Source of the DNA: a virus
Lineage: Duplodnaviria > Caudoviricetes
Length of the DNA stretch: 50,367 nt
Strand: one strand, 5' to 3'
Virus record (IMG/VR): IMGVR_UViG_3300032328_001047
Span: 1 to 50,367 of that record
The position numbers and the translations under genes are program-made. Under the pieces are notes generated by a model, which saw only the letters and a program-made list of their open reading frames with translations, was not told the origin of the DNA and ran no database searches. Within the stretch, counting starts at the first letter, position 1, and the number at the start of each line of letters is the position of its first letter. Positions 1-50,367 of the stretch are shown in pieces.

Positions 1-144
1 ATACCACTTACAGAATTGTTGAATTTCATGTTGATACCCCATAGAGCTTAGGTCACCTGCGTGAATTAACAAATCACCGCCAGGAAGACTGGATGTTACT
101 TGTTTGTGTTTGGTGTGGGTATCAGAAATAAATGTAATTTTCAT
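1..144 (-). CDS. Metallophosphoesterase, 5' part only (runs off window)
   Basis: Manual translation from ATG at 144: MKITFISDTHTKHKQ...DLLIHAGDLS, with DxH and GD metal motifs; not in ORF track. Confidence 0.85.
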   Translation of the reverse strand, partial: MKITFISDTHTKHKQVTSSLPGGDLLIHAGDLSSMGYQHEIQQFCKWY

Positions 145-264
145 AACACTACAAAGGTAATAAAAATTATTAAAATTACCAACCTTTAACTATATGTTTA
201 ATTAAATAATATATTACAAATGGGGTTAATAGAATAAGCTCGATTAAAAGTGACAGACGTTTCA

Positions 265-807
265 TTAGTAAGAAACCCATTTCGCTTTGTAGTTTTTGTT
301 TGAAACACAGTATCTTGCGTAATCATTCACAATTGCTAAACCTGTGTTATATCCACCACAAGCGGTTGTCCAGTCACCAGTACAGTTATATCGGGTTCTT
401 AGCATTTTCATACTAATCATAACGTTAAGGTCAATATTGGTTCTTAGTTCTTTTTCGGTAATACGTCTTTCCGCGTATTGGTGTGCCCATCTTGTAATAA
501 TTTGCATCGGACCTTGAGCACCAGCATAAGAAGTTAATTTACCGTGATAATCCCAATCAAAAGGACCTTGATATCTTGTTTCAAGATATGCCACGTTATA
601 CGCGATGTATTTTGGAACCCTGTACACCTTTGAATACTTTTCAATTGAAGTGTACATTTGGAGACAGTAGGGTGAGTTAGGTTTCCCACCCATATCTTCA
701 AGTTTGTATTCGGGTTTTTCTTTAAATAAATTGAACAGGTTCAGGGTTGCAATTAAAATCGCTACGCTAAATAGAAAGTAGAGAAACTTAACACTTTTAT
801 TGACCAT
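265..807 (-). CDS. Lytic transglycosylase (SLT-like) with N-terminal membrane anchor
   Basis: AYLET catalytic Glu, SxAGAQGPMQI and GGYNTG motifs; hydrophobic N-terminus. Confidence 0.8.
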   Translation of the reverse strand: MVNKSVKFLYFLFSVAILIATLNLFNLFKEKPEYKLEDMGGKPNSPYCLQMYTSIEKYSKVYRVPKYIAYNVAYLETRYQGPFDWDYHGKLTSYAGAQGPMQIITRWAHQYAERRITEKELRTNIDLNVMISMKMLRTRYNCTGDWTTACGGYNTGLAIVNDYARYCVSNKNYKAKWVSY

Positions 808-1135
808 TAGTAGTATTTTGAGTTTTAGGATTTGCGGCTTGTCCCCAAATGTTCTTTGCGTACAAGTTAAAAATCATGTAACCAACAGAATCTTGATAAA
901 CGGTGTAAACACCATCTTTTTTGTGAATGATTAAAAGATGATTACTTTCATCAATAGCAAGTTTTACTTCATTTCTTTTTACTGAAATGGGTTGGTTTCG
1001 TTTAAAGCTGTTTTTAATGAAGTCGTAGTAATATCCAATTGATATTCCTGCTCCCAAACTAATTAGGATGATTGTGTACAGGGATACTTGTTTTACGACT
1101 TGTTTGATTTTTTCTTTAATTTTTTCCATATTCAT
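797..1135 (-). CDS. Single-pass membrane protein, unknown function
   Basis: Hydrophobic stretch LYTIILISLGAGISIGY; overlaps start of SLT gene. Confidence 0.7.
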   Translation of the reverse strand: MNMEKIKEKIKQVVKQVSLYTIILISLGAGISIGYYYDFIKNSFKRNQPISVKRNEVKLAIDESNHLLIIHKKDGVYTVYQDSVGYMIFNLYAKNIWGQAANPKTQNTTNGQ

Positions 1136-1206
1136 AGTTTAAACCTTTTTTCTTATAAAGTCAAAGGTACAACTAATTTCCAAATATGGTGCCGTAAATT
1201 AAAAAA

Positions 1207-1806
1207 TTACTTTAAAGTAGTTTTTGGACCTTTTGTAACCACATATTTTGTATAATCGGTTGACGATGGTTTTTCGTTTTTGAAGTAATAAATGGTTGTT
1301 TTACCATTTACAGTTATGTATTTGTAAAATCCATCAGGAATAGTTGCACCTGACGTTAATTTAATTGATGTGGTACTATATACCATTAATATTGATACTT
1401 TAACATTACCAGTTGATGATAATTGTCTTTCATGCGCTTCAAGTAATCTCCATGCACCTCTATTCAAATCCTGATGTTGTAACACGCAATTTAAATAACT
1501 AAATGTCGACAACAACATCTCACGGGTACAATTAAAATCTGCCGCTGGTGCACAATGTCCCTTATCGTAAACATTATTTGTGTAGTCATCATTATCTGAT
1601 GTGTGGATTGAATCGTTGGTAAAAAAATCCATTCCTGTTCTTTTTGCAGTCCCATTTGGACACATTACAGTATACTGAACTTCTAAAGGTTGTTCTAATT
1701 TTTCTGAGTAATATCCTTGAAAGATGTCATTTTTGAAATAAACCTTTTCTCTGATTGGAGCGAAGGATAATAGAGGTAGTAATAATAATAATGCGAATTT
1801 TTTCAT
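1207..1806 (-). CDS. DNA/RNA non-specific endonuclease (NucA/EndA family), secreted
   Basis: DKGHCAP (DRGH-type) motif, LNRGAWRLLE; signal peptide MKKFALLLLLPLLSFA. Confidence 0.85.
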   Translation of the reverse strand: MKKFALLLLLPLLSFAPIREKVYFKNDIFQGYYSEKLEQPLEVQYTVMCPNGTAKRTGMDFFTNDSIHTSDNDDYTNNVYDKGHCAPAADFNCTREMLLSTFSYLNCVLQHQDLNRGAWRLLEAHERQLSSTGNVKVSILMVYSTTSIKLTSGATIPDGFYKYITVNGKTTIYYFKNEKPSSTDYTKYVVTKGPKTTLK

Positions 1807-1828
1807 ATTAATAATTATATCAAACCTA

Positions 1829-2254
1829 TTAAATGATTCTGTCGGTTACTTCAAGACTACCTTCAATGATTTGATTAATTCTATTTTTTGCTCTGTCACT
1901 AATTGGAATTGGATTACCTTCATCATCAATCCTTACAAAGGTAATTTGTGTGTGTAAGATGACAGTTTGTTTTCCCGTGTACACACTATGCGACCTTGCT
2001 TCTAAATAAAGTGTAATAGATGTGTTCCCAACTTTAAGTGGTTTACCATATATTTTTAATAGCTGACCTTCTTTACCAGGTTTAATAAACCTACATTCAT
2101 CTAACGCAATTGTAACCAATCTTGGTGAATCACAAAGTTGCATTGATAAACCTGATGCTGCAGAATCCACCCAAGCGAGTATTTTGCCCCCAAATAAATT
2201 TCCGTGAAAACCCAAATCAGATTTTTTAATTGGGTGTGTGTTCAATAATTCCAT
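1829..2254 (-). CDS. Acyl-CoA thioesterase (hotdog fold)
   Basis: DLGFHGNLFGGKILAWVD and TFVRID motifs; start adjusted to ATG 2254. Confidence 0.85.
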   Translation of the reverse strand: MELLNTHPIKKSDLGFHGNLFGGKILAWVDSAASGLSMQLCDSPRLVTIALDECRFIKPGKEGQLLKIYGKPLKVGNTSITLYLEARSHSVYTGKQTVILHTQITFVRIDDEGNPIPISDRAKNRINQIIEGSLEVTDRII

Positions 2255-2302
2255 ACAATAAAAATAGAAATATATTATCATTAATCAAGATATTTATTAT
2301 AA

Positions 2303-2746
2303 ATGGACATACGTTTTAGAGAAAGAGAAGAATTAGATAAAGTAATGCCTGAAATATTAAAGGAGACAAAACCTTGCTTAAAATTTATATCTGAAGAAGA
2401 AAATGAATTACCAATTTATTTTCCAGGGTCAGTATACTATGATTCAGATTCAGGACCTCTTCCTTTGGGAAAAATGAACGTAATATTAACACCATTACAT
2501 TTTAAACCAATGATTTCAACAGGTGACTGGGTACCAATTTTACAATTTAAAGTTACAATATCAGACATGGAATTTTTTAACGAGGACTTTAAAAAAATTT
2601 TTGAAATGTACATATCAAAAGATTCTAAAAGATTGGAGTATACTCATTTTTTAAAAGTGATTAATAAAAAAATTGATGATTATTTTCGATATTGCAATAT
2701 GAGAAATTTTTCATATAATATACATGAAATAGAATGGAAAGATTAA
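2303..2746 (+). CDS. Hypothetical protein
   Basis: 147-aa ORF directly after TATTTAT motif. Confidence 0.65.
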   Translation: MDIRFREREELDKVMPEILKETKPCLKFISEEENELPIYFPGSVYYDSDSGPLPLGKMNVILTPLHFKPMISTGDWVPILQFKVTISDMEFFNEDFKKIFEMYISKDSKRLEYTHFLKVINKKIDDYFRYCNMRNFSYNIHEIEWKD

Positions 2747-3333
2747 TAGAAAGTATTGATTCCGATACTAGAATGATAGTAAAGGATATTGTTAAAATTA
2801 TTAAAAGTGGTGATGAAGGTAGTTGGGAATTACCATCAGACATTAGTGATGCGGAATATTATCCATATGACATTACCGTATTTTTTGATTGGAATTTCAG
2901 TTGGAAAGAAAGTGGCCAAAAATACTTTATTGATGGTGACTACGATGATGATACTGAAAGTATGCAAGTGGTTGTATTTTTGAATAAGGATTATTATCCT
3001 GAATTAATGTATGATTTGGTTGCCGATTTAAATGATATTGTTGCTCACGAATATGAACATCATAAACAATATTTGGGGTTAAGACCTGATTCTGAAATTC
3101 ACATTAAAGGGAAACAGCCAAAAAATTATAAATATTATTTACAATCCCACGAAATACCTGCGGTTTTACAAGGATTCAGAAGAGTGATGAAATTAAGAAA
3201 AATTGGTATTGAAAATGTTATTGATGGTTGGTTACAAAGAAATATAACAAATAAGGATATGAGTGAAAAAGACCAATCAAAATTAAAACAAGAACTTGTA
3301 AAACAATACGAATTAAGATATGGTAAAAAGTGA
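2734..3333 (+). CDS. HExxH zinc-metallopeptidase-like protein
   Basis: AHEYEHHKQ plus downstream YYLQSHEIPA. Confidence 0.6.
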   Translation: MERLIESIDSDTRMIVKDIVKIIKSGDEGSWELPSDISDAEYYPYDITVFFDWNFSWKESGQKYFIDGDYDDDTESMQVVVFLNKDYYPELMYDLVADLNDIVAHEYEHHKQYLGLRPDSEIHIKGKQPKNYKYYLQSHEIPAVLQGFRRVMKLRKIGIENVIDGWLQRNITNKDMSEKDQSKLKQELVKQYELRYGKK

Positions 3334-3610
3334 ACTTGAAAAGTTGTCATTAGTTGAACTTAAAAATTTGTGTAAAAAGGAAGGTTTAAATTTTGATAAA
3401 TCACAAAAAGACCTTATTTTTGCTTTAGACGAATATTTTAAACCGATGAGAATTAAACCAACGACAACAAAATCAGTTAAGTATAAGACAAAGGCAATTA
3501 AACTTGAGGATAGCCAAGCGTTAACTGAAATGGGTAAATTAGTTGAAAAAAAACTTGCTCGAAGAACATATTACGCTAATGGTAATATTCATTTTGAAAT
3601 TTTAGATTAA
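3320..3610 (+). CDS. Small basic protein with SAP-like N-terminus
   Basis: LEKLSLVELKNLCKKEGL...KDLIFAL pattern. Confidence 0.5.
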   Translation: MVKSELEKLSLVELKNLCKKEGLNFDKSQKDLIFALDEYFKPMRIKPTTTKSVKYKTKAIKLEDSQALTEMGKLVEKKLARRTYYANGNIHFEILD

Positions 3611-4227
3611 TTCTTGTATTTTTCAGCTAAAGAATTGAACATTCTTTTTAGTACGTGTCCACCAACAATGATTCCTGTTGCCTCTGATAAACTTTTGGCG
3701 ATTGTATCAAAATCCATATCGGAAACATTATAGGATTGTAAAAATTTTGTAAATTCACCCAATATTGGTAATAAAAACGCGTAACCCACAATATCAGTAC
3801 CTCTCCAAAAACTCGAACCAACGGCTTTTAATATTTTTGAAAATTTTGTTTTTAAACTTTCAGTAAAAGAAACCGCATCAATCAATTCATTTTGTAATCC
3901 CCTTTCTTCAACCTCGTTTTCCATCTTTAGAACATCTTTTGTTTCAAAAAATACTACCATAATTGCTGTCAATGCCAACATCTTAATATCGGTATCACTT
4001 AATCCTGAATAGTTTTCATGTAAATGTTCAATAACGTGATTTAATACAACACCAATTCCAGCACCATAGGTAACACCGAATCTAAAATTAAAATTCATAG
4101 AATTTTTAAGGTCGTTTATAACATCAACCGTATATTGTTTAAACAATTCAATTTTTTTAATAACATCGGATTTGAAATTTTCTTTCAAAATAATCCTTTG
4201 TTGTTCTTCAGTTATAATAATCTCCAT
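3607..4227 (-). CDS. Hypothetical protein (IITEEQ N-terminal motif)
   Basis: 206-aa ORF with hydrophobic helices. Confidence 0.65.
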   Translation of the reverse strand: MEIIITEEQQRIILKENFKSDVIKKIELFKQYTVDVINDLKNSMNFNFRFGVTYGAGIGVVLNHVIEHLHENYSGLSDTDIKMLALTAIMVVFFETKDVLKMENEVEERGLQNELIDAVSFTESLKTKFSKILKAVGSSFWRGTDIVGYAFLLPILGEFTKFLQSYNVSDMDFDTIAKSLSEATGIIVGGHVLKRMFNSLAEKYKN

Positions 4228-4258
4228 ATTTATATGTAAATATCTTATATTTAATAAT

Positions 4259-5911
4259 ATGTCGTTAAATCCACAATTAAAACAAGGTGATAGAGTAGTT
4301 TGTTACTACATGGAAGGTGAAACATCAAACGTTCCCATTGGTTCCACAGGTGTGGTTACCAAAATTGTTAAAGTTCCTTTTGGAATGGGAATTCAATACA
4401 GTGTTAATTGGGATAACGGTTCGACCTTAGACTTAATCCCTGAAACCGATGCTTGGGATTTTGAATCTGAAAATGTGTTAGGTGAATCTATCGAAAAATT
4501 AGTCAATGTATTAGTTGATGACGGTTTAAATCCTGATGATTTTGAAGATGAAATTATAAAGTTAAATGATGATGATATTACTGATGAATTTTTAAGGAAT
4601 ATTGACCGAAAATTATTAAAGTCGGGCGATAAAACTGAAAATGTAAAAAAATATATTGAAAAATATCTAAAATCATTAGAGGATAGAAAAGATTTAGAAT
4701 TAGAACCAAATGATGATTTTAATGCCGATGAATTTATGTATGGTTCTGAAGAACCAATTAAATCTAAAATTGGTAAAAAACAATATATAAAAGAATTAAT
4801 GCCAATGCAAGTTGAGTTATTAAAATTACAAGAAATGGTTAAGAATTCAGGAAAACCATTTGTTGTTGTTTTTGAAGGTCGTGATTCCGCAGGAAAAGGA
4901 ACAATGATTAGAACTTTAACACAATACTTGGACCCAAAATATTTTAAAGTAGTTGCTTTAGGTATTCCAACACCTGAAGAAAGAAAAGACTGGTTTAATA
5001 GATATAAAAGTCAGATGGAACCAAATAAAATAATTTTCTTTGATAGAAGTTGGTATAACAGAGGAATTGTGGAACCAGTAATGGGTTATTCATCTGAAGA
5101 TGAATATAAGGACTTCATGGAAAATGTTTACCCATTTGAAAGAAGTTTGGTAAGTGCCGGAATACCTCTATTTAAATTTTGGTTTTCAATCACACCTGAA
5201 ACACAAGAAAAAAGATTTAATCTTAGAAAGTCATCACCATTAAAGTATTGGAAATTTTCACCAAACGATGCCAAATCATTAGAAAAATGGGATGATTATA
5301 CTGAATATAAGAAAAAAGCAATATTAGCAACAAAAACAGCATCGCCTTGGTACATTATAGATACTAATGACAAAAGGGCCGGTATTTTAAATGCCTTACG
5401 TGTGATATTAAATAACACCGATTATCCTGGTAAAAACGATACACATATTGGTATGACATATCCTGAAATTGTAACAACTGTTAAAGAAGATGCGTTGCAT
5501 GAAATGACACTAACCAAAAAATCAAAATTAATTCAAGAATCAAATGAATTAGATAAGATGTTTAGTAGGGATGATGCTTATAGTAATATTGAACCAAAGG
5601 ATTGGGATACGATAAAACAATACCTTGAATTTTTAAGACAGTCAGGAATCGTCAATATGTTCCAAGCGGCATCTTTTTTATATGCACCATTAGAATGGAT
5701 TATGGACCAAGCTAAGTGGAAAGATATGGATGAGTACTCAGAAGCCGCTTTTGATAGCTTAATCGATTTACAGCCACAAGTCCAAAGTATTATGGTAAAT
5801 GCGGCAATTAAATCAATCGGAAATGATGAATTTGACGTTTCAACAATTAACAGAAAGTTAAGAAAAATTGCAACTCATGTTATTAATGATTTGTTTGAAA
5901 ACTGGTCATAA
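4259..5911 (+). CDS. ppk2: Polyphosphate kinase 2 domain fused between DUF4314-like N-terminal and DUF5049-like C-terminal domains
   Basis: FEGRDSAGKG Walker A, FDRSWYNR Walker B, WKFSPND lid; flanks GDRV...VNWDNGSTL and LRQSGIVNMF; start adjusted to ATG 4259. Confidence 0.85.
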   Translation: MSLNPQLKQGDRVVCYYMEGETSNVPIGSTGVVTKIVKVPFGMGIQYSVNWDNGSTLDLIPETDAWDFESENVLGESIEKLVNVLVDDGLNPDDFEDEIIKLNDDDITDEFLRNIDRKLLKSGDKTENVKKYIEKYLKSLEDRKDLELEPNDDFNADEFMYGSEEPIKSKIGKKQYIKELMPMQVELLKLQEMVKNSGKPFVVVFEGRDSAGKGTMIRTLTQYLDPKYFKVVALGIPTPEERKDWFNRYKSQMEPNKIIFFDRSWYNRGIVEPVMGYSSEDEYKDFMENVYPFERSLVSAGIPLFKFWFSITPETQEKRFNLRKSSPLKYWKFSPNDAKSLEKWDDYTEYKKKAILATKTASPWYIIDTNDKRAGILNALRVILNNTDYPGKNDTHIGMTYPEIVTTVKEDALHEMTLTKKSKLIQESNELDKMFSRDDAYSNIEPKDWDTIKQYLEFLRQSGIVNMFQAASFLYAPLEWIMDQAKWKDMDEYSEAAFDSLIDLQPQVQSIMVNAAIKSIGNDEFDVSTINRKLRKIATHVINDLFENWS

Positions 5912-6430
5912 AGTTTTTTTGTAGTCTTCCCATAAAAATCCATCACGGTCTTTTTCAGATAAATGAGGATTTTCTGTTATAGTTTTAACAAAATTATCAA
6001 ATTCTTTCACACTACTATATAACATTGATTTTTCATGTTGCGGTGAATATAGGGAATCCACAAAATATTGAATAACAGTATTTGGTTCCATTGTTATTAT
6101 ACCATTTGCATAACCTCTTGGTACCATAACTGAATGGTCTTTGTCAACTTCAAATATGTATGTTTTTTCAAAATCAAAATGTATTTTATCCACACACATC
6201 ACAAATTGAAATATTTTACCCGAAATAACTTTTAAGTATTTTGATTGTTCAAAAGGTTCAATTTGAAAATGTAGTCCTCTAACTGTATGAATTAAAGGAC
6301 TAATGCTCGTATTAACTTGAACCCATTGTTTATCTAAACGTTGGTCGTGTTTCATGTGTAGTGGTGATGGGCAAAAATTACCTCTATCATCACCAAAAGT
6401 TTTGTGTTCTAAAATAAATGGAAATTCCAT
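5906..6430 (-). CDS. rmlC: dTDP-4-dehydrorhamnose 3,5-epimerase
   Basis: DDRGNF, VQVNTS, VRGLHFQ, VPRGYANG, YSPQHE motifs. Confidence 0.85.
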   Translation of the reverse strand: MEFPFILEHKTFGDDRGNFCPSPLHMKHDQRLDKQWVQVNTSISPLIHTVRGLHFQIEPFEQSKYLKVISGKIFQFVMCVDKIHFDFEKTYIFEVDKDHSVMVPRGYANGIITMEPNTVIQYFVDSLYSPQHEKSMLYSSVKEFDNFVKTITENPHLSEKDRDGFLWEDYKKTL

Positions 6431-6432
6431 AA

Positions 6433-6702
6433 TTAATTAGAAAGCGGTGCTTTGATTGATGGATGTGATTGGATGTGATTGGGTGTGATTGATATCGTAT
6501 ATTTTAATGTATTTGTATTATCCATTATTCCCCACACAACTGATAATTCTTCTGAATTTATAATGGTTGGTGTTATCAAATATCCTTCCATTTTATCCAA
6601 ACTTTGTTTAACTTCAGAAACTAAATCCGAAGGGATTTTTGTTTCAATTTCCGATTTTTCGAATGTTTCAGGATTATAATAATCCGCCTTGTAATTTTCC
6701 AT
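6433..6702 (-). CDS. Hypothetical protein ending in a copy of the thymidylate synthase C-terminus
   Basis: Ends QSHPSIKAPLSN versus thyA QPHPTIKLPLSN; start set at ATG 6702. Confidence 0.6.
   Translation of the reverse strand: MENYKADYYNPETFEKSEIETKIPSDLVSEVKQSLDKMEGYLITPTIINSEELSVVWGIMDNTNTLKYTISITPNHIQSHPSIKAPLSN
6461..6490. repeat. Three tandem 10-mers (ggatgtgatt x2, gggtgtgatt)
   Basis: Read directly from sequence. Confidence 0.9.
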
Positions 6703-6712
6703 AATTTTAATT

Positions 6713-7465
6713 TTAATCTTTGTATTTGTAATTGTCAAATTTTGGTGACTTTAATCTATTTTTCATTGTTGATGTTGGTATTCCAATTTGTCTTGCACCT
6801 TCACTTAAACTTTCGTATTCAATCCCTTCAACAATAATTTTTCTCATATTACCAGGTTTATTTCCTTTCAAAGTCTCCGATATTTTTCGTTTATGTTCCT
6901 CACTTTTAAGTTTTGAGTTCAACTCTTTTAATTTTTGTATTACATCAGGTTTATGTGTTTTTCCTTTGAATGGGTTGTTTTCTTTCATCCATTTTGAATG
7001 TTTTGGATTTGGTACACCTTTTTTTCCGTTTGGTTTTCCTTTTAATGGGCTAATTTTATCTTTTTGAGGGTTCACCCAATTTGGGTCGTCTCTTTTTTTT
7101 AATTTAATAATTTTAGTCCCTTTCTTCTTATTGTGTTCGGGTGATTTCATTTTTATGCTATGTTCCAACCCAATTTCATATCTTCTCGGGTTATTACTTA
7201 TAGTGTCACCTCCATCACCGCCTAACGAAATATTGTAACCTTCACTAATAGCGTTTAATTCTTTAATCCAAAATTTTTCTCTTTCATTAAGTAACTCCAA
7301 TGTATTACAAACTTCTAAAGTTTCTTTTTTGAAGTTCTCAATCCCGTATTTTTTAATTGCCAGTTTTAACCTTTTACCTGAACCGTAATAGTTAGGATTA
7401 TTGTGTATGTCTTTACCCACATAAAATTTTTGGTTAATTAAATTTGTTGTCCTATAAATAATCAT
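6713..7465 (-). mobile_element. Free-standing GIY-YIG homing endonuclease with NUMOD-like DNA-binding repeats
   Basis: IIYRTTNLINQKFYVGK, YYGSG, LNEREKFWI, GYNISLGGDGG; NPFKGKTH and YESLSEGARQIGI. Confidence 0.9.
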
Positions 7466-7493
7466 ATGGTATTACCTCCTTACCATATAAATA
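7464..7493 (-). promoter_or_regulatory. Late-type promoter motif overlapping an 8-bp hairpin over the SD and start codon of the GIY-YIG gene
   Basis: Minus strand: TATTT-ATATGGTA-AGGAGGTAA-TACCATAT-G. Confidence 0.65.
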
Positions 7494-7511
7494 TCACCTA
7501 ATTCATAAAAG

Positions 7512-8597
7512 TTAATTAGAAAGTGGTAATTTTATTGTTGGGTGTGGTTGATACCCATCAAGTTTAATATCATCCAAAGTATATTCCGAAATATCATTAA
7601 CAACTCTATCAGATAATTTTACAACAGGTAATTCGTATGGTTTTCTTGTTAATTGTTCTTTAATTGGGTCAAGATGATTAAGATATAAATGAACGTCTCC
7701 ACCACTATAAATCAATTCGTTAGGAACCATATTAACTTGTTTAGCAATCATCATCAATAATAATCCGTATGACGCTAAATTGAATCCGAGTCCAAGTCCA
7801 ACATCTGTACTTCTCATATTAAACATTAGAGAAATTGCTCGTGTTGGTATGTTTGCATCATCTAATTGTTTAATAGAAGGTTTTGTTAATTTTCTACAAT
7901 CAAACCCATATTGTTCTTTAATATCATGTCTTTCTAACTCACTCAACTCTCTTGTATAAACTTGAAATCCATAATGACAAGGTGGTAACACCATAGTACC
8001 CAGTTCCCCAACATTGTAAGCATTAACCATTAAACGTCTTGAGTCTGGGTTTGTTTTAAGGTCGTTGATTAGGTTTTGGATTTGGTCTATTGATTCAGAT
8101 GATTTATACCATTCATTATGTTCTATACTTTCATCTTCAAATTTAGTCCAACTTCTCCATTGAGCCCCGTAAATTGGACCGAGTTCACCCCACTTCTTAG
8201 CAAACTCATCATCTGTTTTGATTTTGTTGATGAATTCTTCTTTTGATTCTTTACTACTTAGTAATTGTTCAATCGCTCTTTGTTTTACTTCTAATGGTTC
8301 AACTTTAATTGTTTCATTTAAGAATCTCTTATAAGCATCACCATCCCAAATATGACAATCGTTATCAACTAAATACTTAATATTTGTATCTCCTTTTAAG
8401 AACCAAAGTAACTCAGTCACCATAGTTTTCCAAGCCATTTTCTTGGTTGTAAGTAAAGGAAAGCCATCTGACATTTTATGCCTGATGGTATAACCAAATA
8501 TTGATTTGGTGCCTGTGCCGGTCCTGTCTTTCTTTTCTACTCCGTAGTCAATAATGTCCTGAAGTAATTGCTGATATTGCTTATCGAGTTTGTTCAT
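7512..8597 (-). CDS. thyA: Thymidylate synthase
   Basis: DRTGTGT, FPLLTTKK, ELLWFL, LGPIYGAQWR, SRRL, LPPCH, RSTD, GDVHLYLNH. Confidence 0.97.
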   Translation of the reverse strand: MNKLDKQYQQLLQDIIDYGVEKKDRTGTGTKSIFGYTIRHKMSDGFPLLTTKKMAWKTMVTELLWFLKGDTNIKYLVDNDCHIWDGDAYKRFLNETIKVEPLEVKQRAIEQLLSSKESKEEFINKIKTDDEFAKKWGELGPIYGAQWRSWTKFEDESIEHNEWYKSSESIDQIQNLINDLKTNPDSRRLMVNAYNVGELGTMVLPPCHYGFQVYTRELSELERHDIKEQYGFDCRKLTKPSIKQLDDANIPTRAISLMFNMRSTDVGLGLGFNLASYGLLLMMIAKQVNMVPNELIYSGGDVHLYLNHLDPIKEQLTRKPYELPVVKLSDRVVNDISEYTLDDIKLDGYQPHPTIKLPLSN

Positions 8598-8805
8598 CTT
8601 CATTTAAAAATAAGTTAATTAATTCGGAACTTTGTTTGTCATACTGTTCCTGTCTTTTGATTTCATAATCAAATCTATCATTGGTTAATTCATCTAAATC
8701 AACAATATGAAAATGTTGGGTTGGTATTGTAAATACTCTATACCCTGATGATATTTTATCTATAGTGATTCCATCAATGATGTATTTTTTATCGAGTTTG
8801 TTCAT
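8581..8805 (-). CDS. Hypothetical protein bounded by a 20-bp direct repeat
   Basis: Starts MNKLDKKY like thyA; ends DEQTR like upstream gene. Confidence 0.65.
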   Translation of the reverse strand: MNKLDKKYIIDGITIDKISSGYRVFTIPTQHFHIVDLDELTNDRFDYEIKRQEQYDKQSSELINLFLNEDEQTR

Positions 8806-8808
8806 CTT
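8581..8808. repeat. 20-bp direct repeat ttatcgagtttgttcatctt at 8581-8600 and 8789-8808
   Basis: Exact match read from sequence. Confidence 0.9.
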
Positions 8809-9028
8809 TTAATTGTTTTAAAACTATCTGTTTAATTTCTTCAATGTCCTTTTCCGTAGCATTGGTAGCGTTATAACATTCAAACTCTACTATGCTAATG
8901 CTAGAATCCATAGGGCAAAGTACATGGTAGTCTGATAACTGTTCTCCAAGCTGCTTACATGTTTCAAGATACCTGCTTCTATTTTCTTCCTCGTAAGGAA
9001 ATCTAACTATAAAAATTGGTTTACTCAT
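8789..9028 (-). CDS. Hypothetical protein
   Basis: Likely start ATG 9028 (MSKPIFIVRFP). Confidence 0.6.
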   Translation of the reverse strand: MSKPIFIVRFPYEEENRSRYLETCKQLGEQLSDYHVLCPMDSSISIVEFECYNATNATEKDIEEIKQIVLKQLKDEQTR

Positions 9029-9082
9029 ATTTTTCTTCACAAGAAGATAAGAAAAAAATAACAATATTGTCAACTATTTTTC

Positions 9083-9544
9083 TCATTCGGCCAAACTTTT
9101 ATTACTAAATTCTTTTATACCCGTTACTTCATATATGATTTCTTTTTCAACATATTTTGGTAATGAATATTTTTCATTAATATCACCAAGCTCAATCTCC
9201 ATAATGACAATATTCATACCTTCATATTTGTCAATTTCCAATTTATGACCTTTATGTTTAACAACAGTTCTTGTTTTTTTAATATGGAGTGAGTTAACTA
9301 AATCTAATTGTTGAAATTCCTCAGGTGTTAAGGTTGTTTCTTCCTCAGTATTAATTCCTTTGGCAATATTTGTTTTTTTGGTTTTAAAAATATGAATTTC
9401 ACCAGTTGGAATTTCAATTTGATATCTATATCTAAAACCGTCAGCGTGATACCACTGCTCAATTTGATAAACCGTATTGATTTTAGCAAGACGTGGGAAT
9501 CTTTTTAATAAAAATTTACGTTCAATTTCCTGAAATGTTATCAT
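9083..9544 (-). CDS. CYTH domain protein (triphosphate tunnel metalloenzyme)
   Basis: EIERKFL, IKKTR, LEIDKY, MEIEL, EVTG..FSNKSLA. Confidence 0.88.
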   Translation of the reverse strand: MITFQEIERKFLLKRFPRLAKINTVYQIEQWYHADGFRYRYQIEIPTGEIHIFKTKKTNIAKGINTEEETTLTPEEFQQLDLVNSLHIKKTRTVVKHKGHKLEIDKYEGMNIVIMEIELGDINEKYSLPKYVEKEIIYEVTGIKEFSNKSLAE

Positions 9545-9590
9545 ACAACAAAGATAAATAAAAAACCCGAGACTTTTACATCTCGGGTTA
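9542..9590 (-). promoter_or_regulatory. Terminator hairpin plus TATCTTTG promoter module, copy 1
   Basis: AACCCGAGA/TCTCGGGTT hairpin, T tract, TATCTTTG, 4 nt, ATG; 46/49 identical to 13207-13255. Confidence 0.8.
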
Positions 9591-9594
9591 ATTT

Positions 9595-11127
9595 TTATTT
9601 TAATAAAGACCTAATCTTTGTTAGTGTCGTTTCGTTATGAAATTCACCGTTGATGTAAATTGTTCTTAATTCACCGGATTCTTCTGTTCTCCAATCACAA
9701 TGGTCAATTAATTCATAGGTACCATCGTTTTCGTTTTCAAACACCGATAACAAACCAGTTGCTGATTTCTTAGTTCCGTCATCTGTGATTGGGTCTTTGA
9801 AGATTTCTCTACCAACAATTTTAGTGTTTAATCCTTGGTCAATCATATCACCGTATACAGGTTCTTGAAGTTCTACATACGTTGCTTTCATAGCAAATCC
9901 AAATGTGTCACGGGTATTGTATTGGTATGTGAATGAACCAATGCCTAACACTACGTTTGTAGATGCAAAACCTTTGGACTCTAAACGTTTACAAATTTCA
10001 TCCGCTCTTTCAATGGTAATTGAATCTCCGTAGATTGCTCCAATGTGTGAGTCAAGAACTTTATAACCTTGTTCGTTTACGGTTCCGCCAAATACATCCC
10101 AAAGTAATTCAATAACACCTTTTTCCTGTGGTGTCCAATTAGTTCTATTTTTACCTGCAATTCCTGTTCTATATGCTGGGTTTACACTACCACAAAGAAT
10201 ATCAACTGGGTCACCTGAGTCAGGACGAATAACCAATTTACCATCACGAGCCATAATCTCTTCTTTCAAAGTAACTACGTGTTCGGTACATACTTTCCAC
10301 AAGTCCCAAGTATCTGATACAACTGAAAGAATACCTTTAGGATATGTATTCAACAATCTACGGAATGTTTCAACCTCATCTTCTTTGGTTCCCGCACACA
10401 TTACAGAATGCTCTGTTGCTGGTACTGAACCACAAACAAACTCAGTTTCACCATAGTATTTACGTGCTCCGTAGATAGTTGGTAATGAATCTGAACCGAA
10501 GAATGAAGTTAAATGACCAAGACCTGAACTGATGGTTGCTTCCGCAGAATCCATACCTCTCATTGAGAAGTCGTGTCCTTGCCAATCAATAAACCAAGCA
10601 TTTTCCTTATCGGTTTTTTCTATCCACTTGGTCAATACCTTACGATATTGGTTAGCAATGGTTGCTGATGTCATTGGTTTCCACAATAAGTTAGACAAAA
10701 GAGTTTCCAAATAGTTAGTCAACCAATAGAAATCAGGATGTGTATTGTAGATAGTCAACACAGGTACCTTAATTGGGACTTTCTTACCTTCAGTAATACT
10801 TTTTACGATGATTGGTAAGTAACCTAAGTCATGTAATTTTTCAATGTGTGTGACATCATAGTCAGTTCCCAAGTACATGGACAACTCACGTTTAACTTCA
10901 CCACAAACCACATCTTTTGGTTGTGAGAAAAACCCTTCTTGGAACATCTCATGGATTTGTTTCATAACCATTTGACTTCCAAAAACAACAACTTGGTCAC
11001 ACCCTTTCGGTGCGTACTTGTTGCTTCTTGGTGTGAAGTTAGAATACACTAAAGTTGTTCCTTCAGGGTACTGTTGATGATGGCCAGTCTTGTAGCCATC
11101 TGTCAATAAAAATGGATTGATTTTCAT
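9595..11127 (-). CDS. Nicotinamide phosphoribosyltransferase-like (NadV/Namat)
   Basis: TDGYKTGH, HDFSMRG, VPATEHSVM, SVVSDTWD, VIRPDSGDP, IYGDSIT, KDPITDDGTKKS. Confidence 0.92.
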   Translation of the reverse strand: MKINPFLLTDGYKTGHHQQYPEGTTLVYSNFTPRSNKYAPKGCDQVVVFGSQMVMKQIHEMFQEGFFSQPKDVVCGEVKRELSMYLGTDYDVTHIEKLHDLGYLPIIVKSITEGKKVPIKVPVLTIYNTHPDFYWLTNYLETLLSNLLWKPMTSATIANQYRKVLTKWIEKTDKENAWFIDWQGHDFSMRGMDSAEATISSGLGHLTSFFGSDSLPTIYGARKYYGETEFVCGSVPATEHSVMCAGTKEDEVETFRRLLNTYPKGILSVVSDTWDLWKVCTEHVVTLKEEIMARDGKLVIRPDSGDPVDILCGSVNPAYRTGIAGKNRTNWTPQEKGVIELLWDVFGGTVNEQGYKVLDSHIGAIYGDSITIERADEICKRLESKGFASTNVVLGIGSFTYQYNTRDTFGFAMKATYVELQEPVYGDMIDQGLNTKIVGREIFKDPITDDGTKKSATGLLSVFENENDGTYELIDHCDWRTEESGELRTIYINGEFHNETTLTKIRSLLK

Positions 11128-11157
11128 ATATTGTTTTTATTTATTTTTTTCTTTTTT

Positions 11158-11481
11158 TTACCAAAAATATCTTACGTATTCTATTTCATATTTGTCCCAC
11201 ACTTGATATACAGCTTGAACAAATGGACGAACCCATTCTCCTTCTTCTTTTATCAAATACTCAAGTTTAGATTCTAAACTATCACCTAAATCATTACTAA
11301 CGATAGTGTCATTTCTAACCTCCACATCAAAATGATGGAGCCATATATGCCATAGGTCTTTATAGTGACCACCTGCTATTTTATGGTAATCTCTGAAGTA
11401 TTCTTCACCAATACCCATTTCTTTACAGATTTCTGATTGGATATCCAACCACTCATAGTAAGTAATTATAGTCCTTTTCAT
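11158..11481 (-). CDS. Hypothetical protein
   Basis: 107-aa ORF in operon. Confidence 0.65.
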   Translation of the reverse strand: MKRTIITYYEWLDIQSEICKEMGIGEEYFRDYHKIAGGHYKDLWHIWLHHFDVEVRNDTIVSNDLGDSLESKLEYLIKEEGEWVRPFVQAVYQVWDKYEIEYVRYFW

Positions 11482-11484
11482 TGT

Positions 11485-11904
11485 TTATTTTGTCAAAAGA
11501 TAATAGGTTCCAAATAATTGAATGTAATGTAACACTTGGTCAAATCCAATTACCGTGAATGCACCGAAGTTAGGAATTGGTGACCCGTATTCATTGTTAG
11601 CAAATTTACGACTTACAATCTTGCTGGTGAAATAATCCGTTAAAGTGTGGAAAACAAAAGTTATTAATGGAAATAATATCATCCATTCAGACCATTCAAG
11701 GTCTTTTATCTTAGGTCCCCCAAAGTGATTTCCCCATACCGATAATCCAAACATTACAATATACCAAATCAATGAATACGTTGCCGTGTGTTTCAAAAGA
11801 GCCTTAAAACTCTTACTCTTGTTTACAGCCCATTCTTCAGATTGGAAGATAAAATCCGCAACCCAATGGATGAAGATAATTGATAAAATTACTGTTAGTG
11901 TCAT
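11485..11904 (-). CDS. DUF3307-like membrane protein
   Basis: HWVADF.FQ, HTLTDY, DQVLH; start adjusted to ATG 11904. Confidence 0.75.
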   Translation of the reverse strand: MTLTVILSIIFIHWVADFIFQSEEWAVNKSKSFKALLKHTATYSLIWYIVMFGLSVWGNHFGGPKIKDLEWSEWMILFPLITFVFHTLTDYFTSKIVSRKFANNEYGSPIPNFGAFTVIGFDQVLHYIQLFGTYYLLTK

Positions 11905-11905
11905 A

Positions 11906-12013
11906 TTATTTTTTATTAAAAAAATCAGTGTAAATTGATAATAAAGCAACACATACACATATACCTATTACGATAATTGCAGTGACTTGGGCAACGGGAT
12001 GTAAGTTTTCCAT
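11906..12013 (-). CDS. 35-aa membrane peptide
   Basis: Manual translation MENLHPVAQVTAIIVIGICVCVALLSIYTDFFNKK; fills the gap between neighbours almost exactly. Confidence 0.6.
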   Translation of the reverse strand: MENLHPVAQVTAIIVIGICVCVALLSIYTDFFNKK

Positions 12014-12014
12014 A

Positions 12015-12965
12015 TTAAAATACGTTTAATTGTTTTACAAAGTTGTGAATTGTTGTGGGTACTGGAAATGCGTTTACGATGGTACCGTCTTGAATGTCTT
12101 TAACACTATTTGTTGTGTAGATACCTGAGACGTATTCTGCCAAACCTTCAAATCCTTGACTGAAGATTCCGTGTGTTACAACAAGATAAATCTCACCGAT
12201 GAACTTTTTATCAGACTTAATCGCCTTAGCAATTTCAATAAACGTCCTACCACCATCGCAAATGTCATCAATGATAAAGATGTCTTTATCCAAGTAATCA
12301 TTAGTAATGTTTAATGGAACATTGGTTCTCTCAATTTGACCTGTAATAGGGTTTCTATATTTTGTTGCCACAATAACATCTGATTTATACCCGATGTGTT
12401 GAGCAACTTCATAAATCTTTTTCAAGGCACCTGCGTCAGGTGAAACAAGTAATATATTATCAACATTCTCTTGTTCCCATGTTTTATATCCTTTTAATAA
12501 AAAATAATCTTTGAAAACAAAGTTGAGCAATTCTCTAGTACCTATCTTACGGAAATTGTCAATACAAGCCTCAAGTACATCACTATGTGGGTCCATAACT
12601 TCAACCTCTTCATAACCTTGTAGATTGATGATAGGTGCAATAACATCCTTAATGTAGTTGATACTACCTTTCATGAATTTACGGTCACTTCTTCCACCTA
12701 AACAATAAGGAATATAAAGACGAATTCGTTTGATACCAAGATTTTTTAACGATTGGGTAGCACAAAGAATAATTTCCAAATCTTCAAAACTATTCAATCT
12801 TGATTTAATTGTTATGCTATGTTTTTTAGCATATTCTCTTAATGTCTCAAAGGTGTTGTAATCATCCTCAATCAAATTGAATGAATGTTGACCATCAGGG
12901 AAATAGCTGACCTCATATTTGAATGAGTATCTGTCATTTGGGTTTACTAAGTTTATAACTTCCAT
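12015..12965 (-). CDS. Ribose-phosphate pyrophosphokinase-like (PRS/Adps)
   Basis: FPDGQ, LYIPY...RSDRKF, DPHS, VSPDAGA, IIDDICDGGRTF, VTHGIFS. Confidence 0.92.
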   Translation of the reverse strand: MEVINLVNPNDRYSFKYEVSYFPDGQHSFNLIEDDYNTFETLREYAKKHSITIKSRLNSFEDLEIILCATQSLKNLGIKRIRLYIPYCLGGRSDRKFMKGSINYIKDVIAPIINLQGYEEVEVMDPHSDVLEACIDNFRKIGTRELLNFVFKDYFLLKGYKTWEQENVDNILLVSPDAGALKKIYEVAQHIGYKSDVIVATKYRNPITGQIERTNVPLNITNDYLDKDIFIIDDICDGGRTFIEIAKAIKSDKKFIGEIYLVVTHGIFSQGFEGLAEYVSGIYTTNSVKDIQDGTIVNAFPVPTTIHNFVKQLNVF

Positions 12966-12981
12966 AAAAATATCATTTTTT

Positions 12982-13209
12982 TTAATAAAACGAATATGAA
13001 TTTAAATCTGTAAAATCCCTAATTGACATTAAAAAAGAATATTCTCTATTCAATTCTTTTCTACGTTTCTTCTTAAGTTTCCTTGGAAGTTTTGGAGTTT
13101 CTTCATAAAACTCTCGTATCAATTCAGTGATTCTATCATCACATTTCTTCGTACCTAGTTCAAAGGTGTCCATCAAACTATTAAGATAAGGTAAAAAAAC
13201 ATTCATCAT
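12982..13209 (-). CDS. Small basic hypothetical protein
   Basis: KLPRKLKKKRRK; directly after promoter. Confidence 0.6.
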   Translation of the reverse strand: MMNVFLPYLNSLMDTFELGTKKCDDRITELIREFYEETPKLPRKLKKKRRKELNREYSFLMSIRDFTDLNSYSFY

Positions 13210-13255
13210 ACCACAAAGATAAACAAAAAACCCGAGACTTTCACATCTCGGGTTA
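13207..13255 (-). promoter_or_regulatory. Terminator hairpin plus TATCTTTG promoter module, copy 2
   Basis: Near-identical to 9542-9590. Confidence 0.8.
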
Positions 13256-13262
13256 TTTTTTT

Positions 13263-14114
13263 TTACTTATTTAATCCAAACATTAGGTTTTGATTACTTC
13301 CAAGAATTGTACTTGGAACATCACCTCGCCATTTCTCAATCCACATTTGTTGTAGTAACAATGGTGTCAAAGTTTGTTGTCTCAATTTATTTGACTCGGC
13401 TTCTGCCCTTGCGTTGGTTAATAGTGATTGTGCATTACCTTCAGCCGTTGCAATCTTGATTCTTGCTTGTGCTTCAGCGGTCTTGACTTGATTTTCAGCC
13501 ATCAACGCTGATTGTACCGCGTTATTCTTAGCCTCAATTGCTTTCTTAAATGTTTCAGGGTAAACCAAGTTGGATGTGAATTGTTGTAATATAAATCCTT
13601 CAGGTGATAATTGTCTCTCCAAAACCTGACGAACTTTAATTTCAAATTCTTGTCTATTAGATATAAGAGCGTCTGCGTTATAACTGTTGGCAACCACACG
13701 GAATGCGTCAAAAATAGATGTTTTTAAGAATCCTGCTTCAATACGTTCCAACTGTACACGGTACTTAGCAAATATATATGGAACCTTTTCTCGTTTAACA
13801 GAATAGTTTACCATTGGTGAACAATGGAACTCGGAACCATCTTTTGAGTTCACAACAAAAGATTCATCCATGTCCTCAGTTTTCTTATATTCTTTATGTT
13901 GAACATAAGTTGGGAACTCGATAATTTTAGTCGATATTGGGTTATATAATACCCATCCTGTAACCTCAGTTACATCATCCACACCTTTACCATCACCATA
14001 AAGGTTTACTTTAACACCTACGTGTCCTGCGTCAATTCGTTCACATCCTGTGAACCCGAAAATCAAAAGTACCAATACTGATACACCGATTAAAAGTTTA
14101 GTTAGATTGCTCAT
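13263..14114 (-). CDS. SPFH/band 7 (prohibitin-like) membrane protein
   Basis: IDAGHVGVKV, AIEAK, coiled-coil AEA repeats, WIEKWRGDVP. Confidence 0.88.
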   Translation of the reverse strand: MSNLTKLLIGVSVLVLLIFGFTGCERIDAGHVGVKVNLYGDGKGVDDVTEVTGWVLYNPISTKIIEFPTYVQHKEYKKTEDMDESFVVNSKDGSEFHCSPMVNYSVKREKVPYIFAKYRVQLERIEAGFLKTSIFDAFRVVANSYNADALISNRQEFEIKVRQVLERQLSPEGFILQQFTSNLVYPETFKKAIEAKNNAVQSALMAENQVKTAEAQARIKIATAEGNAQSLLTNARAEAESNKLRQQTLTPLLLQQMWIEKWRGDVPSTILGSNQNLMFGLNK

Positions 14115-14355
14115 TGTTATTTTTTGTTTTTGTTTTTTTTACGTAATTGATAATTGCCATAATACCAACCCAGATGGATATAGTTTGAATATAAAATAAC
14201 ACGAGTGTTAGTATAATACCCACATTAAATGAGATTGTACTTGCTGTGTTAACCACACTCAACGTATATCTTAAAAGTTGGTTTGAAATAAATAGGACAA
14301 GACAAGTGATAATCATTTGTAGTCCAAAATCTAATTTATAAAATTTGTTAAACAT
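14098..14355 (-). CDS. Two-helix membrane protein
   Basis: Two hydrophobic segments; overlaps SPFH start. Confidence 0.65.
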   Translation of the reverse strand: MFNKFYKLDFGLQMIITCLVLFISNQLLRYTLSVVNTASTISFNVGIILTLVLFYIQTISIWVGIMAIINYVKKTKTKNNNEQSN

Positions 14356-14370
14356 GTTTAAAGTATAGTT

Positions 14371-14748
14371 TTATTTTTTTAACCAATCAACTAAGTTTTC
14401 AAATGGTTCAATAAAAATTTTACCAATCCACCCATCAAAGGAATATTCGTATTCAACATCTTTTTGAAACTCTTCAATAATTGGTGTTAATATTTCAATA
14501 AATTTATTCATAAAATCAGTATCGTTAATCGTATAATTATCAAAAGTCACATTTCTAATGTAACTTTTAGCAATACTATTAATAGTGTACCTATTCATAT
14601 CATTTATGTCATGTGAATGGTTTATACCATTATAACTAATCGTTAATTCTTGATATTTTTTAGTCGTATACGGACTTTTTTCCCAATAAATCTCAAATTT
14701 TAGATTTTTTTCACTTATAGATGAATAATACATTTTTGATTTACTCAT
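14371..14748 (-). CDS. Hypothetical protein
   Basis: ATGA overlap with upstream gene. Confidence 0.65.
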   Translation of the reverse strand: MSKSKMYYSSISEKNLKFEIYWEKSPYTTKKYQELTISYNGINHSHDINDMNRYTINSIAKSYIRNVTFDNYTINDTDFMNKFIEILTPIIEEFQKDVEYEYSFDGWIGKIFIEPFENLVDWLKK

Positions 14749-15014
14749 ATATATTTTGACACCAACTCCTTAATGGCTTGTTCTTCTTCAAGAGTAACCC
14801 TTTGTCTTAAGTCAGACAATTTACCAACCATGTCCATCCACTCTATTTCAAGTAAGGTTGGTTTTTCAGAACCAGGTGACGAATTTCTTCCAACTTTTCG
14901 TATAACCCACCCTCTATCAACCAATTCATCAATTAATTCTTGTAATTCTTGTCTTGAGCATTCATCCACATATTCAAATGGTTCAATGTCTACTTCTGTT
15001 CTAAATTCTGGCAT
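14745..15014 (-). CDS. Hypothetical protein
   Basis: 89-aa ORF in operon. Confidence 0.65.
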   Translation of the reverse strand: MPEFRTEVDIEPFEYVDECSRQELQELIDELVDRGWVIRKVGRNSSPGSEKPTLLEIEWMDMVGKLSDLRQRVTLEEEQAIKELVSKYI

Positions 15015-15018
15015 AACT

Positions 15019-15231
15019 TTATATTTTAATTTTTATTATCTTTTCTTGTTTAACTCGTTCATCCATTTCAATATCATCAAGACATTGTTGGTAGGCGGAT
15101 TTCAAAGACCGCCCACCCCAATCTAAATTAGTAATCTCAGGACTATTCCAATTATCTTCATTCCACATAGAATACCATCCACGTGACTTGACCAATGAAA
15201 CCATTTCATCTAGGGTTACAGTTTCTTCCAT
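15019..15231 (-). CDS. Hypothetical protein
   Basis: Likely start ATG 15231 overlapping the ligase end. Confidence 0.55.
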   Translation of the reverse strand: MEETVTLDEMVSLVKSRGWYSMWNEDNWNSPEITNLDWGGRSLKSAYQQCLDDIEMDERVKQEKIIKIKI

Positions 15232-16247
15232 TCCGGTTTCAATATGTTCCATATTAATTTATCATAAGGTTTTCCATCCCACATGGCAAACATCACCGCT
15301 CTATAAGGTGGATGTCCGTAATTCATAACATGTTCTGCGAACTGTTTTTTGGTGGGTTCAACTTCTCTATCACCATACTTTCCATATCGGAAATACTGGT
15401 GTGCCTTCCCACAATCTTCAGATACTCGGTAAAAACCATACTTTAACAAATCTGCATAATCTTTTACTTTCTTATAAAATTCATCAGGTACGTCCTTTAA
15501 GAACTCGTTGATATCACCACCATTGGATAGGAACTCCCATACACCAGTGGTTGAAACATTTGTCATTATCTTATGAAGACGCAAATATTCCTCACCCTTG
15601 ATTTTCATTCGGTTTCCATTAGAGAAACGAACAACAAACCCTTCAGCGTTCTGCTCAACTTTATCCTTCAATTCGGAATAATCCCGAATTCCATCGTATT
15701 TTTTGACAACATCAAACCCATCAAACAATTCATTGTGTGGAAGTTCTTCACCAGTATCAGTGTTGATTATACCAAGTAAAACCAAACGTTCTTGACCATT
15801 GTATTCCACTACAATTTTGTTTTGTGGAAAAATTATCTCATACAGATAAGTGAACCCGTCAACAATCATGTCTTGGTAGTTGTGTTTTTGTGCAAACTCG
15901 GTCATCCATTTTGACTGGTCAGATGTAAATGAACCACGAGTGGCACATACCATTTTACCATTGTATTTGAACATGATTCCCAATGAACCGTCCATCTTAT
16001 CAAATACCTCAAAATCAGATGTTGGTGTGTGTTTATTTTCTTCTAAGTTAAAGAACTTTTTAAATGGTCGAGCAACAACATTACCTTCAGTATCTGTTAC
16101 CAAACCACGGCACTGTAAAGTTACTTCATCCCACTTTTCACCGTATTGAACAGCTGGAGTATAATTCCATATTGTCAATGGTAATGTTGGATGTGTCTGT
16201 TTATATAACAGACCATCATTATGATATTTGTTTAATTTAGGTAACAC
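15216..16247 (-). CDS. RNA ligase, T4 Rnl1-like
   Basis: CRGLV, RPFKKFFN, motif I DKMDGS, EGFVV, KIK; GTG start. Confidence 0.9.
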   Translation of the reverse strand: MLPKLNKYHNDGLLYKQTHPTLPLTIWNYTPAVQYGEKWDEVTLQCRGLVTDTEGNVVARPFKKFFNLEENKHTPTSDFEVFDKMDGSLGIMFKYNGKMVCATRGSFTSDQSKWMTEFAQKHNYQDMIVDGFTYLYEIIFPQNKIVVEYNGQERLVLLGIINTDTGEELPHNELFDGFDVVKKYDGIRDYSELKDKVEQNAEGFVVRFSNGNRMKIKGEEYLRLHKIMTNVSTTGVWEFLSNGGDINEFLKDVPDEFYKKVKDYADLLKYGFYRVSEDCGKAHQYFRYGKYGDREVEPTKKQFAEHVMNYGHPPYRAVMFAMWDGKPYDKLIWNILKPEWKKL

Positions 16248-16265
16248 AGTACAAAGATAATAAAA

Positions 16266-16952
16266 TTATTTGATAATATGAAATTTCATGTCATGAATTA
16301 CTTTCATTCCTATTTTTTTGTGTCCATCAGGATTCATATGACATAATCCATCCCAACATCCTGTTCTATCAATTACACGAGTATCGATAACCTTGGCACC
16401 TGATATTGAATCCAATAACATTTTTTGAAACTGAGCGTATCTTGGTCCATATGCGGGGTTTGGTGTTCTTGTACACTTTATTGGGTCAAACCCTGTCAAC
16501 ACAACACAATGAATATTATATGTGTTACACAAATCAACAATTTGTTGAATGTTTGAAACCGCACGTTTAGGTGTTATTGATTTTGTGTACATATCATTAG
16601 CACCACCATAGACAAAGCAATAGTCAATTCCTTTATGTAAAGATGTTTTAGCCATTTCAAGCATCCAACCTGTAGTCTTACCTGAAACTGACAAATTATT
16701 CATTTTTAGACCTGTTTTTTTACAAACAACAACTTGCCATCCTGAACTATGATTTGATGTATGTGAATCACCAATAAAAGTCGCATATTTTTTGTTAACA
16801 CTAACAACGGTGTCTTGAACTTTTGGTATTACAATGATTGTGTCATTTGATGATTTGGTTTTCGAATATAGAGTTGAACTAATTCCGATAAAACTTAAAA
16901 TTATTAGAATAATTAAAAGAATAATTACCATTATATTTTTTTTCATAATCAC
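16266..16952 (-). CDS. SGNH/GDSL hydrolase with N-terminal anchor
   Basis: FIGDSHT, SVSG, GGAND, DGLCH catalytic blocks. Confidence 0.85.
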   Translation of the reverse strand: MIMKKNIMVIILLIILIILSFIGISSTLYSKTKSSNDTIIVIPKVQDTVVSVNKKYATFIGDSHTSNHSSGWQVVVCKKTGLKMNNLSVSGKTTGWMLEMAKTSLHKGIDYCFVYGGANDMYTKSITPKRAVSNIQQIVDLCNTYNIHCVVLTGFDPIKCTRTPNPAYGPRYAQFQKMLLDSISGAKVIDTRVIDRTGCWDGLCHMNPDGHKKIGMKVIHDMKFHIIK

Positions 16953-16964
16953 ATTATAATAAAA

Positions 16965-16992
16965 AAACCCAAGACAATCAAATCTTGGGTTT
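16965..16992. terminator. Intrinsic terminator-like hairpin
   Basis: aaacccaaga/tcttgggttt with A and T tracts. Confidence 0.65.
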
Positions 16993-17184
16993 TTTTGTTT
17001 TTAAAATTTTGTAAAACCTGAATGATTTCTTCTTTTTCATTCTACGTTTTATCAAAATTGGTTTTGAAATTGTTTTAACTTTATCTTGATAATTTTTTAA
17101 AATTTTAGGCGGGTCTAATTTAATGGGTTCCTTTTCACACCCTACTAATAAAATACATATTAATATGATTTTATTCAACCACAT
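16978..17184 (-). CDS. Small basic putative lipoprotein
   Basis: Hydrophobic leader ending LLVG-C. Confidence 0.5.
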   Translation of the reverse strand: MWLNKIILICILLVGCEKEPIKLDPPKILKNYQDKVKTISKPILIKRRMKKKKSFRFYKILKTKKPKI

Positions 17185-17214
17185 AATATCTTATTAACAA
17201 TTATGTTTATTGTA

Positions 17215-17652
17215 TCAAAGAGAAATTTCAAACCTTTTTTTCATTGCTTGTAACTTATCTTCAGGTACGCCGTGTTCATTAACACCACCATGTCTATTCT
17301 CCACGATGATACTGAATACACGGTAACCATATTGTTTTGCCAATTCATAATAAGCATCCATCTCCCAATTTTGAGTAAAGGTATTTGATACTACAATGTC
17401 TGAGTTATCCAAACCAGATGTAACATGGTTGTTAATCATTGCCAATTCCACTTCAGATTGACACCACTCGTGAGCCTTTCTTAATTTGGTTGGGTCAAAC
17501 TTATACTCACCATCAACCATAAAATAACTGTCAGCCTCAAAATGAGAATCACCAAGTTGTTTTGCTAAAGTACTTTTTCCCGCTCCTAGTTATGGCACCC
17601 CTCTCAAAAGGTACAAATTTTTAGAGAGGGGTGTTTTTTCTTTAATTTTCAT
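17215..17652 (-). CDS. P-loop polynucleotide-kinase-like protein (AAA_33) with in-frame TAA inside Walker A (bypass candidate or pseudogene)
   Basis: MKIKEKTPLSKNLYLLRGVP*LGAGKSTLAKQLGDSHFEADSYF in frame with track ORF 17215-17520 (AHEWCQ, VVSNTF, HGVPEDKL). Confidence 0.8.
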
Positions 17653-17731
17653 ATATTTATTATTATAATATTAGAGGTTTACTCGGTATTGAATACAAAT
17701 ATAGTAAAAATATTTAATAATAAAACAAAAT

Positions 17732-18631
17732 ATGAAAGAATTTATAAGAAAATGTCCAATATGTGGTCAAATAATCAATTATACCAACAAATATAATTGT
17801 CAAAACGCAGAAAAAAAGAACACAAAATGTAAAAGTTGTGGTATCAAGTTAACAATGACTGACGAAAGAAAAGAACAAATGAAATTACGTGTAATTGGTA
17901 ATAAAAACCCGATGTTTGGGAAACACGGTAATCAAAACCCATTTTATGGAAAAAAACACACTAAAGAAAGTAAGAACAAAATGATTGAGAATAGAGATTA
18001 TTCTTCATATAAAACAGAAGAATTTAGAAAAAAAATTAGTCATTTAAACTCGGGAGATAAAAATCCTATGTTTGGTAAAACAGTATATTCAATTTGGATT
18101 GAGAAATATGGTGAGGATATTGCAAATGAAAGAATGAACGAATTACGACTTAAACAATCTTTAAATAGTTCCGGTAAGAATAATCCTATGTTTGGAAAAC
18201 CATCTCCAAATGGTTCTGGAAATGGTTGGTCAGGTTGGTATAAAAATTGGTTCTTTAGAAGTATCAAAGAATTATCGTACATGATAAACGTAATTGAAAG
18301 GTACAATATGGAATGGGTTAGTGCCGAATCAGATAGTTATAAAATTAATTATAATGACTATAAAAATTCAGAACGAACTTACACCGCAGATTTTATATTA
18401 AATAATAAATACATGGTTGAAATAAAACCAAAAAAATTATGGTCAAGTGATGGTGTTTCAAGAAAAAAAGAAGCTGGTATAAAATTTTGTACACAAAATA
18501 ATCTAATTTATAAATTAAGAGATGTTCCTAATTTATCATTTGAATCTATACTTAATTTATATAATCAAAAAATTATTATTTTTACCGAAAAATATAATGA
18601 TAAGTTTATAAAAAAATTTATAAAAAATTAA
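17732..18631 (+). mobile_element. Free-standing homing endonuclease: Zn finger, NUMOD3 repeats, TnsA-like PD-(D/E)xK nuclease
   Basis: CPIC/CKSC; four NP(M/F)(F/Y)GK repeats; FRSIKE...YTADF...VEIKP; opposite strand to neighbours. Confidence 0.8.
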
Positions 18632-18900
18632 AATACCTCATCATCATCTTTTTCAGGGTTAAATTCTTCAAATACAGTATTTTCATCCATCTCTTTCCAT
18701 CCACCTTCACCTTCTTGATAAGTGAACGCTAATGTTACAATACAACTTCTTAAAGTGTCCATTTCTCTTTGAATATAGTCAGGGTCAACAATAATTTGTG
18801 GGTCCCAACTACCATTGGTAATTTTTCTATTTAATTTTTCTGTAAGGGAGTTGTAATTAAATAACAACTGTCTCCTTAATCCATCCATCGAAACTTCCAT
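18628..18900 (-). CDS. Hypothetical protein
   Basis: 90-aa ORF in operon. Confidence 0.6.
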   Translation of the reverse strand: MEVSMDGLRRQLLFNYNSLTEKLNRKITNGSWDPQIIVDPDYIQREMDTLRSCIVTLAFTYQEGEGGWKEMDENTVFEEFNPEKDDDEVF

Positions 18901-18903
18901 ATC

Positions 18904-19554
18904 TTAGTCAATTCTTTTTTCGTGGTGGTCTTTAGGAAGAGTCAATTTTTTGTGGGGTCTATCCTTCATGATTGAACGGATTTCTTTGATGTTGATAGGA
19001 TATAAGTTATTGCCATCAACACCAACATCCATCGCTTTACCTTCGTTAATTCTAAGGTGTGGAGGTAAGTGAACGTGACCGTGTAAGTGAATGACACCAT
19101 CGTTCATTCCGTCCCAACTAGCAATTGGGTAGTGCATACAAACCAAAGATACTTTATCTATTTCTTTTCCATTTGGAATCCTTAAATCCAATTGGATATA
19201 ATCTTGGGTTGATGTAAACAACCTTTGAATATTGTCTTTGTTTCTACGAATGTGGTGGTCGTGGTTTCCATAAACCAAGTGAACATTTTTACATAAAATT
19301 CTTTTACGGAATTCATCAATCTGTTCAAATCCACCAAAAGACCAGTCACCCAAGTGAATCAAAACATCGTTTTCACCAACCATTTCGTTGATGTTGTTAA
19401 CTAATGTGTCATTCATATGGTCAAGTGATTTAAAATCTCGGGTTAAATTATCAGAGCCGGTCCAACGAGTTGTGGCACGGCAGATATTTGAGTGTGAATA
19501 ATGTGTATCACTCGTAAAAAATAATTGCTGACCTTTTTCTAAAATCAATTTCAT
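18904..19554 (-). CDS. Calcineurin-like metallophosphoesterase
   Basis: SDTH, HLGD, GNHD, HYP, HGHVH, DVGVD. Confidence 0.9.
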   Translation of the reverse strand: MKLILEKGQQLFFTSDTHYSHSNICRATTRWTGSDNLTRDFKSLDHMNDTLVNNINEMVGENDVLIHLGDWSFGGFEQIDEFRKRILCKNVHLVYGNHDHHIRRNKDNIQRLFTSTQDYIQLDLRIPNGKEIDKVSLVCMHYPIASWDGMNDGVIHLHGHVHLPPHLRINEGKAMDVGVDGNNLYPINIKEIRSIMKDRPHKKLTLPKDHHEKRID

Positions 19555-19577
19555 ACCACAAAGATATTATAAAAAAA

Positions 19578-19874
19578 TTAATTAACCAAGTACTTGTAAC
19601 CTTCTTCTGTTTTTTCAGTTGTAATTTCAGTATCAAGAAATACTGCGTTTTGTTCATCTGCGTACAATCCCAAAATATTGTAATCGTAAAATTCTTCGGC
19701 CTCACCCATTGTCATCAAATCTCTTTCACATAATATTGAAAGTATTTTTGATTTGGAATATAAAATCCTTCTGCTATTTCCAAATTCCTCAACAATTCCA
19801 ATAATTGCTCCTTCAAGACCATCCAATAAAATGGCACCTTCGGCGTATTCATCTAAATCAATTACAAAACTCAT
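19578..19874 (-). CDS. Phage hypothetical protein
   Basis: DGLEGAIIG...EAEEFYDYNILG pattern; operonic. Confidence 0.7.
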   Translation of the reverse strand: MSFVIDLDEYAEGAILLDGLEGAIIGIVEEFGNSRRILYSKSKILSILCERDLMTMGEAEEFYDYNILGLYADEQNAVFLDTEITTEKTEEGYKYLVN

Positions 19875-20266
19875 GGGAAGAAATAATATGAAACTCTTTG
19901 TTCAATATCAAAAATAACGAGACTCAAACCATCGTCCGACTTTTTAATAACAATTTCCATATTTCTTTTAAGAAATGTGTTATATACTTTCAAATACGCG
20001 GCGTCATTAACTTTTGAATATGATAAAATATCATAATTAATATCACCATTAGAAATCATACCTGTGTTTTCATCAGTAACATTAAAAATCCAAAGAGTTT
20101 TATAAGTTGCCAAATCGTGATTTGGAACAAAATCCCATTTTTGACTTTTATAATCGTATATCATCTTACACGTGTATGATGAATTAGTTACAACTTTTGT
20201 GGTCGTATATTGACCAAATAATGATGTTGAAAATATTAATAGTAATGATAGGATTATATTTTTCAT
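19871..20266 (-). CDS. Secreted hypothetical protein
   Basis: Signal peptide MKNIILSLLLIFSTSLFG. Confidence 0.7.
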   Translation of the reverse strand: MKNIILSLLLIFSTSLFGQYTTTKVVTNSSYTCKMIYDYKSQKWDFVPNHDLATYKTLWIFNVTDENTGMISNGDINYDILSYSKVNDAAYLKVYNTFLKRNMEIVIKKSDDGLSLVIFDIEQRVSYYFFP

Positions 20267-21099
20267 TTTGTTCTAACAACTTTTTGACGTTTACCGTTAC
20301 TGTAAATTACGACGTATGGTTGATTTGGTTCCATATAATCAACTTTCCTACCAATCATGTCATAGATACTGACTACTTTCAAATCTTCAGTTTTTACAAC
20401 ATCCTTAACTCCATTACTATTACAATCAACAGTAACCTTATTCATTAAAAATGTGTCTTGATAATTACACCAGTTGAATACTTGAGATACAATTAAATAA
20501 CGTCCATTTTCTGGATATGTGTAGTTAAATAATCTACTTTGATGAAATGTATCTAAATCATTTGATGGAAAGTCATAAAAAATAGCTATCCTGTTAAGAT
20601 TGATTGTATCCCATTCTGTGTTATTTAAACTATCAAAAAACTTACCGCTGTAGATATAATGATAATAACTATAACAAGTATCTCCTTTAATAAAAGTTGC
20701 AGGTGTTATTTCGTAATTAAAGTTTTTACATGATTTTGCTGTTTTATTAAAAGTAACTTTATCAAAGTATTGAATAACTACTTCTCTATAAAGTGTTGTG
20801 TCACATTTTTCACATTTGTTCCAAACTTTCAAATACACTTTATATTTACCTTTTCTATTAAATTGTAAATTAAGATTTCCTTTAACATCTTCAATTGTAT
20901 CTACTTTTTTATTTTGAAAATCGTAAACCATAAACATCCAACCTACACAAGTATCATCACCTAATCCTTTTCCTGATAGTTTAAAACTGTAGTAATTTCT
21001 ATTGTTTGTTTGAGTTAATTTTAAATAACTCCAATCACATTTTGCATAACTGGTCGTTACTGATATCATCAGCATTAGACCTAATATAAATTTTTTCAT
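20263..21099 (-). CDS. Secreted Cys-containing protein with PKD-like segments and T9SS-like C-terminal domain
   Basis: Signal peptide; GKYKVYLKVWN, YTYPENGRY; C-terminal IYDMIGRKV...YSNGKRQKVV. Confidence 0.65.
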   Translation of the reverse strand: MKKFILGLMLMISVTTSYAKCDWSYLKLTQTNNRNYYSFKLSGKGLGDDTCVGWMFMVYDFQNKKVDTIEDVKGNLNLQFNRKGKYKVYLKVWNKCEKCDTTLYREVVIQYFDKVTFNKTAKSCKNFNYEITPATFIKGDTCYSYYHYIYSGKFFDSLNNTEWDTINLNRIAIFYDFPSNDLDTFHQSRLFNYTYPENGRYLIVSQVFNWCNYQDTFLMNKVTVDCNSNGVKDVVKTEDLKVVSIYDMIGRKVDYMEPNQPYVVIYSNGKRQKVVRTK

Positions 21100-21263
21100 T
21101 AAATTTTTTATTTAAAAAGGGTGAAGTGGGATTAGGGGCTCAATACAAATTACCAAGATGCTTTTAGACTCAAACCACCACTTCTTTTACCCTGTAGTGA
21201 AATTGTAGTAAAGATTAAAATTATAATCAAGTAGATTTACAACAATTATCATATTTATTGGGT

Positions 21264-22172
21264 ATGAGATATATGTTAAACATTTCCGATGAAGAAAAAC
21301 AAGCCTTGTTAAATCAACACAGTAGACCATATGATGGTTATCAAACATTAAGATTTCCTGAGCCGGATAATAGAATTTATACTTATGACTCAGCTGGTGA
21401 CAAAGGTGGTGTTACAATTAATAATAAAGGTGAAGTTAAACCGTATACTAATGTTGGAATCAACGAATCAGTTGCTGAACCTCATTATGGGGCATTTGAT
21501 TATGTTGAAAACGAAATGATTGAAGGTGAAGTTGACGAATATTTTTATTTTGATGTTTCAGATGAAGGTATTGAAAATGAAGAAGAAAAAAGACAAAAAA
21601 GAAAAGATGATTTAAATTCAGCATTATCTATTTTTGGTAAAAAAGAAGATGATGATGAATACAAAGAATTAAGTATGTATAACCCATACTATGATAATGA
21701 GGAAGGGTCTAATTTTGATTTTGACGATGATGATGAAAATAAATTAGATGAAAGTGAACGAATGTGTGAGTGTGGTGGAATGTATAACGAAAATGTTTGT
21801 GAAGTGTGTGGTGGTAGTTATATGGGGGTAAATGAAGATATTACTGAACCTTATTCTGAAATTGATTTTTCTAATTATGACTTTGACTCAAAAGGACCTG
21901 AACAATTCAAAGATGAAAACATGGATAACAATGAAGAACTATTTCCTTCTTATGATTCTGATGGAAATTTTTTGGGTATGGGAAAATCATCTGGTGATAT
22001 GGAATTAGATGGTGAAGAAATGTACCCCAATGAAAAACCAGCATACGAGTTTGATTCACCAGGTCCTTATGGTTCCACAAATACTTTTGAAGGTGTTGAA
22101 AACCCCGAAAAGGTAAAACAATCAATTAAGGAATCTTTGAACTGGTTCAAAAGATTTTCAAAATTCAACTAA
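21264..22172 (+). CDS. Acidic protein with Zn-ribbon motif, probable virion-internal protein
   Basis: CECGG...CEVCGG; D/E rich; TATTTAT 5 nt before ATG 21264. Confidence 0.65.
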   Translation: MRYMLNISDEEKQALLNQHSRPYDGYQTLRFPEPDNRIYTYDSAGDKGGVTINNKGEVKPYTNVGINESVAEPHYGAFDYVENEMIEGEVDEYFYFDVSDEGIENEEEKRQKRKDDLNSALSIFGKKEDDDEYKELSMYNPYYDNEEGSNFDFDDDDENKLDESERMCECGGMYNENVCEVCGGSYMGVNEDITEPYSEIDFSNYDFDSKGPEQFKDENMDNNEELFPSYDSDGNFLGMGKSSGDMELDGEEMYPNEKPAYEFDSPGPYGSTNTFEGVENPEKVKQSIKESLNWFKRFSKFN

Positions 22173-22373
22173 TCCTGTTACCTCAAGAAGTTTTTTGGAC
22201 ATTAACTTCATCAAATGTTGATGAGTTGTATTATCTTTATTTTTAACATAATAAAGATTTACGTAATTCATTGCGTTTTTTAATTGTGAATATGTTGTAC
22301 ATGATTCAATTACAACACACGCTTTACGAAATTCAATTAAGTTTGGTTCGGGTTTAGTTTTTTTAATAAACAT
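22158..22373 (-). CDS. Hypothetical protein
   Basis: TATCTTTG element at 22425-22432 upstream. Confidence 0.55.
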   Translation of the reverse strand: MFIKKTKPEPNLIEFRKACVVIESCTTYSQLKNAMNYVNLYYVKNKDNTTHQHLMKLMSKKLLEVTGLVEF

Positions 22374-22455
22374 ATTTTTTAGGTTTAATGTGTCTTTTGT
22401 GAATTATTAAGATATTTTAATAAGCAAAGATAAACATTTTTTATAACAAAACAAA

Positions 22456-22749
22456 ATGGAAATAGTTGAAATTATTTCCTACCACCAATCCGAAAACATT
22501 ACTGAAGTTACCTTTAGGTTAATGAATGACGAGGAAGATATGGTTAGGACAGATGTAATTGAAAATAACTTCTTTGAGGAGTTTGGGTTTGATTACTTAG
22601 CACCAGTTGCTGACTGGTTGTTTGAAGAAGATTCGTTAGAATTTGATAGTGAATTCCCTGAGTATTTGGATGAAGATGAACTAATGTCATTTTTAAACGA
22701 GTTTTATGTTGTTTACCCTGATAAAATTCCACCTGCCCAATACGAATAA
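22456..22749 (+). CDS. Acidic hypothetical protein
   Basis: 97-aa ORF. Confidence 0.65.
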   Translation: MEIVEIISYHQSENITEVTFRLMNDEEDMVRTDVIENNFFEEFGFDYLAPVADWLFEEDSLEFDSEFPEYLDEDELMSFLNEFYVVYPDKIPPAQYE

Positions 22750-22776
22750 TATATAATATTGTTGTATTTATTGGTA

Positions 22777-23040
22777 ATGCTCAACGAGGAATTGAAAAGA
22801 ATTAAAAAACTTATGATGGTGGAAGACGAAGATACTTCAGAACCGTCATCACCCTCAACTCAAGGTGGTGCATCTAGTTCATCCGCAACAAAATGGGAAT
22901 CAGGTGTATCAAGAGGTAAGGCAAATCCTGTTGGGAATACTAAATGGGAATCAGGATTAACAAGAGGTAAAGGTAATCAAATTGGAGTTACTAAATGGGA
23001 ATCAGGTACTAAAAGAGGAAAAGGTAATACATTAACATAA
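22777..23040 (+). CDS. Small protein with three TKWESGxxRGKxN repeats
   Basis: 17-aa repeat x3; start ATG 22777 after TATTTAT. Confidence 0.75.
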   Translation: MLNEELKRIKKLMMVEDEDTSEPSSPSTQGGASSSSATKWESGVSRGKANPVGNTKWESGLTRGKGNQIGVTKWESGTKRGKGNTLT

Positions 23041-24494
23041 TGGAAAAAAAATTATTAATTGAAGATATATTATTAAAAATGAATTACGATTTGTCAAAAA
23101 CATTGACGGAGAATAAGGAGTTTATTAATGAACAAAAAACCTATTTTTATGATTCAAGAGGTTATTTAAAAGTTTTAAATGGTCCTTATGGTATTCCACA
23201 GGGAGGAACCGAGGCATCAAAAATATACCCAAACTTAAAACCGGGTGAGTATCCTAACTTTAATTTGTCAACTGCCGGAGCAACTGTAAAACCAATACCG
23301 TCCAACAAACCTGAAATACCACAATCAGATGTTTTAGGTCCACAAGGATGGTATCCAAGAAGTTTAGGTGTTGATAAACAAACTTTAGAAATTGCTAACA
23401 AATTAAAACCACTAAGAACAATTCCATCAGACATATCAACACTATATAAATGGTTTTTAGAGTTTAGAAGTATATGGCAATCAACATCCATGCAGGTTAT
23501 GCAAACAGCAATTAGCGTTGCGTTTGGTTCAGTTACAGAAGGTGTTGGATTTCTTGCCATTCAAATAATTGATTGGGGGGTTGACGTTTTAATATTATTA
23601 ATCGACTTTTTATACGCAATTAATGACCCGAATAGTGATGAAAAATGGAATAGAGTTAAAGAAAGTGCTTATACCGTTGCTTTATTTGGTGCGATAGGAG
23701 TGTCATTTAAAGGCGCTAAAAATGCGTCACAATGGATTAGAAAAAATGTTAAACAAATAGAAGGATTAATTCAAACTGTTAAAAAATGGTTAATTAACTT
23801 TTTAAAGAAATTTGGTAATATCGGTAAACCAATAACTGAACCAATTAAAAAAGTTGTTGAGTATATTAATAAAAAACTATCACAATTACTTGGTACCGCG
23901 ATTGCCGGATATGTTAGTGTGTTCTTTTTAAATGCTTTACCAGTTGCAGGAGCAATGGTGGCTTTAATTAAGATAAATGAAGAAAAAATTTCAAATACTG
24001 TAAGTCCTTTATTGAACAAGACAATTGGTTTAGGTATAGATGAATTAAGACTCATTGCTGGCGGTCCAAATGTATGGCAGAAAAATGGTGCATCACCGTC
24101 ATCTGAACAATTTAGGTTGGCAGGTAAAATAGTTCCTAAAAAAGACACAACTAAAATTGTGAATTTAGGTAAATTATCAAATGAAGAAATTAAAACTTTA
24201 GAAGAACCAACTAAAGAACTTTTAGTAAATAAAGGGGATGAATTAATGTCAAATTTGAAAGAAGAGTCAATGAGAATTGCAAATGAGGACCTAAATCTGT
24301 ATATGAAAGATGTTATAGAATTAATAGACCCACCTTGTAACCAATATTTAGAAAAAATATATAAAGAAGGTAATGCTGAATATGTTTTGGGTGGTGAAAG
24401 AGGTACTATTTTAAAAATAAATGGTGTTCCAGCAGCTCTTGTTTATGGCGACCCTGACACAATACAAATCAATGATGAAAACATTTGTGTTTAA
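23040..24494 (+). CDS. Hypothetical protein with hydrophobic helices, probably virion-associated
   Basis: 484-aa ORF, TAATG coupling to upstream gene. Confidence 0.7.
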   Translation: MEKKLLIEDILLKMNYDLSKTLTENKEFINEQKTYFYDSRGYLKVLNGPYGIPQGGTEASKIYPNLKPGEYPNFNLSTAGATVKPIPSNKPEIPQSDVLGPQGWYPRSLGVDKQTLEIANKLKPLRTIPSDISTLYKWFLEFRSIWQSTSMQVMQTAISVAFGSVTEGVGFLAIQIIDWGVDVLILLIDFLYAINDPNSDEKWNRVKESAYTVALFGAIGVSFKGAKNASQWIRKNVKQIEGLIQTVKKWLINFLKKFGNIGKPITEPIKKVVEYINKKLSQLLGTAIAGYVSVFFLNALPVAGAMVALIKINEEKISNTVSPLLNKTIGLGIDELRLIAGGPNVWQKNGASPSSEQFRLAGKIVPKKDTTKIVNLGKLSNEEIKTLEEPTKELLVNKGDELMSNLKEESMRIANEDLNLYMKDVIELIDPPCNQYLEKIYKEGNAEYVLGGERGTILKINGVPAALVYGDPDTIQINDENICV

Positions 24495-24546
24495 TTGGTA
24501 AATCATAGTAGATACACTAAATAGAAAATTTATATATTTATAAAAT

Positions 24547-27369
24547 ATGAAAAATAATATTATCAATGAAGTTACACTTATAAAAAAATTGATGCTAATC
24601 AATGAGTCTATAATTAAATTTAAATTTGGTTTACCAAAAATTACCAAAGAATTAGATGTTCTTGGTGATAGTGATATTAAAAGTTGGAATCTTGAAGTAA
24701 AAAAACAAAACCCCTACAGACAAGGTTCTATAATTACTGAAAAAATAGACACTAAAGCTAAATTATTAGATGAATTGAATGAGTTAAATAATGTTGCTGA
24801 TTTACAATTTTTAAAACAAGAACAGAAAGAATTTCTTAAAGATTTAAACGAAAGATTAGAAACTGTAAACCCTAAATATGTTGAAGAATTAGCGGATAGT
24901 TTTAAAATTGATTTTAAAAACGCTGATGATGTTACAAGAGGAAAATTTCTAAAAACATACAAACAATTATTGGAGAATAATTTGTATATTAGATTTGAAA
25001 AACGTTTACAAGGAATAACAATTAAAGGTGTATTACCATTTTTAAACTATATTATCAAGGGTTCAGCAAAGGGAGTGGTACCATTGATGAAATCATGGAG
25101 ATTTTGGTTAGTTGTAGTTGCAGGTACATCAGGTATTTTAGGTTCGTTACATTCTTTAGCTAAAAGAGGTGGTAGTGTTTTGAGAGAAAAAATTGATGAA
25201 GCATTGAAAACAAAAGGTGCTAAATTATTTAAACTACTTTTAAATAATCAAGATATTTTAACATTAGGTTTATCATCTGATGAAATATCAAAATCTTATG
25301 GTATTACAGATGAAAATAAAGCGGAAATGGATAAATACGCTCAAGATTTTTTTAACACAAAAAGTTGGTTTGATACAACAACAGATGAAGTTGAAAAGTT
25401 ATTCAAAACTATAACAACAAATTTTGACGGAATTAATTTTATTTATTTTTTATCAAAATTTCAAGAACTCTCAGGTCAAAGTCTTTTAAAGTTTTTACGT
25501 GAACAAAATATTCAAAATATTGATGATATTATTTTTAGTGAAAATAGTATAAATCCTGACTTTGAATTTTTAACTGTTATGACAAGCGATGTTTCAACAT
25601 TAGAATCCATAAACACTGTTATGAATACTGTAACAAAATCTTACGGAGGTGAAGATGGATACTCACAAATGCAAATTAAACAGGATTCAAGAAATCAAAA
25701 TTCTGATTGGATACCATTCAATAATCCTGATAAAAATATAATATTAAATGCTGTAAATCGTGATGGCGAAACAATTACTTTTGATTATACAAAAAGAACT
25801 AAAATTCTTAATGATTTAAAAAAATATGTTGATGGAATTTGGTCAACAGCTGGTTCAGTAAAAACAAAAGAAGCCATTACAAATTTATTTAATGAAATTG
25901 TTGAGGATAAAAAAGTACCAACTGAAAATGATTTATTAGAATTATCGGTAGACCCAAAAACAGTATATACTGAAGTTTCAACAAAATTGATGGAAGAGCA
26001 CCCGGAATTTAGTAAAATAATGTTTACTTGGCCTTGGGTTCAAAAAATGAACGAAAATGTTATTGGTTTAGCAAGAATATTAAAAGAACAACCTGTTTTA
26101 AACAAAACCAAAAAAAAAGATAATACAAACTTAAATAAAGTTAAAACATCAGGTGGTGGTGTTAAAACTTTTCCTGGTCCGGGTAAAGTACAACAATTTC
26201 AAGATTGGTTAGATACCAATTACCCAACATGGTTAAATGGTGGAAAATTAAATAAAGGTAAAGGATATGGTAATTATGGACCAAGTACACAAAAAGCTTT
26301 TACCCAATACGGTAGAGCATATCAAAATTCATTATCAAATAGTGGTGGAAACGCACAACAACAACCCGTAACCGTAGATAATGAAAAACAAATTTTTGAT
26401 AAATTTAACGATTCAGTAAATTTTTTATCAGTTAATAATGAAAAATTTAATTTAGAATACAATCAACAAATTGGTAATAGAATTAAACAATTTTTAAGTA
26501 AAAACTATAATGAAGAATCATCATATGTTGGAGCAATTTTATCGTTATATGGTAAAAATATTTCTAAATATAAAACAGATGAAGATATACAAAGTAAAAT
26601 TGATACTCAATTATCATCTTTACAAAACTACTTAACATTATATGAGGGAATTCAATTAAAAAGAAGTAGTGGTTTATCAAAAATTTTAGAACAGGCGTCA
26701 AAAATAGTTGTTGTTAATGTTGTTAATGGCATTCCAAAAAAACAAACTGAGTCCGACCAATATAAAGATGCGACAAACAAGACAATTAGGTCCATCATTG
26801 GTGGAGGTACTGAATTAATGAAAGGTGAAAAAAGTGATACGATTGTTAGACTTAAATCTGCAATAGGTTATACAAAAGATGAAACACCTTATTTTACCGA
26901 AGATTTCAACACGTTTATTATTAATTATAAAGGTGAAAAAGGGTTAGATAACACTAACGGTAATATTAGTCAAGAATTAATATGTAGTATTGACCAATAT
27001 AGTAAGTTATGTGTAACATCTTCAGGACAAAAAACAACCGAACCACCAATAAATACAACATCGTCAACACCAATTGAATTAAAGTATTTAACTGATTACG
27101 CAAAATATGTTGGTGATGGTATCCCATCATATGGTAATTGTAAATCATTGTTTGATTATTACTCTGAACAAGCTTTAAATTACAGAAGATTGAAAAAGGT
27201 AAACAAAGCACCACAAATAACTGCTGACCAATTAAAACCGATTAAAGATAAAATATTGTATTGTCAGAAATCTTCAAATTTAAAAGATAGAGCTAAGTTA
27301 GATACATTAATATCACAAAGATTTAGAATCCAACAAGATAAAGATAGTCCATATTATGTGGATATTTAA
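24547..27369 (+). CDS. Large protein with peptidoglycan-binding-like segment(s)
   Basis: VQQFQDWLD...GNYGPSTQKA resembles PG_binding_1. Confidence 0.6.
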   Translation: MKNNIINEVTLIKKLMLINESIIKFKFGLPKITKELDVLGDSDIKSWNLEVKKQNPYRQGSIITEKIDTKAKLLDELNELNNVADLQFLKQEQKEFLKDLNERLETVNPKYVEELADSFKIDFKNADDVTRGKFLKTYKQLLENNLYIRFEKRLQGITIKGVLPFLNYIIKGSAKGVVPLMKSWRFWLVVVAGTSGILGSLHSLAKRGGSVLREKIDEALKTKGAKLFKLLLNNQDILTLGLSSDEISKSYGITDENKAEMDKYAQDFFNTKSWFDTTTDEVEKLFKTITTNFDGINFIYFLSKFQELSGQSLLKFLREQNIQNIDDIIFSENSINPDFEFLTVMTSDVSTLESINTVMNTVTKSYGGEDGYSQMQIKQDSRNQNSDWIPFNNPDKNIILNAVNRDGETITFDYTKRTKILNDLKKYVDGIWSTAGSVKTKEAITNLFNEIVEDKKVPTENDLLELSVDPKTVYTEVSTKLMEEHPEFSKIMFTWPWVQKMNENVIGLARILKEQPVLNKTKKKDNTNLNKVKTSGGGVKTFPGPGKVQQFQDWLDTNYPTWLNGGKLNKGKGYGNYGPSTQKAFTQYGRAYQNSLSNSGGNAQQQPVTVDNEKQIFDKFNDSVNFLSVNNEKFNLEYNQQIGNRIKQFLSKNYNEESSYVGAILSLYGKNISKYKTDEDIQSKIDTQLSSLQNYLTLYEGIQLKRSSGLSKILEQASKIVVVNVVNGIPKKQTESDQYKDATNKTIRSIIGGGTELMKGEKSDTIVRLKSAIGYTKDETPYFTEDFNTFIINYKGEKGLDNTNGNISQELICSIDQYSKLCVTSSGQKTTEPPINTTSSTPIELKYLTDYAKYVGDGIPSYGNCKSLFDYYSEQALNYRRLKKVNKAPQITADQLKPIKDKILYCQKSSNLKDRAKLDTLISQRFRIQQDKDSPYYVDI

Positions 27370-27391
27370 TTAAAACCATATATTTATAGTT

Positions 27392-28030
27392 ATGAATCTT
27401 AGAAATAAATTGCATGGTGCTTTATTAGAGGAAAAACAGAATAAAAATTCTTTGGTGATTGAAAGTAAAATACTTGACGGTCATTTTGGGACTTTAAAAA
27501 ATTGTTCTGATATGGATTCTCTAATTGAAACTACCATATATAAAGTTAATACGTTCCAAAGCAAAAACTTTTCAAAAAAACTAATTAACGAATCTTTGTT
27601 CAATATGTTACAAGGTTTGTTCGGTGATTTTGATAGTGAGTTTTTTGCGACAGTTAAATCAAGATTATCCGATTGGATTTCAGATAAAATGGGATTTGAT
27701 GGTTGGGTAAGAAATGCAGTAAAAGTTGAAATTGAAAATGTGAGTGATGAGGATGTTCCAAAACTTTTTTCTGATTGTAGATTTCTAACAGACAAAGTGT
27801 CTAAAGGAATGATACAAGGTTTTGGTGATAATATCTTATCGACAGGAATTGACACCGAATTAGGGTCAAAAACAGGTCAGGTATTTAAATCTTCAGTTCA
27901 AACAATCATGGGTGATGATAACTTCCACAGAGATTTGCAAGACAAAATGATGGGGGAAATTTGTTCAGAACTCAAAAAGGTGTCCGATAAAATGGACGCT
28001 AAAGCCGAAGAGATTCGGAATTCCATTTAG
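27392..28030 (+). CDS. Hypothetical protein
   Basis: 212-aa ORF after TATTTAT. Confidence 0.7.
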   Translation: MNLRNKLHGALLEEKQNKNSLVIESKILDGHFGTLKNCSDMDSLIETTIYKVNTFQSKNFSKKLINESLFNMLQGLFGDFDSEFFATVKSRLSDWISDKMGFDGWVRNAVKVEIENVSDEDVPKLFSDCRFLTDKVSKGMIQGFGDNILSTGIDTELGSKTGQVFKSSVQTIMGDDNFHRDLQDKMMGEICSELKKVSDKMDAKAEEIRNSI

Positions 28031-28070
28031 GATAAACATTTAACTGAAAGGAGGGGTCCTCAATCTAAGG

Positions 28071-28094
28071 AAAGGTGTCGTGAGACACCTTTTT
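28071..28094 (+). terminator. Intrinsic terminator, possibly bidirectional
   Basis: AAAGGTGTC-GTGA-GACACCTTT then T tract. Confidence 0.8.
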
Positions 28095-28101
28095 CTTTTA
28101 G

Positions 28102-28130
28102 TGCTCGGGGTGGGACTCGAACCCACACGA
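28102..28130 (-). pseudogene. 3' fragment of a tRNA (Leu-like): T arm, acceptor 3' strand, discriminator
   Basis: TCGT-GTGGG-TTCGAGT-CCCAC-CCCGAGC-A; no 5' half seen nearby. Confidence 0.75.
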
Positions 28131-28158
28131 ACAATTTTTCTTATACAAAGATAAGAAA

Positions 28159-28668
28159 TTAATTTGAAATACCAAATAAATCTTTTTGAAATTCTTCCCA
28201 AACATGTGCTGCTCGACCAGCGACTAATTCAGAAAAAACAGTGGGTTTATAAGGACGAACCCTAAATTTAAGACCTGCTTCTTCAGGTGTCTTACTACCC
28301 TTCCTTGAATTACAATCAAAACAACAGGTGACCATGTTTTCCCAAGTATTATCACCACCACGAGATTTTGGTATGACATGGTCAATTGTCAATTTTTTTG
28401 TGTTTCCACAATATACACAAGCGTAACCGTCCCTTTGATAAACTCGTGAACGGGAAATCTTTATGTCTTTAGCATTTTTCTTAATTCTGATATAACTGAG
28501 TAATCTAATGATGATTGGTCTTACAAAGTTACCAATAGTGGTAACAATAGGAGTTTCATCCTTCTTCAATATTTCGGCTTTACCTTTATCAACTAATACA
28601 AATCCTCTACGCATTGTTGTTACGTTCAAGGGTGTGTAATCGCTGTTTAATACTAATACTTTTTCCAT
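28159..28668 (-). CDS. HNH endonuclease (McrA-like)
   Basis: VLVLNSDYTPL, RDGYACVYCG, TIDHVIPKSRGG, WENMVTCCFDCNSRKG. Confidence 0.92.
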   Translation of the reverse strand: MEKVLVLNSDYTPLNVTTMRRGFVLVDKGKAEILKKDETPIVTTIGNFVRPIIIRLLSYIRIKKNAKDIKISRSRVYQRDGYACVYCGNTKKLTIDHVIPKSRGGDNTWENMVTCCFDCNSRKGSKTPEEAGLKFRVRPYKPTVFSELVAGRAAHVWEEFQKDLFGISN

Positions 28669-28681
28669 ATACTCGGTTCAA

Positions 28682-28719
28682 TGATAAGTATTTGACACCG
28701 AAGTATCAAACACTTATCA
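28682..28719 (-). other. 17-bp hairpin with C(UUCG)G tetraloop upstream of HNH gene
   Basis: TGATAAGTGTTTGATAC-TTCG-GTGTCAAATACTTATCA, two G-U pairs on minus strand. Confidence 0.75.
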
Positions 28720-28733
28720 ATGTTTTCTTAATG

Positions 28734-29471
28734 TTAGAATTTCAACAACATTGCTGAAACTCCGTTCCACACTTTGATTTGACGACGAGGAACCCAAAAT
28801 TCCATTTCACCAATTTCTTCAATTCTTGCAAGAACGTCTTGGTTGAAACGTTCAACTTCAGACTTGTCTTTGATGTATTCCACTCTCAAGTGTTTAGCAC
28901 ATGTCTTACCGTATCCTGTTAGACGAGAGAACTCATCGGTCAAGGTACGACCACATGATTTACACACACCGCAGTTTTTTGTTGTTAATTTACCTTTGAA
29001 CTTCACTGCTTTTGCGGTCAAGGTAACAACTTCGGTGATGTCCAACAAAAGTGGGTTGAAGTTCAAACCCTTTTGTTTTTTCAAGTCTTCACCTGTGTTA
29101 CGACCAACCACGATAGTTTCACCAATTACGTCAATATTCACGTCCATTCGGTTTTTATCGTCGTTTTCTTTTTGGATTTGTTTGTTTGCAGCAGATACTT
29201 GTGCGTCTGACAAAGTACCATATTTAAGGAATTTACCTTTTACATCCAATACGAAAGTATTTTCACCTGCGTAATCTGCGATTCTTCTCATATTATCAGA
29301 TAGGAAACGTGTTTCTACTTTTGTTGGTTCCGCCAAGGTTTTTTCAGCAGCTTCGGCTTGTTTTTCGGTTAGACCTCCGTATTGGAATACTACTTGTTTC
29401 ATTTTACGGACGAAGTCATTTTGACCTCCGTAGTTTCTAATTTTGGCGTTTAGTTTAGTTGTCGTGTTCAT
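28734..29471 (-). CDS. Protein with DUF6011-like zinc finger
   Basis: CKSCGRTLTDEFSRLTGYGKTCA; start set at ATG 29471. Confidence 0.7.
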   Translation of the reverse strand: MNTTTKLNAKIRNYGGQNDFVRKMKQVVFQYGGLTEKQAEAAEKTLAEPTKVETRFLSDNMRRIADYAGENTFVLDVKGKFLKYGTLSDAQVSAANKQIQKENDDKNRMDVNIDVIGETIVVGRNTGEDLKKQKGLNFNPLLLDITEVVTLTAKAVKFKGKLTTKNCGVCKSCGRTLTDEFSRLTGYGKTCAKHLRVEYIKDKSEVERFNQDVLARIEEIGEMEFWVPRRQIKVWNGVSAMLLKF

Positions 29472-29518
29472 GGTGGTAGTGATTAACAATACAAAGATAC
29501 TGTATTTTTTTTTAAATT

Positions 29519-29551
29519 ACAAAAAAAAAAGTGGTCAAATTAGACCACTTT
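29519..29551 (-). terminator. Terminator after tmRNA
   Basis: aaagtggtc/gaccacttt hairpin followed by a long T run on minus strand. Confidence 0.75.
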
Positions 29552-29561
29552 AATTTACAAG

Positions 29562-29942
29562 TGGAGACGCGGGGTACTGCCCCCCGGTCTTGTTCATATT
29601 ACCCAAAAGGTACTACATGTTTAGGTCAGTGTTTGTTAACACTCCGAAATTCACAATTCCCTTATTTTATAGTGGTTCGGTTTACTGAGAACTAATCCTC
29701 CACTTGTTTCTTTTAAGATAGAAACCACACCTCTAAAGACTTCTGTTCCTAGGTTAGTGTCTCCCGACCTGATTTGTAATAACAATTAAGCTACTACAGA
29801 AGCGTTTTCACGGATTAAACCGATAGTCGCCATTTTGTCTAAAACGTTGCCGTCTAATTTTTTGAACCAGTTTTTAATGAGTTATTTCAGCTCATACATG
29901 CCCCCATTGACTAATTATGCCAATCGATTCTATTTCGTCCCC
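29562..29942 (-). ncRNA. ssrA: tmRNA
   Basis: Acceptor GGGGACG/CGTCTCC-A with G3-U70; T arm CGGGG-GGCAGTA-CCCCG; tag frame 29851-29786 GNVLDKMATIGLIRENASVVA*; 381 nt. Confidence 0.92.
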
Positions 29943-29962
29943 ATATATTTTCAAAGAACATA

Positions 29963-30044
29963 AAATCACTTTCGCCCCCTGTATAGACTTACGTCAGATG
30001 CTTAAGGTCAGCCTTAACTATTAAGGGAGCCACCCGTGATTTGT
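29963..30044 (-). ncRNA. Candidate structured RNA upstream of tmRNA
   Basis: Nested stems AAATCAC/GTGATTT, GCTCCCT/AGGGGGC, TTAAGG/CCTTAA, GAC-GTAA-GTC; TATATTTG element at 30049-30056. Confidence 0.55.
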
Positions 30045-30098
30045 TATACAAATATATAAATATTAACTCAAAGTGCCAAATCAAAGTATTTATTTATA

Positions 30099-32255
30099 AT
30101 GGAACAAATAAGTTATTTCGGTCAACCATATTCATATTTTTCTTATATTACAAAAATACAAGAAATTTTGGGAAAATTTAATTTCCCCACAGAAAGAATT
30201 ACTTGTACATATGATGATAGTTTTGATGTTGGAACCGAACAATATATTATTGAAGGCGATGGATTAACATTTACATTAACCATAACACCTGATGGTGGGA
30301 TTTATTGTGAATATAACGGTAAAAATGAATATCTTGGTAGTGTTGATGATAAACCTGAAGAAACATCACATTACATTGACGTAATCCTTAATGGTCCAGC
30401 AGAGGACCTAAGAACCTTATTTGAAGGGTTGTTAAGGGAAGACAAACAAAGTGATTTATATAATGAATTTAAAACATTGGATATTGATTGGGGAAAAGAT
30501 AATGATGATGAAAAATTAAAAAAAGAAGTATTTGATTCACTTTGGAATGCAGACAAAAGTACAACGAAAAAATACTTACCCTGGGTTTTAGCACAGGGTA
30601 AAGAAGTTAAGGGACTTGATTGGGTTCAATTCTTAAATAGTATGATTCAAGTCAGTGATATGATGAGTTTTATTGATAAAAGAGTTTCCAAAAAAGATAC
30701 TGAAGAATTTGCAAATAGATTGAAAAGCGGGGACTTAGAAAATTTTGCGTCATCATATGATAAGATTGTTAAATCACCAAAAGACATTAATGTGTATCCA
30801 CATATAAATTCAATTCAAGATTTTCATAGACAAATCAAAAGAAGGACTCGTACAACCGATGAGGTTAAAAAAGCCAAAAATGAGTCAAAAAAATTATACG
30901 AAGACCAAAAATATTTGATTGTTCAACCGATGACTCACCAAGCATCTTGTGTTTATGGTGCAGAAACAAAATGGTGTGTTGCATCAAGAGACAATTCAAG
31001 ATATTTTGATGACTACATTAGAAACTCAAAATTTGTTTATGTAATTAATAAAAAAGGAACTAATTTACGAAATTCAAAATTTGCCCTTAGAATACCCGAA
31101 ACCGGAAAACCTGAAGTTTGGGACCAACAAGATAACCGCTCAAGTTTTGATACGTTATATGCCGCAATGCCGGGAATGGATGAAATATTAAATAATATTT
31201 TAAACATTGGTGGAACTGATTATCAAGTTTTGAAGAATTACGGAAAAATTGGGGATAACCAAGACAACACATTACATGTTTCAAATGATGACGAAACTTT
31301 TAATATTGATGGTAACAATGTGAAGTTATTTTTTGAACCTAAAGATTATTTTAAATTGTTTAAGCACCAACTATATGAATATACGATTACACAGTTAGAA
31401 TCATTTGCTATAGGTAGTTATGGTAGACAAACTGAATGGATTGATTCATATACTGCAGAAGAAGATTGGAAGGAAGGTTATGTTTTATCGTCATTAAATA
31501 ATGATAACAAAGAAAAATTAGATAAAATTATTAGTATAATTTCACCGCAACTATTCCAACAAAAAGATGAATTGATGAAAAATTATAGAGGTGATTATTA
31601 TGCTAAATGTGCCGAAGTTTTAAATGCTCACAATTTGTTTCGTGAAAATATGACGGATGAATATCAATATGCTACAGATAATTCATTTACAGTTGGAATT
31701 GAAAACGCGGTTAATGATGAGTATTGTAATGTTTTAAGCCAGATTGGTATTATGGATACAGTTTGTTTTCGTAAATATTATACATCGGTTGATAATATGT
31801 TGTCATTATATGAAAAATATGGTTCACATCAACTATCAATTAGGGCTGTTATAACCGCCGCGATTGATTCTGAAATATCGGTGAGTGACATTTTTGAAAA
31901 TTATTACGAATATAAAGATGATTTTACTTTTAATTCTGAGTTTAATAGTGCTGCGGATAGATTGTTAGATGAATTATTAGAACTGTTAATAGACGAAGAA
32001 GATGGTATGTTTGACGACATTAATCAGTATCAAAAAATAGTTAATTATATTATAAATAATATTGGTTTTAATGTTAAAAAAAATATACCAACATTAAATG
32101 ATACTCAAATCATAATTGTTGGGGTTGAGCCTGACAATTCAATAACAGTTAAAATACAAAAAAATATTGGATATTCAGCTAAGGTTAAAATATACAAATT
32201 AACTTTTGAACAACTCATTTCTTTATTAAAAAATTATCAACTTTTTGAAATTTAA
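30099..32255 (+). CDS. Large hypothetical protein
   Basis: 718 aa; HQASCVYGAETKWCVA motif; TATTTAT upstream. Confidence 0.75.
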   Translation: MEQISYFGQPYSYFSYITKIQEILGKFNFPTERITCTYDDSFDVGTEQYIIEGDGLTFTLTITPDGGIYCEYNGKNEYLGSVDDKPEETSHYIDVILNGPAEDLRTLFEGLLREDKQSDLYNEFKTLDIDWGKDNDDEKLKKEVFDSLWNADKSTTKKYLPWVLAQGKEVKGLDWVQFLNSMIQVSDMMSFIDKRVSKKDTEEFANRLKSGDLENFASSYDKIVKSPKDINVYPHINSIQDFHRQIKRRTRTTDEVKKAKNESKKLYEDQKYLIVQPMTHQASCVYGAETKWCVASRDNSRYFDDYIRNSKFVYVINKKGTNLRNSKFALRIPETGKPEVWDQQDNRSSFDTLYAAMPGMDEILNNILNIGGTDYQVLKNYGKIGDNQDNTLHVSNDDETFNIDGNNVKLFFEPKDYFKLFKHQLYEYTITQLESFAIGSYGRQTEWIDSYTAEEDWKEGYVLSSLNNDNKEKLDKIISIISPQLFQQKDELMKNYRGDYYAKCAEVLNAHNLFRENMTDEYQYATDNSFTVGIENAVNDEYCNVLSQIGIMDTVCFRKYYTSVDNMLSLYEKYGSHQLSIRAVITAAIDSEISVSDIFENYYEYKDDFTFNSEFNSAADRLLDELLELLIDEEDGMFDDINQYQKIVNYIINNIGFNVKKNIPTLNDTQIIIVGVEPDNSITVKIQKNIGYSAKVKIYKLTFEQLISLLKNYQLFEI

Positions 32256-32281
32256 AATTTTTTTTGTATCTTTGTTGTCAA

Positions 32282-33103
32282 ATGACACCAGAAAAAATCC
32301 AACACCTAAAAGAAGTCCTTTCTATTCCGACTAAAACTTACCAAGAAACTCTTATGATTGAGTATCTTGATAAGTATTTTACTGAAAAAGGATACAACCA
32401 CACAATTGACCAATATGGTAACGTTTACGTAACTAAAGGCGAATCAGACATGTATCCATGTGTTATCGCTCACACGGACACCGTACACTCAATTACAGAC
32501 ATGATTGTAGAGGAAGAACAACTCCCAAACGTACTTGGGGAATTAAAAGATTCCTTTAAGGCTTACCAAGCAGTTACAGGTAATCCTGTTGGAATTGGTG
32601 GTGATGACAAATGTGGGGTTTATTCATGTTTGGAAATCCTTGACCAACTTCCTGTAATTAAAGCCGCGTTTTTTGTATCTGAAGAAACAGGTTGTCATGG
32701 TTCACGAAAAGCAAGTCCCGAGTTTTTCTCTAACGTTGGTTATTGCATTCAGTTTGATGCTCCTGAATCTTGGATGGTAACTGAATATTGTTGGGGTGTA
32801 AAACTTTTTGACCGTGATTCACCTTTCTTTGAAAAGGTTGGTCCATTGCTTCAGGAACACTTTGGTGATAAACATGAATTAATGAAACATCCGTACACTG
32901 ACGTTTCACAAATTGCGTCAAAATTTAACATTGCTTGTTTGAACGTGTCTTGTGGTTATTATAATTACCACACAGCAAATGAGTATGTTGTGATTGAGGA
33001 TGTGTTCACCGCGATTGAGATGGTTAAACAAATGATTGAAAGTTTAGGTAATACATTCCACGAACACAAACCAAAAACAGAACGATGGATGTTATGGGAT
33101 TAA
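32282..33103 (+). CDS. Zinc peptidase, M20/M28/M42 clan
   Basis: AHTDTVH, GGDDKCG, SEETG, GYYNYHT; start set to ATG 32282 after TATCTTTG. Confidence 0.88.
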   Translation: MTPEKIQHLKEVLSIPTKTYQETLMIEYLDKYFTEKGYNHTIDQYGNVYVTKGESDMYPCVIAHTDTVHSITDMIVEEEQLPNVLGELKDSFKAYQAVTGNPVGIGGDDKCGVYSCLEILDQLPVIKAAFFVSEETGCHGSRKASPEFFSNVGYCIQFDAPESWMVTEYCWGVKLFDRDSPFFEKVGPLLQEHFGDKHELMKHPYTDVSQIASKFNIACLNVSCGYYNYHTANEYVVIEDVFTAIEMVKQMIESLGNTFHEHKPKTERWMLWD

Positions 33104-33133
33104 AAAAAGGGGTCTTAATTGACCCCTTTTTTT
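33103..33133. terminator. Bidirectional terminator
   Basis: aaaaaaggggtc/gacccctttttt between convergent genes. Confidence 0.8.
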
Positions 33134-35199
33134 GTTCTACCTCTTTTTGGTTTTTCAGAAACATCAGATACTTCTGATGTTTTTTCATTTATACGGACTT
33201 TATCGTCCGCATATTCTAATATATATACTGTGTCAGTAATGATATTTTTCTTAAGAATTTCATCAGATATAAAATCTTCAATTTGATTTTGAATTGCTCT
33301 TTTGATTGGACGAGCTCCAAACTTTTCATCAAATCCAACTTCACAAATTCTACTGACCAAACTTTCATCAACAACAATGTTATAGTTCATAGAACGTAAT
33401 CGTAAAATTAGTTTGGATATCTCCAAAGTAACAATTTGTTTGATTTCATCTTCTTTCAAAGGATTAAAGAATACCACATCATCAACACGGTTTAAGAATT
33501 CAGGTGGGAAAAATTTCTTAAGTTCATCTTCGACCATCATCTGTTTGATTTCAGTTTCTTTTTCATTTTTAGTACGAGTTCCAAACCCAACGCCCGTACC
33601 AAAATCTTGTACTTTTCTTGCACCAATGTTAGATGTCATAATAATCAAGGTGTTTTTGAAGTTAATTTTTCTACCAAGACCATCAGTCAAATGTCCTTCA
33701 TCCATCGCTTGAAGTAAAAGTGAATAAACATCTTTATGTGCTTTTTCAATCTCATCAAACAAAATTACACAATAAGGTTTATTTTTAACTTGTTCAGTTA
33801 ATTGACCTCCTTCTTGATGACCAACATAACCTGGAGGTGAGCCAACCAATCTTGTCATTGTGAATTTTTCCTGATATTCAGACATATCAACACGAATCAA
33901 AGCGTCTGAATTCCCAAATATTTCTTTAGCTAATTGTTTTGCTAAATGTGTTTTACCAATACCTGTTGAACCCAAAAAAATAAAAGAACCAATAGGTTTG
34001 TTTGGGTCTTTAATACCAACACGATTCCTACGAATTGCTTTTGAAATTTTAGACACTGCGTCTTCCTGACCAATCACTGATTTGGTTAAACTTTCTTCCA
34101 AATTAATTAACGAATCTGATTCAGATTGTGAAAGTTTTGAAATTGGAATTTTAGTCATTTGGGAAACAACTTCATAAACCATTTCTTCAGTAACTTCTTT
34201 TTTATTACTTAAACGACCCTTTTCAAATTTATCCTTTTCCTCCTGAAGACGTGCCAAAACTTTACGTTCTATATCACGTAATTCAGCGGCTTCTTCATAC
34301 TTTTGATTTCTAACTACTTCAACCTTTCGGTCTTTTATTTGATTTGCTTCTTCTTTAAGTTTTTCAATAATTTCAGGAACTGTCACATTAATTTGACATC
34401 TTGCACCAACTTCATCCATAATATCAATAGCTTTATCAGGAAATTCACGGTCAGTAATATAACGGTCCGCTAATAACACGCAAGTTTTAATTACTTCATC
34501 CGTAAAGTGAACCTTGTGATGTTTTTCATAATTTTCTTTGGCACGATTCATAATTTTAATCGTATCTTCTATTGAAGTTGCGTCAACATGTATTTTTTGA
34601 AAACGACGTTCTAACGCTCCATCCTTTTCGATGTGTTCACGGTACTCATCTAAAGTTGTTGCCCCAATACATTGGAGTTCTCCTCGAGCAAGAGCAGGTT
34701 TAAAGATATTGGAAGCGTCCAAGGCTCCTGATGAATTACCAGCACCAATAATCGTGTGAATTTCATCAATGAATACAACAACATCATGGTTGTCACTCAA
34801 CTCATCAAGAATTACTTTAATACGTTCTTCAAACTGTCCACGATATTTTGTACCTGCAACAATTGATGTCATATCTAAACTAACAATTCTTTTATCGACT
34901 AAGTTTTGTGGACAATCCCCTTGAAATATCTTCATAGCTAACCCTTCAACAATTGCGGTTTTACCACAACCTGGTTCACCAATCAAGATAGGGTTGTTTT
35001 TTCTTCTTCTTGATATAATTTGTGCCAATCTTTCAATTTCAAGTTCCCTTCCAATTACAGGGTCAAGTTTCCCTTCTTTAGCTAATTTAATTAGGTCACG
35101 AGAAAAGTTATCTAAAACAGGTGTTTTTGAATTAACAACATCTGTTTTACTTTTTTTGTTTCCACCCATTTTTTCGTTTTGGTCTTGTGATTCAATCAT
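33115..35199 (-). CDS. clpC: ClpC-type AAA+ ATPase lacking the N-terminal domain
   Basis: GEPGCGKT and GSTGIGKT Walker A, FIDEIH and LFDEIEKAH Walker B, UVR motif [12 protein letters not shown] loop, GSPPGYVG. Confidence 0.92.
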
Positions 35200-35343
35200 A
35201 TGTTTAAATATAAGTTTTTATTCTAAATTATCAATAATGTCAAAATGACAGACAAATATGACATATTGTCAGGTTTACTTGTTTGGCATAATTTTGTATA
35301 ATTGGAAATACAAAGATAAACTAAAAAAAATAAGAAAAAAAAT

Positions 35344-35796
35344 ATGTTTGATTTATTTGGAAAAAGAAAGTCTCTTAAAGAGATTATGGATGAATTGGAT
35401 GAAATGATTGGTTCGATTAACCATGAATTTTCATCTTTCACAAATGAAGAACCTCAAAGTAAAGAAGGTTCTGATGAAAATGGTGAATGGAAAACAGAAA
35501 CGTACACATCACCAAATGGAATGTTTAAATACGTGATTACAACGACTAATAGAACTCCCAACAAAAAGTCACCTAAAGAAACTGATGAAATTTCACTTCT
35601 TAAAAAAGAACTTCAAGACTGTGTTGAAAAACAAGAATTTGAAAGAGCTGTTGAAGTTAGAGACAAAATTAATAAACTTGGAAAGATTAAAGATGATGTT
35701 AAGAAGTTACAAACCGAAATGGACGAAGCGGTTAGTAAACAAGACTTTGAATTGGCGATTAAATTACGTGACAAATTAAATAAAATTAAGTCCTAA
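35344..35796 (+). CDS. Protein with two UvrB/UvrC (UVR) motifs
   Basis: QEFERAVEVRDKI and QDFELAIKLRDKL. Confidence 0.85.
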   Translation: MFDLFGKRKSLKEIMDELDEMIGSINHEFSSFTNEEPQSKEGSDENGEWKTETYTSPNGMFKYVITTTNRTPNKKSPKETDEISLLKKELQDCVEKQEFERAVEVRDKINKLGKIKDDVKKLQTEMDEAVSKQDFELAIKLRDKLNKIKS

Positions 35797-35798
35797 AG

Positions 35799-35829
35799 AA
35801 AAACCCCTACACAAAGTGGGGGTTTTTTT
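35799..35829 (+). terminator. Intrinsic terminator
   Basis: aaaacccc...ggggttttttt. Confidence 0.65.
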
Positions 35830-35841
35830 ATATTTATTATT

Positions 35842-36084
35842 ATGGCAATTTTAAGAGAAGAAATTAAGGGAATGATGATTTATAATGTAATTGAATCGTC
35901 CAACATTACAGAATCACAGTATGATATGTCAACCGAAAAAATGGTTGTAACATTTAAAAACGGTACAAAGTATGAATATGAAAAAGTACCACACAAAGTT
36001 TACGCTAAGTTCAGATTATCTGAATCACAAGGTAAGTTTTTTACAACTGAAATCAGTAAAAATTATAAATACAAAAAATTGTAA
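35842..36084 (+). CDS. KTSC domain protein
   Basis: ESSNI...YD...VTFKNGTKYEYEKVP...SQGKFF. Confidence 0.88.
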   Translation: MAILREEIKGMMIYNVIESSNITESQYDMSTEKMVVTFKNGTKYEYEKVPHKVYAKFRLSESQGKFFTTEISKNYKYKKL

Positions 36085-36104
36085 AGTTCTTTGTATTTAT
36101 AATT

Positions 36105-36860
36105 GTGAAAGACTTAGAAAAAATCATTACTAGTTTTGGTGTCCAAGAAGAATTAAATCCTAAAATATGGGACAATCCTGATGACGCGTCTAAGTCACAT
36201 ATGAAGTTGGAAGTTAGAAACCAACTTGAGGAAATTGCAGAAGAATTTATCAAGTTTGTTAATGTTGATATGTTTATTCAAGACATTATCATCACAGGTT
36301 CATTGTGTAATTATAACTGGTCTGAATACTCAGATGTTGATTTACATATTATTGTAAATTTTGAAGATTTCGAGGAACAAAAAGAATTGTATTCTGAATT
36401 GTTTAAATTGAAAAAAACATTATTTAATTCATCACATGATATTACAATTAAAGGGTTTGAAGTTGAGTTATATATTCAAGATTCAAATGAATCCCATTTT
36501 TCATCTGGTGTGTATTCAATCATGAATGATGATTGGGATGTTATTCCAAAGAAAGAAGAAGATATCCATATTGATAAAGACATATTGATTCAAAAAGTTG
36601 GTCAATTACAAGATATGATTGATACCGTAATTAATAATGCCGAGGAAGAAGAATTGGATGATGCCAAAGAAATGATTAAAAAAGTTAAAGATAAAATTAA
36701 AAAGTATAGAACAAGTGGATTAGAAAAAGAAGGTGAATATTCTTACGAAAATTTAACTTTTAAAGTTTTAAGAAGAAACGGATATCTTCAAAAACTTTTT
36801 GACTTTGAAAATGAATTAACTGATAAGCGTCTTTCTTTAGGGGAAGATGAATTATTTTAA
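36105..36860 (+). CDS. Pol-beta-superfamily nucleotidyltransferase
   Basis: ITGS...YSDVDLH, VELYIQD; GTG start. Confidence 0.75.
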   Translation: MKDLEKIITSFGVQEELNPKIWDNPDDASKSHMKLEVRNQLEEIAEEFIKFVNVDMFIQDIIITGSLCNYNWSEYSDVDLHIIVNFEDFEEQKELYSELFKLKKTLFNSSHDITIKGFEVELYIQDSNESHFSSGVYSIMNDDWDVIPKKEEDIHIDKDILIQKVGQLQDMIDTVINNAEEEELDDAKEMIKKVKDKIKKYRTSGLEKEGEYSYENLTFKVLRRNGYLQKLFDFENELTDKRLSLGEDELF

Positions 36861-36888
36861 TATAATTACATATTTATTAAGAAAAATT

Positions 36889-37080
36889 ATGGCAATAACA
36901 GCATGTACATCATATAACACCGCGGTGGTTAGGGGTTTTGTTCCTGGTTCAGGAACTTCAGAGGGTAACGTTGTTACATTCACAACACCACGTCCTGTAT
37001 GGTCAGAATCTGACGGGACACAAATTGCATTACAATGTAGCGGAATTGCTATAGGTGGATTTAATGGACTAAACTCATAA
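36889..37080 (+). CDS. Small hypothetical protein
   Basis: Start ATG 36889 after TATTTAT. Confidence 0.6.
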   Translation: MAITACTSYNTAVVRGFVPGSGTSEGNVVTFTTPRPVWSESDGTQIALQCSGIAIGGFNGLNS

Positions 37081-37106
37081 AAGATAAAATTTAAACAAAA
37101 TATAAA

Positions 37107-38336
37107 ATGGCAGATTTAAAACCAATAGGTAGTGAAAAACTTCAAGGAACCGAAAAGATTGCAAGAATAATGGAAATTGCAAGATACGGTGAAGCACCTA
37201 AACAAGAAATCAATGTAAATGAAACAACCGATTACACAAGAGTACTTGCTGACGGTAATGTATACGGTATTGTGAAAGAAAGAAACGGTTATATCATTAA
37301 AAAAGGTATTGACGAGTCTACTTTGGATTACACTGACCCAATGAAAAATAGAAAATATCATTCATCTTATTCACAAGCATTAAAGAAATTAAATTTAATC
37401 GCTGGTGAATTAAATAGATTGACTGAAAATGAACAAGGAACAGCATTGTTTGGTGAACAAAAAAAGTTTGTATTAAAAACACCAACGTCATCTGCTCCGG
37501 CACCAGCGCCAGTTGCACCTGCTCCGGCACCTGAAATGCCCGCACCATCACCTGAGCCAGCACCATCACCTATGGGTGATGAAGTAATGCCTGAACTACC
37601 AAGTGACGATATGATGCCAGATGAAATGGATATGGACGAACCAACAATGGATGAACCTATGGGTCCTGAAGATAGTGAAGGAGACAATGGTCCTGTGACG
37701 TTGAAACAGATTCAAAAATTAACAGGTAAATTGGGACAGAAATTAAGAACATTCGCTTCTGAACAAGAAATGACATCTGAAGATGTTAAGTATGTCCTTA
37801 ATTCAATCTTATCTGCTGTTGATTTGAATTTATTAGACGAAAATGATAAAGAAGATATATTATCAAGATTTGAAAGTGAAGAAAGTGGTGAGGATGGTTC
37901 TAATTATGACGAGATTGGTATGGAACCAATTGAACCCGACACATCTGATTTCGATATGGGTGATGAAATTACCACAGAACCTGAAGTAGGGGAAGGTAAT
38001 GTTCACAAATCAAAGATGAACGCAATTATGGACGGAATCTTTACTGAATCCAAAGTTGATAAAATTTTATCTAAGTATTTTGTTGAAACTCCTGAAGAGA
38101 AAAAAATTAACGAATCGAAAAAAACACAAAATTATATTAAGAAAAAAATAAACAAAGTTAACGTTATGGAAGAAGTTAAAAATCTTTCAGAAACTATTGA
38201 ACAAGAATTAACATCTGAATTTATTTTAAGAGAAAATGAAAATTCTAAATTCATTGGTAAAACTAACTTAAAAAACTTAGTATTTGAACACGAGGGAAAA
38301 CAAATTAAGGTTTCTCCAAAAGGTGAAATTCTATGA
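37107..38336 (+). CDS. Acidic Pro-rich hypothetical protein (head-module neighbour)
   Basis: 409 aa with APAP linker. Confidence 0.75.
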   Translation: MADLKPIGSEKLQGTEKIARIMEIARYGEAPKQEINVNETTDYTRVLADGNVYGIVKERNGYIIKKGIDESTLDYTDPMKNRKYHSSYSQALKKLNLIAGELNRLTENEQGTALFGEQKKFVLKTPTSSAPAPAPVAPAPAPEMPAPSPEPAPSPMGDEVMPELPSDDMMPDEMDMDEPTMDEPMGPEDSEGDNGPVTLKQIQKLTGKLGQKLRTFASEQEMTSEDVKYVLNSILSAVDLNLLDENDKEDILSRFESEESGEDGSNYDEIGMEPIEPDTSDFDMGDEITTEPEVGEGNVHKSKMNAIMDGIFTESKVDKILSKYFVETPEEKKINESKKTQNYIKKKINKVNVMEEVKNLSETIEQELTSEFILRENENSKFIGKTNLKNLVFEHEGKQIKVSPKGEIL

Positions 38337-38737
38337 ACCGTTTAGTCTTTGTAAATGAGTTAGGTCCAAACTTTAGAGGTGATAACCTTTATGAGTTTAT
38401 ATTCTCAAATAACGAAGACGTAAGTGGTGAAGATTGGGAATCATCTCCAGCTGGTGGAAATCCACAACCCCCTCATATAGATTATATAACAAAAGTTGGA
38501 GTTCTAAAAAACGATAAAATAAAACTTAACGTTATTCAGAACTCTGACTTTTTTTCCTTTTACGATGCAGTTGATAAAGTAATTGCGTTATCATGGGAAG
38601 ACATTGAAAATGAATACTATAATGAAGAAAACACTAGATTGGTATTTCATTATGGGGATAGTGAACAAGATGTTATGTCAAAACTATATGAAAGGGATAT
38701 TATATTAACATTTGAAAAAACTTTAACACATGTCTAA
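38333..38737 (+). CDS. Hypothetical protein
   Basis: ATGA overlap. Confidence 0.7.
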   Translation: MNRLVFVNELGPNFRGDNLYEFIFSNNEDVSGEDWESSPAGGNPQPPHIDYITKVGVLKNDKIKLNVIQNSDFFSFYDAVDKVIALSWEDIENEYYNEENTRLVFHYGDSEQDVMSKLYERDIILTFEKTLTHV

Positions 38738-39674
38738 CATTGGTACAAAAATAGAAAAATTAGTAAGTAATGGTTTTACTTACAATACCTTAAGAGGTTT
38801 AAATGAATCTCAGATTAAATTATTATACACAAGATTGGTTGAACAATCAACAAATCCTAACTTAGAAAAAAACATTCAGGGATTGGATTTATTGAATAAA
38901 AAACTAACTGATGTTGAGTTAAAAATGAAAAAATTAGGTTTATCTGAAAAAAATATAGATGAGGATGATTTTGGATTGGATTCTGACCAAGATTATACCG
39001 GTCAATATGGCTCACATGACGAATATCAATCAGCTGATGACGGTATGGATGATGATACATCACCTGAAAATAATGATAGAAAAATGGTGGGTGAAATGGA
39101 AATGACCGAAAAGTTCCAATCAAAGTCACAACAAAAATTGTTTTGGGCAAAATGTGAAAACTCAAGAACTGAAAAAGCCAAGAAAAAATGGTGTAAATGG
39201 GCTAAAGAATTTTCTGATAAGACTGATTTTAGTAAATTACCGGAAAAAAAGAAGAAAGATGTTAAGGAATTGGAAGAAAACTTGACAAAGTTAATTGAAA
39301 ACTATATACCTGAACATATAACTAAAGGTCAATTAATGAAAATGTTAGAAGGGTCAACTAAATCAGCTCCGGCACCTACAAAGGTACCAACTGTTAAACC
39401 TGGTGAAAAAGTTAAACAACCAGGTAAGAAAAATCCATTTAAAATTGAACCGGCACAAAAGCCAAATCCAAAAGCTGAAATGAAAGAAGCTGGTGTTGGA
39501 GCACCTGCACCAACAAAGGCACCTGTTAAAACACCAACAAAAACTCCAAGTAAAGCACCTGGTAAGAAAAATCCATTTAAAATTGAACCGGCACAAAAGC
39601 CAAATCCAAAAGCTAAAGGACCTAAATGGTTGAGCTATAATACATTCACATCAATGGGTTATAATTTAAAATAA
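38730..39674 (+). CDS. Hypothetical protein with duplicated Pro/Lys-rich C-terminal motif
   Basis: PGKKNPFKIEPAQKPNPKA x2. Confidence 0.75.
   Translation: MSNIGTKIEKLVSNGFTYNTLRGLNESQIKLLYTRLVEQSTNPNLEKNIQGLDLLNKKLTDVELKMKKLGLSEKNIDEDDFGLDSDQDYTGQYGSHDEYQSADDGMDDDTSPENNDRKMVGEMEMTEKFQSKSQQKLFWAKCENSRTEKAKKKWCKWAKEFSDKTDFSKLPEKKKKDVKELEENLTKLIENYIPEHITKGQLMKMLEGSTKSAPAPTKVPTVKPGEKVKQPGKKNPFKIEPAQKPNPKAEMKEAGVGAPAPTKAPVKTPTKTPSKAPGKKNPFKIEPAQKPNPKAKGPKWLSYNTFTSMGYNLK
39423..39614 (+). repeat. 54-nt exact direct repeat (39423-39476, 39561-39614)
   Basis: ggtaagaaaaatccattt...ccaaaagct twice. Confidence 0.9.
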
Positions 39675-41002
39675 TGAAAAACAAAAGAAGAATATTTGAG
39701 GCTCCTATTGATGAGCCAACAGGTTTTAGAATGAACCCTGATTTAAAAAGGTCAATCGAAAGAGGTGAAACACCACTTTCAAATAGTCCTTTTATTCCTA
39801 AAAAGGGTGAAGGTGATAGACAATCATTTGAAGAGATTGCAGCATCTAAAAGATTTAGAGATGTTGTTGTAAAACTTGAAAGATATTTGGGAATGAATGT
39901 TCCTAATAATATGGGTGGACTTCAAATGATGATTATGAGGTTATTTGGTGAGGTTAGTCAGTTTGAAAGTTCAAGAAAACAAGAACTTGAGCAATTGGCA
40001 AAAGATTTAGTATCAAATGAATTAGTTGACCCAAAATATGCCGAATTTATACAATTCGACCCTAAGTTGGTTGGAATGGGTGAAGCAGGAAATGAAAATT
40101 TCCAAGCAGAACCTGAAGAGTTTTCATCTGAAGATATTGAATTAGCGTTTGAGGATTCTGGTGAAGATTTAGAAGAATTTGTAGATGCGTTTGAAAACTT
40201 TGATTACATGGTTGCAAAACGTAGATTTATGAACGCAATCATTCAAGGTGCTGCTAAAAAAGGACACTTTATGTTTGAATTAATTAGAGATTCATTGGAA
40301 GAAATGCAACCTGGTATTACTGACAAGTATGGTGCTTTAATGGCAATGAATGATTACTTGTATTGGTTATTACCACCTGAAATGGTACAACAAATGGCCG
40401 CTGCGGGACAAAATATGGGTGGTTCTGAAGAAGTTGAAATGGAACAAGACGAAGAAGGCAATGAAACTGGAAATTTTGTCGTTAGAGCAAAAGCTGTTAT
40501 GTTCCCGATTTTAGTTCATGAATTAATTAAAGGTTATTATGATATTTTAGGGGCAACGTCTTTACCAACTGACCCAATTCAAGCTCAAATGGTTAAACAA
40601 ACTGCGGATACTTTAGTAAATGAAATATTTGATATTATCACAGGTACATATTTGTGGGAAAAATTATTAGAATCATATCCTGCAAAAGTATTAGAAGACA
40701 ATATGAAGATTGTTCAAAGTTTAATCTTTAGGGAGTTTTCTAAATTACCAAAAAACAAATTTACATCATTAGCACAAAGAGTTAATAAGGGTGACGTAAC
40801 TGCTTATTCCGAAATGGAAAGTATTGCTGACCAAATTATTGATGAATTGAACAAGCAAGATTTGGAAGAGATTTTGGGTAATTCGGATTATGATGGTGAT
40901 GATGATGATGACACTATGGGTTATTCATCAGACGATGATGACGATGATATTGACTTGAGTTTCTTAAGTGATTTAGGTATCGGTACTCCGCCAAATAAGT
41001 AA
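39674..41002 (+). CDS. Hypothetical protein immediately upstream of terminase
   Basis: 442 aa, acidic tail, FPILVHELIKG. Confidence 0.75.
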   Translation: MKNKRRIFEAPIDEPTGFRMNPDLKRSIERGETPLSNSPFIPKKGEGDRQSFEEIAASKRFRDVVVKLERYLGMNVPNNMGGLQMMIMRLFGEVSQFESSRKQELEQLAKDLVSNELVDPKYAEFIQFDPKLVGMGEAGNENFQAEPEEFSSEDIELAFEDSGEDLEEFVDAFENFDYMVAKRRFMNAIIQGAAKKGHFMFELIRDSLEEMQPGITDKYGALMAMNDYLYWLLPPEMVQQMAAAGQNMGGSEEVEMEQDEEGNETGNFVVRAKAVMFPILVHELIKGYYDILGATSLPTDPIQAQMVKQTADTLVNEIFDIITGTYLWEKLLESYPAKVLEDNMKIVQSLIFREFSKLPKNKFTSLAQRVNKGDVTAYSEMESIADQIIDELNKQDLEEILGNSDYDGDDDDDTMGYSSDDDDDDIDLSFLSDLGIGTPPNK

Positions 41003-41019
41003 TGTAGTATTTATAAGGG

Positions 41020-42789
41020 ATGAGTATCACAAAAGAACAAGCCCTTATAGAATACGCCAAGTGTGTTAAAAACACCCCTTACGCCTTAAGAACCTATTTA
41101 CAAACGTATGACAATACACAGTCAAAATACGTTCCGTTAGATTTATTTCCCGACCAAGAAACATTAGTAAATGATTACGATAACTATGAAGAAAATATTG
41201 CTCTGAAATATCGTCAGGCTGGTGTATCAACAGTTACCGCAGCATGGGCGTCTAAAAAAGTAGTTTTTGCCAACAAACAAAGACCTGAAAAAATTCTTGT
41301 AATTGCTAACAAATTAGACACTGCTGTAGAATTTGCTAATAAAATTAGAGGGTTTACAGAACAATGGCCTAATTGGATGGGTGTAACATTTTCATCTGAA
41401 AAGAATTCACAAAGACACTTTAAATTATCAAATGGATGTGAAGTTAAGGCGGTGGCAACATCACCTGACGCACTTCGTGGTTATACCCCTACCGTATTGA
41501 TATTTGACGAGGCGGCTTATATTGAAGCCAATGATGATTTCTGGGCGGCTTGTATGGCGTCATTATCAACAGGTGGTAAAGTTATAGTAATATCAACACC
41601 AAACGGATACGATGCGATTTATTATAGTATCTACGAACAGGCGGTTAAAGGGATGAACAATTTCAAAGTTACTGAAATGTTTTGGTGGAGAGACCCAAGA
41701 TACACAAAAGATTTACATTTTATTAAAGTAAAAGATTTAATACACTATTTTTTAAATCGTGAAGAATATCCAAACCCTGAAATTATTAGTTTTGATGGTA
41801 TACCAACAAATCAAAGAGATTTTGTGGAATTTAAAAAATTAATGGATGATGGTTACAAGGTAAGTTCAACTTGGTTTGAAACCATGGCCAAAAAGTTAAA
41901 ATTTGATAAGAGAAAAATTTCACAGGAATTGGAATGTAACTTTTTGGGTTCAGGTGACAATGTGTTTGATGCCGAATTAACTGATAGGATTAGAACCGAA
42001 ATGGTTCGTCAACCTGAATCAAAGATGGTTCAAAATCAATTATGGATTTGGAAAGAACCTGTAGCTGGTCATAGATATATTATGGGTATGGACGTGTCAA
42101 GAGGTGATTCTGAAGATTTTACATCATTTCAAATTATTGATTTTGATGAAAGGGAACAAGTTGCTGAGTATGTTGGAAAACTTCCACCTGATGTTGCGGC
42201 AGAAATTGCTTATAAATGGGGTAATTACTATGACGCATTTATTGTAATTGATATTACTGGTGGTATGGGTGTTTCGACATCAAGAAAATTACAAGAAATG
42301 GGTTACAAAAACTTATATGTTGATGGGATTAATTATGGTAATATTTGGGAAGCAACAGTTAAGTCAAATGAAAAAATACCTGGTATAAACTTTAATAGTA
42401 AAAGGGTTCAAATCATTTCGGCGTTTGAAGAAGCGTTAAGACACGGTTTTAAACTGTATTCGGCAAGATTACTTAGTGAAATGAATACGTTTGTTTATAT
42501 GAATGGAAGACCTGACCACATGAAAGGACATCATGATGATTTAATTATGTCGGTATCAATGGCTTTATATGTGGGACAAAATGCCTATAACCAACTTGAA
42601 AAAGTTAATGAACAGACACGGGCGATGTTAAGTTCTTGGACAGTTGCCGATGACAGTACGAATAGAGAAATAACAAAATTTAATCCAGGAATGCCTGTTT
42701 TATCTCCAACAGGGTATAACGATGCTTTTTCATCAAATCCAACAAAAAAGGATTACGAACAGTATTTATGGTTATTCAATAGAAGATAA
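41020..42789 (+). CDS. terL: Terminase large subunit (T4 gp17-like)
   Basis: KYRQAGVST, LRG...IFDEAAY, ISTPNG, QELECNF, GMDVSRG, HDDLIMS. Confidence 0.95.
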   Translation: MSITKEQALIEYAKCVKNTPYALRTYLQTYDNTQSKYVPLDLFPDQETLVNDYDNYEENIALKYRQAGVSTVTAAWASKKVVFANKQRPEKILVIANKLDTAVEFANKIRGFTEQWPNWMGVTFSSEKNSQRHFKLSNGCEVKAVATSPDALRGYTPTVLIFDEAAYIEANDDFWAACMASLSTGGKVIVISTPNGYDAIYYSIYEQAVKGMNNFKVTEMFWWRDPRYTKDLHFIKVKDLIHYFLNREEYPNPEIISFDGIPTNQRDFVEFKKLMDDGYKVSSTWFETMAKKLKFDKRKISQELECNFLGSGDNVFDAELTDRIRTEMVRQPESKMVQNQLWIWKEPVAGHRYIMGMDVSRGDSEDFTSFQIIDFDEREQVAEYVGKLPPDVAAEIAYKWGNYYDAFIVIDITGGMGVSTSRKLQEMGYKNLYVDGINYGNIWEATVKSNEKIPGINFNSKRVQIISAFEEALRHGFKLYSARLLSEMNTFVYMNGRPDHMKGHHDDLIMSVSMALYVGQNAYNQLEKVNEQTRAMLSSWTVADDSTNREITKFNPGMPVLSPTGYNDAFSSNPTKKDYEQYLWLFNRR

Positions 42790-42825
42790 AGTTTATTCAT
42801 TAAAAAAAGATACTATATTTAAAGG

Positions 42826-44664
42826 ATGGCAGATGATTTAACCATATGGCAACGACTTACAAAAGTTTTTGGCCCCGACTCAACTTTGAGTCAACAGCCC
42901 CCCGTTTATAAATTTGATAAGAAAGAATTATTAAAAACCACAGATAAGCAAGAATTTGAGAAGGAAAAACTCCAAGCTCAACAAACAATGTATCTTGGTC
43001 AACAGTGGGGTAAAATAGAAAATAATTTATATTCACAAGCAATTTATTATGAACCAACAAGATTGGCATCATATTATGATTACGAAAGTATGGAATATAC
43101 TCCTGAAATTTCGGCAGCTCTTGACATATATGCCGAGGAATCAACAACAACTAGTGAAAATGGTGAAATTCTACAAATATATTCAGAATCAAATAGAATT
43201 AAGGGAATATTATCTGATTTATTTAATAATAGATTAGACATTAGTACTAATTTACCAATGTGGACAAGAAACACCTGTAAGTATGGTGATAACTTTGTTT
43301 ACTTAAAATTAGATTCTGAAAAAGGTATTATGGGTTGTCAACAACTTCCAAACATTGAAATTGAACGTTTGGAACGTGGTATGAAAATAAAACCATCACA
43401 TAACACAACTGAAGACGCAAAATCTTTGAAATTCGTATGGAAAGTAAAAGACATGGAAATGAATACTTGGGAGGTTGCTCACTTTCGTTTATTAGGTGAT
43501 GATAGAAAACTTCCTTATGGTACATCAATGTTGGAAAAAGCTAGACGTACTTGGAAACAATTATTATTATCTGAAGACGCAATGTTGGTCTATAGAACAT
43601 CAAGAGCTCCTGAAAGACGAGTATTTAAAGTTTATGTCGGTAACATGGATGATAAGGATGTTGAACCATATATTCAAAAAATTGCAAACAAGTTCAAAAG
43701 AGACCAAGTTGTTGATTCAAAAACGGGTAACGTTGATTTAAGAATGAATCAAATGGCTGTTGACCAAGATTATTTCATTCCTGTTCGTGACCCAGCACAA
43801 ACAAGTCCAATTGAGACATTGGCAGGAGCTCAGAACCTTTCAGAAATTGCCGATATCGAATATATTCAAAAGAAATTATTAACCGCTCTTCGTGTACCAA
43901 AAGCATTCTTAGGTTTTGAAGAAGTTGTTGGTGACGGTAAAAACTTGGCATTACAAGACATTCGTTTTGCTAGAACAATTAATAGAATTCAAAAATCAAT
44001 GATTCAAGAATTGAATAAGATTGCAATTATTCACTTATTTATTCTTGGATTTGAAGATGAATTAACAAACTTTACATTAGGGTTAACAAATCCATCAACT
44101 CAAGCTGATTTATTAAAGATTGAGAATTGGAAAGAAAAAATCACTCTTTATAAAGACGCGGTTTCGGACCCTGGTAACGGTATCCAAGCTGTTTCAACAA
44201 CATGGGCTAAAAAACATATTCTTGGATTCTCTGATGAAGAAATCAAATTGGATATCCAACAACAAAGAATTGAAAAAGCGGTTGGTGCTGAATTACAGAA
44301 AACACCTGAAGTTATTATTCATACAGGTATCTTTGATAACATTGATAGATTGTATGGTAAGAAACCTGGTGAAGTGGCAACACCACCAGCAGAAGGTGGT
44401 GACATGGGAGCATTGCCAAGTGGTAGTATGGGTAGTTTAGGTGGATTAGGCGGAGGAAGTGAAGACATGGGAGCACCACCAGAAGCTCCTGAATCACCAG
44501 AACCACCATCAGGAGGTGAAGTAACACCCGAAAGTAGAATGAACGATTTAAATTTAATATTAGAAGACGATTTAATCAGTGGTAGAGATGAAATTGATTT
44601 ATCAAAAGGTAGAACATCAATTAATGAAATCGAAATAAAATTAAACGAACTATTAAATAGTTAA
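42826..44664 (+). CDS. Portal protein (T4 gp20-like)
   Basis: PEISAALDIYAEE, EDAMLVYRTSRAPERRVF, DYFIPVR, IETLAG, FARTINRIQ. Confidence 0.95.
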   Translation: MADDLTIWQRLTKVFGPDSTLSQQPPVYKFDKKELLKTTDKQEFEKEKLQAQQTMYLGQQWGKIENNLYSQAIYYEPTRLASYYDYESMEYTPEISAALDIYAEESTTTSENGEILQIYSESNRIKGILSDLFNNRLDISTNLPMWTRNTCKYGDNFVYLKLDSEKGIMGCQQLPNIEIERLERGMKIKPSHNTTEDAKSLKFVWKVKDMEMNTWEVAHFRLLGDDRKLPYGTSMLEKARRTWKQLLLSEDAMLVYRTSRAPERRVFKVYVGNMDDKDVEPYIQKIANKFKRDQVVDSKTGNVDLRMNQMAVDQDYFIPVRDPAQTSPIETLAGAQNLSEIADIEYIQKKLLTALRVPKAFLGFEEVVGDGKNLALQDIRFARTINRIQKSMIQELNKIAIIHLFILGFEDELTNFTLGLTNPSTQADLLKIENWKEKITLYKDAVSDPGNGIQAVSTTWAKKHILGFSDEEIKLDIQQQRIEKAVGAELQKTPEVIIHTGIFDNIDRLYGKKPGEVATPPAEGGDMGALPSGSMGSLGGLGGGSEDMGAPPEAPESPEPPSGGEVTPESRMNDLNLILEDDLISGRDEIDLSKGRTSINEIEIKLNELLNS

Positions 44665-44677
44665 GATATTTATGAAT

Positions 44678-45403
44678 ATGAGAAATTTTGGATTATTAAA
44701 AAGTATTGTTGAAAATGCTTTGGTTAAAACATATAAAACCGAAGATTTTAAAGAAATTATAAAAGAATTTAGGGATTTTATTAAGGACCACAAATTTGTT
44801 GGTGAACTGTATGTTGAATATGGTTCCTTAATGAAAACTAACGGATTAAACGAAGATGTTGCAAAAGAATTTTTGGGACTTTCTGTTGATTTTATTAAAT
44901 CAACAATTAACAATAACAAACGTGAATTTGAACAATTTGATGCTTGGGTTGAAACTTTAGGTGAAGGTGTTGAAAATCAGTATGAGTTGTTAGATAATAT
45001 GGTTTTTGCTAAAACTTCTGATGATTTTATCAAATTAGTTGAATCAAGAAAACAAATGTGGAAGTTAATGACTGAAACAAAAGAAGAATTAACAATTAGT
45101 GAATCAATTAATATCCCGTTAGAATCTATGTTTGGTGTGGCCGCAGATACATTTGCAAAAGAATATTCACAATTGAGCGAATCGGAATTATTTGAATTAA
45201 AATCAATCTTAAGAATGTCACAGGAAGAATTAAATGAAGGTATTGAAAGATTGAAAACCGAAGTTATTGGAAAACTTTCAAATATTAATGAAAGTGATGA
45301 AGAGACAAATAAGAAATTAAATGAAACAAAGATTAGAATAGAGTCAACACCTGTTGATTCCCTATCATATTACAAACTGAAAAAATTGTCAGAAGGACTT
45401 TAA
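44678..45403 (+). CDS. Hypothetical protein in head module
   Basis: Start likely ATG 44678, 4 nt after TATTTAT. Confidence 0.7.
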   Translation: MRNFGLLKSIVENALVKTYKTEDFKEIIKEFRDFIKDHKFVGELYVEYGSLMKTNGLNEDVAKEFLGLSVDFIKSTINNNKREFEQFDAWVETLGEGVENQYELLDNMVFAKTSDDFIKLVESRKQMWKLMTETKEELTISESINIPLESMFGVAADTFAKEYSQLSESELFELKSILRMSQEELNEGIERLKTEVIGKLSNINESDEETNKKLNETKIRIESTPVDSLSYYKLKKLSEGL

Positions 45404-45406
45404 AAT

Positions 45407-45433
45407 AAAAACCCCTCAAAAGAGGGGTTTTTT
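45407..45433. terminator. Bidirectional terminator
   Basis: aaaaacccctc-aaaa-gaggggtttttt. Confidence 0.8.
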
Positions 45434-45434
45434 G

Positions 45435-45674
45435 TTACTCAGGTTTTTTGTCGGAACCTTTTGAAAAAATCTTTTCAACAACGGTAAGACCCAATCCACC
45501 ACCAGCAATTAAACAAAGTGCATCAAACATATATTCAGGTGTTACACCATCTTTAGATGTAAATGTTGCGATGTATGCTAAGATAATTACGTTTAATAAA
45601 GTGAATAAAGATGCAAATCTTTTTGATGAAACGTCAGAACCGTTTCCTAATAAATTCATAATAAAGTTTTTCAT
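45435..45674 (-). CDS. Small two-TM membrane protein (holin-like)
   Basis: SSKRF then two hydrophobic helices and charged C-terminus; start ATG 45674. Confidence 0.55.
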   Translation of the reverse strand: MKNFIMNLLGNGSDVSSKRFASLFTLLNVIILAYIATFTSKDGVTPEYMFDALCLIAGGGLGLTVVEKIFSKGSDKKPE

Positions 45675-45701
45675 ATTCTTGGTATTTGTTACCAATAAAT
45701 A

Positions 45702-45896
45702 TTAGTTAGTATTATTTTGAGCGATTTGTTGTTTGTACTTAGCCTTTTTTATTTGCTCTCTTTTCAAGGTTGTTTTTTTAATGTACATTTGTTTTTCACG
45801 AAGACGCTCAATTTGTTTTGTTTTGATAACTTTGTGTTTGTAACGTTTTAAAGCTTTTTCTAAACTTTCACCTTTTCCAATTATTATTTTTATCAT
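45702..45896 (-). CDS. rpsU: Ribosomal protein bS21
   Basis: GESLEKALKRYKHK...LREKQMYIK...KAKY, 64 aa, basic. Confidence 0.9.
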   Translation of the reverse strand: MIKIIIGKGESLEKALKRYKHKVIKTKQIERLREKQMYIKKTTLKREQIKKAKYKQQIAQNNTN

Positions 45897-46008
45897 GTTA
45901 AAATCAGTATTATTGATATAAATATATAATTTAAAATAAATTTGTTAATAAGTATTTTTTTTATTATATTTTCATTATAACATATAAACATTTCACAAAT
46001 GAAAACGA

Positions 46009-46467
46009 ATGAAAAAAGGAAAAACATCGAAATTGGATTTATTCCAAGATGCTAAATGCTATTATGGTAGTGTGGATGCAACAGAATTAAAATCAATTTA
46101 TTTAGTATTACAAACATGGGTAAAACCAACACAAGAAAGGGATAATTGGGAAAGAGTAGTTGGGACAATATCCCGAACTATTAAACATAAAGTTTTAGAA
46201 GTTTACAATAAGTCATTATTCAAAGAACAATTTATTGTTGACTTAGATTTAAGAACAAGTGGTATTAAAGTAGATAAATCAAGTTTCTTAAATCTTGAAA
46301 TTACATTCTTCACAAAAGAAAATATTGATTTCAAATCTGATGATTTATCAAATGAATTAAATCGAATATTAAAAGAAGTTCACGACAATGTTTTAAATAA
46401 AACAAGATTTTTTACCATTCAATATTCTAAAAACAAGTTAAAAAACAAAAACTTTGAGATATTCTAA
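46009..46467 (+). CDS. Hypothetical protein in head module
   Basis: 152-aa ORF. Confidence 0.7.
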   Translation: MKKGKTSKLDLFQDAKCYYGSVDATELKSIYLVLQTWVKPTQERDNWERVVGTISRTIKHKVLEVYNKSLFKEQFIVDLDLRTSGIKVDKSSFLNLEITFFTKENIDFKSDDLSNELNRILKEVHDNVLNKTRFFTIQYSKNKLKNKNFEIF

Positions 46468-46490
46468 TATTTATTGATAAATATTTTAAT

Positions 46491-47213
46491 ATGAAGATAC
46501 TTAAACCGAATGAAATAGGTAAAGGAATATTGATAGAATATGATGCAGGTCATATATCTATGAAAAATGCTGTAGATAATGATTTTGTTAACGAACAAAA
46601 ATCACAATTAGACCACTCTAAACCATTTGTATTTTATGCTACATTACAAAAGTATGGAACACCTAATAGAAATGGTCGTGTATATCCTGAAGATATTCTT
46701 AGAAGAGAGGCTGAAAAATATAAACAAACAATATCTAAAGGTTTGGCAACATCAGAACTTAACCACCCTGAATCATCTTTAATTGATTTAGACCGAGTAT
46801 CACACATTATTGATGATATATGGTGGGAAGATAATGTTCTTATGGGTAAACTAAGATTGTTGACTACACCAGGTTTCCATGAAAGAGGTATTGTATCATC
46901 TAAGGGTGATGTGGCAGCAAACTTAATGAGACAAGGTGTTACAATGGGTGTTTCTTCACGTGGGGTTGGTTCATTAGCAAAAAAAGGTGAACACAATGAA
47001 GTTCAAAAAGATTATGAAATGATTTGTTTTGACTTAGTTATGAATCCATCAACACCAGGAGCTTATCTATTCCTTAATAAAGATGACCGTCATAAGTATG
47101 ATGAGAATCTTGAAGAAGAAAAAAAATCAAAAGAAGATGGAAGAATTGACGGTGGTTTAAACAAATCGCTTGACTTAATGGGAAAATTGAACGATTTTTT
47201 GGGATATAGATAA
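46491..47213 (+). CDS. Prohead protease (T4 gp21-like)
   Basis: NRNGRVYP, ELNHP, VSH, GVSSRGVGS, FDLVMNPSTPGA. Confidence 0.95.
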   Translation: MKILKPNEIGKGILIEYDAGHISMKNAVDNDFVNEQKSQLDHSKPFVFYATLQKYGTPNRNGRVYPEDILRREAEKYKQTISKGLATSELNHPESSLIDLDRVSHIIDDIWWEDNVLMGKLRLLTTPGFHERGIVSSKGDVAANLMRQGVTMGVSSRGVGSLAKKGEHNEVQKDYEMICFDLVMNPSTPGAYLFLNKDDRHKYDENLEEEKKSKEDGRIDGGLNKSLDLMGKLNDFLGYR

Positions 47214-47220
47214 AATTATT

Positions 47221-47430
47221 ATGGACGAAAAATATTTTGTAGCAAAAATTCAGTATGACCTGATTGATGAAAACACAGGGAAAATCAAAAAAATTAGAGA
47301 AGAGAAATTAGTTAAAGGTTACAGTGTGACTGACGTAGAAGCAAAAGTAACCGAGAAATTTAAAGGATTTCAACATGATTGGCGAATAACGGCAGTCAGT
47401 GAAAGTAAAATTGATGAAGTTTTTCAATAA
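47221..47430 (+). CDS. Small hypothetical protein (DUF4494-like)
   Basis: GKIKKIREEKLVKGYSVTDVEAKV. Confidence 0.6.
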   Translation: MDEKYFVAKIQYDLIDENTGKIKKIREEKLVKGYSVTDVEAKVTEKFKGFQHDWRITAVSESKIDEVFQ

Positions 47431-47433
47431 ATT

Positions 47434-47459
47434 AAAACCCGAGAAATCGGGTTTTTTTT
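47434..47459 (+). terminator. Intrinsic terminator
   Basis: aaaacccga-gaaa-tcgggtttttttt. Confidence 0.8.
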
Positions 47460-47540
47460 ATTTTATTATATTGCCATTTAAGATTTTTTCAATTATGGGC
47501 ATATTTATAGTGTAAATAAAAAATATTTTATTGCACAAAA

Positions 47541-48779
47541 ATGAGCGAAAAAAAATCATTAGTTGAGGAAGCGTTGTTACAAATGAAAAATTTGGAACAT
47601 GTCGTTACTGAAAACGCAAAAGGAATACTTGCTTCTACAATGAAGGAAGAAATCGAAGAGTTAGTAAAAGAGTCTCTTGAAGAGACTGAAATGAGTGCTG
47701 AAGATGAATCTTGGAGTAACGAAGAAGTTACTGAAGATGAAGATTCATTGGAGGTTATGGACATTGAAGAGCCTACTATGGGTGATGAAATGTCTGACGA
47801 TTCAGATTCTATGAACATGGATTACATGGGAATGGATGATGATGAGGATGAACTAGAACCGTTAGATATGACGGGAGCATCTATGGAAGAAATTATGTCA
47901 GTACTTGACGGTATGGGCGATAATGACGGAGTTATCATTAAAAAAACTGGTGAAGATTTAGATTTGGACAAAATCACTTTCCAAGACGAAGACATCATGG
48001 AGTCAGACTACAATATGGAGTCAGACTACAACATGGATGAGGACGATGAGGTTGATGAAATTGTTTACGAAATTGAATTAGGTGAAGATGATGATGATGA
48101 TTACGAAGATGACTTAACGGAATCTAGTATGATGGTTAAACCAAAAGGTATGGGTATGGGAAAAACTAAATCTGAATTACCAACAGGTAAAGTCAACATG
48201 AAAGGTTTTAAAGCTGATATGTCACAATATAAAGAAAGCTTTAAAGGTCCTAAGAAATTTGAATTTAAAGAAGGTGAAGACGGTGAAGTTGAAACAAAAG
48301 AAGCATCAAGAACTTTGGCAAATGGAAGTAGAAATTTTCCTAAAAGAAAAGGTCTTCCAAAAATGAAGGTTATTACAAATAACGCTTTACAAGAAGAAGT
48401 TGAAAAGTTGAGAGCTAAAAATGAAGAGTACAGAAAAGCATTAAATATTTTCAGAGAAAAATTAAATGAAGTTGCTGTTTTCAATTCTAACTTGGCTTAC
48501 GCTACAAGATTGTTTACCGAACATACAACCACAAAGCAAGAAAAAATAAATATCATGAGACGTTTTGACAACGTCGAAACAATCAAAGAATCTAAAAATC
48601 TTTATCAAAATATTAAAGATGAATTAGGTTCAGTTGAAAAACCAATGGTTAAAGAATCTATCGTAGAAAACATTGATAGAACACCATCAAAAGGTTCAAC
48701 TAACTTGGTTGAAAACAAGACATATGAAAATCCACAGTTCTTAAGAATGAAGGACCTTATGTCAAAAATGAATAAATAA
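47541..48779 (+). CDS. Prohead core/scaffold protein (T4 gp22-like position)
   Basis: Very acidic, coiled-coil, between protease and capsid genes; 18-nt tandem repeat (MESDYN x2) at 47997-48032. Confidence 0.75.
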   Translation: MSEKKSLVEEALLQMKNLEHVVTENAKGILASTMKEEIEELVKESLEETEMSAEDESWSNEEVTEDEDSLEVMDIEEPTMGDEMSDDSDSMNMDYMGMDDDEDELEPLDMTGASMEEIMSVLDGMGDNDGVIIKKTGEDLDLDKITFQDEDIMESDYNMESDYNMDEDDEVDEIVYEIELGEDDDDDYEDDLTESSMMVKPKGMGMGKTKSELPTGKVNMKGFKADMSQYKESFKGPKKFEFKEGEDGEVETKEASRTLANGSRNFPKRKGLPKMKVITNNALQEEVEKLRAKNEEYRKALNIFREKLNEVAVFNSNLAYATRLFTEHTTTKQEKINIMRRFDNVETIKESKNLYQNIKDELGSVEKPMVKESIVENIDRTPSKGSTNLVENKTYENPQFLRMKDLMSKMNK

Positions 48780-48818
48780 ATAAAAAATAAACTAAAAACA
48801 AACTAAATATTTTAAAAA

Positions 48819-50367
48819 ATGGGAGCATTATTAGAATCAGGTCTTGTTGGTAACATCGGTCTTAAGCACCTTAAAGTTATCAAAGAAGATACTATTAACA
48901 AATGGGACAAATTAGGATTCTTGGAAGGTTTGAGAGGTCATGTTAAAGAAAACATCGCTCAACTTTATGAAAACCAAGCATCACACTTAATTAACGAAGC
49001 TGCTAGCACATCATCAGATGGTTCTTTCGAAACGGTTGTATTTCCAATCGTAAGAAGAGTTTTCTCTAAATTGTTGGCTAACGACATCGTATCAGTACAA
49101 GCTATGAACTTACCTATCGGTAAATTGTTCTACTTCGTACCTAAAATTCAGGCTTACACTACGGGTCAAGACCCAACACTTGGTGGTAACCACTATGCAC
49201 CTTTTGGAGCTCCAAACGGACCTGCATCACCTGATACTGGTTACGGTGCAAACGATAAGAATTTGTATGACAGATTCTATGAAGGTAATGAAGCAACTTT
49301 AGACCCTCCAGGGTTATTTGATTATTCTAAAGGTGCTTTCAGTTCAGTTACTGCTGACAACGCAACAGTTGCATGGTCAAGTGGTAACTTGGTTAACTCA
49401 GGATATAGTGCAGGTGAATACAGAAAAGTATTACTTATTATGTCAGGTTTCAGTAACGCAGGTGCTGGTAAACTTGTAGGTCCTGATGGTCAAGTTATGG
49501 ACAACGAATCATTCTTAAGTGATTTAACTGTAGTACCAGTTACAGCAGCTGGTGGAGCATTCTCAGGAGCAGGTGCAAGTAACGCATTGTTCAGAGTTGT
49601 TACTCAAAAGTATGGTAAAGGTATCGTTCAATACGGTTCTCAAGCAACTGCAACATTCCCAACAAATGGTAATAACGGTGGTGTTTATGACAACATTTGT
49701 GACGCTAACGGATTCATCTACTTGGAAGTTGATTTACAAGTTCCATGTTCAATCGGAGCTAACTCAATAGATGGTTATTCAGGTTTAACTACAACTATCG
49801 CAGCTAGTTCAGCAATCAATACACAATTCACAACTAAATACAGAGCATACAGAGAAATGGAATTTGAAGACCAAATTGGTGAAGTTTCTTTCGATTTAGA
49901 ATCTGTAACTGTTTCTGTAACTGAAAGAAAATTGAGAGCACAATGGTCTCCTGAATTAGCACAAGACGTTGCTGCATTCCATAATATTGACGCTGAAGCT
50001 GAATTAACAGCTTTATTGTCTGAGCAAGTTGCGGCTGAAATCGACAGAGAAATCTTAAGAGATTTGAGAAAAGGAGCAGCATGGAATTTAAGATGGGATT
50101 ACAATGGTTGGAAAAGAGGTACAACTGCAAATCCATTAACTCAGTATACACAAAAAGATTGGAACCAAACATTGATTACTGCAATCAACCAAATTTCAGC
50201 ACAAATCCACAAATCAACCTTGAGAGGTGGAGCTAACTGGATTGTTGTTTCTTCTGAAATCAGTGCAATCTTTGATGATTTGGAATACTTCCACGTATCA
50301 AACGCAGCTCCTGAACAAGACCAATACAACATGGGTATTGAAAGAGTTGGTACTTTGGCTGGTAGAT
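48819..50367 (+). CDS. Major capsid protein (T4 gp23-like), truncated by window end
   Basis: Manual translation MGALLESG...FPIVRRVF...DIVSVQAMNLPIGKLFY...RKLRAQWSPELAQDV...IDAEAEL...EIDREIL; absent from ORF track because it has no stop. Confidence 0.95.
   Translation, partial: MGALLESGLVGNIGLKHLKVIKEDTINKWDKLGFLEGLRGHVKENIAQLYENQASHLINEAASTSSDGSFETVVFPIVRRVFSKLLANDIVSVQAMNLPIGKLFYFVPKIQAYTTGQDPTLGGNHYAPFGAPNGPASPDTGYGANDKNLYDRFYEGNEATLDPPGLFDYSKGAFSSVTADNATVAWSSGNLVNSGYSAGEYRKVLLIMSGFSNAGAGKLVGPDGQVMDNESFLSDLTVVPVTAAGGAFSGAGASNALFRVVTQKYGKGIVQYGSQATATFPTNGNNGGVYDNICDANGFIYLEVDLQVPCSIGANSIDGYSGLTTTIAASSAINTQFTTKYRAYREMEFEDQIGEVSFDLESVTVSVTERKLRAQWSPELAQDVAAFHNIDAEAELTALLSEQVAAEIDREILRDLRKGAAWNLRWDYNGWKRGTTANPLTQYTQKDWNQTLITAINQISAQIHKSTLRGGANWIVVSSEISAIFDDLEYFHVSNAAPEQDQYNMGIERVGTLAGR

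Follow-up and report, generated by a model that had tools for sequence, protein, structure and literature searches.

The window, that is, the whole stretch of 50,367 nucleotides analyzed here, is part of a large phage genome with terminase, portal and head protease genes, and it raises the question of how a kinase gene with a stop codon inside its P-loop could still be expressed in full. At the P-loop (core at 17595-17584), the minus strand reads AGA GGG GTG CCA TAA CTA GGA GCG GGA AAA AGT, letter for letter as given in the preliminary description of this locus; the six bases TAA CTA are referred to as the gap. The rest of the gene, which that description had regarded as intact, is an open and conserved frame of 123 codons assigned to Pfam AAA_33. 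The answer proposed here, with a probability of roughly 0.85, is programmed bypassing: peptidyl-tRNA-Pro would hop over the gap, pushed by an mRNA hairpin, and an endonuclease element would thereby break its own target while the gene survives. The features discussed below are listed in Table 1.

Table 1. Positions of the kinase gene, the inserted cassette and the predicted recoding signals in the window
Feature	Position	Strand	Remarks
Kinase ORF limits	ATG at 17652, TGA at 17217-17215	-	
Cassette-encoded 20-codon kinase start	17593..17652	-	A-rich leader, hairpin 5' arm, first beta strand, RGVP
mRNA hairpin	17596..17633	-	10-bp outer stem, 38 nt, last base directly adjoins the predicted take-off codon
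Predicted take-off codon CCA (Pro)	17593..17595	-	
Stop codon TAA	17590..17592	-	First gap triplet
Predicted landing triplet CTA	17587..17589	-	Near-cognate for tRNA-Pro UGG
Predicted resume codon GGA	17586-17584	-	
Kinase body, 123 codons	17215..17586	-	Open, conserved, starts GAGKST; Pfam AAA_33; T4 Pnk kinase-domain relative
Inserted cassette, 1,069 bp	17572..18640	.	Replaces 53 bp of the intact allele
Bacteroidota-type -7 promoter element TAnnTTTG (TATATTTG)	17696..17703	-	
Predicted free-standing homing endonuclease, 299 aa	17732..18631	+	Cys4 N-terminus, NUMOD3 repeats, TnsA-like PD-(D/E)xK domain
T4 Rnl1-like RNA ligase	15216..16247	-	Pfam RNA_lig_T4_1, E 3.6e-19; outside the cassette
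Metallophosphoesterase	18904..19554	-	Pfam Metallophos; context gene

The Interrupted Kinase Gene and Its Neighbors

Based on a profile of 22 intact relatives, the kinase domain of T4 polynucleotide kinase (1ltq) was the first solved structure matched and the best solved relative (E 1.6e-9), and by sequence the window protein is T4 Pnk-like. It is a kinase-only protein, in which it differs from T4 Pnk, and its relatives with a gap include proteins with a kinase and a HAD phosphatase domain. Compared with the intact allele L001, the kinase body showed a dN of 0.061 and a dS of 0.617. Because an Rnl1-like ligase (a further likeness to T4 Pnk) and a metallophosphoesterase are encoded nearby, the kinase likely functions in RNA repair, with the ligase as its likely partner, and the bypass product would be an active 5'-OH polynucleotide kinase working with this ligase. 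Elsewhere in the window (9595-12965, minus strand), a nicotinamide phosphoribosyltransferase and a ribose-phosphate pyrophosphokinase form an NAD salvage pair.

The preliminary description had allowed for an insertion unique to this assembly. An assembly error as the source of the gap was ruled out by gap-carrying contigs in runs X2 and X4 (from the study of the likely source run, X1) and in runs X6 and X7 (from two other studies), and the gap was found in 73 distinct alleles. The X6 and X7 contigs differed from the window by 13 substitutions in 281 nt, with 0 indels; among the codons listed for X6 (17 touched), 11 differences were synonymous and 6 were not.

Insertion of a Cassette Carrying a Predicted Endonuclease Gene

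As shown by blastn, the cassette replaces positions 2963-3015 of L001, comprising the end of the upstream gene and the kinase start through the P-loop codons, and the flanks are 88.8% identical to L001 up to 18641 and 89.6% identical from 17571. In cassette-free contigs of runs X2 and X5, about 17565-17580 is joined to 18638-18647. The kinase P-loop codons in the cassette-borne start are synonymously recoded. With its other end (18628-18640), the cassette also gives the upstream 90-aa gene its last codons and its stop; in L001, this gene runs into the kinase start at its end. The contribution is a miniature likeness to the C-terminal extension of the T4 MobA element.

The inserted element includes the predicted endonuclease gene, which the preliminary description had overlooked, on the strand opposite to the kinase. 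Among 32 aligned members of the endonuclease family, Pfam NUMOD3 was found in 31 and Tn7_TnsA-like_N in 28 (the window's own protein is not one of these 28), and D220, E230 and K232 are invariant. The structural model had a pLDDT of 85.8; its top fold match was TnsA (1t0f), with a probability of 0.99 but an E of 0.033, and the fold search gave no match at E <= 0.001. The enzyme is predicted to cut the P-loop codons of intact kinase alleles, and the gap together with the recoded flanks would make the carrier immune to it.

Relatives of the endonuclease also occur in other settings. Close relatives lie directly upstream of other kinase-like genes with an unbroken P-loop (L126, 3001-3960; L127, 3001-4060, whose frame seems to shift about 40 codons in), so the family can sit beside kinases without a gap. 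Longer relatives lie between other replication-type genes and not beside a kinase (L124, 2385-3542; L125, 2704-3867). The window itself holds a second predicted homing endonuclease directly after thymidylate synthase (6713-7465 and 7512-8603, both minus strand; PHROG matches, one with a GIY-YIG motif), as well as an HNH endonuclease gene (28159-28668, minus strand) with a neighbor of no assigned function (28734-29489, minus strand).

The TAnnTTTG element, a consensus described as the Bacteroidota -7 element in the passages of PMC6847099 drawn on here, was confirmed at the place where the preliminary description had put it. It was found upstream in 30 of the 31 alleles whose endonuclease is divergent, usually at a single distance, and in 8 of the 41 intact alleles; genome-wide it is not enriched (103 against 89 +/- 8). 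This element is likely the cassette's own kinase promoter. Since the promoter motif is joined by one gap allele from a Saprospirales bin (L287), the phage host would be a member of the Bacteroidota. Roughly 100 nt ahead of the kinase start, the cassette promoter also remains in three gap alleles that lack the endonuclease (L229, L094 and L061), and in L229 and L061 the apparent first codons of the lost endonuclease remain on the opposite strand.

Gap Alleles Form a Conserved and Mobile Family

The pattern R-G-x-P-stop-NNN-G-x-G-K-S/T was searched in viral contigs without a filter on frame, and the same scan of GTDB was used as a chance control. Viral contigs yielded 63 loci with TAA or TGA and 9 with TAG, all 72 of which were kinase genes with a hairpin and an open tail of 115-288 aa, whereas 53 of the 54 GTDB matches were due to chance and only L287, possibly a phage contig, was real. 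When gaps of up to 33 nt were allowed in one upstream context, 101 loci were obtained, 45 of them with a six-base gap. A further 15 were kinase loci whose gap measured 5, 7, 8 or 9 bases, the remainder were unrelated, and none was a kinase with a gap longer than 9 nt. Every tail of these 15 loci in this unfiltered scan was at least 104 aa. Without the stop requirement, at least 118 loci were found, and all 57 kinase loci among the matches listed began the gap with a stop, none with a sense codon in its place. A metagenome scan gave at least 119 loci, with six real ones among those listed, two of them ending at contig ends. Take-off codons with a first base other than C gave three matches and no kinase. 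Of 58 viral-contig relatives, 57 were displayed (L050 is cut by the contig end); the P-loop was unbroken in 56 of them, and L031 has a gap of its own.

The catalogue comprised 73 gap alleles and 41 intact alleles, all distinct. Duplicates, tails shorter than 60 aa, four rows without the upstream motif and two contig-end metagenome loci were left out, and two divergent alleles were added by hand. The gap measured 5 nt in 6 alleles, 6 nt in 58, 7 nt in 4, 8 nt in 2 and 9 nt in 3; thus 12 of the 73 alleles combine a frame-shifting gap (5, 7 or 8 nt) with an open tail, the non-triplet alleles having been pre-selected by the 60-aa open-tail rule. The take-off codon was CCG in 35 alleles, CCT in 35, CCA in 3 and CCC in none, and the first gap triplet was TAA (35), TGA (31) or TAG (7). 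The last gap triplet was CTA (22), CCA (18), CCG (11), ACA (8), CTT (4), TCA (3), CCT (3), TTA (2) or CTG (2). A Pro-like last triplet was present in all 24 distinct gap strings, against 8 of the 53 chance matches, with ACA classed as Pro-like after inspection. The tabulation of alleles that the preliminary description had called for gave 73 alleles, each with a Pro codon, a stop, a Pro-like last triplet and a hairpin.

The gap was found in three architectures, namely kinase-only, kinase with HAD phosphatase, and kinase with a weak cyclic-phosphodiesterase match. In the long kinase group, L347 and its copies have a 5-nt gap and a tail of 156 aa (about 277 in relatives), and their second domain may be lost or split. 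In a metagenome allele, L544 (300-329), the 5-nt gap ends in ACG, which adds another landing variant; the tail of this allele is cut by the contig end.

An endonuclease gene lies directly upstream in 41 of the 73 gap alleles (31 divergent, 10 on the same strand) and in none of the 41 intact ones. Among the 64 gap alleles with at least 900 nt of upstream sequence, 25 have no endonuclease and retain all signals and the open tail. In a quick tree based on 125 columns, gap and intact alleles interleave with 16 changes, at least 8 of them forced by strong branches, although this tree does not separate gains of the gap from losses; the gap alleles being related, the counts do not represent independent events. 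The window allele nests among the intact alleles L001, L002 and L004. Gap-less revertants with the cassette start were absent from the best 120 of 5,098 protein matches, and 50,697 records of cultured phages contained 0 endonuclease matches, 0 cassette matches and 619 distant kinase matches. The gap allele family is conserved and mobile, and not a one-off.

Relaxed selection downstream of the stop had been named beforehand as a sign that would speak against a bypass. Tail dN/dS was about 0.11 (the median was 0.113 for 18 pairs of gap alleles and 0.082 for 25 pairs of intact ones), although tail divergence between gap alleles may partly predate the arrival of the cassette, which weakens this evidence. 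The cassette might alternatively inactivate a dispensable kinase, the gap doing no more than destroy the endonuclease target and the tails being intact because invasions are recent. Such a history would suit the interleaving of gap alleles with close intact relatives and the near-identical kinase starts on tails with a dS of up to 0.89 (L095/L118), much of which may predate invasion. However, none of the 72 unfiltered matches has lost its open tail, and the 25 alleles without an endonuclease keep hairpin, stop, landing and tail. Moreover, the strand that the cassette encodes ahead of the stop shows constraint at the protein level, and a dead gene needs neither a Pro-like last triplet in 24 of 24 strings nor a covarying stem. 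Inactivation is thus considered very improbable.

A Hairpin Adjoins the Predicted Take-Off Codon

The 10-bp stem that the preliminary description had reported, ending on the base before CCA, is present (17633-17624 paired with 17605-17596). The 51-nt stretch containing it folds at -19.4 kcal/mol (z -4.9, 0 of 200 shuffles as good), while z is only -1.9 in a 111-nt stretch. A hairpin was found in all 73 gap alleles and in none of the 41 intact ones, and the upstream fold of the gap alleles (-16.2 to -27.2 kcal/mol) does not overlap that of the intact alleles (0 to -12.2). The distance from the stem end to the Pro codon was 0 nt in 54 of 64 alleles and 1 nt in 8. In one fixed register across 55 alleles, 40 stem cells had changed on both sides, against 14.4 in shuffled data, and 79.3% of the cells were paired (71.3 when shuffled and at most 62.5 in slid registers); as the register was taken from the window and the sequences are related, these values are support and not a probability. 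No take-off stem-loop and no structure across the gap were seen in the window or in the alleles folded, and no downstream barrier was found, the window giving a z of +1.35 and downstream folding being the same as in intact alleles.

The 39 distinct 21-codon starts showed a pN/pS of 0.64 in codons 2-7, 2.58 in the 5' arm, 0.28 in the beta strand and 0.03 in RGxP. The 5' arm is thus constrained as RNA and the beta strand and RGxP as protein, with little constraint on the Lys-rich leader. The protein constraint ahead of the gap concerns a peptide that would serve no purpose unless it continued into the tail. The 5' arm itself encodes T-P-L-S and not the Lys-rich stretch once assigned to it, which does lie just before the arm. 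A T4-like nascent-peptide signal, also suggested earlier, found no clear support: Lys5 occurs in 31 of the 39 starts, but codons 2-7 are 66% A and have the pN/pS of 0.64 given above. The stem begins 19-23 nt past the ATG in most alleles, which suggests that the leader may keep the stem off the initiation site.

That the hairpin might act only as a plus-strand terminator had been raised at the outset. As such it would guard the endonuclease gene and be unrelated to the gap, and any hop would be unassisted. In the window, a T tract does follow the hairpin on the plus strand, and this antisense strand folds better than the mRNA strand (-24.8 against -20.6); in 31 alleles the hairpin lies upstream of a divergent endonuclease. 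In 50 of 64 alleles, however, it is the mRNA strand that gives the better fold, and G-U pairs occur on this strand. Furthermore, the hairpin is retained in 10 same-strand and 32 endonuclease-less alleles, and the position of its 3' end is tied to the take-off codon. A terminator scan found 0 terminators, which is uninformative because only loops of 3-8 were allowed. A pure terminator is therefore very unlikely, while a dual use of the hairpin as terminator and hop aid is conceivable.

Proposed Mechanism of Bypassing

As predicted from these features, the ribosome would pause with the stop TAA in its A site, and peptidyl-tRNA-Pro would leave CCA. At take-off the 3' arm of the hairpin would lie within the ribosome, and its pairing would be complete only after an advance of about 5-9 nt, such that the zipping up of the hairpin could push the ribosome forward and drive the hop. 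Peptidyl-tRNA-Pro would then re-pair at the near-cognate CUA, and translation would resume at GGA. If the comparison with MobA holds, the endonuclease would lose its cut site to the gap while the kinase gene survives. Take-off at Pro, a stop in the A site, a near-cognate landing and resumption at Gly, as the preliminary description had envisaged them, fit 73 of 73 gap alleles, the hop itself being deduced from sequence.

The catalogue has the marks expected of bypassing. A slow A-site codon, the stop, directly follows the take-off codon in all 73 alleles, and the gap length (5-9 nt) is independent of frame while the downstream frame is conserved. In 21 of the 24 gap strings, which end in YY(A/G/T), the tRNA of the take-off codon can pair again directly ahead of the resume codon, and the 3 strings ending in ACA have one mismatch to the anticodon UGG. 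YY(A/G/T) pairs with the anticodon UGG using G-U. Given that the take-off codon is never CCC, that the landing never ends in C and that mismatched landings mostly end in A (35 of 41, against 18 of 32 matched ones), the hopping tRNA would be tRNA-Pro(UGG). CCG accounts for 19 of 316 Pro codons in the window phage yet for 35 of the 73 take-offs, as if weak take-off pairing were favored. CTA and ACA are unlikely to be decoded because Leu and Thr are absent from this P-loop position in intact proteins (P in 116, C in 1 and S in 1 of 118). The G-rich 3' arm resembles a Shine-Dalgarno (SD) sequence about 6 nt before the landing site, a likeness to gene 60, but Bacteroidetes ribosomes are reported to fail to recognize SD sequences (PMC7797042).

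Some points weigh against a hop. The window's own landing is mismatched (CCA to CUA), and the ACA landings of 8 alleles need a first-position A-G mismatch. Hop efficiency may be low, since there is neither a take-off stem-loop nor a downstream barrier and unprogrammed stop-hops are low-level in the part of bioRxiv 2024.12.09.627546 drawn on.

The gap might also be a micro-intron, cut from the mRNA by a nuclease and resealed by the phage RNA ligase. Excision would cope equally with 5-9 nt, and an Rnl1-like ligase and a phosphoesterase are neighbors of the kinase. Nevertheless, no structure spans or follows the gap, its ends share no common splice motif beyond the decoding constraints, and those constraints (a Pro codon, an in-frame stop, a triplet for the Pro anticodon with wobble rules) are of the decoding type, which makes excision highly improbable. 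Read-through of a normal or reassigned stop, giving a kinase with two extra residues, suits the in-frame 6-nt gap of 58 alleles including the window's, but it deserves next to no credence because 12 alleles shift frame and all three stops occur, which excludes it as the family mechanism, and because the two residues would remove the Gly at the start of GxxGxGKS. An alternative genetic code or a suppressor was rejected, as TAA ends 17 of the 19 window genes checked and no tRNA gene lies in the window. Re-initiation (no start codon at the gap) and transcriptional slippage (no homopolymer at the gap) were also discarded.

Comparison With Known Bypass Systems

The published systems are compared here as they appear in the passages of the cited sources that were drawn on. 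The T4 MobA element measures 1097-1106 nt, replaces 55-75 nt, and brings an N-terminal extension, a homology region and a gap at its end (Manning and Atkins, bioRxiv 10.1101/2022.08.31.505936). The kinase cassette resembles the gene 60/MobA system in its size of about 1.1 kb, its free-standing endonuclease, the N-terminal extension encoded by the element, the recoded host codons and the gap with a stop after the take-off codon, as well as in repeated insertion at one site, with the endonuclease often lost and the gap remaining. As in gene 60/MobA, the endonuclease, the new N-terminus, the recoded homology region and the gap constitute one mobile unit.

The kinase cassette also differs in several respects. 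The host gene is a Pnk-like kinase instead of the topoisomerase II large subunit gene, which is split; the endonuclease is NUMOD3/TnsA-like instead of HNH MobA (or GIY-YIG/VSR); the gap is 5-9 nt instead of 20-50; and take-off is at Pro instead of Gly or Asp. In gene 60 homologues, take-off and landing codons differ at most at the wobble base (bioRxiv 2022.08.31.505936), whereas 41 of 73 kinase alleles have a landing triplet with a mismatch in its first or second base. The 5' hairpin, poorly conserved in gene 60 clades, is the sole conserved structure in the kinase family, which lacks a take-off stem-loop containing the take-off codon and a downstream barrier and shows no clear nascent-peptide signal. 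In T4, the forward drive is proposed to come from pairing of the mRNA as it exits (bioRxiv 10.1101/2024.12.09.627546). In its way of working the kinase family resembles gene 60, but its host gene, endonuclease family and take-off structure place it outside that group.

Synthetic stop-hops, in which nine bases are read as one residue across a stop (Weiss et al. 1987, via PMC5009743; the title mentions hops of +5 and +6), share this reading with the predicted kinase hop. They are artificial, occur at a low level and need no signal, whereas the kinase hop would be a conserved natural event assisted by a hairpin. According to the passages used from a 2016 review (PMC5009743), hopping over an in-frame stop was not known in nature. 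The Streptomyces phage Hau3 terminase has a 10-nt bypass with proposed 5' stimulators (a stem-loop and an SD sequence), which works in E. coli with its slow codon changed to a stop (PMC10732093). It shares with the kinase family a short gap and stimulators located 5' of it; it differs in its 10-nt length, its regulatory nature and its trigger, the rare codon UUA, and the source passages (PMC10732093) make no link to an endonuclease. In the byps of Magnusiomyces capitatus mitochondria, mobile inserts are made harmless through bypassing, and imperfect matches between take-off and landing are tolerated (PMC5009743; bioRxiv 2022.08.31.505936). These differ in their length of 27-55 nt, their mitochondrial ribosomes, an unused sense codon in place of the stop, and their independence of context. 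The Hau3 terminase and the byps are the natural cases besides gene 60. No published bypass in a phage kinase was found in a literature search that was thin on subscription papers and did not extend to supplements.

Implications

Only a handful of examples of natural programmed bypassing are known. With somewhat better than even confidence, the kinase alleles may be the first family of programmed stop-hops found in nature and, among bypass modules known, the smallest, in which a 5' hairpin would act as a piston that sets a jump of 5-9 nt and tRNA-Pro would land on CUA, UCA, UUA and ACA, triplets that it never decodes. The same reading would make the cassette a portable route, free of intron and intein, by which an endonuclease enters active-site codons across three kinase architectures, and the kinase may respond to the supply of release factor or tRNA-Pro.

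Within 50 nt, the family offers a test system in which nature has supplied 24 gap variants, three stops, and matched as well as mismatched landings, and it isolates the push by pairing of the exiting mRNA, a disputed idea (bioRxiv 2024.12.09.627546), from the other signals of gene 60. It suggests that such genes are mis-called as truncated ORFs or pseudogenes, and that homing endonucleases have in the bypass cassette a third general means, in addition to introns and inteins, of occupying conserved sites. If true, the hop in this phage kinase would show in natural and minimal form a way of decoding for which phage T4 has so far been the main example.
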